Of a stretch of DNA of 64,000 nucleotides, positions 1 through 64,000 are shown in pieces. The stretch comes from an uncultured SAR86 cluster bacterium. Lineage in GTDB: Bacteria > Pseudomonadota > Gammaproteobacteria > Magnimaribacterales > TMED112. A program made the translations under genes and the position numbers. The DNA lies in the NCBI GenBank assembly GCA_902526535.1, contig CABZLG010000001.1, positions 10,101 to 74,100 on the forward strand. Direction: 5' to 3'. The notes under the pieces were generated by a model. It did no database searches and was not told the DNA's origin. It saw nothing but the letters and a program-made list of their open reading frames with translations. Numbering within the stretch: the stretch's first letter is position 1; every line of letters starts with the position of its first letter.

Positions 1-2325
<2,325 letters not shown>

Positions 2326-3873
2326 TTACCACGAACCCTCTTTCATAAAACTATCTAAAACTTTCTTATATTTTTTTTCAATATCATCGTTCCAATCTCC
2401 AGTCTTATTGACTTCTTCCCAAACTTTTAAATATTTAGTTTTGAAGTAGTCTCTTAAATTTTCTTCAAAAGATTGCATTTTATCTTTTTCAATTTCTTTT
2501 AAATATTTATATTCAATGGCGTACAAGATTATCGATATGCATGCTACAGATCTTGGTGAAAACTGAGTTTGTTTAAAAAGCTCAGTGATTCTTTGGCCAT
2601 CTTCAAGCTGCTCTTTGGTAGCATCATCGAGGTCTGATGCAAATTGCGAAAATGATTCAAGCTCTCTAAATTGGGCAAGTGCAAGCTTTACGCCACCTCC
2701 TAGTTTTTTGATTATTTTTGTTTGAGCTGCACCACCAACTCTTGATACAGAAATCCCAACATTAATAGCTGGCCTTATCCCTGAATTAAATAAGTCTGTT
2801 TCTAAGAAAATTTGTCCATCAGTAATCGAGATAACGTTCGTAGGAATAAATGCTGAAACGTCACTTGCTTGTGTTTCAATTATTGGCAATGCTGTAAGTG
2901 ATCCGGTCTTTCCTTTTACTTTGCCATTGGTGAGTCTTTCAACATAATCCTGATTAACCCTTGCTGCACGCTCCAACAGTCTGGAGTGTAAATAAAAAAT
3001 ATCTCCAGGAAAGGCTTCTCTTCCAGGAGGTCTTTTCAGTAGAAGTGATATTTGTCTATAAGCAACAGCGTGTTTGGATAGGTCATCGTAAATTATTAGA
3101 GCATCTTCACCTCTATCTCTAAAATACTCACCCATTGTACAACCAGAATAAGGAGCTAAAAACTGCAATGAAGCACTTTCTGCTGCACTTGCTGAAACAA
3201 CAATTGTATTTTTAAGTGCATCAGCATCTTCAAGCTGTCTCACAACAGTTGCTACAGTAGATTGTTTTTGGCCTATAGCTACATATACGCATGTTATGTC
3301 TGAATCTTTCTGCTTAATTATTGCATCAACAGCAATAGCAGTTTTCCCTGTTTGTCGATCTCCAATAATAAGTTCTCTTTGACCACGTCCAATTGGTACC
3401 ATTACATCTATGGATTTTATTCCTGTTTGAACAGGCTGATCAACACTTTGTCTGTCTATAACTCCTGGCGCAACAACTTCAATGGGTGCGTTTGTTTCTG
3501 CCTTAACTTCCCCTTTTCCATCTATTGGTCTACCTAGTGCATCAATAACACGGCCTTTTAACCCTCCGCCAACAGGAACCTCTAAAATTCTTCCAGTTGT
3601 TTTTACTTTTTGGCCCTCTTTTATATGTCCAGCGTCACCCAGAACAACTGCACCAACAGAATCATTCTCAAGATTAAGCGCTAGTCCATATGTAGCTTCT
3701 CCAAAATCTAATAACTCTCCATACATTGCATCCTCTAGTCCAAAAATTTGAACAATGCCATCTGCTGTGGAAAGAACTTCTCCTACATTTGATTCAGAAC
3801 TTGCACCCTTATAGTCCTCTATTTTCTTTTTAATAATGCTTGAGATTTCTGATGGATTTATTTTGGTACTCAT
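2326..3873 (-). CDS. atpA: F1 ATP synthase alpha subunit
   Basis: [18 protein letters not shown]. Confidence 0.99.
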
Positions 3874-3882
3874 TGTTTCTCC

Positions 3883-4401
3883 TTAGTTTATTAATAACTC
3901 CTTTAACCCTGAAAGCTTATTATCAAGGCTTAGGTCTATTTCATTGTCTTTGTGTTTAATAATAATCCCGCCTATTAAGCTTGCATCTATTTCATAGTTT
4001 ACCTGCATGGATTTATTAAATTTATTTGATATAAATGATGAAATTTTTTCTTTAACGTCATCACTAGGTTCTTTGTTTAATTTGACATTAACTGGAATGT
4101 TGCCTTCTTGTGTAAAACAATAAGTCACAAAATATTTGAAAAGATCTGGTAAAAGGTCAAACCTATTATTGTCTGCTAATGTATTGAAAAATGGCTCAAT
4201 TGAAGAGTCGTCATTTACCAATGCAAGAGCAGTCTGTAACTTTTCCCTCTTACTAATAGTTTTGTCTTTAAAAAATGTTTTTAATGACACAATATCATTG
4301 CTTGAAACAATGCATTGAAAGGCTTCTTTAACATTAATAAGCTCTTCACTATTAAGAGATTGATATAACCCTTTCGAATAAACTTCAAACAATCTATTCA
4401 T
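3883..4401 (-). CDS. atpH: F1 ATP synthase delta subunit
   Basis: C-terminal [11 protein letters not shown]...IDLS motif; between atpF and atpA. Confidence 0.93.
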
Positions 4402-4874
4402 TTTCTAAAATCATCCAAACTTTTTTGAATTGTATCTCCATGATTGGTTTCTGATATTTCTTTACCAACGATTTTTTTAGCTGCCGACATCACATTAGTT
4501 GCAAAATCTTTCTCAAGATTTTTCTTGGCATTAACAACTTCTTTATCTATTTCTGCTTGAGCAGAAGTAACAATACGATTCTTTTCTTCAGTTGCCTTGG
4601 CTTTTGAATCCTCAACAATTTTTTCCGATTGAGCCTTAGCATTAGATAAGACGTTTTTTGCCTCACTTTTTGCTTGAGCAATCATTTTTTTGCTTTGTTC
4701 TTCAGCTTCAATAATCTTTTTAGCACTTTCCTCTGAGTCTTTTAAACCTTTTTCAATTTTACTTGCTCGCTCTTCCATTGCTGCTAGTAATGGTGGCCAA
4801 ACAAATTTCCAACAAAACCAAATAAATAGCCCAAAAGCTATCATTTGTCCTAAGAGTGTGCCGTTTAAATTCAT
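4398..4874 (-). CDS. atpF: Fo ATP synthase subunit b
   Basis: [14 protein letters not shown]...KFVWPPL transmembrane segment followed by coiled coil. Confidence 0.98.
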
Positions 4875-6145
<1,271 letters not shown>

Positions 6146-6169
6146 TTAATTTAATGTTCGTTTGTAGCT

Positions 6170-7039
6170 CTAATTTGAAATTTTTTCAATGATTCCATCT
6201 AATTCTTCATATGAGTAATATTTAATAACCATCTTTCCTTTTCCATCCTTATCCTCAATAGTTACTTTTGACCCTATACGTGAGCTTAAAGCTGATTCAA
6301 GATTAAGCTCGTCTCTTGATTTTTTTTCTTTCTTTGGAGCTTGTGGAGAGCTTTCTGTAATTTGTTTTTCTAAGTCTCTAACTGATAAATTTTCAGAAAT
6401 TATTCTTGTAAGAAGCTGGTTTGCTTTTGTCTCATCAACACTTAGAAGAACTTTTGCATGTCCCTCGCTTATAACTCCCTTATCAATTTCATCTTGAATT
6501 TTTGGCGATAATGTCAAAAGACGCAAAGAGTTAGCCACAGAGCTCCTTGGTTTGCCAACACTTTTGGCTACAGTTTCTTGTGTGTAACCAAATTCATTCT
6601 TAAGTCTTTGGTAACCTTTTGCTACCTCTAAAGGGTTAAGATCCTCTCTTTGTATGTTTTCTAAAATTGCAATTTCTAATGATTGAACATCAGAAATATT
6701 TGACACAACAACAGGTATTTTTTTTAATTTAGCAAGCTTTGCAGCTCTGAACCTTCTTTCGCCAGCTACAAGCTCATAGCTCTTTCCATCTTTTCTTACT
6801 AAAACAGGCTGTATAACACCGTGTTTTTTAATTGACTCTGCAAGCTCTTCTAATTTTTTTTGATCAAAAGATGTTCTTGGCTGATATTGATTGGCCCTAA
6901 TTTGGTTTAATAAAACATCTGATGAATTTTCTTTAGTTTCTTTTTTTAACCCTTTTTGAGGTTTTTGCGAATTTTTGCTTTCGGCAACATCACCAAGCAA
7001 AGCCTCTAATCCTTTGTTAAGTGATGTTTTTTTTACCAT
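6170..7039 (-). CDS. parB: Chromosome partitioning CTPase ParB
   Basis: QPR, LVAGERRFRAA, ENIQREDLN, helix-turn-helix, GHAK. Confidence 0.97.
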   Translation of the reverse strand: MVKKTSLNKGLEALLGDVAESKNSQKPQKGLKKETKENSSDVLLNQIRANQYQPRTSFDQKKLEELAESIKKHGVIQPVLVRKDGKSYELVAGERRFRAAKLAKLKKIPVVVSNISDVQSLEIAILENIQREDLNPLEVAKGYQRLKNEFGYTQETVAKSVGKPRSSVANSLRLLTLSPKIQDEIDKGVISEGHAKVLLSVDETKANQLLTRIISENLSVRDLEKQITESSPQAPKKEKKSRDELNLESALSSRIGSKVTIEDKDGKGKMVIKYYSYEELDGIIEKISN

Positions 7040-7796
7040 TTTCAAATTTCCTAATGAACTCTCCAGATAAACTCAGAAAAGCTTCAGCCCCAATAGATTT
7101 TATATCATAATCAACTATCGATTGGCCATAGCTGGGTGCCTCTGCTAGTCTTACATTTCTTGGTATGATCGTGTTTAAAACCTTTTCTTTAAAATGTTCT
7201 TCTAACTGGCCAGAAACTTCACGTGTAAGCCGATTTCTCCAGTCTGCCATCGTTCTAAGTATTGCAACTATATCTATTTTTAAACCAAGAACATCATTCA
7301 GTTCTGAAATTGTAGATTTTAAAGTAACTAACCCCTCAAGAGCATAATATTCACATTGAACAGGAACAAGTACGTTTTTACAAAATTCCATAGAGTTGAT
7401 TGTTAAGAGGTTTAGAGATGGAGGGCAGTCAATGAGTAAGTAATCATATTTTTTTGGAAGTTTTTTTAAGTATGTACTGAAATATCTTTCTCTGTTTTCA
7501 GTTTTTTCAATAATTTTTTCTGCTGCAACTAGGCTGTTGTTGGCTGGAATAATGTCATAGCCACCAGACGCTTTCATTATATAGCTCTCTATTTTTTCTT
7601 CATCATTAAAAAACTCATATAAAGAGTTTTCAGAATTTTTTTTGATTCCTGCTGCAGAACTAGCATTGCCTTGTGGGTCAATATCAATTAACAATACTTC
7701 ACGATTTGCTTTAGTAAGCGATGCAGCAAGATTTACTGCGGTAGTTGTCTTCCCAACACCGCCCTTTTGATTTGTAACGGCAACTTTAATCGTCAT
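7017..7796 (-). CDS. parA: Chromosome partitioning ATPase ParA/Soj
   Basis: NQKGGVGKTT deviant Walker A, DPQGNAS, IPRNVRLAEAPSYG. Confidence 0.98.
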   Translation of the reverse strand: MTIKVAVTNQKGGVGKTTTAVNLAASLTKANREVLLIDIDPQGNASSAAGIKKNSENSLYEFFNDEEKIESYIMKASGGYDIIPANNSLVAAEKIIEKTENRERYFSTYLKKLPKKYDYLLIDCPPSLNLLTINSMEFCKNVLVPVQCEYYALEGLVTLKSTISELNDVLGLKIDIVAILRTMADWRNRLTREVSGQLEEHFKEKVLNTIIPRNVRLAEAPSYGQSIVDYDIKSIGAEAFLSLSGEFIRKFENGKKNIT

Positions 7797-8364
7797 TTAC
7801 TTCAATAACTGTCATTTTTACATCTTGACACAAATAATTGTGCATCTTGTAATCATATATCAAAGGCTTAGCTTCTAATAACTCTCTTTTAGTATTGGCA
7901 TCATTTTTCTTTAAAAACAAATAGTTTTTAATATTTTTTTTATTTTTTGTCATAAGCAAGGTTTTTTTAATTGAAGCAAATGCTTTTGAACATACTGTGT
8001 GTTTCTTGTCTAAAGAAAAGTTAGTTACATCTTCGTGGATCGCTACGATACCGTCGACACCTAGTTTTGTTAAAACATATTTTTGAAACTGATGTTTTCT
8101 TAAATTTCTTTCTATTAGAAAGACTTCTTTGTTTGGGTTTAAAATTTTTATTACTATTCCCAACAATCCTGATCCCGACCCTAAATCAACAACCACACTT
8201 TCTAGTGCATCTGAAACTTTCATTGTTGCCTGTATGCAGTCCTCGATGTGAAGCTCAAAGTCTTTTATTGTTTTTGCCCCAGTGATGTTGTGTTTTAAGT
8301 TTTGTTTAAATACCTCCCCCGAGAAAATCTCAAGGGCTTCCTTAGTGTTTGGCTTTAATTGCAT
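7786..8364 (-). CDS. rsmG: 16S rRNA m7G527 methyltransferase (GidB), divergent
   Basis: DLGSGSG SAM motif, HNITG, SKAFA; between mnmG and parA. Confidence 0.85.
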   Translation of the reverse strand: MQLKPNTKEALEIFSGEVFKQNLKHNITGAKTIKDFELHIEDCIQATMKVSDALESVVVDLGSGSGLLGIVIKILNPNKEVFLIERNLRKHQFQKYVLTKLGVDGIVAIHEDVTNFSLDKKHTVCSKAFASIKKTLLMTKNKKNIKNYLFLKKNDANTKRELLEAKPLIYDYKMHNYLCQDVKMTVIEVNDD

Positions 8365-10156
8365 CAATCTTCTTTAAATGAATTGTTAGAACACTTATTG
8401 CGGCTGGAGTAATGCCCTCAATATTTGTGACTTCTTGCAGGTCTTTTGGTTTATGATGATTTAGTTTTTCTTGGAGTTCGCCAGATAAGCCAATGACCTC
8501 TTTGTAGTCAAATATTAGGCCCAGTTTAAATTCTTCTAGATTTTTAATTTTTTCTAGTTCGCGTTGCTGTTTTTTTATATAGCCAGAATATCTAATATCA
8601 AAATACGTTTGCTTAAAACTTTCGCCTTTAAGTTGGGTAATTTTTGAAATATCTTTAAGAGAAAAATCATTTCTTTTGCAAAGGTCTGTGCCCGTTATCT
8701 TCCTGCCACCTACATTTGCTTTTGTCTTTTCAAGAATGTGTCTGGCTTTATTTTTTTCTGTTTGTTTTTTCGAATAAATTTCCTCTCTTAGAGGGTCTAA
8801 TGTATTAAATTTTTTTGCATATTTAATCATTCTTTCATCAGCATTATCTTGTCTCAATAAAAGTCTGTGCTCTGCCCTTGAAGTAAACATTCTATATGGT
8901 TCACTAACTCCAAACCTTGTTAGATCATCGACCAAAACGCCCAGATAGGAGTCTTGTCTTTTTGGTATCCATTGTTCATTATCTAACAATAAAGACGCAT
9001 TTATACCTGCGACAATTCCCTGTCCTGCTGCTTCTTCATAGCCGGTTGTTCCATTAATTTGTCCGGCTAAAAACAAGTTTTTTAGTTTTTTTATTCTGAG
9101 AGTTTTGTCGAGGTTTCTTGGGTCTATGTAGTCATACTCAACAGCGTAACCAAACTGTGTTATATCTGCCTTCTCAAATCCCTTTATAGATCTAATATAT
9201 TCTTCTTGTATTTCTTTTGGAAGGCTTGTAGAAATCCCATTTGGATAAATTGTATTAGCTTGTAGGCCTTCTGGCTCAACAAAAATTTGATGTTGTTCTT
9301 TGTCTTTGAATCTCATAATTTTGTCTTCAATAGAGGGGCAATACCTCGGCCCAACACCACTTATTAGTCCTGAATACATTGCTGATTTTTTGATGTTATT
9401 TTTAATAATTTTATGTGTTTTTTGGTTTGTGTATGTAATGTAGCAGGATGTTTGCTTTGGGTGTTTGTTTTTTCCGCACAGGTATGACATGAAAAGTTTT
9501 TCATTGTCTCCGGGCTGCTCTTCTAAAGAGCTAAAGTCAACTGATTTTTTATTAAGCCTTGGTGGTGTGCCGGTTTTAAGTCTTCCTGTCTTTAATTCTA
9601 AGGCTTTAAAAAAACTCTCTAAGCCAGAGGATTTTCTTTCATTAATTCGCCCCCCTTCATTTTTTTCATGGCCTATCAAAATAGAACCGTTTAGAAATGT
9701 GCCTGTTGTTAAAACATAAGATTTTGCAAAGTATTCGTTGTTTTTAGATAGTGCTGATTTAATTTCTTTTTTTTCTTTTTTGAAATTAATAATTTCATCA
9801 TCAATCATAACAACGTCTTCTTCTTTAAGTTTCTTTTGGATGATTTTTTCATAAAGATCTTTATCTGTTTGTGCTCTTGTTGCTTGCACTGCTGGACCTT
9901 TTTTTCTATTTAGAACTCTAAACTGAATTCCTGCTAAATCAGTAGCTTCAGCAATGTAGCCACCTAATGCATCAACCTCCCTAGCAATGTGGGTTTTGCC
10001 CATTCCACCTACAGCAGGATTACATGACATCCTTCCTGTTTTTGTGTGATCTAAAGAAACAAGGCCAACGTGGCGCCCCATCTTTCTTGCAATAAGTGCG
10101 GCCTCAACACCTGCATGCCCGCCACCTATTATTAATATATCAAATATATATGTCAT
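8342..10156 (-). CDS. mnmG: tRNA U34 modification enzyme GidA
   Basis: IGGGHAG, MSCNPAVGG, GPRYCPSIEDK, AGQINGTTGYEEAA. Confidence 0.99.
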   Translation of the reverse strand: MTYIFDILIIGGGHAGVEAALIARKMGRHVGLVSLDHTKTGRMSCNPAVGGMGKTHIAREVDALGGYIAEATDLAGIQFRVLNRKKGPAVQATRAQTDKDLYEKIIQKKLKEEDVVMIDDEIINFKKEKKEIKSALSKNNEYFAKSYVLTTGTFLNGSILIGHEKNEGGRINERKSSGLESFFKALELKTGRLKTGTPPRLNKKSVDFSSLEEQPGDNEKLFMSYLCGKNKHPKQTSCYITYTNQKTHKIIKNNIKKSAMYSGLISGVGPRYCPSIEDKIMRFKDKEQHQIFVEPEGLQANTIYPNGISTSLPKEIQEEYIRSIKGFEKADITQFGYAVEYDYIDPRNLDKTLRIKKLKNLFLAGQINGTTGYEEAAGQGIVAGINASLLLDNEQWIPKRQDSYLGVLVDDLTRFGVSEPYRMFTSRAEHRLLLRQDNADERMIKYAKKFNTLDPLREEIYSKKQTEKNKARHILEKTKANVGGRKITGTDLCKRNDFSLKDISKITQLKGESFKQTYFDIRYSGYIKKQQRELEKIKNLEEFKLGLIFDYKEVIGLSGELQEKLNHHKPKDLQEVTNIEGITPAAISVLTIHLKKIDAIKAKH

Positions 10157-10157
10157 A

Positions 10158-10335
10158 TTATTTTTGTTATTGTTATTAGTCCTCTGTGTAATTGTTAATA
10201 AGTCTAAATTATAGGGTTTTTATACGTCCTTTAAAGCAAATGATTCCTGTGTCTATTTTGTAACTAATTTGTGTTTCTAGTTATGTGAAGCTGTTAACAG
10301 TTTGTTGATAAAAAAATATCAACAAAATATAAACA
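10158..10335. other. Candidate chromosomal replication origin (oriC)
   Basis: One of the largest intergenic gaps in the window; DnaA-box-like 9-mers (TTATCAACA at 10303-10311 and TTATTAACA at 10193-10201, both minus strand), a GC-rich spacer and NAN trinucleotide repeats at 10158-10178; lies upstream of mnmG as in E. coli and Vibrio. Confidence 0.7.
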
Positions 10336-10340
10336 ATTTT

Positions 10341-11624
10341 TCACTTACCTATACAGAATTTTGAGAAGACTCTATCTAATATTTTTTCATTACTAAAATT
10401 TCCATACACATATCTTAGCTCCAACAAAGCATCCCTTAATTGCTGAGCAGTAATTTCAAAAATATCATCGCCTCTCACTGACTCAATGCTATTATTTGCC
10501 TTTACAACAGCTTTATAAACTCTTTCAGTTACCAAAGAAAGCTTAGGATCGGGTTTAATATATTTATAAATTAGTTTTCTAAGCTCCTCTATGCCAGCAC
10601 CTGTTTTAGCTGAAACGTACAATGCATTTTTTTTAGTGTGAACTTTCAATAGGTCAGATTTGTTTATTATTAATACTGAGTCTTTGAACTTTTTCTTTAT
10701 TTTCTGTTCAGGCTCAAAAACCTCTAAACAAAGATCTGACGTTTCGTAAGATTCATTCGTTAAACCCATTCCCATTTTTTCAATCTCAGAAACCTGACCA
10801 GTCCTAATTCCAGCTGTATCCTCAAGCGTTATTTCTACACCTTTTAAAAATAGGTTTTTTCTTACAACATCTCTTGTGGTTCCGGGTGTATTGCTTACAA
10901 GAGCAACCTTCCCACCAACCAACGAATTAAATAAAGATGACTTTCCAACATTGGGCTGGCCAACCAAAACAACCTTTTTTTTCATCATTTCAGATTGGAA
11001 TGGAGAATATTTTCTCAAAAAATTATCTAAATCCCCCTTTAAGACGGCTATTTCTTTTTTTATATTATTTTTGCTTATTGATCCAACAGCTCCTTCATCT
11101 GAAAAATCAAGCTGAGACTCAATAGTCACTAAAAGACCTTCTATTTTTTTTGTTACATTTGAGAAAAAATGTCCAACCTTACCCAACCTAAAATCCTCTA
11201 ACATTCTAAGCTCTTCAACACTGCTTGCACTTACATTAACAGCGACTGACTCTGCCTCATCAATAGTAAATTTATTATTGAGAAACCCCCTTTTAGTAAA
11301 CTCACCTGCCTGAGCCTCCCTAAAGCCAAAATTTTCTAAAACATCAAAAATTTCTGAAACTATTACCATATTTCCATGAGACTGAATCTCTATAACATCT
11401 TCGCCCGTATACGACCGGGGTGCTTTAAAATATAAGATTAAACATTTTTCACTGAAATCACCTAACGTTATTTTTCTTAAAAAAACTCCGGGTTTTTTTC
11501 TCTCTATGCCAAGAAAATTAAAAAATTTTTCTGAAATTGATAAACCAGTAACCCTTATAACTGAAATTGCAGAAACACCTTCTGGTGTGGCGAGCGCATA
11601 TATCGAGTCCTGCTTTCTAACCAC
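10341..11624 (-). CDS. mnmE: tRNA modification GTPase MnmE/TrmE
   Basis: ALATP, GQPNVGKSS, GTTRD, DTAG, NKSD, terminal FCIGK; likely GTG start at 11624. Confidence 0.97.
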   Translation of the reverse strand: MVRKQDSIYALATPEGVSAISVIRVTGLSISEKFFNFLGIERKKPGVFLRKITLGDFSEKCLILYFKAPRSYTGEDVIEIQSHGNMVIVSEIFDVLENFGFREAQAGEFTKRGFLNNKFTIDEAESVAVNVSASSVEELRMLEDFRLGKVGHFFSNVTKKIEGLLVTIESQLDFSDEGAVGSISKNNIKKEIAVLKGDLDNFLRKYSPFQSEMMKKKVVLVGQPNVGKSSLFNSLVGGKVALVSNTPGTTRDVVRKNLFLKGVEITLEDTAGIRTGQVSEIEKMGMGLTNESYETSDLCLEVFEPEQKIKKKFKDSVLIINKSDLLKVHTKKNALYVSAKTGAGIEELRKLIYKYIKPDPKLSLVTERVYKAVVKANNSIESVRGDDIFEITAQQLRDALLELRYVYGNFSNEKILDRVFSKFCIGK

Positions 11625-13116
11625 TTTCTGACTGCGCGCGGCCAATTATTAATACTTGAGGAATTATTGATAAAAGCATATTCACAACTGAATAAACCAC
11701 AACACCAGCAGGCATGAATAAAAAAACAATCGTAATCATGGGCGGAAAAACAACCATCATTTGCTGAGCAATTTGGGCTTGCATTCCTTGAGATTGAGGT
11801 GGTTTTGGCATTAACTTTTGAGAGGCAAACATCATCAATCCCATTAATACTGGAGCAATAAGATAGGGGTCAGATTCTGCAAGATCAGGTATCCATAAAA
11901 AAGACTCTCCACGAAATTCAAAAGCCTCTCTAGTAACCCAAAACATAGCAATAAATATTGGAAATTGAGCAAACAGGGGAAGACAGCCTGCAGCAGGGTT
12001 AAATTTTTCTCTTTTGTAAAGCTGCATCATTTCCACGCTTAATTTATTCCTGTCATTTTTATATCTTTCTTGAAGATCTTGAAGTTTTGGCGAAAGTTTT
12101 CTCATTTTTACCATAGAATTCAGCTGCATAATTTGTAAAGGTGACAACACAAGTTTAAAAAGCACAGTAAGTAAAATAATTGAAACCCCCCAATTATTTA
12201 CAAGGCCATATAAAAAATTTAAAACAACTATAAAAAACTCTCCTATCCCATACACGAAACCAAGATCAAGATTGTATTTAAAGTGTGGGGCCACAACCTC
12301 TAGAACATCCTTTTGTTTTGGGCCAAGATAAAGCTTAGTTTTTGAAACATAATAACTCCCCTCAAAACTCATTGGTTCTGTTGTGCCAAACCTGTACATA
12401 CCGTTTATATCTTTAGGGTAAAGAGATATTTTTTGCTGATTAGCTTCATCATAAACAGCTACTACAAAGTGTTTTTGAGAATGACCAACCCAGTGCCCCA
12501 TATAATCTTCTCTGCTGTCAACAGACTTAAGGCTTTCATCATTAAATGCATCCTCACTTGTGCTGAAGGCGAGATGGTCTCGTGAAAATGAGGTGCCATA
12601 ATCAACTGACTTTTTTTCGTCTCTGTAAAAGGTTTTAAAAGAATTGATAACACCAATTGTGGCGGTTGTGAGATCAAGCCTGTCTTCAATAAGAAGGCTA
12701 TATTTATCAGAAAATTTTATTTTTTTTGTTAAGGTATTTCCCGCCCCATCCATGGCCTGAATAGCTAAATAATCTTTGGATGAATTTAGAACTGAAAAGT
12801 CTCTAGGGTTAAAACCAGAAATTGTTGACTTAAAATAAAATCTTAAAAACTCATCATTTGAAAGCAGCCTTACCTTTTCAAGTCCGTTATTTATCCTTTT
12901 TTCTCTTAAATATGCTTCTTTAATACTCCCGTCTTCTAAATCTATAAAAATTTCTAGAGACCCATTGCTAATTTCAAACAGATCTGAATCTGTTTTTTCT
13001 TGAACAAATTTCGAGACCTCAACTTTTTGTTCTTTACTTACATTTCCCCAATCAAAAACAAGGAGCATTACTAATAAAAGCGAAATTAATAAAAATATAG
13101 ATCTTGGATTAAACAT
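11617..13116 (-). CDS. yidC: Membrane protein insertase YidC
   Basis: NWGVSIILLT, NPAAGCLP, WIPDLAESDPY. Confidence 0.96.
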   Translation of the reverse strand: MFNPRSIFLLISLLLVMLLVFDWGNVSKEQKVEVSKFVQEKTDSDLFEISNGSLEIFIDLEDGSIKEAYLREKRINNGLEKVRLLSNDEFLRFYFKSTISGFNPRDFSVLNSSKDYLAIQAMDGAGNTLTKKIKFSDKYSLLIEDRLDLTTATIGVINSFKTFYRDEKKSVDYGTSFSRDHLAFSTSEDAFNDESLKSVDSREDYMGHWVGHSQKHFVVAVYDEANQQKISLYPKDINGMYRFGTTEPMSFEGSYYVSKTKLYLGPKQKDVLEVVAPHFKYNLDLGFVYGIGEFFIVVLNFLYGLVNNWGVSIILLTVLFKLVLSPLQIMQLNSMVKMRKLSPKLQDLQERYKNDRNKLSVEMMQLYKREKFNPAAGCLPLFAQFPIFIAMFWVTREAFEFRGESFLWIPDLAESDPYLIAPVLMGLMMFASQKLMPKPPQSQGMQAQIAQQMMVVFPPMITIVFLFMPAGVVVYSVVNMLLSIIPQVLIIGRAQSESG

Positions 13117-13381
13117 TTGAAAAAAATTCCTCTAATTCTTTTTTAAAAACACAATCTTCTTTTTTAAATTTTACCAAAAAATTTTTATTCAGATTTTTCT
13201 GGAAATTACACCTGTAAATTTCTTTGATTTGTCTTTTAATTCTATTTCTTTTAACAGCGCTTTTTACAATTTTTTTGGGAATTGAAATTCTAATAGAAGA
13301 AAAAGGATCATTAGAATCAATCAAGCTTATTTCAATACATTTGTTAATTAGTGTTGTGTTTATTTGTTGTTTGTTCGGCAT
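13109..13381 (-). CDS. rnpA: RNase P protein component (short)
   Basis: SAVKRNRIKR (RNR motif); between rpmH and yidC. Confidence 0.88.
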   Translation of the reverse strand: MPNKQQINTTLINKCIEISLIDSNDPFSSIRISIPKKIVKSAVKRNRIKRQIKEIYRCNFQKNLNKNFLVKFKKEDCVFKKELEEFFSNV

Positions 13382-13387
13382 AAAAAA

Positions 13388-13522
13388 CTAAACACTCAAG
13401 CTTTTTCTTTTTTTGGAGCGCCTGTTAGATAAAATTGTTCTACCAGCTTTTGTAGACATTCTTAATTTAAAGCCATGTGTTCGCTTTCTCTTTAAATTTG
13501 TAACTTTTAGAGTTCTTTTCAT
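13388..13522 (-). CDS. rpmH: 50S ribosomal protein L34 (44 aa, not in ORF track)
   Basis: Hand-translated [44 protein letters not shown]; divergent from dnaA. Confidence 0.96.
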
Positions 13523-13525
13523 TTT

Positions 13526-13545
13526 TTATCAACAAGTTATACACA
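13526..13545 (+). promoter_or_regulatory. Tandem DnaA boxes in the rpmH-dnaA intergenic region
   Basis: TTATCAACA (13526-13534) and consensus-matching TTATACACA (13537-13545). Confidence 0.8.
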
Positions 13546-13603
13546 GAAAAACAATATACTTATTACATGTTTTTCAAAGCTCTAGTATTATAAACTTATC
13601 GTC

Positions 13604-14908
13604 ATGTCTAACAAGCTATCTACAATAAATATTTTCAATCAAAGCGTCAAAGAATTAGAAAGATCAATGAATCCCCCTGAATATAACTCATGGGTAAGAC
13701 CTCTTGAATTTGATCTAAAGGAGAATAACTTCAATATATATGCTCCAAACGAGTTCATTGAAAACTTTTTTAGAGAAAAGTATCTGCCAAGACTTATGGA
13801 GCTTCTCGAAAATAGCATTGGAAGAAACAGATTTATATTAAATCTAGGAGTTCAACAATCAACAAGTCCTGTAAGCAGTTATGATAGAACTGGTTTAAAT
13901 GATAATTACATTTTCGAAAGCTTTGTTGAGGGTAAATCAAATCAAATAGCTCTTGCTGCTGCAAAACAGGTTGCTGATCAGGCAACAGGAAGCAAATATA
14001 ACCCACTTTTTTTATACGGTGGAGTTGGTCTAGGAAAAACACACTTGATGCATGCAATTGGAAACAAGCTCAAAAAAGAAAGACCTGATGCGAAAATTTG
14101 TTATCTTCACTCTGAAACTTTTGTAAGTGAAATGGTAAAAGCCTTGCAGCTAGGAGCGATGAACGAATTCAAAAAATTTTACAGAGGTCTCAATGCACTT
14201 TTAATAGATGATATACAGTTTTTTGCTGGTAAAGAACAATCACAAGATGAGCTTTTTCATACATTTAACTGTTTGATAGAAAATGGCAACCTAATGATTT
14301 TTTCTTGCGACAGATACCCAAAAGAGATAGAGGGTCTCGAGGAAAGACTTAAATCTCGTTTTGGTTGGGGCCTTTCTGCTGTAATAGATCCCCCTGCACT
14401 TGAAACTAGAGCTGCAATATTAATGCAAAAAGCGAATGATATGGGGTTAACTCTGTCAGATGAATGTGCCTTTTTTATTGCAGATCAAGTAAAGTCAAAC
14501 GTTCGAGAGCTTGAAGGAGCACTTACTAGAGTTGTAGCAAATGCACGTTTCACAGATGCTGAAATTAATATTGAATTAATTAAAAACTCCTTAAGAGATA
14601 TATTGGCAATACAAGCTAGGATGGTAACAATACCAAACATTCAGAGAGTTGTTGCAGAATACTACAACATTAGAGTTTCAGATCTACTTTCTTCTAGAAG
14701 AAGCAGGTCTGTGACTAGGCCAAGGCAAATTGCAATGTCTCTCGCAAAGACACTTACAAACCATAGCCTTCCAGAAATTGGAGAGTCTTTTGGAGGCAGA
14801 GACCATACTACAGTTATTCACGCATGTGAAAAAGTTAAAGAACTTATGCATACGAATTTAGAAATTGATGAAGATTTCAAAAAGTTAAGAAGACATCTTT
14901 CAGCGTAA
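13604..14908 (+). CDS. dnaA: Replication initiator DnaA
   Basis: YNPLFLYGGVGLGKTHL, DDIQF, GGRDHTTV. Confidence 0.99.
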   Translation: MSNKLSTINIFNQSVKELERSMNPPEYNSWVRPLEFDLKENNFNIYAPNEFIENFFREKYLPRLMELLENSIGRNRFILNLGVQQSTSPVSSYDRTGLNDNYIFESFVEGKSNQIALAAAKQVADQATGSKYNPLFLYGGVGLGKTHLMHAIGNKLKKERPDAKICYLHSETFVSEMVKALQLGAMNEFKKFYRGLNALLIDDIQFFAGKEQSQDELFHTFNCLIENGNLMIFSCDRYPKEIEGLEERLKSRFGWGLSAVIDPPALETRAAILMQKANDMGLTLSDECAFFIADQVKSNVRELEGALTRVVANARFTDAEINIELIKNSLRDILAIQARMVTIPNIQRVVAEYYNIRVSDLLSSRRSRSVTRPRQIAMSLAKTLTNHSLPEIGESFGGRDHTTVIHACEKVKELMHTNLEIDEDFKKLRRHLSA

Positions 14909-14909
14909 A

Positions 14910-16003
14910 ATGAAATTTAATCTTGATAAAAAAGATATAGATTCGGTGCTATTATCACTTTCAGCAGTTGCAGACAAAAAGCAAACATTGCCTGTTTTAA
15001 GCAATATCTTAATTAAAGCATATGAAAATCGTTTAAATATGCTAAGCACTGATTTAGAGATAGAATTAGAAATGGAAGTAGAAAACGTTGTTGTTGAAGC
15101 TCCAGGAGAAATTACAATTCCAGCCAAAAAAGCAAGCGATATAGTGAAAGAGCTTCCGGATGGCAACATATCTTTTTCTTTGGAAGAAGGAGAGAAGTTC
15201 CAGATTAAAACTTCCACTGGCGAATATAATCTTGTAACAATGGAAGCTTCAAGTTTTCCTGAATTTTCATCTGTTCAAACTGAAAATGCACATGAAATTA
15301 ATTCAGAAGAATTGATAGAGTTATTTCAAATGACAAGTTTTGCTATGGGCAATCAAGATTGGAGACACTACCTTAATGGAACTTACATTGAATGTGTAAT
15401 GGGATCAATAAAAATGGTAGCTACAGACGCTCATCGACTTGCAATGTTTAAAAAAGCATTTAATGCAGAAGCTGAATTTAGTGGAATTATTCCTAGAAAA
15501 ACCTGTATGGAGCTTATGAGAATACTGCCTAAAGAAAATGCCAAAATTAAGTTTTTTTTAGATCAAAATAGAATTGTATTTTCTTCTTCTAACTTTATTT
15601 TTAAATCAAAATTAATTGATGCAAATTTTCCAAATTATAATCAGGTCATACCATCCGGAGATTCTGTAGAAATTAAAGTTAATAGGGAAGAGCTCCTTGA
15701 TATAGTTTCAAGGGTGTCAGTTCTGTCAAATGATAAATTTAAAGGTGTAAAGCTTAAATCAGAAGGCAATTTGTTAAAAATCTTTTCTAGTAATAACGAT
15801 CAAGAATCAGCAGAGGAAGAACTAGAGCTTGAGGTTGCAAATGATGGATTTGAAATAGCATTCAATGTTAATTATTTGCGAGAAATGCTTAATACAATTG
15901 AAGATAAAAGCATTTCTATACTTAGTTATGGCAATGAAAAGAGCGCTCTTATGAAAACCACAAATGTTGATAGAGTTTTAGTGTTAATGCCAGTACGTCT
16001 TTA

Positions 16004-16004
<1 letters not shown>
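14910..16004 (+). CDS. dnaN: DNA polymerase III beta clamp
   Basis: TLPVLSNI, STDLE, ATDAHRL, terminal LMPVRL. Confidence 0.98.
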
Positions 16005-20323
<4,319 letters not shown>

Positions 20324-20363
20324 TTTTTTAATAAACTATAAAAGGTATTCTAGTATTTTAAAA

Positions 20364-21182
20364 ATGTTTCTCATAATTTTTAAAACAATATCTACATTTC
20401 CATTATTTTTAATAAATGGAATCTCATTAGCTATTTCAACAATACTTTTCAGATTAAATAGTTCACAAAAAAGAGTTACTGAAAAAAATTTAAATCATTG
20501 TGGATTCTATTCAAATCAGCTTTTGAGATTATCTGTAAACAAAACTTTAGAGAGTATGATGTTATACCCGTACATCTGGGGAAATCCAAAAAATTATTCA
20601 AAACTTATTGATAAATATGACTCTAGTCATGAAATTTTTTCAAAGGATGAAAGTAAATTAATTTTTACTCTTCACATGGGGTGTGTGGATGTGATGTTGA
20701 ATCTACTTTCTGACGAAATTAAGAGCCTAGACATTATTTATACTCCAGCAAAGAATAGTGAGCTTGATAAGATTATTAGAGCATCAAGAACTTATTTCGA
20801 GGCAAACATGATTCCTGCTAATGAGAAAGGAATGATTAAGCTCTATAAGAATTTTTTAAACAAGAAAAGTTTAGCAATGGCATCTGATTTAGTGCCACAT
20901 AATTTCAATGGAAAATACTCTAAATTCTTTGGTAAAAAATGTTTTAGCATTGACCTTTTAGAAAAGCTTTCTAAAAAAGGTACACACAACATTTATTTTG
21001 TTTACTTTACAAAAGGTTTACAAAAAAAATATAAATTTAATGCTATAAATATTGGCAAGCAGCTGACAATTGATGCAATGAATCAATATTTTGAAAAGGC
21101 TATAAAAGAATCTCCAGAACTTTATGGATGGGAATATAAAAAGTTCAGAAAATTAGATAAAGAAAATAGAAATATTTATTAA
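20364..21182 (+). CDS. LpxL/HtrB-family (lipid A biosynthesis) acyltransferase
   Basis: HMGCVD (HxxxxD/E), ASDLVP, FFG, PELYGWEYKKFR; position between glycyl-tRNA ligase and trkH as in other gammaproteobacteria. Confidence 0.8.
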   Translation: MFLIIFKTISTFPLFLINGISLAISTILFRLNSSQKRVTEKNLNHCGFYSNQLLRLSVNKTLESMMLYPYIWGNPKNYSKLIDKYDSSHEIFSKDESKLIFTLHMGCVDVMLNLLSDEIKSLDIIYTPAKNSELDKIIRASRTYFEANMIPANEKGMIKLYKNFLNKKSLAMASDLVPHNFNGKYSKFFGKKCFSIDLLEKLSKKGTHNIYFVYFTKGLQKKYKFNAINIGKQLTIDAMNQYFEKAIKESPELYGWEYKKFRKLDKENRNIY

Positions 21183-22615
21183 CTTTTCCAAAAAGAAGGA
21201 AATAGCAACAACAAAAAACCAAAAATCTCAAGACGCCCAATAATCATTGCTAACGAAAGTGTAATTTTTCCTGCAGGTTCTAAACTTGAATAATTTTCTG
21301 AAAATTGTCCAAGGCCGGGCCCAAGATTATTTAAGGTTGCACTCACAGCAGAGAAAGCAGAATAAAAGTCGATATTTTGAAGCATAAGAGTAAGCAAGAA
21401 TAGGATTGCAATTAGAACATAAATTACAACAAAAGAGAAAACTGATTCAATTTGCTTTTGCTTAATTTTTTCACCATTAAATTTAATTGTGCTGACCGCA
21501 GTAGGGTGCATAATTTTAGTTATATTATCAAAGGCTAATCTTATTAGAATGTTAATTCTCCATGCCTTCATGCCTCCTCCAACTGATCCTGAACATGCAC
21601 CTATAAATGCTAAGAGCATTATTAAGACAGGCAATAAAATACCCATTCTATTAAGGTCAGTAATAGTAAATCCTGTTGTTGTAATTATTGATATTGTTTG
21701 AAATATACCATACCTAAATGACTCACTTAAACCTATTTGTTCGTTGAATAATAAAACTGAGACACTGAATGTTGTTGCTGCAAGAATAAGCAACAAAAAG
21801 AATTTAAATTCATCATTTTTTACATAAAATTTAAAGTCTTTTTTCAAAAAAAATAAAAAATGTAATCCAAAATTTGTTGCAGATATCAATATGAAAATAA
21901 TGGCTATCCCCTCAATTAATGGACTATTAAAATATCCAAAATTATCGTCATAAATAGAAAACCCACCAATCGAGACAGTACTAAATGAATGAGATATAGC
22001 CTCAAAATAAGTCATCCCTGCAAGCCAATAAGAAATAGCGCAAAGGAGTGTGATTCCTAAATAAAATCTAAGCAGTGATCTTGCTGTCTTTCTGAGCCTT
22101 GGAGAAAAACTATTTTCCGCAAAACCAGATGTTTCAGCTTGAAGTACTTTTATTCCACCAGAAGCTGCTGGTATTATTGCAAGAACAACAATTATTAAAC
22201 CAACCCCTCCTGCCCATTGAAGTAGCTGTCTATAAATAAGAAGAGACTCTGATAATGCAGAAAGATTGGATATTGTTGTTGAGCCAGTAGTTGTTAGACC
22301 AGAGACAGCCTCAAATATTGAATCTGCATAACTCATTCCACTAAATAAGAATGGAAGGGAAGCTAAAATAGAAACAAAAAACCAACCAAAAGAAGTAATC
22401 AAGAAACCATCTCTGGGGGTATAGGTAAACCTTTTTCTTCTGAGAGTAAGCTCAATTAAAATCCCATATACTAAACAACTTACAAAAATTGATAAAAAAA
22501 TTATTTCTACTTGTGATGTATAAGCCTGCATAATAAGAGGTGGCAAAATTACAAATGTTGCAAAAAACAACATTAAAGGACCTAAGAATCTAAGAAATTT
22601 TAGAAAACTAATCAT
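21179..22615 (-). CDS. trkH: Trk potassium uptake membrane subunit
   Basis: SGLTTTG, STVSIGGF, TTTGF, LNNLGPG pore motifs, IGRLEI. Confidence 0.96.
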   Translation of the reverse strand: MISFLKFLRFLGPLMLFFATFVILPPLIMQAYTSQVEIIFLSIFVSCLVYGILIELTLRRKRFTYTPRDGFLITSFGWFFVSILASLPFLFSGMSYADSIFEAVSGLTTTGSTTISNLSALSESLLIYRQLLQWAGGVGLIIVVLAIIPAASGGIKVLQAETSGFAENSFSPRLRKTARSLLRFYLGITLLCAISYWLAGMTYFEAISHSFSTVSIGGFSIYDDNFGYFNSPLIEGIAIIFILISATNFGLHFLFFLKKDFKFYVKNDEFKFFLLLILAATTFSVSVLLFNEQIGLSESFRYGIFQTISIITTTGFTITDLNRMGILLPVLIMLLAFIGACSGSVGGGMKAWRINILIRLAFDNITKIMHPTAVSTIKFNGEKIKQKQIESVFSFVVIYVLIAILFLLTLMLQNIDFYSAFSAVSATLNNLGPGLGQFSENYSSLEPAGKITLSLAMIIGRLEIFGFLLLLFPSFWKS

Positions 22616-23952
22616 TTAAACTTGTTGTAAAACTCATCAAAAGCTTTTTTATCCTTGTAAAAAATTATCAAATGGTCTCCCTCAAGAAGTTCCGTTTCTT
22701 TATGGGCTATAACTACACTCTCACCCCTCTGTAGGCAAGGTATTTCAATGGAGTCTTGCATCTTTAATTCACTTATTTTTTTGCCTTTTAGGCCCTCAGC
22801 AAAATTGTCAATAGTTATTTCTAAAACTTCTGCTTTCCCCTTTTTAACTTTATGAACATTCGAAACAGAACCTTTTCTTACATATTTTAAAATATATGAA
22901 ACAGTTATTTGTACAGGTGAAATGATGATGTCTAACTCATTTTTTCCTACTAGATCAAAGTAAGCGTCATTATTAATAATGGTAATTGTTTTCTTTGCAC
23001 CTAATTTCTTTGCCATTAATGAGCACAAAACATTGGTTTCATCATCTTGGGTAACTGCAACATAAACATCACATTCTGTAATGCCTTCATTAGCTAAGAA
23101 ATCTTTATCTGCTGCATCAGCATTTAAAATTAGAACATCATCTAGCAGATCAGAAGCAATCTTGCTTTGTGTTGAATCTTTTTCTATTACTTTTAAGTTA
23201 AAGTCATTTTTTATTTTAGAGGCCAATGAAGTACCAATATTACCTGCACCGACAACGTATATATTTTTATACTTATCTTCTAGTTTCTGAAGCTCTTGAG
23301 TTACATCCTCAATATGTTTTTCGTCGGCCATAAAAAAAACTTCATCTCCTTCCAATATCGTTGTATCGCCTGTTGGTATAATGAGGCCTTCATCCCTGTA
23401 TAAAGCAGGAATGCGTGTTTCATAATCAGGTAAATCACTATTTAATTCTTTTATCTGACGACCAACCAAGATACCGCTTTTTTTTGCGTAGACACTTACA
23501 AGCTTAATTTTTCCTTCAGCAAAATCTAAAATTTCTAAAGCACCAGGATGTTTCAAAAGACTCTTTATTTCATCAGTGATAAGATCTTCAGGATTAATAA
23601 AAAAATCTACATGGCTTGCAATTTTTTTAGCGATTTCTTTGTATTCAGACCCCTTTAATCTGCAGATTATTTTTTTTACATCAAATTTTGCATGTGCAAT
23701 TATTGATGCTAAAAGATTTATTTCTTCTGAATCTGTAAGACAAAGAAGTAAACTGTTTTCATCCAAGTTGCTTTTAGAAAGTGTATTAGGAGAGGTAGCA
23801 TCTCCAATCACTGTTTTAATTCCCTCTTTTGATTTTAGTGGCTCAAGATTAGCTTCATTGTTGTCTATTACAACAATGTCATTATCTTCGGTTGATAATT
23901 CTGTAGCAACACTGCCACCTATTGAACCACCACCGAGTATGATTATCTTCAA
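22612..23952 (-). CDS. trkA: Trk potassium uptake NAD-binding subunit
   Basis: Two RCK domains with GGGSIG and GAGNIG motifs. Confidence 0.96.
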   Translation of the reverse strand: MKIIILGGGSIGGSVATELSTEDNDIVVIDNNEANLEPLKSKEGIKTVIGDATSPNTLSKSNLDENSLLLCLTDSEEINLLASIIAHAKFDVKKIICRLKGSEYKEIAKKIASHVDFFINPEDLITDEIKSLLKHPGALEILDFAEGKIKLVSVYAKKSGILVGRQIKELNSDLPDYETRIPALYRDEGLIIPTGDTTILEGDEVFFMADEKHIEDVTQELQKLEDKYKNIYVVGAGNIGTSLASKIKNDFNLKVIEKDSTQSKIASDLLDDVLILNADAADKDFLANEGITECDVYVAVTQDDETNVLCSLMAKKLGAKKTITIINNDAYFDLVGKNELDIIISPVQITVSYILKYVRKGSVSNVHKVKKGKAEVLEITIDNFAEGLKGKKISELKMQDSIEIPCLQRGESVVIAHKETELLEGDHLIIFYKDKKAFDEFYNKFK

Positions 23953-24890
23953 ATCAAGTTTCCCTTAAGAGGAATTATATCTCTTTTTGAATTAAAGAAA
24001 TCATTTGATGAAATTACTTTTTTACCTGGAAACTGGAAACTTTTTAAGTTTATCGCTCCTTTTTGACAGCAAACTGTCATGCCATTTTTGTCAAAAGAAA
24101 AAATTTCACCTGGAATACCTGTGATAGTTTTAATATTCTCAATGTCTATTGCTTTTACTGTTTCATTATTGAATTTAAAATAGCTGCCAGGCCACCTTTT
24201 GAATGCTAAAAAATTTCTAAATACCTGAGAAGAATCTATATTCCAATTTATCAATCCTTCTTCTTTCATGACCTTATGGGCATATGTTACTTTTTCTTCT
24301 TCTTGAGTTTTAGGTATTATTTCTTCAGAACAAATTTCAACAATTGTACTACTCAAATGCATATTGGTCATTTCAACTAACTTTTTCTCTAAAATATAAA
24401 TATCTTGGCCATGGTTCTTTGTAGAAAAAGTTTTATATATTCCTCCTGCATCAAGCTTTTCTTCTATTTTCATAAAACTTACTCCAAGGCTTTTATCACC
24501 ATTTGCAATAGCTCTTTGCATAGGTGCTGCACCTCGCCATTTAGGCAGTATAGAAAAATGAACATTTAAACATCCATATTTAGGATGTTCCAAGAGCCAA
24601 CGCGGCAAAATTTTGCCATAGGCCACAACAATAAGAAGATCTATATTCTGTTTAAGAATAATCTTTTTAAAATCACTATCATTTAAGTTCTCAGGCTGAA
24701 GTACGCTATATATGGCTTTTTTTTGTAGAAACTTAGAACTTTTGAGTTGAGCTCCTCTGCCAGCCTTTTTGTCAGTTTGAGTGAGGATAAAGTTTATATG
24801 AAAGTCTTGATTTGATAATTCCTCGAATATATCGAATGAAATTTCAGGGGTACCTGCAAAGGCTATATTGATATTACTATTTTTTTTCAT
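23949..24890 (-). CDS. fmt: Methionyl-tRNA formyltransferase
   Basis: FAGTP, VVAYGKIL, NVHFSILPKWRGAAP. Confidence 0.97.
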   Translation of the reverse strand: MKKNSNINIAFAGTPEISFDIFEELSNQDFHINFILTQTDKKAGRGAQLKSSKFLQKKAIYSVLQPENLNDSDFKKIILKQNIDLLIVVAYGKILPRWLLEHPKYGCLNVHFSILPKWRGAAPMQRAIANGDKSLGVSFMKIEEKLDAGGIYKTFSTKNHGQDIYILEKKLVEMTNMHLSSTIVEICSEEIIPKTQEEEKVTYAHKVMKEEGLINWNIDSSQVFRNFLAFKRWPGSYFKFNNETVKAIDIENIKTITGIPGEIFSFDKNGMTVCCQKGAINLKSFQFPGKKVISSNDFFNSKRDIIPLKGNLI

Positions 24891-25383
24891 CTTTAAGCTT
24901 CAAAAGCTTATCTCTAATTCTATTTCTCTTTAAAGACGATGAATAATCTACTAATAATTTTCCGTTTAAATGATCAATTTCATGCTGGATGCAAAAACCT
25001 AATAAACCATCTGCAGTCAATTCTTTATCTGAGCCATTTAAGTCTTGATATTTTAATTTTATTTTCTTTACTCTTTTAACTTCTTGCCTAAAAGAAGGAA
25101 TTGACAGGCAGCCTTCTTCCGATAATTCAAGAGTATCATCTAAAATTTCATAATCAGGATTTACAATGTATAGAGGGCTACTTTTGTCTTCAGACAAATC
25201 AATTACTATTAATCTTTTATGTATGTCCACTTGAGTTGCAGCCAGCCCTATACCTTTGTCTTCATACATTGTATGCAGCATATCGGATGCCATAGACTTT
25301 AATTTGTCATTAAATTCTATAACTGGTTCAGCAGTTTTTCTTAACCTTGGGTCAGGAAATGTTAATATGTTCAACTTATTCAT
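24877..25383 (-). CDS. def: Peptide deformylase
   Basis: GIGLAATQ, EGCLS, QHEIDHLNG. Confidence 0.98.
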   Translation of the reverse strand: MNKLNILTFPDPRLRKTAEPVIEFNDKLKSMASDMLHTMYEDKGIGLAATQVDIHKRLIVIDLSEDKSSPLYIVNPDYEILDDTLELSEEGCLSIPSFRQEVKRVKKIKLKYQDLNGSDKELTADGLLGFCIQHEIDHLNGKLLVDYSSSLKRNRIRDKLLKLKDEKK

Positions 25384-25404
25384 TTTTGTTATTATTAATA
25401 TTAT

Positions 25405-25902
25405 ATGAACGAAATTAAAGTTTCTGTAATTCTTGGCTCCGATTCGGATGTTGAATTAGGTAAAGCTGCGATTAACTCCTTGAAAGATTTTTCAATTCCT
25501 TGTGAATTAAAAGTCATATCTGCTCACCGCTCTCCTGATGTATTGGTAGATTATTTGAAAAATTCAAAAGGTAGAGGCTGCAAGGTCTATATTGGAATCG
25601 CCGGTATGGCAGCACACTTAGCTGGTGCAATCGCCGCACATTCATCAAGTCCAGTTTTAGGTGTTCCATCAGCTAACAGTTCTCTGAATGGGCTGGATGC
25701 AATCTTATCCACGTTACAAATGCCTGCAGGTGTACCAGTTGCAACTTTTGCGGCTGGAAAGGCTGGCGCAACAAATGCTGGAATTTTTGCCGCACAGATG
25801 TTAGCAGCTAGTAATGATGAATTAGCAGAAAAAATCAACTCTTTTAAAGCAGAGTTAAGAGAGAAAACTATTCTCAAAGATAAAAATCTTGATAGAGACT
25901 GA
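25405..25902 (+). CDS. purE: N5-CAIR mutase / AIR carboxylase PurE
   Basis: GSDSD, SAHRSP, AGMAAHLAG, QMPAGVPVAT. Confidence 0.97.
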   Translation: MNEIKVSVILGSDSDVELGKAAINSLKDFSIPCELKVISAHRSPDVLVDYLKNSKGRGCKVYIGIAGMAAHLAGAIAAHSSSPVLGVPSANSSLNGLDAILSTLQMPAGVPVATFAAGKAGATNAGIFAAQMLAASNDELAEKINSFKAELREKTILKDKNLDRD

Positions 25903-26410
25903 TAAGATACCTTTAGCAGCAAGTTGGATTAAAGAAAAAAAAATCATTGCTTATCCAACAGAGGGAGTTTGGGGTATTGGCTGTATTAACAATGAATTTG
26001 TAATATCTAAATTAAGTGAAATTAAACAAAGACCTAGAGATAAAAAATACATCCTGCTGTTCAAAAGTGTTTACGACTTAAGGAAAAAATTTGATGTGAA
26101 AAAAGATTACATCAAACAAATCAAGGAACTTTCAGATAGTTTTACAACAATTATTGTTCCTTTTGGTGAAAATAATAGTATTGCAGTCAGAATTCCGAAA
26201 ATAAAAATTCTTCAAGATTTGCTTGAAGAAGTTGGTGAAGAAATTGTTTCTACATCAGCAAACATATCATCTTTAAGCGTGTGTAAAAATGTTAAACAAA
26301 TTAAAACAGTTTTTTCTAAAAAAATTTTTGGTATTCTAAACCTCCCTTTAGGTGGAGAAAAAAGATCATCAAAAATTTATGATTTAAAGACAGATACTTA
26401 TGTTAGATAA
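25889..26410 (+). CDS. tsaC: Threonylcarbamoyl-AMP synthase (YrdC/TsaC)
   Basis: AYPTEGVWGIGC, KQRP, IAVRIP, STSAN. Confidence 0.94.
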   Translation: MIETDKIPLAASWIKEKKIIAYPTEGVWGIGCINNEFVISKLSEIKQRPRDKKYILLFKSVYDLRKKFDVKKDYIKQIKELSDSFTTIIVPFGENNSIAVRIPKIKILQDLLEEVGEEIVSTSANISSLSVCKNVKQIKTVFSKKIFGILNLPLGGEKRSSKIYDLKTDTYVR

Positions 26411-27284
26411 AATAGCAGAAAACTTTCGACAAATTCATCAATCACTAATAGATAACTTTTATTGTTATGAACAAAAAGAAAAAATTATTATTGATAAATG
26501 GGAAAAAGATTCACTTGGCCATGGTATTTCAGTTGTTGTAGATTGTGGCAAATTTTTCGATAAAGCGGGAATTAATTTTTCACAAATTTCCGGTAATTCT
26601 TTACCTAGATCATCTGTTGGAGGTGAGGGATATAAAGACGCTCCATATTTTGCGACTGGAGTTTCAGTTGTCTTTCATCCCAAAAACCCAAACATACCAA
26701 CCTCACATCTGAATGTAAGGTATTTTGCGACTTTTAATGAGAAAAATGAAATTAATGAAGATTGGTTTGGGGGAGGTTTTGACTTAACACCTTATGTTCC
26801 TTTTAAAGAGGATTGTAAATCATGGCATCAGCAAGCCCAAATTGCGTCAAAAAACAGATATCAAGAATGGAAAAAAAATTGTGATGATTATTTTTATTTA
26901 AAACATAGAAATGAGCACAGGGGTATTGGCGGTATTTTTTATGAAAAACAGACATTTGAAAAATCTGAACAAGGATTACAGCTATCTAAAAGCGTTGCAG
27001 AGTGTTTTTTAAATGGATACAGCAATATTTTAGATAAAAGAAAAGACCTTAAGTTTACAGAAAGACAAAAAGAGTTTCAGATTTTTAGAAGAGGAAGGTA
27101 TGTAGAATTTAATCTCTTGTATGACAGAGGAACTTTATTTGGACTTCAGTCTGGAGGGAGAATAGAGTCAATTTTAATGTCTCTTCCCAGTAAAGTTTCA
27201 TGGCGCTATAAATTTGATCAAAATCTAAATAGTGAGGAACAAGATCTTTACAACCTTATATCCAAACAGCATCAATGGATATGA
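26400..27284 (+). CDS. hemF: Oxygen-dependent coproporphyrinogen III oxidase
   Basis: HPKNP, WFGGGFDLTP, RRGRYVEFNL, GGRIESILMSLP. Confidence 0.97.
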   Translation: MLDKIAENFRQIHQSLIDNFYCYEQKEKIIIDKWEKDSLGHGISVVVDCGKFFDKAGINFSQISGNSLPRSSVGGEGYKDAPYFATGVSVVFHPKNPNIPTSHLNVRYFATFNEKNEINEDWFGGGFDLTPYVPFKEDCKSWHQQAQIASKNRYQEWKKNCDDYFYLKHRNEHRGIGGIFYEKQTFEKSEQGLQLSKSVAECFLNGYSNILDKRKDLKFTERQKEFQIFRRGRYVEFNLLYDRGTLFGLQSGGRIESILMSLPSKVSWRYKFDQNLNSEEQDLYNLISKQHQWI

Positions 27285-28048
27285 AATATAAACTTGGCGT
27301 ACTTGGCAAAGGAATCTTTTATTCGTTATCCCCCAAAATTCATAATTTATTCGCTAAAAAAAGCAATATTGATATTGAATATGAAATTTATGACATAGAA
27401 AAAGATTCTTTAACTTTTATAGATAATTTTTTCAAAAATGGTGGGCACGGATTAAATATAACCCAACCGTTTAAAGAAGAAGTAGGAAAATTTTATAATG
27501 CGCCACCCTCAAACATTCTCTTCAAAAGTGATAATGAGATAAAAGCTGACTCAGTTGATGCAGAGGGACTTTTCACTGATTTATTTAAAAAAAATATTAA
27601 AATAAATTCTGATACAAGAATTTTGTTGTTGGGATTAGGTGGTGCTGGGATCTCGATAATTAATTCCTCAATATTTAGCAAATGTAATTTTGTAGTTTGG
27701 AATAGATCCAAGAGTAAATACAAAAATATTCAGAGAGAATTTTTAGAATTTAAAAATAATTATGATAAGAAAATTGATCTTGTAGTTTCATGCGTCTCAG
27801 AAATGAATAATGAAATTTCTGAGATTATTTTGAACACAAAATTTCAAGAATTTGCACACATATATGATATTAATTACAAAAACAAAACCAATACACATTA
27901 CAAAAAAATTTCTTTAAAAAAAAATGTTAGTTTTAATTCAGGCGAAGGTATGTTGGTTGAACAAGCTGCACTTTCATGGATGAGATGGTTTGATAATAAA
28001 CCTGACACTGCAGATGTTAAAGTAATAATACAAAATGAAAGGATATAA
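27275..28048 (+). CDS. aroE: Shikimate dehydrogenase (divergent)
   Basis: SLSPKIH, GLNITQPFK, GLGGAG, WNRS, GMLVEQAA; hemF-aroE order. Confidence 0.88.
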   Translation: MDMKYKLGVLGKGIFYSLSPKIHNLFAKKSNIDIEYEIYDIEKDSLTFIDNFFKNGGHGLNITQPFKEEVGKFYNAPPSNILFKSDNEIKADSVDAEGLFTDLFKKNIKINSDTRILLLGLGGAGISIINSSIFSKCNFVVWNRSKSKYKNIQREFLEFKNNYDKKIDLVVSCVSEMNNEISEIILNTKFQEFAHIYDINYKNKTNTHYKKISLKKNVSFNSGEGMLVEQAALSWMRWFDNKPDTADVKVIIQNERI

Positions 28049-28199
28049 ATTTATCGCTGGAGCCATATGCCCTTCTTGTAAGGAGCAAGATAGTATAGTT
28101 CTAAAAGACGACGATTCCGAAGTTAAATGTATTTCCTGTAATTACTTTGAGCTTAAGGATGATAAGGATCTTGATTCAATTAAAATAATGGATGATTAG
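28035..28199 (+). CDS. yheV: YheV-family putative zinc-ribbon protein (54 aa, not in ORF track)
   Basis: Hand-translated MKGYKFIAGAICPSCKEQDSI...VKCISCNY; FIAGAxCPxC signature and a second CxxC. Confidence 0.85.
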   Translation: MKGYKFIAGAICPSCKEQDSIVLKDDDSEVKCISCNYFELKDDKDLDSIKIMDD

Positions 28200-28261
28200 A
28201 AGTGACTATTAGTGGCATTTATTTCTCGACATAAGGGATATTTATAGTAATATATGCGTAA

Positions 28262-29413
28262 ATGAGATACAAGTTAGGGCTTTTCTTATTATTAATAGCA
28301 TCTTTTTACACATCAGCTGATTGGCTAGATGTGAATATGCCCGTGGGCGTAACAGACATTAGTAAAGAAGTTTTTGAACTTCATATGGCAATATTTTTCG
28401 TTACAGTTGCTATAGGCGTTATTGTATTTGGGTTTATGTTTTATTCTATGTGGCGTTATAGAAGAAGTAATAACAAAAAACCGGCTAAATTCAAAGAGAA
28501 TCACAAACTTGAAATTCTCTGGACAGTAATACCAACTTTAATTCTAGTTGCGATGGCTGTTCCAGCCTCTGTTACATTAAAGAAAATATACGACCATGAA
28601 GCTGAAGAAGGTGGCATGGATATTCAAGTAGTTGGTTGGCAATGGAAGTGGCAATACAAATATTTAGATGAGCAGGTCGGTAACAAGCCTTTAAGTTTTT
28701 TTGCTAACTTAACTACCCCTCCAGATCAATATGAATATAACAGAGTTGAAAAAGGTGAGAATTATTTACTTGAGGTTGATGAAGAAGTTGTAGTTCCAGT
28801 AAACACCCCAATTAGATTTTTAATTACTAGTAATGACGTTATTCATTCATGGTACATGAGTGATTTTGCTGTCAAGCAAGATGCTATACCAGGTTTTATA
28901 AATGTTGCAAAAACAACAATCAATGAACCAGGTATTTATAGAGGAAATTGCACAGAACTTTGTGGTGAAAGACATGCCTATATGCCAATAGTAGTACGTG
29001 CTGTTACAAAGGAAGAATATGATGAATGGGTTTTAGAAAAAAGAGAGGCAATGGAGCAACTTAATTTTTTAACAGAGAAAGAATGGACCGCAGATGAACT
29101 TTATGCACAAGGTGAAGAAATATATAAAACACGTTGTGCAGCATGTCATCAAGTTAACGGAGCAGGAATTACAGGGTTTTATCCAGCATTGGCTGGTAGT
29201 GATGTTGTGATGAATGATAAGACAGGTCAAATAGAAATTCTTATGGAAGGCATTAGAGGAAGTCAGATGCAATCATTTGCAGAGCAGCTTAATGAAGTTG
29301 ACATGGCAGCTGTAATAACTTTCACAAGATTAGCTTGGAATAATGATAAACAAGGAGATGGAACAATTGTTGTTCCTAATGATATTGTTGATTATAAAAA
29401 AGGAGATTTATAG
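28262..29413 (+). CDS. coxB: Cytochrome c oxidase subunit II with fused C-terminal cytochrome c
   Basis: [26 protein letters not shown] (CuA), CAACH. Confidence 0.97.
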
Positions 29414-29421
29414 GAGTAATT

Positions 29422-30999
29422 ATGAGTGCAGTAATTGAAAATCATGATCACGAACATCATGGACCTCAAAAAGGTATCTTAAGATGGCTTTTCACAACTA
29501 ACCATAAAGATATTGGAACACTATACCTATGGTTTAGTTTTATTATGTTTTTAACAGGTGGTGCCATGGCTATGGGAATAAGAGCTGAGCTATTTGAACC
29601 AGGATTACAGCTTATGGACCCAATTAGGTATAACCAACTTGTTACTATGCACGGACTTATAATGATATTTGGGGCAGTGATGCCAGCATTTGTGGGTTTA
29701 GCAAATTGGCTTATTCCTATGCAAATCGGAGCACCAGATATGGCGTTGCCAAGAATGAATAATCTTAGCTTTTGGCTGCTACCTTCAGCATTTATAATTC
29801 TTCTTTCAACTGCTTTCATGGAGGGAGGCTTGCCTGGTTTTGGTTGGACTTTCTATGCACCCTTATCGACAAATTACCCCAATATTGCCTACTTTGTGTT
29901 TGCTATTCATGTAATGGGGATTTCATCGATAATGGGATCAATTAACGTGATTGTCACAATTATGAATATGAGAGCACCTGGAATGACATTAATGCAAATG
30001 CCTTTGTTTGTATGGTCTTGGTTAATAACAGCATATTTGCTTATAGCTGTTATGCCGGTCCTTGCTGGAGCAGTAACAATGCTTTTAATGGATGCATATT
30101 TTGGCACTTCATTCTTTGATGCAGCAGGTGGAGGAGATCCAGTTTTATTTCAACATGTCTTCTGGTTTTTCGGTCATCCCGAAGTTTATATAATGATACT
30201 TCCTGCATTCGGAATTACATCTCATATTATTTCAACTTTCTCAAGAAAGCCTTTGTTTGGACAATCATCTATGGTTTATGCGATGGTTTCAATCGCCGTA
30301 CTCTCATTTGTAGTCTGGGCTCATCACATGTTTACTGTTGGAATGCCGCTGGCTGCTGAACTATTTTTTATGTGGGCAACAATGATAATTGCTATTCCTA
30401 CTGGTGTAAAAGTTTTTAACTGGGTTGCAACTATTTTTAAAGGATCAATAACCTATGAAACACCAATGCTATTTGCAATAGCCTTTGTTGTTTTATTTAC
30501 AATAGGGGGTCTGTCTGGCCTCATGTTAGCGATTACACCTGCAGATTTTCAGTATCATGATACTTATTTTGTTGTAGCACACTTTCATTATGTACTCGTA
30601 CCAGGTGCCATTTTCTCAATAATGGCTGCTGTTTATTATTGGCTTCCAAAATGGACCGGAAATATGTATGACGAGAAAATGGGTAAGCTTCATTTCTGGC
30701 TATCTTTTGTTGGTGTAAATGTTACTTTCTTCCCACAACACTTTGTTGGGTTAGCTGGCATGCCAAGAAGATATGCTGATTACGCATTACAGTTTGCAGA
30801 ATGGAATGCAGTTTCATCAGTAGGAGCATTTTTGTTTGGTTTATCACAGCTACTTTTCCTCTATATCGTTATCAAGACAGTTTTTGCAGGCAAAAAAGCT
30901 ACTGCACAGGTTTGGGATGGTGCAGAGGGACTAGAGTGGACTGTAGATTCACCTGCTCCCTACCATACATTTGAAACTCCACCAAAAGTAAATGGCTAA
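29422..30999 (+). CDS. coxA: Cytochrome c oxidase subunit I (A1 type)
   Basis: [25 protein letters not shown]. Confidence 0.99.
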
Positions 31000-31552
31000 G
31001 AATAATTTTTCAAGTAAAATATTTCTCTACTTAGTTTCAGCTGTAATCTTTATGTTCTTTTTTTCTTTTATGTTGGTGCCTCTTTACAATGTCTTTTGTG
31101 AGGTAACCGGTCTAAATGGAAAAATATATGGCCCATCATCCTTTTTTATAAAAGATAGAGAAAAAGAGAAAGATTCTAGAGAAATAAGAATAAAATTTTT
31201 AAGTCAAGTTAATGAATCAGCTCCAGTTAAATTCTTCCCTTCTTCTAATGAAGTAAAAGTTTGGACTAATAAGGTCAGTAAGACATCATATATTGCTGAA
31301 AACACTACTGATAAACAATTAACTCTCACTATAATTCCATCAGTATCACCTGGCTTAGCAGCAGAAAATGTGAAAAAAATTCAATGTTTTTGTTTTGAAG
31401 AGCAAGTTTTAATGCCTTACGAAAGGCAAGAGTGGCCAGTTAGGTTTTATGTAAGTTCCGAAGTAGGAGATAACGTAAATGACATATATTTATCTTATAC
31501 ACTCTTTGAAACAGATCGTGTTTTAACAGACAATATGAACCATGGAAAGTAA
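30992..31552 (+). CDS. ctaG: Cytochrome c oxidase Cu chaperone CtaG/Cox11
   Basis: [19 protein letters not shown]. Confidence 0.95.
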
Positions 31553-32462
31553 GACAGATAATTTTCAAAAATATTATGTTCCTGAAAAGAGTGCAATTCC
31601 AATAATTTTTGCAGTTTCTGTTTTTTTTGCAGGTTTTGGTGCTGCAAATGCAATTACCGGCAACGGCTCTACAATGCTACTTTTTGGTTTAATAGCTGTA
31701 ATCATTACGATGTCTTTTTGGTTTTCAGTTGTTATGAAAGAGTCAAAAGCTGGTCTTGATACTCCTCAACTAAACAATTCTTATGTATTTGGAATGGGAT
31801 GGTTTATTTTTTCAGAGGTAATGTTTTTCTTCGCTTTTTTTGGCGCATTATTCTACATACGACAGTTTTCAGTCCCATGGCTTGGTGGTGAAGGAGAAAA
31901 GGGTCTTGCTGGAGAAATATTATGGCCAGAGTTTGAGGCAACATGGCCACCTATGGTTACACCTGAACAAAGCATTATGGGGGATCAAGCAGTTACTAAA
32001 GGACCTGATAATTCTATGTATCTAAATGGCATAGCAGGGATAATTAAGTGGCTACCTTTATGGAATACAATTGTTCTTCTTAGTTCAAGTGGAACAGTTC
32101 ACTTCGCACACATCGCACTAAAAGAGAATAATAGAAAAAGATTTAACTTTTGGTTAGGCATAACTGTAAGCTTGGCATTTATTTTTGTGATTCTTCAGGC
32201 AGCAGAATACTACGAGGCCTATGCTCATCTTGGATTAACTTTAAATTCTGGTGTATATGGAACAACTTTTTTTATGCTAACTGGATTCCATGGCATGCAT
32301 GTCTTAATCGGTGGAATTTTTCTTTTAACACAGCTATTTAGGTCAACAGGGTTCAAACATTTTACAGAAAAAGAACATTTTGGCTTTGAAGCAGCTTCGT
32401 GGTATTGGCACTTTGTTGATGTTGTCTGGGTTTGCCTGTTTTTATTTGTTTATATTATTTAA
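31542..32462 (+). CDS. coxC: Cytochrome c oxidase subunit III
   Basis: FIFSEVMFF, TGFHGMHV, WYWHFVDVVW. Confidence 0.98.
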   Translation: MESKTDNFQKYYVPEKSAIPIIFAVSVFFAGFGAANAITGNGSTMLLFGLIAVIITMSFWFSVVMKESKAGLDTPQLNNSYVFGMGWFIFSEVMFFFAFFGALFYIRQFSVPWLGGEGEKGLAGEILWPEFEATWPPMVTPEQSIMGDQAVTKGPDNSMYLNGIAGIIKWLPLWNTIVLLSSSGTVHFAHIALKENNRKRFNFWLGITVSLAFIFVILQAAEYYEAYAHLGLTLNSGVYGTTFFMLTGFHGMHVLIGGIFLLTQLFRSTGFKHFTEKEHFGFEAASWYWHFVDVVWVCLFLFVYII

Positions 32463-32671
32463 CCCCAAGGCGCGTTATTGCCAAGTTGACCGGTAAAAAT
32501 CCCATAGATTATGAGAATTAATATAATGGCACCGAGAGTCACCCTAAACCCGAGCCCATACATTATGCGTTTCTTTTTAGGATTACCTTTATCTATAAAA
32601 AGGAAAACAAGGCTCGAAAAGAGACTTATTAGCACAAGAACAACTAAAATAATTATTACAGTTTTAAGCAC
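32459..32671 (-). CDS. Twin transmembrane helix small protein (DUF2909-like)
   Basis: 70 aa, two hydrophobic helices, antisense between coxC and SURF1 as in many gammaproteobacterial cox clusters. Confidence 0.8.
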   Translation of the reverse strand: MLKTVIIILVVLVLISLFSSLVFLFIDKGNPKKKRIMYGLGFRVTLGAIILILIIYGIFTGQLGNNAPWG

Positions 32672-32687
32672 GATATCATTTTAACAG

Positions 32688-33374
32688 ATGCATAAATTTA
32701 AATTCAGAATACTTTTCTTTTCTTTAGTTTTTTTCCCCATCACAATTTTGCTTGGAATATGGCAAATTAATAGAGCGGAAGAAAAAAATAACATCATGGA
32801 TCAATATGCAAAGCTTATTAAAAAACCACCAATTCAACTTCTAAACTCTTATCAATATAGTAATTGGGAGCCAGTATATGGTGAGGGCATGTATCTAGAT
32901 GAAATTATTTATGAGGACAATGCAATAAGCAATGGTAAGGCCGGATATAAGGTTTATCATTTATTTGAATTAGTTTCTGGAGAAAATATATTTGTTAACA
33001 GAGGGTTTATTGAAAGGAAACCAACGAAGAATGATCTTCCAGAAGTTTTAGTGCCTGGAGGACTTTTCTTTATACAGGGTAATGTGATACTTAAGCAAAA
33101 GAACGCCTTTGCAAAAGAAATAAATGAAAGCGATTCAAGAATTATTCAAGAATTTAATCTTAAAAATATTAAACGCAAGAGAGGACTAGAAGATAAAGAA
33201 ATTTACGATTTCTTATTTAATTTAGCTCCATCAGACCCATTTAAGCTTGTACCAATTGAAAAGCCAATAAGCATGAGCGCAAGCAAACATATTGGATATG
33301 CAATTCAATGGTTTGGATTAAGTGTTGTTTTGGTTGTTATGACACTAATTGCATTTTTAAAAAATAATGAATAA
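32688..33374 (+). CDS. SURF1/Shy1 family oxidase assembly protein
   Basis: LGIWQINRA, VNRGF, HIGYAIQWF. Confidence 0.93.
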   Translation: MHKFKFRILFFSLVFFPITILLGIWQINRAEEKNNIMDQYAKLIKKPPIQLLNSYQYSNWEPVYGEGMYLDEIIYEDNAISNGKAGYKVYHLFELVSGENIFVNRGFIERKPTKNDLPEVLVPGGLFFIQGNVILKQKNAFAKEINESDSRIIQEFNLKNIKRKRGLEDKEIYDFLFNLAPSDPFKLVPIEKPISMSASKHIGYAIQWFGLSVVLVVMTLIAFLKNNE

Positions 33375-33924
33375 AGGAGTAGGTTTAGCATTAGTTATTT
33401 TAATTACCCCATTGGTGGTAATTACCGCCTCAACACTTACCTTTTACTTGGGTTATAAACCAACAAGCACATCAAATAATGGGGAATTAATTGTGCCACC
33501 CCTGGAAACTAATCTTTTTAAACTCGAGAACATTAATGGAGATTCTTTTAATTTTCGAAAAGGAAAGTGGTACCTAGTTTATTTTGATGATTTTAAAAAT
33601 GTAGAAGCTTCGGAAGAAAAATTGAAATTTACTTTTAGCATTAATACAACTCTTGGAAGAAAAATGAACAGACTTAAAAGAGTCGTTGTGTTAAAAGAAA
33701 ATTTCAATTTGAAATCAATTAATAATCTATCAGCGAAATTTCCAAATGTTTTTTTTGTAAAAGATATAGATCAAGAATTTGAAGAATTACTTTTAAATGC
33801 TGGCAAGAGTCCTTTTGAAAATCAATCTCTATTTTTATTAGATGATTTCTCTTTTGTAATGGAAGAATTTAATAAAGAGCTTGATTTTAAAAAAGTTTTT
33901 GAGGATATAAAAACTTTATTATGA
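33367..33924 (+). CDS. Conserved cox-cluster membrane-anchored hypothetical protein
   Basis: N-terminal TM helix, NNGELIVPP, GKW; usual position between SURF1 and ctaA. Confidence 0.75.
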   Translation: MNKGVGLALVILITPLVVITASTLTFYLGYKPTSTSNNGELIVPPLETNLFKLENINGDSFNFRKGKWYLVYFDDFKNVEASEEKLKFTFSINTTLGRKMNRLKRVVVLKENFNLKSINNLSAKFPNVFFVKDIDQEFEELLLNAGKSPFENQSLFLLDDFSFVMEEFNKELDFKKVFEDIKTLL

Positions 33925-34904
33925 ATATTTTTACAACAAAATTTTTATCATTTTTAGGTGTTTTTCTTGCTTTTATCGTTATTGGTCTTGGGGCCTGGAC
34001 TCGCTTAGCAGATGCTGGGCTTGGTTGTCCTGATTGGCCTGGATGTTATGGGTTTGTAACTTTTCCAACAACTATTCAGGAAATAGAAATAGCAGAACAA
34101 CTGTACCCAGACTCTCCTGTTGAAATTGATAAAATAATTCCTGAAGTAGTGCATAGGTATTTTGCAGCTTCTCTCGGCCTTCTTGCAATTTTTCTACTTT
34201 TTATATCAATAAAGGAAAAAAAACATATTCTTACTTCATCCCTGTTGCTTGCAATAATCATAGGACAAGGAATATTTGGTTATCTAACAGTAAGCTTAAA
34301 ACTACACCCTCTAATAGTAACCACACATCTTTTTGGGGCAATGATTACTACATCAATTTTTCTTATTATTTTTTTAAGATCGCTTAAACTTGAGCATAGC
34401 TTCCAAATTCTTAAAGCAAACAGACATTTAATAATGATTGGTTTTGTTTTAATTATTTTTCAAATTTTTTTAGGAGCATGGACATCAACAAATTATGCTG
34501 CAAGAGCGTGTTTAGATCTTCCTTACTGTCAGGGTGAATTAATACCAAACACAAATTTCAAAGAAGCTTTCAACCTATTTCAAACTATTGGTCCTAATTA
34601 TTTATTCGGACAAATGAGCAATGAAGCTAGGGTTGCTATTCATATTACACACAGAATTGGTGCAATAGTTGTATTTTTATACTCACTTTTTCTTATATTT
34701 AAATTGAAATCAAAAGAAACCTTACCTGTAATAGTCTCTTTTGCAGCTATTCTTTTTCTTCAAGTTTTCTTGGGTATTAATAATGTTTTGAGCCATTTAC
34801 CTTTATGGAATGCTGTAGCTCATAATATTTTTGGCGTTATGTTGTTTCTGTGCATGATTGTTATTATGTATTTAAGTTATAGAAAAGTTGATGCAGTTGA
34901 ATAG
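33921..34904 (+). CDS. ctaA: Heme A synthase (CtaA/Cox15)
   Basis: AGLGCPDWPGC, EVVHR, THR, AHN. Confidence 0.94.
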   Translation: MNIFTTKFLSFLGVFLAFIVIGLGAWTRLADAGLGCPDWPGCYGFVTFPTTIQEIEIAEQLYPDSPVEIDKIIPEVVHRYFAASLGLLAIFLLFISIKEKKHILTSSLLLAIIIGQGIFGYLTVSLKLHPLIVTTHLFGAMITTSIFLIIFLRSLKLEHSFQILKANRHLIMIGFVLIIFQIFLGAWTSTNYAARACLDLPYCQGELIPNTNFKEAFNLFQTIGPNYLFGQMSNEARVAIHITHRIGAIVVFLYSLFLIFKLKSKETLPVIVSFAAILFLQVFLGINNVLSHLPLWNAVAHNIFGVMLFLCMIVIMYLSYRKVDAVE

Positions 34905-35757
34905 TTATCTCGATCTTTGCAAACCAAAGATTGTCCTTCTTTTAACACTAACAGCATTAGTGGGGATGATGCTTTCAACAAATTTCTATAATGATGTCAT
35001 CTCAGGCCTTGCGAGTTTACTTGGATTCGCATTTCTAGCAGCCTCATCAGCAGCTTTAAATCAAATTTTTGATAAAGAAACTGATAAAAATATGCAGAGG
35101 ACAAAAAATAGACCTTTAGCATCAGGAAGCATCACTTTGTTTAATGCTTTAATCTTTACATCTATACTTTTATTTCTGGGCTCATCTCTCATGCTCTATT
35201 TCTCTAATATTTTGACATTATTAATAACTACTTTTGGATTCATTTTTTATAGTCTGATTTATACAATTTATTTGAAATGGGCAACCCCACAAAATATTGT
35301 TATAGGAGGATTATCAGGAGCGTTACCTCCATTAATAGGATGGACAGCCGTGACAAATGAAATTTCATTACTACCACTAACACTTGTTTTGATTATTTTT
35401 CTTTGGACTCCTCCTCACTTTTGGCCTCTAGCAATAGATCGAATTGATGAATACAAAAAAGAAGGTGTTCCAATGATGCCAATTGCCAAAGGTGTGGCGA
35501 GAACAAAAATTGAAATGGTTATTTACGCTGTTCTACTATTTGGTGCGTCGCTTGCTCCATTTCTTTATGACCTTACCGGAATTTTTTATTTAGTTTCTAC
35601 ATCTTTATTGAATGTTTATTTTATTTATTTATGTGTTGCGTATCTTAATGATCGAGAAAATATCCTTTCTATGAAAATTTTTAATTTTTCTGTTAAGTAT
35701 ATGTTTTTGTTTTTTTTAGCAACTTATATCGACTTCTTATTAATCCTTTATGTCTAA
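34891..35757 (+). CDS. cyoE: Protoheme IX farnesyltransferase (heme O synthase)
   Basis: DKNMQRTKNRPL, NIVIGG, WTPPHFW. Confidence 0.96.
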   Translation: MQLNSYLDLCKPKIVLLLTLTALVGMMLSTNFYNDVISGLASLLGFAFLAASSAALNQIFDKETDKNMQRTKNRPLASGSITLFNALIFTSILLFLGSSLMLYFSNILTLLITTFGFIFYSLIYTIYLKWATPQNIVIGGLSGALPPLIGWTAVTNEISLLPLTLVLIIFLWTPPHFWPLAIDRIDEYKKEGVPMMPIAKGVARTKIEMVIYAVLLFGASLAPFLYDLTGIFYLVSTSLLNVYFIYLCVAYLNDRENILSMKIFNFSVKYMFLFFLATYIDFLLILYV

Positions 35758-36373
35758 AAATAAACTTACAATTTTATTATTTGCTATTGTTATTGCACTA
35801 ACCTCTTATTCATTTTGGCGAATAAGTATACCGAGAGTGCTATCTATCGAAGAGATGAAGGTAAATGGCTTCTATAAGTATGGCGATTCACAAGAAGTTA
35901 GAGAATTTGCATTGAAGGATCATGATAATAATATTTTTACCAAAGAAAATTTACGAGAGCATGACATAAACTTCATATATTTTGGATACACCACATGTCC
36001 AACTGAGTGTCCGGTAATGATGTCTGTGATGAGACAGCTTTTCGAAAAAATTGATACAGATGACATTGCATTTTATTTAATAAGTTTTGATCCGGAAATT
36101 GATACTATTGAGAGGCTAAAGAAGTATGTAACTGCTTTTAATGACGATTTTATCGGAGTGTCTGGTGAACAGTCTGAAGTTTTGAAATTAGGCTACCAGC
36201 TCGGAATAGAAAAATTAGAACCCGTCCAAAATCATATGAGTCAAAGAGTAATTTCACATACTAATCATTTAGTTCTAGTAGATAATGATGCAAATATCAT
36301 GGGAATATTTAAGGGGCCATTTGATAGCAGAGCCATGTCATTAGTAACTAAGTCTTTGTTACAGACAAATTAA
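35750..36373 (+). CDS. SCO1/SenC family copper chaperone
   Basis: FGYTTCPTECP (CxxxC), SFDP, conserved His in ISHT. Confidence 0.93.
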   Translation: MSKNKLTILLFAIVIALTSYSFWRISIPRVLSIEEMKVNGFYKYGDSQEVREFALKDHDNNIFTKENLREHDINFIYFGYTTCPTECPVMMSVMRQLFEKIDTDDIAFYLISFDPEIDTIERLKKYVTAFNDDFIGVSGEQSEVLKLGYQLGIEKLEPVQNHMSQRVISHTNHLVLVDNDANIMGIFKGPFDSRAMSLVTKSLLQTN

Positions 36374-36391
36374 ATTCACAGTAAATTCACA
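36371..36391 (+). repeat. Perfect 10-bp direct repeat with 11-bp period (TAAATTCACA-G-TAAATTCACA)
   Basis: Read directly from sequence; upstream of the ORF at 36445. Confidence 0.6.
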
Positions 36392-36444
36392 TTAATAATC
36401 TAACAATCTTTAAAAATAGTTTTATTATTGAATAAGGAGGAAAT

Positions 36445-37161
36445 ATGAGAATTATTTATTTATTTATTTTATCTTTTACTCTTTTTCCACTTTCGGCTGA
36501 TGATCATAAAGTTATGCCTGGTGGTGAGGTAGGAGAATTTCACTACATAAAAGCAAAGAATCCATTAGCAATTGTTGCAGCTACTGATAAGTTCATTGCT
36601 TCTGATTGCGGGCAAAAATGGCAAGCAAAATCAAGAGGGTTAGTGTTAATGCAGTTAGATGGCTCAGGCATGTCACACTTTTTTTATTCAGGCTTTGATG
36701 ATTATGAAAGCATGAATGAAGCAATTCAATTAGCAAGCAGTTGTGCTGCAGGTCTTGAATTTGTCCAGGCAGTTGGCGACGCCTCATATGGAGAATATTA
36801 TTTCAATAGAATTGGCGAACTTTCACTTCAAAAAGGTGATTGGACAAAAGATAGCGTTTTCATGAAGTATGATCTTTTTGTTGATCCAACGAAAAGGGGC
36901 GATTATGTAAAGGCTTGGAGTTCATTAGTTGAAAGCCAAGAAACTCCGGGCGCATCAGGGCTTGTAACACATGTTACTGGTAACGGGCGTGTATCACATT
37001 TTGCATTTAATGGTGGCCCTTCGATGCCAGAATTGATGTCAGGATCGGAAGATACCTTTAGCAGCAAAGAGTTTCTGGAATTTGCAGCGGAAGTTGATGA
37101 ATATAGAACTGTTGTTAATGTAATGATGGTTACTCCCATAAAAGCTTGGGTTAAAGAGTAA
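36445..37161 (+). CDS. Secreted hypothetical protein with internal duplication
   Basis: Strong AAGGAGG RBS, signal peptide ending PLSA followed by DDH, own terminator. Confidence 0.85.
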   Translation: MRIIYLFILSFTLFPLSADDHKVMPGGEVGEFHYIKAKNPLAIVAATDKFIASDCGQKWQAKSRGLVLMQLDGSGMSHFFYSGFDDYESMNEAIQLASSCAAGLEFVQAVGDASYGEYYFNRIGELSLQKGDWTKDSVFMKYDLFVDPTKRGDYVKAWSSLVESQETPGASGLVTHVTGNGRVSHFAFNGGPSMPELMSGSEDTFSSKEFLEFAAEVDEYRTVVNVMMVTPIKAWVKE

Positions 37162-37165
37162 CTCT

Positions 37166-37194
37166 TAAAAGGTCCTGTTTAACAGGGCCTTTTA
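37166..37194. terminator. Bidirectional intrinsic terminator
   Basis: TAAAAGGTCCTGTT-T-AACAGGGCCTTTTA inverted repeat (one G.U wobble) between convergent genes. Confidence 0.85.
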
Positions 37195-38193
37195 TTCATT
37201 TGTGAGAACTACTTTTCCTATTACACCTCTATTTCCAATAAGATTTATTGCTTCAACGGCTCTCTCCATTGGAAATGTTTTTGAAACTAGAGGTTTAATT
37301 TCACCATCTTTAAGCATTTGATTAATCTCATTCAGGTTTTTAGAATTTAAATCAGGCTCACGTCCAGTAAAAGAACCCCAAAAAACTCCAACTAATGAAG
37401 CCCCTTTCAAAAGTGAAAGATTTATAGGCAATTTAGGTATCTGTCCAGCTGCAAAACCAACCACTAAATATCTTCCCTTCCAACCAATGGACCTAAATGC
37501 TGGTTCTGTGTAGCAGTCACCAATTGGGTCATAAATAATATCAAATCCACCTTTTAGACTTTTTGACTTTAGTTCTAATGATAGTGCTTTTGATTCATAT
37601 TTATCTTTGGGGCCCTCTCCATATATAACAACATCAGCAGCACCATAATCATGACAAATTTGAGCCTTTTTTTCGTTGGATACACCAGCAACAACCCTTG
37701 CTCCTTTCGCAACTGCGATATCTACAGCAGCTAATCCCACGCCGCCAGATGCTCCTAATACAAGCAATTCATCGTCTTTCTTAAGTTCACCTCTTTGCAT
37801 AAGCGCATGATAGCTGGTGCCATATGCCATTTGATATGATGCAGCCATTTCGAAAGATGTATCTTCTTCAATTGCAAAGGTCCCAAGTTCATGCATACAA
37901 ATCTCTTCAGCAAAAGCTCCATAAGCAGACATAAAATAAACACGATCTCCTTCTTTGAATTTCGTTACATTTTTTCCGATTTTTTTTATTACACCAGATC
38001 CCTCATTCCCTGGTGCAAAAGGAAATTCAGGTTTAAATTGATAGAGGCCTTGAACAATTAAATAGTCAGGGAAATTAAGTGCTGCAGCCTTAACTGATAT
38101 TAGTACCTCATCATCTCGAGGCTCAGGAGAATCAATATTCTCCCAAACAAGATTTTCAACTGGACCGAATTCTTTACAATGCAGAATTTTCAA
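37192..38193 (-). CDS. NADPH:quinone oxidoreductase family (MDR) protein
   Basis: ALNFPD, QGLYQFKP, GASGGVG, VGFAAG, GVFWG. Confidence 0.92.
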   Translation of the reverse strand: MKILHCKEFGPVENLVWENIDSPEPRDDEVLISVKAAALNFPDYLIVQGLYQFKPEFPFAPGNEGSGVIKKIGKNVTKFKEGDRVYFMSAYGAFAEEICMHELGTFAIEEDTSFEMAASYQMAYGTSYHALMQRGELKKDDELLVLGASGGVGLAAVDIAVAKGARVVAGVSNEKKAQICHDYGAADVVIYGEGPKDKYESKALSLELKSKSLKGGFDIIYDPIGDCYTEPAFRSIGWKGRYLVVGFAAGQIPKLPINLSLLKGASLVGVFWGSFTGREPDLNSKNLNEINQMLKDGEIKPLVSKTFPMERAVEAINLIGNRGVIGKVVLTNE

Positions 38194-39677
38194 TTGATTT
38201 CCCCTCTATAATTTTCTAAAAAAGTTTCAAAATCTATCTTATCGTTATTTTGCTGAACTAAGTATTCTTTTCTCGATGCTTTAGCCTCTAAGGACATCTT
38301 TTTTAAAAATTCTTTCGACAGATTTAAACTTTGTTTTTTTGATTTAGAGCTTATGAAATTCACTATTGAATTATTTGATAAATCATCAACAATTTGCTTC
38401 GATAGTGGTGCTTCATTTCTTCTATAAAATTCCTTAAACATATTTTTATGGCTCTCTTTAAAACCAATTGCATTTGATAGGCTTTCAAGTGATTCTAAAA
38501 ATTCTTGTGTTAATACTTTAATACTTTTTTCTGCATCACCTTTTTCAAAACTGCAAATCAAATTACAATCCTGACCAGATTCAGAGGCACGTCTTATATT
38601 TTCTTTGATCTTAATTTCTTCGATAGGATCAATCTTTTCGCTACCACATAAAATACAATATATTGATAAAAGTTCTAGAAACTCAATTTCAATTTGAGAA
38701 ATTCCAAAAGGTGTGTAAGGGTTCAAATCTATAGATCGTAACTCAAGATACTTTATTCCCCCCTTTTTTAACTGATTATATTGACGCTCATTTGTCGTAA
38801 ATTCTCCCTTTGGTCTTATATGATTATAGAGTTCACTCTCCATTTGAATTGTCCCATTATTAATTTGTTTTGGATTTGTTAGTTCGATTTCAATTTCTTT
38901 AAATCTTTTATTTGGAACATTTATGTAGTACTTAATTATTTCGAGATAATCTTTCAATGAATTGAAATTAATAAATTTCTGCTCTTGCTCCTCTGAGTAA
39001 TATCCTAATTTACTCACCCTCAAAGATGTGGCTTTAGGTAAATAACAGTCTGTTCTATTAAGAAATTGTGCATTTATATCTCTATCCTTAATAAAAGATT
39101 TATGAGCAACAGGTGATGCCCCTATAACTCTCAAAACTTGAGGAAAGATACGAAGAAAATTTCTGCATGCGCAGAGATAGATCTCATCTTTGTTTCCACC
39201 AAGAGAATCAATAACCGAGCTTGAGAAAGATATATTAAAGTGAATGCCTGCTGTACTTTGCATCTTATCTCCATATCTATTTCTTAAGCCCAACCTGTAA
39301 AGATAGGCTAATTTTGATTTATTTATATCACCTGAAGATGGAAGAGTAATGTACTTTTTTTTAAATTTTGGCGGCATTGAATAATTCCACAAAAAATCAC
39401 CCTCAATTTGCTGCTCTAAATATAAATGAAGATTTTCTAAAAATTTTAACAATTCCAGATTATCCTCAAAAGGTGGCGTAACAATTTCAAAGTGAGGCTC
39501 TGAATAATCAAGTGTGATGTACTTGTTAAAATGATGATTGCCTAGATTATCAGGAAATTTATTGCCTGAAATTTTGCCTTCTCTATCTGTTCGAAGATTT
39601 TCTTTTTCTAACCCTTTATATGTCTTTTTATCAGATGCTAAGAAAGCTTTAACTTTATTTCGGTTGATTGCAACCAT
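38190..39677 (-). CDS. gshA: Glutamate-cysteine ligase
   Basis: GLEKENLR, ITLDYSE, GIHFN, ATSLR, IRPK, YLELRSIDLNP. Confidence 0.93.
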   Translation of the reverse strand: MVAINRNKVKAFLASDKKTYKGLEKENLRTDREGKISGNKFPDNLGNHHFNKYITLDYSEPHFEIVTPPFEDNLELLKFLENLHLYLEQQIEGDFLWNYSMPPKFKKKYITLPSSGDINKSKLAYLYRLGLRNRYGDKMQSTAGIHFNISFSSSVIDSLGGNKDEIYLCACRNFLRIFPQVLRVIGASPVAHKSFIKDRDINAQFLNRTDCYLPKATSLRVSKLGYYSEEQEQKFINFNSLKDYLEIIKYYINVPNKRFKEIEIELTNPKQINNGTIQMESELYNHIRPKGEFTTNERQYNQLKKGGIKYLELRSIDLNPYTPFGISQIEIEFLELLSIYCILCGSEKIDPIEEIKIKENIRRASESGQDCNLICSFEKGDAEKSIKVLTQEFLESLESLSNAIGFKESHKNMFKEFYRRNEAPLSKQIVDDLSNNSIVNFISSKSKKQSLNLSKEFLKKMSLEAKASRKEYLVQQNNDKIDFETFLENYRGEIN

Positions 39678-39693
39678 GAAACAATAATACTTA

Positions 39694-41217
39694 TTATTTT
39701 GGACCAGAAGCAAGAATCTCTTCGCTTACTTCAAATTTTTTGATGTTATGTTTAAATCTTTGTGCCAATTTTTCTGCTTCATAGTCATACATATCTTTAT
39801 TTTCCCATGCCTCTCTTGGGTTTAGATATTTTTCATCTACTCCAGATATTTTATTTGGAATTATTAAATTTAAAGATTCCATATGATAAGTATCATTATG
39901 GTCAATGGCATTATCTTGTATTGCTGAGATAATTGCTCGAGTTACAGGAATAGGAAATCTTTTTCCTACTCCATATCCACCTCCTGTCCAGCCAGTATTT
40001 ACAAGATAAACTTTTGTATCCATTTTTTCGATTCTTTTTATAAGCAAATCTGCATATACGCCAGCAGGTCTCGGAAAAAACGGGGCTCCAAAGCAAGTTG
40101 AAAAAGTGAAATCCATTGATTTTGTACTTCCTACTTCGGTAGAACCTACTTTAGCGGTATAGCCACTCAAGAAATGATAAGCAGCTGAAGTTTTATTTAG
40201 TATGCTCACTGGTGGTAATACTCCCGATAAATCACAAGTTAAAAAAATAATATTATCTGGTTCTATACCTTCATTTTCTGGAACGCTATTTTCAATAAAT
40301 TCTCTTGGATAGCAGCATCTTGTATTCTCTGTATATTTATCACTATCATAGTCGGGGTTTCCTTGGGTGTCGGTATCAACATTTTCTAAAACAGTCCCAA
40401 ACTTAATTGCATCCCAAATCAATGGTTCATTTTCTTTAGAAAGCTTTATGCACTTAGCATAACAACCACCCTCAAAATTAAAGACTGTGCCATCGCCCCA
40501 TCCATGCTCATCATCTCCAATAAGCGAACACTTAGGATCTGCCGATAGCGTTGTTTTGCCTGTTCCAGATAAACCAAAAAATAATGTTGTTCGTCCATCT
40601 GAGGTTTGATTTGCAGAGCAGTGCATAGGAAGTACATTTTTTTCAGGCAATAGAAAGTTTTGTACAGCAAACATAGATTTCTTCATTTCACCAGCATATT
40701 TCATACCAGCAATCAAAACCTTTCTTTTATGAAAATTGATTATCACACAACCATCAGAATTTGTTTTATCAACTTCGGGGTCACAAATAAAATCAGGAGC
40801 CGAAAGTAACTGCCAAACTTCTTTATTCTCCGAGTTATATTTATCAGGAACAATAAAGATTAATTTTGAAAAGAGAGAATGCCATGCTTTTTCACACTTT
40901 ACTTCTACTGGAATATAGTGATCTGTATTTGAACCAACATGAATTTCTGTTTTGTAGTGTTTTTTGTTACTTAAATAATCGTAAACTTTGTCCCATAGAT
41001 TATTAAAATCATCTGAATTAAAAGGCTGATTAACCTTACCCCATTCAATTTGATCCCTAGTACTGACTTCTTCTACAATGAATCTATCTTTTGGACTTCT
41101 GCCTGTCCTACTTCCAGTTAAGGCAAGAAATGCGCCGTTGCTGGCAAGTTTTCCTTCATCATTAGCAACTGCTTCTTCAATAAGTTTTGAATTAGATAAA
41201 ATTTGTTCTTTTGACAT
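39694..41217 (-). CDS. pckA: PEP carboxykinase (ATP)
   Basis: [37 protein letters not shown]. Confidence 0.98.
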
Positions 41218-41234
41218 TAAAGGTAGCCCAATAT

Positions 41235-41738
41235 TTATTTACTCATATTTGTAAAAATTAAAAGGTATCTTAACAGTATTAATAAAATCATTGAAGCAAA
41301 ATAGACTGTTGACCATTCGGCAATATTAAAAGACAAAAACGTCCAAACTTCTTCTGCACACTTGCTGCTACCAATGAAAATTTTTTGAATACCTTCAAAA
41401 AATGGATAAATATTAAATACAACATCAAAGGGCATGTCACATAAACCATCAGGCAGCTTATCCTTAGGCAAATTTTGTAAATATATTTGTCTACTTCCTG
41501 CTGACAGACCTATAGTTAAGGCTAAGACTCCAAGGATATCAAAAAAAGTTTTTAATATCGGCGTTAACATCTTAAACAGAAAAATTACAAAAATAGTTCG
41601 AGCTGCATAAGATTGAATTAAACATAGATTACACGGCTTAAGGCCCTCTATGTTTTCAAGATAATATTGACTTAAAACAACAAATCCCGAGCAAAAAGTA
41701 ATAAAAAAATCTAAATAGTTTTGAAAAAATGCTTTCAC
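41235..41738 (-). CDS. dsbB: Disulfide bond formation protein B
   Basis: PCNLC, second Cys pair (GLC...KC), four TM helices. Confidence 0.88.
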
Positions 41739-41761
41739 AATTAAGTATTATATATACTTCT

Positions 41762-44416
41762 ATGAAATTTCAACCGAACGTTATTCTAATAGATGGAACC
41801 TCATATATTTATCGAGCATTCCATGCTTTGCCACCTTTAACTACATCAACTGGTAAACCTACTGGAGCAACTAGAGGATTTGCAGCGATGTTGAATAAAT
41901 TAATAAAAACGTATCCTGAAACACCAATGGTTATGGTCTTTGATGCAAAGGGAAAAAATTTTAGAAATGATTATTATGAAAAATATAAAGCAAATAGACC
42001 TCCCATGCCCAATGAACTTAGACATCAGATTGAGGATATAAAAAAATTATGTGGTTTGTTTAATTTTACAGTTCAGGAAATTGAGGACGTTGAAGCAGAT
42101 GATGTTATTGCTACTTTAGTCTCTAATCTTTCTGAAGATAAAATTTTAATATCTTCTCCAGACAAAGATTTAACTCAGTTAGTTAGTAAAAATGTGATTC
42201 AACATAATTCAATGAGTGATATATTCTTCGATGAAAATGGCGTTAAAGAAAAATTTGGAGTTTTTCCAAATAAAGTGGCTGAATTGCTGGCTTTAGTAGG
42301 AGATAAATCAGATAACATCCCTGGAATTACAAAAGTGGGAGAAAAAACTGCCGCTAAATGGCTTAATGAATACGGAAGTTTGGATGAAGTTATAAAAAAT
42401 GCTGAAAATCTCACAGGAAAAGTTGGTGAAAATCTTAGAGAGGAAAAAAATGTTCTACAGAGAAATTTCTTTTTGGTCAGCTTAAAAAGTGATATTAATT
42501 TAGAACTTCAAAAAAGTGACATCTCAACTCCAAAAGCTAATAGTAGTGGACTTCAAGAATTTTATAAGGGTCTAGAATTCAATACATTTATTGAACATGA
42601 AGATAATAAAAGTGCAAGTGTAGAGTACAAGTCTGTAATATCTCTTGAGGAGCTGGAGAATCTTTCATCTCAATTTTATAACTGTGACTACTTTAGCTTT
42701 GATACTGAAACAACATCATTGGATGTAAATATTGCACAAATAGTTGGTTTTTCTTTTTGCTTTGAGTCTGGAAAAGCCTTTTACGTGCCATTAGAACACA
42801 ATGAGAGCACAGATCTTTCAAAAGATATCGGAATAAAATGGCTAAAAGAAGTCCTTCCTAAAAACTGTTCAAAGCTTATAGGGCAAAATTTAAAATATGA
42901 TTTAGCAGTTCTTTCAAAAGAAGGAATTTATCTAGAGTCATTTCTTGCTGACACGATGCTTATGTCATACGTATTAAATAGCACTGCATCAAGACACAAC
43001 CTAGATGCACTTTCTGAGTATTATCTTAATTTTAAAACTATTAAATATGAGGATGTAATAGGAAAAGGAGCAAAGAAATACAAATCATTTGCTGATGTGC
43101 CAATTAAAGAAGCAACAAATTATGCCGCTGAAGATGCTGACATAACTTTGCGATTATATCAAAAGTTCTGTGATCTGCTTGATAAAGAAACTCAGGATAT
43201 TTTAATAAATATGGAATATCCATTATTAATTGTTTTAATGCAAATGGAGAAAGATGGAGCACGTATAGACACCGGACATCTTAAAAAATTATCAAATAAT
43301 TTTGGTGATCAACTTATGAAATTAGCAAAAAAAATACACGATATTTCTGGCTCTATCTTTAATATTGATTCACCAAAACAACTTAGCGAAATACTTTTTG
43401 AAAAATTAAAAATTGAAACAAAAGGTCTTAAAAAAACTAGTACTGGATATTATTCGACATCAGAGAATGTGTTGCAGAAATTGGCTACTGAAAATCCTAT
43501 TGTTAAAGATATTCTTAACTACAGGTCATTAGCAAAATTGAAAAGTACTTATACAGATAAGTTGTCCGAGATTTGTGATGCCTCTTCCAGAGTTCATACG
43601 TCCTATCAGCAAGCAGTAACATCAACAGGAAGACTATCTTCTTCTGAACCTAATCTTCAAAATATACCCATTAGAACCCCAGAGGGAGTGACAATACGAG
43701 AAGCTTTTGTGGCTTCAGAGGGCAAAAAGATTCTAGCAATGGACTACTCACAAATAGAATTGAGACTGATGGCACATTATTCCAAAGATCAAATTATGCT
43801 AGATTCTTTTAAAAATAATGAGGATATTCACAAAAGAACAGCATCAGAGGTTTTCTCAGTTGAAATGGAAAATGTAACAGATGAAATGCGGAGAAGGGCA
43901 AAAACTATTAATTTTGGTTTGCTCTATGGAATGAGTGCTTTTGGTCTTTCAAATCAATTGTCCGTATCTAGGGCAGAAGCTGAAGAGTTCCTTCTAAATT
44001 ATTTTGCTAAATATTCCTCCATAAAAATATTTATGAAAGATGTTATAGAACAAGCAAAAAAAGATAAATACGTGTCTACTCTCTATGGCAGGAAAATTCA
44101 TGTTCCTAATATTGAGTCATCAAATTATATGCTTAGACAAGCCTCAGAAAGAGCAGCAGTTAATGGTCCTTTGCAAGGAAGTGCAGCGGATATTATCAAA
44201 AGAGCAATGATTAATATCTTTAAAGAATCTGGAAGGAATGAAAAGGGTGTAAAAATGATACTGCAAGTTCATGATGAGTTAGTATTCGAGGTTCCGGAAG
44301 ATTATGATGAAAAAAATATTTCTTACTTAATTGATTTGATGGAAGAAAGTTCTTCGATTGATGTTCCACTTAAAGTTGAGTACGGCTTTGGCTCAAATTG
44401 GCGAGAGGCTCATTAG
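41762..44416 (+). CDS. polA: DNA polymerase I
   Basis: LIDG..YRAFHA 5' nuclease, FDTETT exo I, PNLQNIP, DYSQIELR, LQVHDEL. Confidence 0.98.
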   Translation: MKFQPNVILIDGTSYIYRAFHALPPLTTSTGKPTGATRGFAAMLNKLIKTYPETPMVMVFDAKGKNFRNDYYEKYKANRPPMPNELRHQIEDIKKLCGLFNFTVQEIEDVEADDVIATLVSNLSEDKILISSPDKDLTQLVSKNVIQHNSMSDIFFDENGVKEKFGVFPNKVAELLALVGDKSDNIPGITKVGEKTAAKWLNEYGSLDEVIKNAENLTGKVGENLREEKNVLQRNFFLVSLKSDINLELQKSDISTPKANSSGLQEFYKGLEFNTFIEHEDNKSASVEYKSVISLEELENLSSQFYNCDYFSFDTETTSLDVNIAQIVGFSFCFESGKAFYVPLEHNESTDLSKDIGIKWLKEVLPKNCSKLIGQNLKYDLAVLSKEGIYLESFLADTMLMSYVLNSTASRHNLDALSEYYLNFKTIKYEDVIGKGAKKYKSFADVPIKEATNYAAEDADITLRLYQKFCDLLDKETQDILINMEYPLLIVLMQMEKDGARIDTGHLKKLSNNFGDQLMKLAKKIHDISGSIFNIDSPKQLSEILFEKLKIETKGLKKTSTGYYSTSENVLQKLATENPIVKDILNYRSLAKLKSTYTDKLSEICDASSRVHTSYQQAVTSTGRLSSSEPNLQNIPIRTPEGVTIREAFVASEGKKILAMDYSQIELRLMAHYSKDQIMLDSFKNNEDIHKRTASEVFSVEMENVTDEMRRRAKTINFGLLYGMSAFGLSNQLSVSRAEAEEFLLNYFAKYSSIKIFMKDVIEQAKKDKYVSTLYGRKIHVPNIESSNYMLRQASERAAVNGPLQGSAADIIKRAMINIFKESGRNEKGVKMILQVHDELVFEVPEDYDEKNISYLIDLMEESSSIDVPLKVEYGFGSNWREAH

Positions 44417-44997
44417 ATTAGTTTATCGATTTTTTTTGCTAGGGTCGTTACCAATCCAATGTCTTTATTACTTAAAAGATAAAAGCTCTGAAAATTTTCT
44501 TCAAAGCTTTTTGAAACTTCGATTATTTGCTCATTCTTAAGCTTGTCTATTTTTGTAAGCACGATATGAAATGGCAAATTGAGTTTGTTGAGATACTCAA
44601 TCATTTGTATGTCAGTTTCTTTAATTTTCTTTGATTTATAGAAGGAATTTGAGTCAATAAATAGAAAAGCATATTTTAAATTTTCTCTTTCTTCAAAATA
44701 TCTGGGTAATTCCTTCTGCCAAGACTTGATTTGAGATTTTGAAATATTTGCAAAACCGTATCCAGGAAAATCAACAATAAAATTATTATCTTTTTTAAAA
44801 TAATTAAATAACTTTGTTTTCCCTGGTTTCTTACTGGTATAAGAAAGCTTTTTATTATTTGCCAATAAATTAATAGCAGAGGACTTGCCTGAGTTAGATG
44901 CTCCTACAAATGCAATTTCCTGACAATTTACACTTGGTATTTGTTCAAAAAATTCATAACTAGCAAAAAATTCTAAATTTATAGTATGACGGTCCAT
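44413..44997 (-). CDS. engB: Ribosome biogenesis GTPase YihA/EngB
   Basis: GASNSGKSS, SKKPGKT, DFPGYG, TKID; convergent with polA. Confidence 0.95.
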   Translation of the reverse strand: MDRHTINLEFFASYEFFEQIPSVNCQEIAFVGASNSGKSSAINLLANNKKLSYTSKKPGKTKLFNYFKKDNNFIVDFPGYGFANISKSQIKSWQKELPRYFEERENLKYAFLFIDSNSFYKSKKIKETDIQMIEYLNKLNLPFHIVLTKIDKLKNEQIIEVSKSFEENFQSFYLLSNKDIGLVTTLAKKIDKLI

Positions 44998-45031
44998 ATT
45001 TCGAAAAAACTTGTTATATAATCATTTTCGC

Positions 45032-45607
45032 ATGTTTAGATTGTTTTCAATAATTCTAGTTGCCTTTCCATTATTGGCTCAACCAAAGCTAAATGTCGAC
45101 TATATTGAAATACCCGAAGGATTAGTCAAAGAAAAGGGTGTAACTGAAATCTTTTGGTACGGTTGTCCGGCTTGTTTAGAGTATGAAAATACTCTTAAAA
45201 AGATCAAAGAAATAGATCCAACTATTGAAGTAAACAAGATTCCTCAATTTAGACTTCCAGCAGCAAAAACCTATTACACCATTGAGGCGTTAAATCTTGG
45301 TGATGAAGTTCACGATAAAGTATTTAAAGACTGGCAACTAAAAAGAAAACCACTTGGTAGTGATAAAGATGTAGAAAACTTTGCGAAAAGACATAATCTT
45401 GATGTTGAAAATTTCATGAGAGTTTACAACTCTTTTAGCATAAATATAAAAGCTAAAAATGCCATAGTCGTTCCAAGAAAACTTATTGAAAATGGAATAG
45501 ATTTCAAAGGCACACCAACTGTTGTAGTTAATGGTAAATATATTGTGACAAGACAAAGAAACGTGAGTAAAGAGATAGAGAATATAATCTTTCTTTTGAA
45601 TAAGTAA
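45032..45607 (+). CDS. dsbA: Thiol:disulfide oxidoreductase DsbA
   Basis: Signal peptide, EIFWYGCPAC, GTP cis-Pro loop, VNGKY. Confidence 0.92.
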   Translation: MFRLFSIILVAFPLLAQPKLNVDYIEIPEGLVKEKGVTEIFWYGCPACLEYENTLKKIKEIDPTIEVNKIPQFRLPAAKTYYTIEALNLGDEVHDKVFKDWQLKRKPLGSDKDVENFAKRHNLDVENFMRVYNSFSINIKAKNAIVVPRKLIENGIDFKGTPTVVVNGKYIVTRQRNVSKEIENIIFLLNK

Positions 45608-45643
45608 CTTGAAATAAAAAAATTTATATAAATAAAAGTATTA

Positions 45644-46039
45644 ATGAAAAATTTGATTTACCTTCCACTTTTAATATCAGGTCTTCTCTTTGCAGATGAT
45701 TATGAAGATGAAGTAAGAGACAGACTTAATAAATATTCGGGAAGTACTATTGCTGTTGATAATGGATCGCAAGAGGGTGAGGAAGTTATCTCAAGGAGTG
45801 GTAAGGAAGTTTACGATATTGGGTGTGCTGCATGCCATACTGCAGGCCTAGCCGGTTCTCCATTATTAGGCGATCAATCTCAATGGGAACCTAGACTTGT
45901 GAAAGGCGTAGAGACATTAACAAATAATGCCTACAACGGCTACAATGCAATGCCTGCGAAAGGTCTTTGTATGGATTGCTCAAAAGAAGAAATAAGAGCT
46001 TCAGTAGATTACATGCTCGAGGCTTTAACAGTCGACTAG
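45644..46039 (+). CDS. Cytochrome c5 family
   Basis: Signal peptide, CAACH, AMPAKGLCMDC. Confidence 0.93.
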   Translation: MKNLIYLPLLISGLLFADDYEDEVRDRLNKYSGSTIAVDNGSQEGEEVISRSGKEVYDIGCAACHTAGLAGSPLLGDQSQWEPRLVKGVETLTNNAYNGYNAMPAKGLCMDCSKEEIRASVDYMLEALTVD

Positions 46040-46212
46040 ACTTTCTTTTCTAGCTCTTCAATTTTTTTTTCTAACTGATCAATTTTTGTAATTAGTTGTT
46101 CTAGCTCATCTTTTTTAACAAAACCAGAATCTTTCATAAATTTTTCAAGGGCAGGTTTTACCATTTTTTCCATACCTTTTAAATCTTTACCCATTCCAAA
46201 CGGATGAAACAT
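46036..46212 (-). CDS. Small coiled-coil protein, UbiK/BMFP-like (58 aa, not in ORF track)
   Basis: Hand-translated MFHPFGMGKDLKGMEKMVKPALEKFMKDSGFVKKDELEQLITKIDQLEKKIEELEKKV; GGAG RBS; fills the gap exactly. Confidence 0.65.
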   Translation of the reverse strand: MFHPFGMGKDLKGMEKMVKPALEKFMKDSGFVKKDELEQLITKIDQLEKKIEELEKKV

Positions 46213-46933
46213 TTTCTCTCTCCAAAATAAAATTTTTATTAATTAGATTGTAGACCTCTTTCCAATTTTTAGCTTGTAATTCACATGGAAAAATCTCAGT
46301 CCACTTTTCTCCCTCAGAATTAAACCATATGGTGTTAAAGTTACAATTTCTTGCACCTCCTACATCATTTATAGGGCAGTCTCCTATGTGTAAGACTTCA
46401 TCAGCTTCGCATTTTGTAAATTCTAAAGCTTTCAAAAAATGATCTGGCGATGGCTTGTTGCTTTGAACATCTTTTGAATTAACAGAGAAATCAAATATAT
46501 GATCTATACCAATAAGCTTCAGATCTGCATTTCCATTTGAAAGAGAAGCAACCTTTGTTTTTCTAAAGAGTCTTTCAATAATAATTTTTGCATCTTTGTA
46601 GAGTTGAACTTTATTTCTAGATTTAAAGAATTCATTAAAAGCTTCATTACTATAGTAAGTAGCTTCGCTTTCATCAGCTCCGACTTCTTCAAGAATGTGC
46701 TTAATAATTTCTTTTCTAAAAGTGGTTAAATCGAATTTTAAATGAGGTTTTTTTTCAACTAGAGTTACTCTAATTTCACTTATGCGCTTATCGTCATAGT
46801 CATTATATATTTCTGGAAATTTTGTGAATACAAAATCCCACATCGCTTTTTCTGCCTCAACAATTACTTTGTTATTCGGCCACACAGTATTATCCAAATC
46901 TAATGTAATGAGTTTAATTTTCTTTCTTTGCAT
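46187..46933 (-). CDS. HAD-family hydrolase (YigB-like)
   Basis: DLDNT, SNGN, KP, HIGD...D; follows xerC. Confidence 0.9.
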   Translation of the reverse strand: MQRKKIKLITLDLDNTVWPNNKVIVEAEKAMWDFVFTKFPEIYNDYDDKRISEIRVTLVEKKPHLKFDLTTFRKEIIKHILEEVGADESEATYYSNEAFNEFFKSRNKVQLYKDAKIIIERLFRKTKVASLSNGNADLKLIGIDHIFDFSVNSKDVQSNKPSPDHFLKALEFTKCEADEVLHIGDCPINDVGGARNCNFNTIWFNSEGEKWTEIFPCELQAKNWKEVYNLINKNFILERENVSSVWNG

Positions 46934-47795
46934 GAGGATGTGAGGCATCATAAATTTTTGCCAGTTGTTGGAAATTAAGTTTAGTATAAATCTGAGTTGT
47001 TGTGAGGCTGCTATGTCCCAACATTTCTTGAATCGATCTTAAGTCTCCACTTGATTCAAGGAGATGAGATGCAAAACTATGTCTCAGCATATGCGGATGT
47101 ACAGGTTGCATGCCTTGCGAAACTGAGATTTTATACAATCTTTGCTGGAAAGCTCTCACAGAAATTCTATTACCATATTTATTAGTAAAAAAAGCATCAG
47201 TTTTGATTCCTTTGGTCTCTCTAAAACTAATCCAATCTTGAATTGCTATTTGCGCAAATTTGCCAACGGGTATTAGCCTCTCTTTTTTTCCTTTTCCATA
47301 AACTTTTACAAAAGAGTAATTTGACTCAAAAGAAGATAAATTTAATCCAACTGCTTCTGAAACTCTTAATCCTGAAGAGTAGAGCAGTTCTAAAAAAGCT
47401 TTATCCCTGAAGTCTGACATTGTTTTAGGTTCAAATGAAAGTAGTTTTGCAACATCTTCCGGTGGCAAAGCCTTAGGCAAGGTTTCATTAAGTTTTGGAC
47501 TTTGAATATTTTCAAAAACGTTCTCATCGATTTCTTCCATCTTTTTTAAATATCTAAAAAAATTTCTTAAAGAAGAAAGATTTCTCAAGATAGAGCGATT
47601 ACTGAGTCCTTTTTTTCTTAAATCAAAAATCCAGGAAGTTACATCTTGTTGCTCTAATGACTTTAAACTTATTTTGGTTTTAGATAAAAAGGCTAGAAAT
47701 CTCTTAACATCTCTCTCATAGTTTGAAATTGTATGATTAGAGTAATTTTTTACTCTCAGAAAAGTTTTTAAATTTTCAAAAATATTCTCTTTCAT
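46914..47795 (-). CDS. xerC: Tyrosine recombinase XerC
   Basis: SGLRVSE, GKGKKER, HPHMLRHSFASH, LGH, TTQIY; dapF-xerC-HAD order. Confidence 0.93.
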   Translation of the reverse strand: MKENIFENLKTFLRVKNYSNHTISNYERDVKRFLAFLSKTKISLKSLEQQDVTSWIFDLRKKGLSNRSILRNLSSLRNFFRYLKKMEEIDENVFENIQSPKLNETLPKALPPEDVAKLLSFEPKTMSDFRDKAFLELLYSSGLRVSEAVGLNLSSFESNYSFVKVYGKGKKERLIPVGKFAQIAIQDWISFRETKGIKTDAFFTNKYGNRISVRAFQQRLYKISVSQGMQPVHPHMLRHSFASHLLESSGDLRSIQEMLGHSSLTTTQIYTKLNFQQLAKIYDASHPHAKKEN

Positions 47796-48468
47796 CAAAT
47801 TTACTTTTATTAATTATTTCAGTGTTTGCTTCTGTGCATATTTTATTGTCATCTTTTTTATAGCAGATCATTTGACCCCCTCTAGAATTAAGAAAAATTT
47901 TATCTAACGAAGGATTCTTCCTAAAGATTACAAAAGCTGTTGCAGAACTTCCACTTCCACATGAAAGCGTTTCACCTACACCTGCTTCAAAAGTCCTTAT
48001 CAGAAACTTATCACCAAAATTACGTTTATAGATATTTAAATTAAAATTATCTGAATTAAAGAATTTCCCTGTTTTTTGATATTCATTTTCAAAGTCATCA
48101 TCTATTAAATTTTCAGATTCCCAAACAATGTGATAATTGATTGTGTCGACATAAGTTAATCCATCTAAAAGTTCCTTGTAATCATTAATTCTCACAGTGG
48201 CTTTAATATTTTTAGCTATTGGTTTATCTCCATTCAATAAGGCCTTTATACACCTTTTTCCATTAATGCAGTTTAGCGCAGGTGTTCCATCTCGGTTAAA
48301 AATTTTTAAATCCATAAAAGATGTGTCATTTTGTTTATGTATTAGTAACTGGTCAAATTTAAGGTCTTTATTTTGATTTAGCTTTTTAAAAGAGCACTTC
48401 GTAATTTTTTCATCTTTAGTAATGATAAAGGAGTTGCCATTACAGTGCATTTTTACAAATTCAATCAT
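47776..48468 (-). CDS. dapF: Diaminopimelate epimerase (shortened, divergent)
   Basis: FVKMH.NGNSF, FDQLL, IFNRDG, NCING, RTFEAGVGETLSCGSG. Confidence 0.85.
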   Translation of the reverse strand: MIEFVKMHCNGNSFIITKDEKITKCSFKKLNQNKDLKFDQLLIHKQNDTSFMDLKIFNRDGTPALNCINGKRCIKALLNGDKPIAKNIKATVRINDYKELLDGLTYVDTINYHIVWESENLIDDDFENEYQKTGKFFNSDNFNLNIYKRNFGDKFLIRTFEAGVGETLSCGSGSSATAFVIFRKNPSLDKIFLNSRGGQMICYKKDDNKICTEANTEIINKSKFDEREYF

Positions 48469-48536
48469 ATAATTTTTTAATACTCGTTTATTTTTTAATT
48501 TCAATTATATAATTGACCTGAGGTTTTTTTCTTAAA

Positions 48537-50498
48537 TTGATCAAAAACAGGACCGTAAATGCATTAAGATTTCTGTCTGTAGACAGTGTGGAGAGGGCTG
48601 CTTCAGGACATCCAGGAATGCCACTTGGTATGGCAGACATAGCAGAGGTTTTATGGCGGAAACACCTTAAGCATTCCCCAAATAATCCTAAATGGTTTGA
48701 TAGAGATAGATTTGTCTTGTCAAATGGACATGGCTCTATGCTCCTATATAGTCTTTTGCATCTTACTGGTTATGACTTAACTATCGAAGATCTCAAAGAT
48801 TTTAGACAACTAAAATCTAAAACTCCTGGCCACCCAGAATATGGAATCACATCAGGTGTTGAAACTACAACAGGACCTCTTGGACAAGGGATTGCTAATG
48901 CTGTTGGGATGGCTTTAGCTGAGAAAATATTGGCTAATCTACTAAATAACGAAAAAATAAATGTTATTGATCATTTTACTTACTGCTTTTTAGGCGATGG
49001 ATGTCTTATGGAAGGGATTTCACATGAGGCTATGTCTTTTGCTGGCGTACATGAGCTTAATAAATTAATTTGCTTTTATGATTCAAATGGAATTTCTATA
49101 GATGGTGAAATAAGTGATTGGTACAAGGATGATATTTCATTAAGGTGTAAAGCATATAGATGGAATGTTATCGATAATGTAGATGGACATAATAGAGAAG
49201 AAATTGATAAAGCAATTTCTGACGCAAAAAAGTCAAAAAAACCAACTATGATTGTATGTAATACACATATTGGCTATGGTGCAGGTGATAAGCAAGATTC
49301 TGAATCGTCTCACGGAGCTGCACTTGGACCTGAGATTGTAAAAGAGTTAAGAGAAAACTTAGATTGGCCATTTTCTGAATTTGAAATCCCTCACGAAATT
49401 TATGCAGATTGGGATGCTTCAGACATAGGTCAAAAATATGAAGATGATTGGATTGAAAAAGTCCAAATCCTTAGATCAGAAAACCCTGAGCAAGGAGAAC
49501 TTCTAGAAAGACTATTAAAAGCTAAGCTACCTGAGAAATTTGATTCTAACTTTAGTGCTTTTTTAGAGGAAATTTTGAAGCACAATGAACCAATAGCAAC
49601 TAGAAAAGCTTCTCAGAAAGTTCTTGAATTCTTAAAGAAAAATTTGCCAGAATTGATTGGCGGCTCAGCTGATTTAAGTGGCTCAAATAATACTAATACA
49701 AGTATTTCAAGCCCAATTACCAGCTCCCAAAATGGAAATTATATTTATTATGGCGTCAGAGAGTTTGGTATGAATGCAATAATGAATGGCATCTCACTTC
49801 ATGGAGGGCTTATTCCTTATGCAGGTACATTTCTAGTATTCATGGATTACGGAAGAAATGCTGTAAGAATGGCTGCATTGATGAGGATAAAAGTAATCTT
49901 TGTTTATTCTCATGACAGTGTTGCGCTTGGAGAGGATGGGCCTACACATCAACCGATTGAGCATCTTACCACTTTAAGATCTACCCCAAACATGCACACC
50001 TGGAGAGCAGCTTCATTATTAGAAACAGCAGTTGCATGGAAATCAGCTATTCAAAGAAATGATGGACCATCTTCTCTAATACTTACTAGACAGAATATAG
50101 ACAATATTGAGAATAAAACTTTTGATGATGTGTCAAAGGGAGGATACTTTTTAAGAAAATTTGATGATTCAAATATTCATCTTATAGCTACTGGGTCAGA
50201 GGTTTCTCTAGCACTTGAAGCCGCTGAAATCCTTGAAGAAGAAGGAATTAAATGTAATGTTGCTAGTGTTCCTTGTATTGAAGTGTTAGAAACTAACAAA
50301 CAAATTTATGATGAAATTTTTACAGAAAGCAAAATTAATATTGCCATTGAGTGTAGTCATCCAAATTCTTGGTATGCACATACAAAGAATGTTATTGGAA
50401 TTGAAGAATTTGGAGAATCGGGGAAAGGTCAGATATTAATGGAGCACTTTGGTTTCAACTCAAAAAAAATAGTAGAAAAAATTAAAAGTTTTTTATGA
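48537..50498 (+). CDS. tkt: Transketolase
   Basis: SGHPG, DRFVLSNGH, GDGCLMEG, GEDGPTHQP. Confidence 0.98.
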   Translation: MIKNRTVNALRFLSVDSVERAASGHPGMPLGMADIAEVLWRKHLKHSPNNPKWFDRDRFVLSNGHGSMLLYSLLHLTGYDLTIEDLKDFRQLKSKTPGHPEYGITSGVETTTGPLGQGIANAVGMALAEKILANLLNNEKINVIDHFTYCFLGDGCLMEGISHEAMSFAGVHELNKLICFYDSNGISIDGEISDWYKDDISLRCKAYRWNVIDNVDGHNREEIDKAISDAKKSKKPTMIVCNTHIGYGAGDKQDSESSHGAALGPEIVKELRENLDWPFSEFEIPHEIYADWDASDIGQKYEDDWIEKVQILRSENPEQGELLERLLKAKLPEKFDSNFSAFLEEILKHNEPIATRKASQKVLEFLKKNLPELIGGSADLSGSNNTNTSISSPITSSQNGNYIYYGVREFGMNAIMNGISLHGGLIPYAGTFLVFMDYGRNAVRMAALMRIKVIFVYSHDSVALGEDGPTHQPIEHLTTLRSTPNMHTWRAASLLETAVAWKSAIQRNDGPSSLILTRQNIDNIENKTFDDVSKGGYFLRKFDDSNIHLIATGSEVSLALEAAEILEEEGIKCNVASVPCIEVLETNKQIYDEIFTESKINIAIECSHPNSWYAHTKNVIGIEEFGESGKGQILMEHFGFNSKKIVEKIKSFL

Positions 50499-51607
50499 CA
50501 GATCTTCACTCCATCGATCTTAAAAGTAAGTATGTTGGGCTAAGAGTAGATTTAAATGTTCCTTTAGAAAGCGGAGAAGTATTGAGCCCTGACAGATTAT
50601 CAGCTGTATTGCCAACAATTTTATATATTCTTGAACATACTGATAACATCTGTCTTATAAGTCACCTCGGTCGTCCAAAAGAGGATGATTTTGATCCAAA
50701 CCTCTCCTTGAAGCCTATTAAAGAGTGGTTTGAAAAAAGATTAAATAAAAAAATAGCCTTAGAGAATGAAATTAAAAAAAGTGAAGGTATAAGGATACTT
50801 GAAAATATTCGTTTTTTTAAAGGAGAAAATGAAAACTCTGAATACTTAGGACAAAAGCTTGCGGATATTTTTGATGTATACATTATGGATGCCTTTGCTA
50901 CAGCTCACCGTAAATCTGCTTCAACTTATGGAGCTATAATAAAATCAAAAATTAAATCACCCGGATTTCTATTTAGTAACGAAGTCAGCAATTTAAAAGA
51001 AATTCTTAATAAACCAAATCAATTAGTAAGCATAATTGGAGGTTCTAAAGTTTCAACTAAGCTTGAAGTTGTTGAAAATTTACTTCAGAAATCTGAAAAA
51101 ATTATTGTTGGAGGCGGCATTGCTAATACTTTTCTTAGAGCAGTTGGATATGAAATTGGAGTATCAATTTATGAGGAAAATATGTTAAATAAATGCTCAA
51201 AAATGATTAAAAGTGGAAAAGTTTTGTTACCAGAAAAAGTTTATGTTGCAAGCTCTCCATCTGCTACAGAAGTAAATTTAGTTGATGTTGAAAAAGTACC
51301 AAAAGAAATGATGATTTTAGATTTAGAATTTAAGAGTCAACCTGTATCAAAATATTATAATTTCTTATGGAACGGCCCATTGGGTATTTTTGAGATTGAT
51401 CTTTTTTCAAATGGAACAAAGCAACTGATTGATTTTTTAGCTCAACCAAATAGGAAAGTTGTTGCAGGTGGTGGGGAAACAATTTTTGCTATTAATAAGT
51501 TTTCTGATAAGAAAAATTTTCATTACGTATCCACAGCAGGCGGTGCTTTTTTAGAGTATTTATCGGGCAAAAGCCTTCCCTCGGTTGAGGCATTGGAGTT
51601 AGAATAG
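50495..51607 (+). CDS. pgk: Phosphoglycerate kinase
   Basis: RVDLNVP, SHLGRP, DAFATAHR, WNGP, GGGET, STAGGA. Confidence 0.97.
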   Translation: MTDLHSIDLKSKYVGLRVDLNVPLESGEVLSPDRLSAVLPTILYILEHTDNICLISHLGRPKEDDFDPNLSLKPIKEWFEKRLNKKIALENEIKKSEGIRILENIRFFKGENENSEYLGQKLADIFDVYIMDAFATAHRKSASTYGAIIKSKIKSPGFLFSNEVSNLKEILNKPNQLVSIIGGSKVSTKLEVVENLLQKSEKIIVGGGIANTFLRAVGYEIGVSIYEENMLNKCSKMIKSGKVLLPEKVYVASSPSATEVNLVDVEKVPKEMMILDLEFKSQPVSKYYNFLWNGPLGIFEIDLFSNGTKQLIDFLAQPNRKVVAGGGETIFAINKFSDKKNFHYVSTAGGAFLEYLSGKSLPSVEALELE

Positions 51608-51613
51608 CAAACA

Positions 51614-52627
51614 ATGAATTTTTCCAATTTAAATTCTATAGTGAACTATATTGTAGAAAATGGAAAAGGCATTCTTGCAGCAGATGAAAGCAATCCTACA
51701 TGTAAGAAAAGGTTTGATACAATTTCTGTAGAATCAACAGAAGAAAATCGTAGAGATTATAGACAGCTTTTATTTCAGGCTGAGGGCATGTTAAATAATA
51801 TAGGAGGGGTAATTCTTTTTGATGAAACTATTAGACAAAGCACTAGTGATGGCACTGCCCTTGTAGATTTAATAAAACAAAAGAAAGCACTTCCAGGAAT
51901 AAAAGTTGATAAAGGTCTTACTCCTTTTGAGAACTCAGATATAGAAAAAGTAACACAAGGTATAGAGGATCTTGACTCTAGGTGTGAAGAATACTTCAAG
52001 ATGGGTGCTCTTTTTACAAAATGGCGTGCAGTGATAAGCATTGGAAATAACTTCCCTTCACAAGGATGCATTGACGAAAATGCAAAACTTCTTGCTAGAT
52101 ATGCAAAGATAGTTCAAAACAATAACATGGTTCCTATAGTTGAGCCTGAAGTTCTAATGGATGGCAGTCATAATATTCAGGAATGTTATGACGCTACTTC
52201 TAGAACATTAAAATCGCTTTTTCAAAATCTTGAAAAAGAAAATGTCGATATACCAGGAACTATATTAAAACCAAATATGGTAACACCTGGATCGGATTAT
52301 CAGGAAAAGATCAGTATTGAGACTGTTGCTAACGAAACCTTAAGGTGTCTACATGAGAGTGTTCCTGAAAACCTTCCTGCTATTACATTTCTTTCAGGTG
52401 GACAATCAGAAACTGTTTCAACAGAACACTTAGATGCAATGAATAAGATTGGAGGTTTTCCATGGAAACTAAGTTTTTCATTTGGAAGAGCTTTACAAGC
52501 TGGAGCTTTACAAACCTGGTTAGGTAAATCAGAAAATGTTGATGCAGCACAAAGTGCATTTTCTCATAGGGCTTTAATGAATAAAAAAGCAGCACTTGGC
52601 CAATGGTCAATAAATTTAGAAATTTGA
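51614..52627 (+). CDS. Fructose-bisphosphate aldolase, class I (eukaryote-like)
   Basis: GKGILAADES, GIKVDKG, KWR, VPIVEPEVL, LKPNMV, FLSGGQ. Confidence 0.96.
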   Translation: MNFSNLNSIVNYIVENGKGILAADESNPTCKKRFDTISVESTEENRRDYRQLLFQAEGMLNNIGGVILFDETIRQSTSDGTALVDLIKQKKALPGIKVDKGLTPFENSDIEKVTQGIEDLDSRCEEYFKMGALFTKWRAVISIGNNFPSQGCIDENAKLLARYAKIVQNNNMVPIVEPEVLMDGSHNIQECYDATSRTLKSLFQNLEKENVDIPGTILKPNMVTPGSDYQEKISIETVANETLRCLHESVPENLPAITFLSGGQSETVSTEHLDAMNKIGGFPWKLSFSFGRALQAGALQTWLGKSENVDAAQSAFSHRALMNKKAALGQWSINLEI

Positions 52628-52628
52628 T

Positions 52629-53165
52629 TTGAAAAAACTTGCAGTTTTTCTTTCTTCTGGGGAACCTAATTTCCAAATAAAGTCAGATTTAGACCAAATA
52701 GCAAATTTTCTAGCTGAACAAAAAATATGTCTATTATATGGAGGGGGCAAGCTTGGCTTGATGGGTTATCTCTCTCAAAAAACAAAAAAGTATAATGGAT
52801 ATGTCGAGGGTGTAACAGTCGATATATTTGACAAAAAAAAATTTACCCCAGACTATATTGATTCTCTAGAAGTTGAAACAAATTTTTACGATAGGAAGAG
52901 AAAATTAAATGATCATTCAGATGCATTTCTTATTTTACCTGGTGGAATTGGAACAGCAGATGAATTCTTTGATGTCTTAAACTTAGCTAGTCTTGGTTTA
53001 ATAACAAAAAAAATTATTGTCTACAACAAAAATGATTGTTGGACAGATTTACTAACGTGGATAGATAAAGCTAAAAATATGGAAATGTTGCGTACTATTC
53101 CCAAAAATTTACTTATAGCTGAAAATATAGATGAGCTTATTTTTGCTTTAAAAAGTTATGTCTAA
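52629..53165 (+). CDS. LOG family nucleotide phosphoribohydrolase
   Basis: YGGG.LGLMG, RK, PGGIGTADE. Confidence 0.92.
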   Translation: MKKLAVFLSSGEPNFQIKSDLDQIANFLAEQKICLLYGGGKLGLMGYLSQKTKKYNGYVEGVTVDIFDKKKFTPDYIDSLEVETNFYDRKRKLNDHSDAFLILPGGIGTADEFFDVLNLASLGLITKKIIVYNKNDCWTDLLTWIDKAKNMEMLRTIPKNLLIAENIDELIFALKSYV

Positions 53166-55077
53166 GTTTGATATTAAGAATTTTGTAAACCCACATATAG
53201 CAAACCTTGAAGACTTTAATTCACAATATAAAGAGTCCATTCAAAATCCAAGTACCTTCTTTCTCAAAAAAGCTATTTCTTATATTTCTTGGTTTAAAGA
53301 GCCAAATATTGGACATAATGGAAACTTTGAAGAGCCAAAATGGTTTGAAGATGGAATACTTAATATAAGTTATAACTGCATAGATAGACACGCAAAAAAA
53401 AATCCAGAGAAAATTGCAATCATTTGGCAAGGGGATCAAGAAAGTAACTCTAAAAAAATTTCTTATCAAGAACTTCTAGAAGAAGTTTCAAAATTAGCAA
53501 ATGGTCTAAAGTCTTTAGGTGTTAAAAAAGGTGACAGAGTTTGCATTTATATGCCCATGATCCCTGAAGCAGCATATTCAATGTTTGCCTGCATGAGAAT
53601 AGGGGCCATTCATTCAGTTGTTTTTGGGGGCTTCTCTCCAGAGGCAATTTCATCAAGAATTCTCGATGCTGATTGCGAATATGTGATTACTGCAAATGAG
53701 GGAATTAGAGGCGGCAAGACAATCCCACTTAAGTTCAGTGTAGATAAAGCATTAGAGAAATGTCCAAAAATTAAAAAAGTGATAGTTTTTCAATACACAA
53801 AAACGGATGTTACTTGGAATAGTAAATTAGATATTACTTATAGGGAATTAGTTGCTAATCAGCCGATACAATGTGAGTGTGCTGAGTTAAAAGCTGAAGA
53901 CCCTTCATTCATACTTTATACTTCTGGTTCAACAGGAAAGCCTAAAGGAGTGCTGCATACAACTGCAGGCTATCTTTTGGGTGCAAATCTTTCATTTAAA
54001 TATATTTTTGGAATAAGAGATGATGATATACATTGGTGCACTGCAGATGTAGGTTGGATAACAGGTCATACTTATATTCTTTATGGACCTCTTTCAAATG
54101 GAATTACAACAGTAATGTTTGAAGGAGTCCCTACTTATCCTGATCCCTCAAGGTTTTGGAAGGTATGTGATAAACACAAAGTAAACATTTTTTATACTGC
54201 ACCTACTGCAATAAGAGCACTCATTGCAAAGGGCGACAAGCATCTTGAAAGTACTTCTCGAGATTCAATAAGAGTTCTAGGGACGGTTGGGGAGCCTATT
54301 AATCCTGATGTTTGGGAATGGTATTACCATGAGGTAGGCAAAAGTAATTGTGAAGTAGTAGATACTTGGTGGCAGACTGAAACAGGCTCAGTTTTGATAT
54401 CACCTGTTGCAGGTGTTACTCCAAAAAAACCTGGTTCAGCAACTTTACCATTTTTTGGGGTAAAACCTTCGCTAGTTGATGGCAATGGAAAAGAGCTTGA
54501 AGGAGATGCAAAGGGAAATCTTTGCATAGATTCATCTTGGCCAAGTCAAATTAGAACTGTCTATGGCGATCATAAACGAATGACTGATACATACTTTAGT
54601 CAATACAAAGGAAAGTATTTTACTGGTGATGGGGCTAAAAGAGATAAAGAGGGCTACTACTGGGTTACTGGAAGAGTTGATGATGTCTTAAATGTTTCCG
54701 GACATAGAATTGGAACTGCAGAAGTTGAGAGTGCAATCGTTAATCATGTAGATGTTGCTGAAGCAGCAGTTGTAGGGATAGAACACGACATAAAAGGTCA
54801 GGCAATTTATGCTTATGTAATTTTAAAGGATAATAATAAAGATAAAAAAATAATTAATGATGAAATTCTTGAAGAAGTCTCTAAAATAATAGGGAAGATT
54901 GCTAAGCCAGAGGCTATTCAATTTACAAGAGATTTGCCAAAGACTAGATCAGGAAAAATCATGAGAAGAATTTTAAGAAAAATAGCAAATAATGAATTTG
55001 AAAATTTAGGTGACACAACTACACTTGCAGATCCCTCAGTAGTTGAAGAGCTCATAAAAAATAAAAATGAAAGATAA
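53158..55077 (+). CDS. acs: Acetyl-CoA synthetase
   Basis: YTSGSTGKPKG, DTWWQTE, GRVDDV, PKTRSGK. Confidence 0.98.
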   Translation: MSKFDIKNFVNPHIANLEDFNSQYKESIQNPSTFFLKKAISYISWFKEPNIGHNGNFEEPKWFEDGILNISYNCIDRHAKKNPEKIAIIWQGDQESNSKKISYQELLEEVSKLANGLKSLGVKKGDRVCIYMPMIPEAAYSMFACMRIGAIHSVVFGGFSPEAISSRILDADCEYVITANEGIRGGKTIPLKFSVDKALEKCPKIKKVIVFQYTKTDVTWNSKLDITYRELVANQPIQCECAELKAEDPSFILYTSGSTGKPKGVLHTTAGYLLGANLSFKYIFGIRDDDIHWCTADVGWITGHTYILYGPLSNGITTVMFEGVPTYPDPSRFWKVCDKHKVNIFYTAPTAIRALIAKGDKHLESTSRDSIRVLGTVGEPINPDVWEWYYHEVGKSNCEVVDTWWQTETGSVLISPVAGVTPKKPGSATLPFFGVKPSLVDGNGKELEGDAKGNLCIDSSWPSQIRTVYGDHKRMTDTYFSQYKGKYFTGDGAKRDKEGYYWVTGRVDDVLNVSGHRIGTAEVESAIVNHVDVAEAAVVGIEHDIKGQAIYAYVILKDNNKDKKIINDEILEEVSKIIGKIAKPEAIQFTRDLPKTRSGKIMRRILRKIANNEFENLGDTTTLADPSVVEELIKNKNER

Positions 55078-55825
55078 CAAACTTGTTTTAATTTCTGGTT
55101 CAGGAAGAGGCCTTGGAGCATCTATTGCTGAATCGTTTGCAAACAAAGGATATAAGGTTGCTATAAATTACTGTAAGAGTGAAAAACAAGCACACGAATT
55201 AGCAGATAAATTAGGCTCTGATGTAATAGCTTTTTATGGAGACGTTTCCTCTAAAGAAGATGTAGTTGAATTGAATAAGAATATTCGCGACACATTTAAA
55301 AAAGGTCCAGACATCTTGGTAAATAATGCTATGACTGAATATTTATTTAATGGTGATTTAAGAAAAAAAGCTCATGAAGTCACTTGGGGTGAGATTCAAA
55401 ACCATCTTGATGTAACAATTAAGGGATCATTAAATTTGATACAAGAACTTTTCGATAATATGAAAAAAAATAATTTTGGAAGGATAATTAATGTTGGAAC
55501 AAACTTATTTCAGAATCCAGTAGTTCCATATCATGATTATATTATTGCTAAATCTGGTTTATTAGGATTAACAAGAAGTTTTGCCAAAGATCTTGGTGAA
55601 TTTGGTATAACGGTCAATATGGTATCTGGAGGTTTGCTTAAAGTTACTGACGCCAGTGCTGCAACTCCAGATGAGGTTTTTGATGCAATTGCCTCAATGA
55701 CTCCATTGCAGAGGGTTACTACAACTAAAGATTTCTCAGATGCATTAATATTTTTTGCTTCAGATGAAGCAAGATCAATAACCGGTCAAAATCTTACAGT
55801 AGATGGAGGATTAACTTTTAATTAA
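55067..55825 (+). CDS. Short-chain dehydrogenase/reductase (FabG-like subfamily)
   Basis: SGSGRGLG, VNNA, YIIAK (YxxxK), NLFQNPVVPYHDY. Confidence 0.9.
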   Translation: MKDNKLVLISGSGRGLGASIAESFANKGYKVAINYCKSEKQAHELADKLGSDVIAFYGDVSSKEDVVELNKNIRDTFKKGPDILVNNAMTEYLFNGDLRKKAHEVTWGEIQNHLDVTIKGSLNLIQELFDNMKKNNFGRIINVGTNLFQNPVVPYHDYIIAKSGLLGLTRSFAKDLGEFGITVNMVSGGLLKVTDASAATPDEVFDAIASMTPLQRVTTTKDFSDALIFFASDEARSITGQNLTVDGGLTFN

Positions 55826-55867
55826 AAAAAGACCAGAATTCTGCCAAATATAAACGTTGTTAAATGC

Positions 55868-56164
55868 CTAAGAGATTTGTCTAAGATTCTTAAACTTACA
55901 AGTCATGAAACCATTTTGATGATTAATCAAGAATGAGTCATTAATTACATTTTTAAAACTGAAGGAAATTTTATATGGTTTTTTTATAATGCAGCTCTTA
56001 GGGGTAATAATGTCACCTTTAAAATAAATATCATCTTTTAATTTAAAAATGATGTCTTCATTTTTCATAATAAAAATTTGATCTATATCCTTTACAGAAA
56101 AATGGTTGTCCGAGTACAACATTGAGCCAAAAAATAATAAAAATAATATTTTGATAGTTTTCAT
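55868..56164 (-). CDS. Small secreted hypothetical protein (98 aa)
   Basis: Start at 56164 after AGGA; signal peptide MKTIKILFLLFFGSMLYS followed by DNH; two Cys. Confidence 0.7.
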   Translation of the reverse strand: MKTIKILFLLFFGSMLYSDNHFSVKDIDQIFIMKNEDIIFKLKDDIYFKGDIITPKSCIIKKPYKISFSFKNVINDSFLINHQNGFMTCKFKNLRQIS

Positions 56165-56181
56165 ATTTCCTATGTAGTGTA

Positions 56182-56221
56182 TTGTTACAAAACTGTCACT
56201 TAAATGTAATATATATGTAAC
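56182..56221. promoter_or_regulatory. Four 11-bp-phased NTGTNAY heptamers (PhoB/OmpR-family-like operator)
   Basis: TTGTTAC 56182, CTGTCAC 56193, ATGTAAT 56204, ATGTAAC 56215. Confidence 0.55.
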
Positions 56222-56251
56222 TATCTTTTTTGTCAATTAGATGATCAAAAA

Positions 56252-56368
56252 TTAGTCAATTTTATTTTGCTTATTCTTTCTAGAATACGTCTTCTTTTGG
56301 GGTTTTACCCTCATTTTGTACTTTGGTGTTTTTAGATCTTTAGCTATTAGATTTCTTTTTCTTTTCAT
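56252..56368 (-). CDS. Putative ArfA/ArfT-like alternative ribosome-rescue factor (38 aa, not in ORF track)
   Basis: Hand-translated MKRKRNLIAKDLKTPKYKMRVKPQKKTYSRKNKQNKID; motif resembles the ArfA core; overlaps tatC end by 29 nt. Confidence 0.65.
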   Translation of the reverse strand: MKRKRNLIAKDLKTPKYKMRVKPQKKTYSRKNKQNKID

Positions 56369-57050
56369 TGCTTAATAATAAGCCTAATTCAAATAAAAAA
56401 TACATAGGCACAGCAAGAAGTATTTGTGAAATTACATCTGGTGGAGTAAAAATCATGCCAAAAACAAAACACAAAACAAGAACTATACCTCTGTATTCCT
56501 TAATTTTATTTTTATTAAGAATATTTAAAGAAATTAATATATTTACAATTAATGGAACTTGAAAAGCTGTTCCAAAAGCGAAGGAAAGCGTCAAAGCAAA
56601 TGAGTAAAATCTAGAAATGTCAGTAGAAATTTCAAGATTACTTGGCCCAACTGTTGAAAAAAATGCAAGTGCATTTGGAACAACTAAGAATAAGCAAAAA
56701 ATAACTCCTATATAAAATAAAATAGTTGCTAAAAATGTTTTTGAAAAAATAGCTAGCTTTTCAGACTTATATAATCCAGGCGCCATGAAGCTTAAAATTT
56801 GCCAAATAAATATTGGAAGTGAGACTAAAAAAGCAATAAATAGTACAAGTTTCAAAGGAATCAAAAATGGCGAAGTTACTTCAATAGCAATTAGAGTCTT
56901 TTGATCTACTAAATCTAAGAAATGCAAAAAACCATCAAATAAATAATTTGTAAAAGGCAGCAAAACAATAAATGAAATTATAAAAATAGTAATTGAAAAT
57001 AAAATTCTATTTCTTAATTCTCCAAAGTGAGATGAAAGACTACTGCTCAT
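56340..57050 (-). CDS. tatC: Twin-arginine translocase subunit TatC
   Basis: HFGELRNR, FMAPGLY, FQVP, TPPDVISQ, LFE. Confidence 0.96.
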   Translation of the reverse strand: MSSSLSSHFGELRNRILFSITIFIISFIVLLPFTNYLFDGFLHFLDLVDQKTLIAIEVTSPFLIPLKLVLFIAFLVSLPIFIWQILSFMAPGLYKSEKLAIFSKTFLATILFYIGVIFCLFLVVPNALAFFSTVGPSNLEISTDISRFYSFALTLSFAFGTAFQVPLIVNILISLNILNKNKIKEYRGIVLVLCFVFGMIFTPPDVISQILLAVPMYFLFELGLLLSNEKKKKSNS

Positions 57051-57276
57051 CTTCTTTATCAAACTCTTTCATTTTTTTTTCGTTAAAGACTTCTTGCTTT
57101 AATTCTTGATAATTAAACTCTCTCTCTAAGTCTTCTTTTGCATTATCAAATGTAGAGCGGATCTTAATAAAAGACTTCATTAGATCCCTTAAGTATTTTG
57201 ATATTTTTTCTGGTTTTGCGGCAACAAAAAAAACCAGAATAATAATAAAAAGTTCAGGAATTCCTATCTGAATCAT
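57040..57276 (-). CDS. tatB: Twin-arginine translocase subunit TatB
   Basis: IGIPEL, TM helix, PEK hinge, amphipathic helix; between tatA and tatC. Confidence 0.85.
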
Positions 57277-57412
57277 TATCCTCTTTAATCTCTTTTTTGA
57301 AACCTTTCAAAGCTTTTCCTATATCACTTCCCAAAGTTCTTAATCTTTTAGTTCCAAAAACTAAGATTATTATTGCTAGAACAACAATTATCTGCAGCCA
57401 ACCAATGGTCAT
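57254..57412 (-). CDS. tatA: Twin-arginine translocase subunit TatA (52 aa, not in ORF track)
   Basis: Hand-translated [52 protein letters not shown]; GGAG RBS, ATGA overlap with ubiB. Confidence 0.95.
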
Positions 57413-58800
57413 TTCATATCTCCATAGTTTTGATCAAATATTTCTTGTGTTTCCTCAAATCTTTTCACAATCATATATGTAAGTATATGTTTTTTTGATA
57501 CAAGATACTTTACAAGTCCTTTAACACTATACTTATCTTTAAACCATGTTTTTAAGAACGGATTTGCCACACTCCAAAAATCTAATTCAGGATAAATTTG
57601 TCTACCCATACCCTCGATATGAACTAAAGTTTTAATTAAAAGCAAAAAATCATTGTCTAAGTAAAGATTAAATGGTCTCATAGCTTCTAGAAGATTTAAT
57701 AAAAGCTCACCAAATAAAATCTGAGACAGAGGTTTATCTAATAAATGTTCACAATTAATTCTTAAAATATTTTCTAATTCCTCAGTTTTTGTATCCTCAC
57801 TCACCCAATTGGCAAAAATGAAAAGTTGAGCCAAAGAATAAAAATCTTTTTTTAGTAAAGAAGATATCATCTGTGCAATTAATATTTGATTAGACTCAGA
57901 TAATGAACCACATATGGCGTAATCAACTGCATAGTAAAAAGGTTTTTTTGGCGATGTTTTAGCAGCAAAAATATTTCCAGGATGCATATCAGCATGAAAA
58001 AAATTATCTTGAAAAACTTGTTTTAAAAAAATTTTTACCCCACTCTCTGCCAAAGCTTTAAGGTTTAACTTATATTTCTTTAACTCTTTAATATTTGTAA
58101 CAGGAATTCCATCAATATATTCCATAACAATTATTTTTTTGGTCGTATATTTTTCTACAATCGCGGGCACATAAAGAAAACTACTATCTTGAAAATTCTC
58201 GTATGTCTTTTTTGCATTATTTGCTTCTAAACGAAAATCTAATTCATTATTAATAACTCTTTCGTAATCATTGATGATTTTCATTAAATCTATTCTTGGA
58301 TACGATTTTATAAAAAACCTTAATATCCTAATTCCAAATTTTACGAGGTTAATATCTCTTAGAATCTTTTCTTTAAGATCCGGCCTTTGAACTTTTACAA
58401 CAAATTTCTTTTTATCCATAAAAAAAACATGTACCTGTGCAAGTGATGCTGACGAAAGTGGTGTTTTGTCCATGTTATTTAGAATATTTTTAGATTTTTT
58501 CCCCAGTTCATTTTCAATGGTTTTTTTAATGTAATTAAACGATACTGCTTCACAATCATCAGTAAGCTTATTTAACTCTTTGGAGAGTTTTTTTGACACT
58601 AAATCTGTTCTAGTAGAGAGTAATTGGCCTAATTTTATATAGACTGGTCCAAAATCTTCTAAAATCTCTTTAAAATTTTGTTCTGGATTTTTTTTATTTA
58701 TAAATGGTACTAATAGAAAGTTGTATCTAATTCCAAATGTAGAAAATATTCCAGATGCCCGTACTTTGAATAATATATAAAAAAGTCTTAAAACGTTCAT
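57409..58800 (-). CDS. ubiB: Ubiquinone biosynthesis kinase-like protein UbiB
   Basis: [37 protein letters not shown]. Confidence 0.95.
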
Positions 58801-59546
58801 TTAATACCAGAATGAATACATACTATTCCGTTTGTTAGATCTTCAAATAAAACTTTTGAAAATTTATTTTTTTTCAACATTGATTTCAGTTCTTTCTGAT
58901 TTTCATGAGTTCTAATTGATTTAACTAAATACTCATAACTTTTTTTATCATCTGAGACTAATTTACCAATTGTTGGAATAATTTTGTAACTATAAAAATC
59001 ATATAGTTTTGAAAAAGCCACATTATTAACTTTTGAAAACTCAAGAATTCTTAAAGAACCACCTTTTTTTAATATTCTATAAATCTCTTTTAATGACCTA
59101 TCCTTATCTGAAAAGTTTCTAAATCCAAATGAAATTAAGACATGATCAAAAAAATTATTCTCGAATGGCAAAGACTCAGCCTCACTTATTGCAAATTTAG
59201 ATTTATTTATAAAACCTTCGTCCGCAGCTCGCTCCTTTGCTTTAAGTATCATCTCCTTATTCTGATCAACTAACCAAATATTTGATGAAGGGGAATGTTC
59301 ATAAATTAATTTAGCGATATCTCCTGTGCCTGAAGCTAAGTCAAGAATTTTAGATTTATCTTTGATATTTGTGTTTTTTACAAATTGCTTCTTCCAAGCC
59401 CTGTGAAGACCAAAGGACATTAAATCATTCATCAGGTCATAATTATCAGCAACTTGAGAGAAGATTTTATTTACTCCCTTCGTTTTTGTTTTTTTTTCAA
59501 CCTTCTCGTCTCCAAAAAATACTTTTTGATTATCTTTACTGGTCAT
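58797..59546 (-). CDS. ubiE: Ubiquinone/menaquinone C-methyltransferase
   Basis: YDLMNDLMSFGLHR, LDLASGTGD, FGFRN, LEFS. Confidence 0.97.
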   Translation of the reverse strand: MTSKDNQKVFFGDEKVEKKTKTKGVNKIFSQVADNYDLMNDLMSFGLHRAWKKQFVKNTNIKDKSKILDLASGTGDIAKLIYEHSPSSNIWLVDQNKEMILKAKERAADEGFINKSKFAISEAESLPFENNFFDHVLISFGFRNFSDKDRSLKEIYRILKKGGSLRILEFSKVNNVAFSKLYDFYSYKIIPTIGKLVSDDKKSYEYLVKSIRTHENQKELKSMLKKNKFSKVLFEDLTNGIVCIHSGIK

Positions 59547-59576
59547 ATAGAATTATTGTTTGAATAGAGAGTATAA

Positions 59577-60113
59577 ATGACAAATACAAATTTTCTAGCT
59601 TGGGTAGATTTAGAAATGACAGGTTTAGACCCTGAAAAACACCATATCATTGAAATTGGAAGTCTGATTACTGATGAGAATTTGAATATAGTTGAGGAAG
59701 GTCCAAATATTGCAATTTCGCAACAACAAGATGTTCTTGATTTAATGGATGAGTGGAATGTGAACCAACATTCTAAAACTGGATTAATTGAGTTAATTAA
59801 AAAAAGTGAAGTAAATATAAAAGAAGCAGAACTTAAAACACTTGAATTTTTTAAAAAACATTTAAAACAACACTCCTCGCCCCTTTGTGGTAGTAGTATT
59901 TCTCATGATAGACGTTTCTTAATCAAATATATGCCAAAACTTGCAAACCATTTCCATTACAGACATATAGATGTAACTTCTTTTAAAGAGTCACTAAAAA
60001 GATGGGATAAAGATTTTATAGAGTATAAGAAAAAAGCATCTCATAGGGCTATGGATGACATAAGAGAATCTGTAGAAGAGCTAAGGTATTACAAAGAAAA
60101 ATATATTAAATAA
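59577..60113 (+). CDS. orn: Oligoribonuclease
   Basis: WVDLEMTGL, DRRFL, HYRHIDV, HRAMDDIRES. Confidence 0.97.
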   Translation: MTNTNFLAWVDLEMTGLDPEKHHIIEIGSLITDENLNIVEEGPNIAISQQQDVLDLMDEWNVNQHSKTGLIELIKKSEVNIKEAELKTLEFFKKHLKQHSSPLCGSSISHDRRFLIKYMPKLANHFHYRHIDVTSFKESLKRWDKDFIEYKKKASHRAMDDIRESVEELRYYKEKYIK

Positions 60114-61695
60114 TTTTCTTCTTGTGATTTAGTTCAAATGTTTTTAGAACAAATCTTTCATAAGTTTTATTTTTAACAGTATCAACACCTACAAATGAGA
60201 CTTGCCCGGAGTATTGGTTTAGCTTAAGTGTTAAGTAACCTCTATTTCTTAAATTTGTCCAAACTAAATCTTTATTAATTTTTGTTACAGCTTTTTCAAG
60301 TGGTCTGACATCAAGTCCTCGGAATTCCTCGGATCCACCTGGCGCAGAAACTGATGGTGTGCCAAACTCAACTCCCTTAAATGTTCCAGAATTATCAGAA
60401 ATATTTCCAGCCCAACAATTATGAGTATCACCTGCTAGAAAAATATTGTTTGATGAAGTATTTATAGAATTTAAAAATCTTTCTCTATCTGCTGGATAGC
60501 CGTCCCATGCGTCTGTGTTATAAGGCAAATTTAAATTATTAATATATTTCAGAAATGTTGCTTGTGTTGAGAGATTATCAAGCATTTCAGATGGAAGAGG
60601 TGGTAATACAACTTTAGAAATTAAAACTTGTTGACCAAAAACATTCCAAAAAAATTTCTTCTTAGTTTCTTTAGCTATAAACCCTAGTTGTTCTCTACCT
60701 ATAAGACTACGCTTTTCATTGTTAAGATCATTTAGAAACTTATTTTTATCAAATTTCCCATCATTAATGTAGCTTGCATAACTAACTTGTTTATCTCTAT
60801 TACTTAGTCTTGTATCGAGAATGATTAAATTTATCAAGTTGCCAATCTCAAAATTTCTCCAACCTCTTTCTTTTGAATATTTTTCTCTGATAGGCATCCA
60901 TTCATAATATGCTTTTAACGCTGTTCTTTTTCTTAAATCAAATTTACCTTCAATTTTTTGATGATTTTCTGCACCATATTTCCATGCATCATTCGTTACT
61001 TCGTGATCATCCCAGATGGGAACCATAGGACGTGATTGATGTAATTTTTGAAGATTTTTGTCAGTTTTATACTGTGCGTGTCTGAGTCTATAGTCATGAA
61101 GAGTAAGAATTTCTTTTTCAGGGATTGGGATTCGCCCTAATTTATCTGCATCTTGTGTAGCATAACCACCATTTTCATATTCGTAAATGTAATCCCCAAG
61201 ATGTATGTTGAGATCAATGCTTTTATCTTCTGCTGCATCTTTATAAACATTAAAAAAACCTGCAGGGTGATTAGAGCAGCTAAAAATCGCAAGCTTATAT
61301 TCTTTAACGTTTCCTTTTGGAAGTGTTGATGTTATACCAATTGGTGAATACGTATCAGTACAAATAAAGCGAAAGTAAAACTTAGTTCCTGGAGGAAATT
61401 TAGCAAGATTTACATCAGCTTTGACTGTAAAATCTTTCTTTCTGTTTGTATGAAGAGTTCCAGTTGATGAGATTTTTGAAAAATCTTTATTTTTTGATAT
61501 CTGGTAAATTACTTTTTGTGACGAATCAAAGTTTTCTGGTGTAACTCTAGTCCAAATAATTACCTTGCTATTTGTTGGATCACCACTTGCTACACCATGT
61601 AAAAATTTTACTTTGTTAATCTTTTTTTGAACAGCAGCTAGTGCTGGCATAAAGAATAAAAGAGATAATGATTTAAGAAATGATCGTCTATTCAT
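60106..61695 (-). CDS. phoD: Alkaline phosphatase/phosphodiesterase PhoD family, Tat-exported
   Basis: NRRSFLK Tat motif, HGVASGDP, FSCSN, HLGDYIYE, WDDHE, LDTR, DAWDGY, GDTH. Confidence 0.94.
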   Translation of the reverse strand: MNRRSFLKSLSLLFFMPALAAVQKKINKVKFLHGVASGDPTNSKVIIWTRVTPENFDSSQKVIYQISKNKDFSKISSTGTLHTNRKKDFTVKADVNLAKFPPGTKFYFRFICTDTYSPIGITSTLPKGNVKEYKLAIFSCSNHPAGFFNVYKDAAEDKSIDLNIHLGDYIYEYENGGYATQDADKLGRIPIPEKEILTLHDYRLRHAQYKTDKNLQKLHQSRPMVPIWDDHEVTNDAWKYGAENHQKIEGKFDLRKRTALKAYYEWMPIREKYSKERGWRNFEIGNLINLIILDTRLSNRDKQVSYASYINDGKFDKNKFLNDLNNEKRSLIGREQLGFIAKETKKKFFWNVFGQQVLISKVVLPPLPSEMLDNLSTQATFLKYINNLNLPYNTDAWDGYPADRERFLNSINTSSNNIFLAGDTHNCWAGNISDNSGTFKGVEFGTPSVSAPGGSEEFRGLDVRPLEKAVTKINKDLVWTNLRNRGYLTLKLNQYSGQVSFVGVDTVKNKTYERFVLKTFELNHKKKII

Positions 61696-61706
61696 AATAT
61701 AAATTT

Positions 61707-62030
61707 TTATTTTGTCTTATCAGGCACTATATTCATAGGGAATTGAGCTAGATTCTTTGAATCAGCTTTAGAAATTTTTGACTTACCGATTTCGTTAACA
61801 ACATCAATTCTGACAATTGAGTTTATAGGTAAAAGAGTTTTTTGCACATCTGAAAATTCAGCTTTTAATTTTTCTTCAGACGTGTCTACAACTAAATTAT
61901 TTTTTGTATCAAAAATATAGCCCTCAATTTCAAGAAAAGCGTAAAAATCACTTTGGTATATATTTTTTGCGTAAATTTCGTATACTTCTCCAACTTGAAA
62001 AAATTTAATTTTGTAAATTTTTTGTTTCAC
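61707..62030 (-). CDS. DUF1820-family protein
   Basis: VYEIYAKNIYQS, EEKLKAEF, LPINSIVRID; divergent from miaB. Confidence 0.8.
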   Translation of the reverse strand: MKQKIYKIKFFQVGEVYEIYAKNIYQSDFYAFLEIEGYIFDTKNNLVVDTSEEKLKAEFSDVQKTLLPINSIVRIDVVNEIGKSKISKADSKNLAQFPMNIVPDKTK

Positions 62031-62042
62031 TATAATAAGAAT

Positions 62043-63368
62043 ATGCCAAAAAAATTATACATCAAAACACATGGCTGTCAGATGAATGAGTACGATTCAG
62101 AAAAGATGGCAAAGATACTAAAACAAGAAGCAAATTTTGAGATCACAAATTCAGAACATGAGGCAGATCTTATCGTTTTGAATACTTGCTCTATTCGTGA
62201 GAAAGCTCAAGAAAGAGTATTTCATCAGATTGGTAGATGGAGAAAGATTAAAAATAAAAAGCCAGGTCTCAAAATAGCAGTTGGTGGATGTGTTGCATCA
62301 CAAGAGGGCGATAAAATTATAAAAAGAGCACCAGAGGTTGATATTGTTTTTGGCCCACAATCACTCCATCGTTTACCGGAGCTTTACAAAAAGAAAGAAA
62401 AAGCAAAAAAAGCTCAAATTGACATATCTTTTCCAAAATTAGAAAAATTTTCTCATATGCCTGCTCCAGATAAAGGAGAACCATCATCCTTTGTTTCAAT
62501 AATGGAAGGGTGTAATAAATATTGCTCCTTTTGTGTGGTGCCGATGACAAGAGGCCATGAAGTATCAAGAACTGTTGAGGATATTCTTAGTGAGGTGAAG
62601 CTCTTATCTAAAAAGGGAACAGCTGAAATTCATTATTTAGGACAAAACGTTAATAACTTTAAAGGAACATATAGAGGTCAAGTTTCTTCACTTGCAAATC
62701 TTATTGAGTTAACTGGAAAAATCGATGGCATAAAAAGAATTCGATTTACTACGAGTCATCCACACGAATTTAAAGATGATCTTGTTGAGGCTTATGCAAA
62801 TGTTCCTCAATTGGTAAGCCATGTACATCTTCCAATTCAAAGTGGCTCTGATCGTATACTCAAACTTATGAGAAGAAGATACGACACAAATAAGTACTTA
62901 AAATTAGTTGAAAAAATTAAAAAAATAAGACCTGAAATACGTTTCTCATCAGATTTTATTGTTGGTTTTCCTGGTGAAACTGAAGAAGATTTTTTGGCCA
63001 CTATGAATATAGTTAAAAAAATAAAATTTGATACTTCATACAGCTTTATATACAGTCAAAGACCAAATACGCCTGCATCTCAAATGGAAGATAATGTGCC
63101 AGATAAAGTCAAAAAAGACAGGCTAGATTTATTACAAGAAAGATTAAATCATATATCTTTTGGTTATAGTAGAAAGCTAGTAGGTACAAAGCAGAATTGC
63201 CTAGTTATGGGAGTATCCAAAAAAGATCCTGGCCAGCTTCAAGCAAGAACAATCTGTGATAGAGTGGTAAATTTTCAGTCAGATGACTATGATTTAATCG
63301 GGCAATTGGTTAATATTCAGGTTAATGAAGCATTGCCTAACTCACTTAGAGGCGTAATAAATAATTAA
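62043..63368 (+). CDS. miaB: tRNA ms2i6A37 methylthiotransferase
   Basis: THGCQMNEYDS, NTCSIREKA, CNKYCSFC radical SAM motif; start at MPKKL. Confidence 0.98.
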   Translation: MPKKLYIKTHGCQMNEYDSEKMAKILKQEANFEITNSEHEADLIVLNTCSIREKAQERVFHQIGRWRKIKNKKPGLKIAVGGCVASQEGDKIIKRAPEVDIVFGPQSLHRLPELYKKKEKAKKAQIDISFPKLEKFSHMPAPDKGEPSSFVSIMEGCNKYCSFCVVPMTRGHEVSRTVEDILSEVKLLSKKGTAEIHYLGQNVNNFKGTYRGQVSSLANLIELTGKIDGIKRIRFTTSHPHEFKDDLVEAYANVPQLVSHVHLPIQSGSDRILKLMRRRYDTNKYLKLVEKIKKIRPEIRFSSDFIVGFPGETEEDFLATMNIVKKIKFDTSYSFIYSQRPNTPASQMEDNVPDKVKKDRLDLLQERLNHISFGYSRKLVGTKQNCLVMGVSKKDPGQLQARTICDRVVNFQSDDYDLIGQLVNIQVNEALPNSLRGVINN

Positions 63369-63372
63369 ATAC

Positions 63373-64000
63373 TTGTATAGTCAACAACTAAATTTTTCAA
63401 ACCTAAGTCCAGATAGATTAATTCTACTTTGCGGAGAATTTAATAAAAATTTAAAACAAATTGAAAAAGCCCTTCGTATTAAAGTTCTTCAAAACGGGAC
63501 AGAATTTGAATTAAAAGGAAAAAAAGAAGATGTTGGTATAGGAGTCTCTGCATTATTTAGTCTGAAAGAAAAATTGGAAACCAATTCAATAATAACCCCA
63601 GATGTTGTTCATCTAAGTTTACATTCAGCAAAATTTGAAGATAAAGAAAACGAAGAATCAAACTCGTCAAAGATTAAAACTCCTCGCACACTTGTGTCTC
63701 CTAGAGGAAAAAATCAAATTGCATATCTGGATAATATTAAAAAAAGTGATTTAACTTTTGGAATAGGGCCATCAGGTACGGGAAAAACTTTTTTAGCAGT
63801 TGCATGTGCGGTGGACGATTTAATAAACGAGAAAATAAGAAAAATTGTTTTAGTCAGGCCAGCTGTCGAGGCCGGAGAGAAGCTCGGTTTTCTACCAGGA
63901 GATTTGTCCTCAAAAATTGATCCATATCTTAGACCTTTATACGATGCTTTGCATGATATGTTAGGAGCAGAAAGAGTAACTAGGTTAGTTGAAAGAGATG
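63373..64000 (+). CDS. phoH: PhoH-like ATPase (YbeZ), runs off window
   Basis: Hand-translated LCGEFNKNLKQIE, GPSGTGKTFLAV, RPAVEAGEKLGFLPGD; follows miaB; TTG start uncertain. Confidence 0.93.
   Translation, partial: MYSQQLNFSNLSPDRLILLCGEFNKNLKQIEKALRIKVLQNGTEFELKGKKEDVGIGVSALFSLKEKLETNSIITPDVVHLSLHSAKFEDKENEESNSSKIKTPRTLVSPRGKNQIAYLDNIKKSDLTFGIGPSGTGKTFLAVACAVDDLINEKIRKIVLVRPAVEAGEKLGFLPGDLSSKIDPYLRPLYDALHDMLGAERVTRLVERD

Follow-up and report, generated by a model that had tools for sequence, protein, structure and literature searches.

A conserved 38-codon gene overlapping tatC in SAR86 cluster bacteria encodes a basic DUF7230 peptide distantly related to the ribosome rescue factor ArfA

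The stretch of DNA considered here (the window) comprises 64,000 nucleotides of contig CABZLG010000001.1, from an uncultured SAR86 cluster bacterium. On its minus strand ubiE, ubiB, tatA, a tatB-sized ORF and tatC lie upstream of a very small ORF, all on the same strand and with overlaps of 4-29 nt. The small ORF had been picked out in a preliminary description made from the sequence alone, and the coordinates, strand and 38-aa translation given there match ours exactly, with an ATG start and a TAA stop. Its start does fall, as described, within the last codons of tatC: tatC ends at 56340, so that 29 nt are shared and read in another frame. The features of the locus are as follows.

56252..56368, minus strand: small gene of 38 codons for a DUF7230/ArfA-like basic peptide (coding 56255-56368, stop TAA 56252-56254)
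56340..57062, minus strand: tatC (PF00902, E 1.3e-53), its last 29 nt shared with the start of the small gene
57040..59546, minus strand: upstream gene string, presumed to form an operon with the small gene as its last member, neighbours overlapping by 4-23 nt
58797-59546, minus strand: ubiE (PF01209)
57409-58800, minus strand: ubiB (PF03109)
57254-57412, minus strand: tatA (PF02416)
57040-57276, minus strand: tatB-sized ORF of 78 aa, named for its size only, the Pfam scan giving no match
56208..56236, minus strand: promoter-like site TTGACA-17-TATATT (11/12, a consensus match only), after the stop of the small gene and before the next gene

Gene order and overlaps on the one strand bear out the earlier placement of the small gene as the last of the ubiE-ubiB-tat string. 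We presume that the whole forms an operon, co-transcription being suggested by the overlaps between genes. Placed as it is after the stop, the promoter-like site hints that the tat transcription unit ends with the small gene, although the region carried 8 such sites where 10.1 would be expected. Metatranscriptome contigs from four runs were compared with positions 55600-58000. They cover tatA/tatB in all four runs, and a single exact contig spans 56340-56499, covering the end of tatC together with the 29 nt at the start of the small ORF; no contig from the four runs lies at 56167-56328, where contigs of this kind cannot show absence. A search of the minus strand of the locus region found no ArfA-style terminator-like site. 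Nor did a search for an internal hairpin, in which 25 of the 28 loci described below were folded, find one (median z -0.23), the strongest 40-nt hairpin (-12.2 kcal/mol) being positioned after the stop.

The ORF at 56252-56368 is a genuine conserved small gene. Orthologues with 46-84% identity and no internal stops are present in 27 of 29 genomes of other species of the genus, and the two genomes lacking an orthologue match are represented by assemblies 60% and 75% complete. In all 28 loci the ATG is kept inside the 3' end of tatC, with an overlap of 17-38 nt in each of the 27 loci where it could be measured. Similarly, every one of the 28 ends the ORF with its own stop codon, as had been claimed for the window's copy. 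The region downstream of tatC had been proposed as a test of conservation, and here the frame is open throughout the 28 loci, with no frameshifted or stop-interrupted copy seen. The median dN/dS of about 0.11 (137 of 351 pairs, those with finite dS only) points to purifying selection. Across a 27-codon core aligned for 27 sequences, pS and pN have medians of 0.79 and 0.21, respectively, and the entropies of the three codon positions are 16.7, 12.0 and 32.2, the third being two to three times above the others. A Shine-Dalgarno sequence was looked for before the ATG and none was found.

The peptide encoded has 38 residues, is strongly basic and contains no glycine. In these respects of size and composition it equals the members of DUF7230 (PF23876), a family of basic peptides of 36-50 aa to which Pfam assigns no known function. 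The window's own copy reaches only 14.3 bits (E 0.045) with the DUF7230 model, whose gathering threshold is 27 bits, and gives no Pfam match to ArfA (PF03889, gathering threshold 25.5 bits) at E<=10. An NCBIfam scan of the peptide and six-frame scans of the organism's own genome with the PF03889 and PF23876 HMMs likewise gave no match. The Pfam HMMs being too insensitive for this copy, profiles of its orthologues were used instead. Among 24 genus orthologues, 19 match DUF7230 (best E 2.2e-7) and three match ArfA (best E 0.01, 15.7 bits), and a six-frame search yields three genus copies that exceed the DUF7230 cut-off. Membership of the window's peptide in DUF7230 follows from orthology, its own score lying below the cut-off.

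The family is large and widely spread. The genus profile retrieved 977 proteins at a cut-off of E<=0.01; in a set of 1.84 billion it matched 630 cluster representatives at E<=0.001. Many of the nearest metagenome relatives bear precomputed PF23876 labels. The expectation that standard annotation would miss the gene was only partly true: family members are in fact predicted, as 'hypothetical protein', and three were named ArfA by JGI. A literature search for DUF7230 found no paper. Relatives occur in SAR11-type genomes, and the wider family spans Alphaproteobacteria, Bdellovibrionota, Bacteroidota and phages. In viral contigs there are at least 163 confirmed members among at least 592 pattern matches, and 15 records come from cultured phages; T4-like phages of Acinetobacter are among these, and ZZ1p0006 reaches 49 bits with the DUF7230 model. 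Some members from larger genomes end in ArfA-style hydrophobic C-termini.

Within the order, the form found in the window's genus (AKDL-x-TPKY-x-x-RV) differs from that of sister families (NPVAK(H/N)A-x-KFNKA-x-VF), the latter scoring best with the DUF7230 model. Compared with the genus form, the sister-family form scores 93% (P 2.5e-7); compared with ArfA it scores 1.5%, no detectable relation. The reported linkage to tatC holds in the window's genus but not in the sister families, where the DUF7230 peptide is located elsewhere. In four further genera of the order no DUF7230 was found (0/14, 0/6, 0/3 and 0/4 genomes), and ArfB was likewise not found there. Since neither was found in these genera, there is no complementary pattern of DUF7230 and ArfB, and hence no argument from distribution for an essential back-up role. 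Among 400 genomes of the class, DUF7230 occurs in 13 and ArfA in five, with an overlap of zero against 0.16 expected, numbers too few to inform.

ArfA (YhdL, PF03889) is an RF2-dependent rescue factor seen in PDB entries 5MDV, 5U4I, 5H5U, 5MGP and 7OJ0; its residues K33-K44 lie in the empty mRNA channel. To our knowledge, ArfA-type rescue has been described as always tmRNA-gated via non-stop mRNA. Kinship of the small peptide with ArfA and a shared sequence skeleton had both been proposed, and both are reproduced with HMMER and hhalign. Searched against 177,635 PDB sequences, the genus profile gave six matches at E<=10, each of them weak (E 0.18-0.30) and all of them ArfA; in these alignments Tyr17 falls on ArfA F25, with a single 3-residue gap at GKG. 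Against a reference alignment of 34 ArfA sequences from six-frame loci, hhalign returned 80% probability for the genus alignment (P 1.4e-5, score 28.9) and 87% for a 222-sequence family alignment (P 3.9e-6, score 34.0). The real scores stand 9-11 SD higher than those of 200 column shuffles (mean 7.8-8.0, SD 2.3, maximum 19.4), and reversed-alignment controls scored 17.0 and 12.3.

Two proteins bridge the families. P0149 and P0045 match the genus profile with E-values of 7.8e-9 and 1.0e-11, respectively, and both also lie above the Pfam ArfA cut-off (29.5 and 27.4 bits versus 25.5), carrying RKGRGSY and KKGKGSF. Furthermore, another gammaproteobacterium (L055) encodes a 38-aa ArfA of Pfam grade (39 bits) with its own stop codon. 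Taken together, these relationships show the homology to hold, the peptide being a stripped-down, distant relative of ArfA. An ESM Atlas look-up, useful as a lead only, scored a DUF7230 cluster at 0.92 and ranked an ArfA cluster 24th (0.89), with recognition below the usual mark.

The likeness extends along a collinear core, N-x-[IL]-x-x-x-L ... P-x-[FY]-[KR]-x-[RK]-[VI] ... KK ... Y-x-RK-x-K, which in the window's peptide comprises three segments.

56333..56353, minus strand: residues 6-12 (N-L-I-A-K-D-L), aligned to ArfA N14-L20
56303..56326, minus strand: residues 15-22 (P-K-Y-K-M-R-V-K), aligned to ArfA P23-E30
56255..56296, minus strand: residues 25-38, the basic tail (K-K-T-Y-S-R-K-N-K-Q-N-K-I-D), aligned to ArfA K33-K44

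In the first segment N6 and K10 are invariant among the genus orthologues. The ArfA counterpart, N14-L20, is described as a short helix contacting 16S rRNA at the decoding centre (PMC8012679). In the second, all 24 orthologues carry Y17, followed by [KR]-x-[RK]-[VI], the two being aligned to ArfA F25 and R26-V29, and K-M-R-V falls on the Q27-E30 β-strand. According to published accounts, F25 of ArfA enters a hydrophobic pocket of RF2 and Q27-E30 pairs as a β-strand with RF2 (PMC6299226, PMC8012679). In the third, a 3-residue gap stands where ArfA has G35-K36-G37; the KGKGS motif is absent, with KK-T-Y-S-RK in its place and no glycine, and the KH motif reads K-Q in the window's species. The final 5-13 residues differ across the genus and are hydrophilic. 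The absence of both the GKG insert and a hydrophobic tail had been read correctly from the single sequence.

The N-terminus departs further from ArfA. Only five basic residues precede N6, in place of the first 13 of ArfA, and the invariant K10 is aligned to ArfA A18. In ArfA, the N-terminal segment (residues 1-14) and the small A18 are reported to be needed for RF2 activation, the first 13 residues becoming ordered on RF2 opening and an A18 to Thr change abolishing activation (PMC8012679). With so short an N-terminus and a lysine at the A18 position, activation of RF2 by the peptide, if any, cannot be identical to that by ArfA.

Other differences from ArfA concern the design and distribution of the gene. 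The published range of ArfA takes in only some beta- and gammaproteobacteria (PMC8012679), and the DUF7230 family extends beyond it. Unlike arfA, the small gene has its own stop and shows neither the internal hairpin/RNase III design nor a destabilising hydrophobic C-terminus. The ordinary stop, the lack of an internal hairpin and the lack of a hydrophobic tail together suggest that its output is probably not gated by tmRNA tagging. In the company it keeps the gene does resemble arfA, co-occurring with tmRNA/SmpB and a pocket-bearing RF2. A check of the rescue machinery, which the preliminary description had called for, found ssrA and smpB in the organism's own genome, and an order-wide scan returned no ArfB-sized gene. 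Pfam ArfA was not found in the organism's own genome.

The partner factor, an RF2 with a conserved 198/217 pocket, is present in the order. Of 46 order genomes searched, 45 yielded an RF2; none was found in the organism's own assembly, which is 71% complete. All 30 RF2 sequences have I or V at E. coli position 198 and F at position 217. Genes with an RF-1 domain number two in 87 of 101 order genomes, one in 11 and three in three, and the matches listed are RF1/RF2-sized unless cut by a contig end. A predicted complex of the peptide (63-row alignment) with its cognate RF2 (30 rows) scored 0.01 (mark 0.32) in a run with no controls, a figure that speaks neither for nor against the interaction.

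On balance we think it probable that the small gene encodes a functional, minimal, release-factor-dependent rescue factor of the ArfA lineage, belonging to the DUF7230 sub-family. Binding to the ribosome, recruitment of RF2 and the way the gene is expressed are our inferences, the mechanism being modelled on ArfA. When a ribosome halts at the 3' end of an mRNA that lacks a stop codon, K25-K33 of the tail (KK-x-Y-S-R-K-x-K) would enter the mRNA channel left empty in the 30S subunit, and P15-K22 would then be placed against RF2 domain II/IV. Tyr17 would there substitute for ArfA Phe25 in the hydrophobic pocket, with K/R-x-R/K-V/I adding a β-strand. RF2 might in this way be recruited without a stop codon, leading to peptidyl-tRNA hydrolysis. 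Output would be set by translational coupling to the end of tatC, so that a low but constant supply of the peptide would back up tmRNA-SmpB.

Somewhat unlikely, in our estimation, is that the DUF7230 peptide uses its basic tail to bind the ribosome or RNA in a role other than release-factor recruitment. It might occupy the mRNA channel of idle ribosomes, in hibernation or protection, or perform a function born in phages and later domesticated; its likeness to ArfA would then mean no more than common descent or rRNA binding common to both. Such a role agrees with the abundance of the family in viral contigs and cultured phages, although ribosome rescue would benefit a phage too. It also accords with the absence of ArfA's N-terminal activation segment and of its small residue at position 18, yet the best-conserved residues of the peptide are those whose ArfA counterparts contact RF2, namely the aromatic F25 and the R-V strand, or the channel, namely Y-x-RK, in the same order and spacing with one indel. 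Equally, the order's other DUF7230 form offers no direct ArfA signal and the Pfam entry gives the family no known function, but proteins above the Pfam ArfA cut-off match the genus profile significantly and some DUF7230 members have C-termini of the ArfA hydrophobic type.

It is improbable that the peptide is an independently evolved short rescue peptide of the ArfT or BrfA type, acting perhaps with RF1 as well as RF2. ArfT of Francisella tularensis, as described, is similar in having about 40 aa, an ordinary stop, no non-stop mRNA or tmRNA-coupled design and a role as back-up to tmRNA (PMC6299226), and the missing ArfA N-terminus leaves release-factor specificity open. However, the likeness to ArfT that had been suggested is not supported by the features described for that factor. 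In the account of ArfT given in PMC6299226, that factor works with RF1 or RF2, has a KKGGSTNKK tail and lacks a hydrophobic residue where ArfA has F25, and in PMC6514570 it is assigned to a glycine-rich repeat family, whereas the peptide is glycine-free with an invariant Tyr. BrfA of Bacillus subtilis (PDB 6SZS) is, according to its description in PMC8012679, likewise a small RF2-dependent factor whose basic tail occupies the mRNA channel, differing in its non-stop mRNA origin and distinct N-terminal helix; the PDB profile search at E<=10 returned ArfA and never BrfA. That there is no gene at all, the open frame being a by-product of the A-rich 3' end of tatC and of intergenic DNA, is most improbable, for although the ORF is very short and lysine-rich in an AT-rich genome, with no Shine-Dalgarno sequence before its ATG and no RNA contig covering its body, the conservation data from the 28 loci contradict this: frame, start and stop are conserved although TatC identity across species is only 51-59%, dN/dS is 0.11, and hundreds of relatives occur in unrelated genomic contexts.

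Returning to the reading as an ArfA-lineage rescue factor, the gene would represent an ArfA relative half the size of ArfA, ending at an ordinary stop and fixed across a genus of marine bacteria with genomes of about 1 Mb. If it is active, a Pfam DUF gains a function, the apparent lack of a back-up rescue factor in streamlined bacteria is filled, and a minimal peptide becomes available for dissecting RF2 opening without a stop codon. More tentatively, and as a possibility we would put short of an even chance, DUF7230 as a whole may be the minimal, unregulated form of ArfA, an alternative rescue route of abundant streamlined marine bacteria (this order, Pelagibacterales and HIMB59) and of many phages, in which some 30 residues suffice to recruit the release factor, with neither the N-terminal activation segment of ArfA nor control coupled to tmRNA. 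If true, this would carry ArfA-type rescue far outside the beta- and gammaproteobacteria and would imply that RF2 (or RF1) can be opened on an empty A site in a simpler manner, which may be the ancestral one.

Re-translation of the window returned the small ORF with exactly the coordinates, strand and product length of the preliminary description:

56252-56368, minus strand, small ORF with ATG start, 38-aa product and stop codon TAA

The small ORF starts inside the 3' end of a 240-aa ORF identified as TatC (PF00902, E = 1.3e-53), 29 nt ahead of the TatC stop. Further 5' on the same strand, with overlaps of 4-23 nt, are a tatB-sized ORF, for which a Pfam search gave no match, then tatA (PF02416), ubiB (ABC1, PF03109) and ubiE (PF01209). 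Judged by consensus matches only, a promoter-like site (11/12) is found directly 3' of the small ORF stop, before the next gene, and no terminator-like site was found on its strand. That next gene (window 55868-56236, minus strand) encodes 122 aa from a TTG or can be read from the ATG at 56165, which gives a hydrophobic, signal-like start, MKTIKILFLLFFGSMLYS; it has no Pfam match, and only 14 of the 28 genus loci keep it 3' of the small gene (30-84% identity).

Conservation downstream of tatC, with dN/dS, had been put forward as a check, and both speak for the gene. When the peptide was searched against six-frame translations of 60 related genomes, it was matched in 27 of the 29 other same-genus genomes (E from 1e-14 to 1.9e-5, 46-84% identity), always by an open frame; the two unmatched genomes are 60% and 75% complete. 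Matches in sister families were confined to 2/11, 2/10 and 1/10 genomes, with E of 0.17-0.54 and three of the five crossing stop codons, and these we treated as chance. The same ATG opens the conserved part in all 28 loci (our own and the 27), and every product, of 36-46 aa, ends at its own stop codon. tatC is directly 5' of the small gene in the genus loci (28 examined, two cut by contig ends), and in all 27 loci with a placeable tatC stop the ATG falls 17-38 nt inside tatC. TatC identity among the genus species falls to 51-59%, so the divergence sampled is species-level. In a 27-codon core of 27 sequences (one locus containing N was excluded), median pS was 0.79 against a pN of 0.21, and median dN/dS was 0.11, calculated from the 137 of 351 pairs with finite dS. 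Column entropy summed over codon positions 1, 2 and 3 was 16.7, 12.0 and 32.2, respectively, and N6, K10, K16, Y17, K25, Y28, R30 and K31 are invariant in 24 distinct orthologues (three duplicates and the N-containing sequence left out). From the conservation, shared ATG, dN/dS, codon-position entropy and invariant residues together, we conclude that the small ORF is under purifying selection and is almost certainly a real protein-coding gene.

The arfA gene is described as being expressed from a truncated, stop-less mRNA and as encoding a hydrophobic, destabilising tail (PMC8012679). In contrast, each of the 28 genus copies carries a stop codon and ends in hydrophilic residues; the naturally short form first proposed, with its own stop and lacking both GKGS segment and hydrophobic tail, is what the sequences contain. 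Folding of the ORF plus 70 nt in 25 of the 28 loci (three lacked a clean flank) gave a median z of -0.23, and the strongest local hairpin among them, at -12.2 kcal/mol, lies 3' of the stop. No Shine-Dalgarno sequence precedes the ATG, which, with the conserved tatC overlap, suggests that the small gene may be translationally coupled to tatC. Of the small ORF, metatranscriptome contigs at the locus cover only the opening 29 nt.

Against Pfam, the window peptide gave a sub-threshold match to DUF7230 (PF23876; 14.3 bits, cut-off 27), a family of unknown function, and against NCBIfam no match. When 24 orthologues were scanned singly, DUF7230 was matched by 19 (best E = 2.2e-7) and ArfA (PF03889) by three (best E = 0.01). 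When length-matched candidates from a set of 5.8 billion proteins were searched with a profile of the orthologues, 977 reached E<=0.01; many were already labelled PF23876, one carries PF03889, and JGI gives three the name 'stalled ribosome alternative rescue factor ArfA'. The profile also matched 630 cluster representatives (E<=0.001) in a set of 1.84 billion proteins. Family members share the approximate consensus (K/R)NP(I/V)AKDLRTPKYRxRVVxSKKxY(S/T)RKxKH. A literature search found no paper naming DUF7230. Some members, such as P0130 and proteins of P0077/P0083 type, are fused to longer C-terminal parts: one, of 135 aa, has a ParB-N-like end, and a group of 80-aa proteins ends …GKGVVKGDDV…EQGSKDA. 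Such fusions point to additional contexts in which the basic module is used.

Four agreeing lines of comparison indicate that the peptide is very probably a relative of ArfA. Firstly, among 177,635 distinct PDB chain sequences the orthologue profile matched six at E<=10, every one of them ArfA (E = 0.18-0.30), aligned along L-x-x-P-x-[Y/F]-x-x-R-V-E-K-x-K-K-(gkg)-x-Y-x-R-K-x-K. Secondly, hhalign comparison with an ArfA alignment of 34 sequences from six-frame Pfam matches gave 80% probability (P = 1.4e-5, score 28.9) for the genus alignment and 87% (P = 3.9e-6, score 34.0) for a 222-sequence family alignment. In controls, 200 column shuffles of the ArfA alignment scored a mean of 7.8-8.0 (SD 2.3), with maxima of 19.4 and 17.0, and the reversed alignment scored 17.0 and 12.3. 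Thirdly, two proteins bridge the families: P0149 (...YKQRVERSRKGRGSYSRKDKH...) and the first repeat of the tandem protein P0045 (...KYKPRIVKPKKGKGSFKRK...) match the genus profile (E = 7.8e-9 and 1.0e-11) and pass the Pfam ArfA cut-off of 25.5 bits (29.5 and 27.4). Fourthly, DUF7230 matches L040, L041, L042, L045 and L046, from gammaproteobacterial genomes of 2-5 Mb, are 53-71 aa long with hydrophobic C-terminal stretches like full-length ArfA, which hints that some of these genes may use the non-stop mRNA design. An ESM Atlas look-up gave a weak lead, also toward ArfA. Both tail types meet in the 70-aa metagenome protein P0045, where unit 1 has the ArfA-type KKGKGSF insert and unit 2 the short DUF7230-type tail. 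Locus L055 of a gammaproteobacterial genome codes for a Pfam-grade ArfA (39 bits) that is 38 aa long and ends at its own stop codon.

The ArfA-like core skeleton first noticed in the sequence was recovered in both the PDB and hhalign alignments, but the likeness to other short factors was not. BrfA is absent from the PDB profile matches at E<=10, and the suggested resemblance to ArfT is not borne out: ArfT is linked to a glycine-rich repeat family (PMC6514570), whereas the peptide is glycine-free. ArfT and BrfA are described as having arisen independently (PMC6299226, PMC8012679) and ArfA as occurring only in some of the beta- and gammaproteobacteria (PMC8012679). The ArfT paper was alone among the matches listed in a literature search on ArfA-like ribosome rescue.

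Alignment of the peptide with ArfA
Peptide N6-L12: ArfA N14-L20
Peptide P15: ArfA P23
Peptide Y17 (invariant): ArfA F25
Peptide K18-V21: ArfA R26-V29
Peptide K25-K26: ArfA K33-K34
Peptide Y28-S-R-K31: ArfA Y39-M-R-K42

As described (PMC8012679, PMC6299226), ArfA residues 15-24 fold into a short decoding-centre helix, F25 occupies a hydrophobic RF2 pocket made by V198 and F217, the RF2 domain II/IV sheet gains a strand from Q27-E30, and the empty mRNA channel holds the basic C-terminal part with its conserved KGKGS and KH motif. Opening of RF2 is accompanied by ordering of the N-terminal 14 residues, and A18T blocks RF2 activation (same sources). Compared with ArfA, the peptide has just five residues, all basic, before N6, its invariant K10 aligns to A18, GKG is deleted and KH is K-Q in this species, H being common in the wider family. 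On this residue alignment, the recruitment and channel-sensing parts look conserved and the RF2-activation part does not. By analogy, we consider it somewhat more probable than otherwise that the peptide is a release-factor-dependent rescue factor acting as in the ArfA-based proposal.

RF1 is present in the source assembly. RF2 was not found in this incomplete assembly (771 kb, 28 contigs, 70.9% complete), the sole one of 46 order genomes to give no match. In 30 aligned RF2s, numbered as E. coli K-12 prfB, F217 is invariant and position 198 is I in 13 (all 11 from the genus and two from one sister family) and V in 17. One same-genus RF2 gene begins in another frame (leader L130:742-900, plus strand), and an AGGGGG element immediately precedes its long open frame; this fits the usual programmed +1 frameshift and hence normal RF2 autoregulation in the genus. 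Of the other rescue genes proposed for checking, tmRNA (173 bits) was found adjoining smpB in the source genome, but no ArfB-sized RF-1-domain gene was present among the uncut matches listed for 101 order genomes. RF-1-domain genes number two in 87 of these, one in 11 and three in three, and exactly two in each of five near-complete genus genomes; listed matches uncut by contig ends are 340-404 aa, the size of RF1 and RF2. No Pfam ArfA was found in the source genome either, which leaves the peptide as the one back-up rescue candidate seen in the order.

With the Pfam DUF7230 model, 49 of 101 order genomes yield a single copy each (12/25, 7/25, 9/25 and 21/25 by family; 0/14, 0/6, 0/3 and 0/4 in four genera), and the model under-detects the genus form, which the peptide query finds in 27 of 29. 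The sister-family form, ...RNPVAK(H/N)AxKFNKAxVFxDKTKYxRK..., is related to the genus form by hhalign (93%, P = 2.5e-7) and has no detectable relation to ArfA (1.5%). Its gene is not beside tatC, so the tatC linkage is genus-specific. In one sister family (L043, L236, L239, L243) it abuts or overlaps, directly 5', a PLP-enzyme-like gene (about 322 aa, …PGGSIKDRVG…), followed by a cystathionine-lyase-like gene. Across 400 class genomes DUF7230 occurs in 13 and ArfA in five with no overlap, frequencies too low to inform. A pattern-seeded scan of species genomes gave 39 family loci, in marine Gammaproteobacteria MAGs (one labelled TMED112), Pelagibacterales, Pelagibacteraceae, HIMB59, MarineAlpha5, Rhodospirillales, Bacteriovoracaceae, Flavobacteriaceae or Bacteroidetes, Alcanivorax, Micavibrio and Woeseiaceae.

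The family extends to viruses, with at least 163 members confirmed from at least 592 pattern matches in viral contigs (IMG/VR). In Roseobacter phage CRP-13, a 41-codon GTG-start family ORF (L217:2501-2626, plus strand; …RNPIARDLRQPKYRLRVVPNKKK…) lies in an alternative frame within the annotated gp52 CDS and is without the Y-x-RK tail; either an overlapping gene or decay of a former copy may explain it. Cultured phages carry the family in 15 records, T4-like Acinetobacter phages included, whose copies lie in the early region near rIIA. The 41-aa 'hypothetical protein' ZZ1p0006 of Acinetobacter phage ZZ1 (L216:2492-2617, plus strand) scores 49 bits to DUF7230. An ArfA-like peptide carried by a phage could release ribosomes from host mRNAs degraded in infection.
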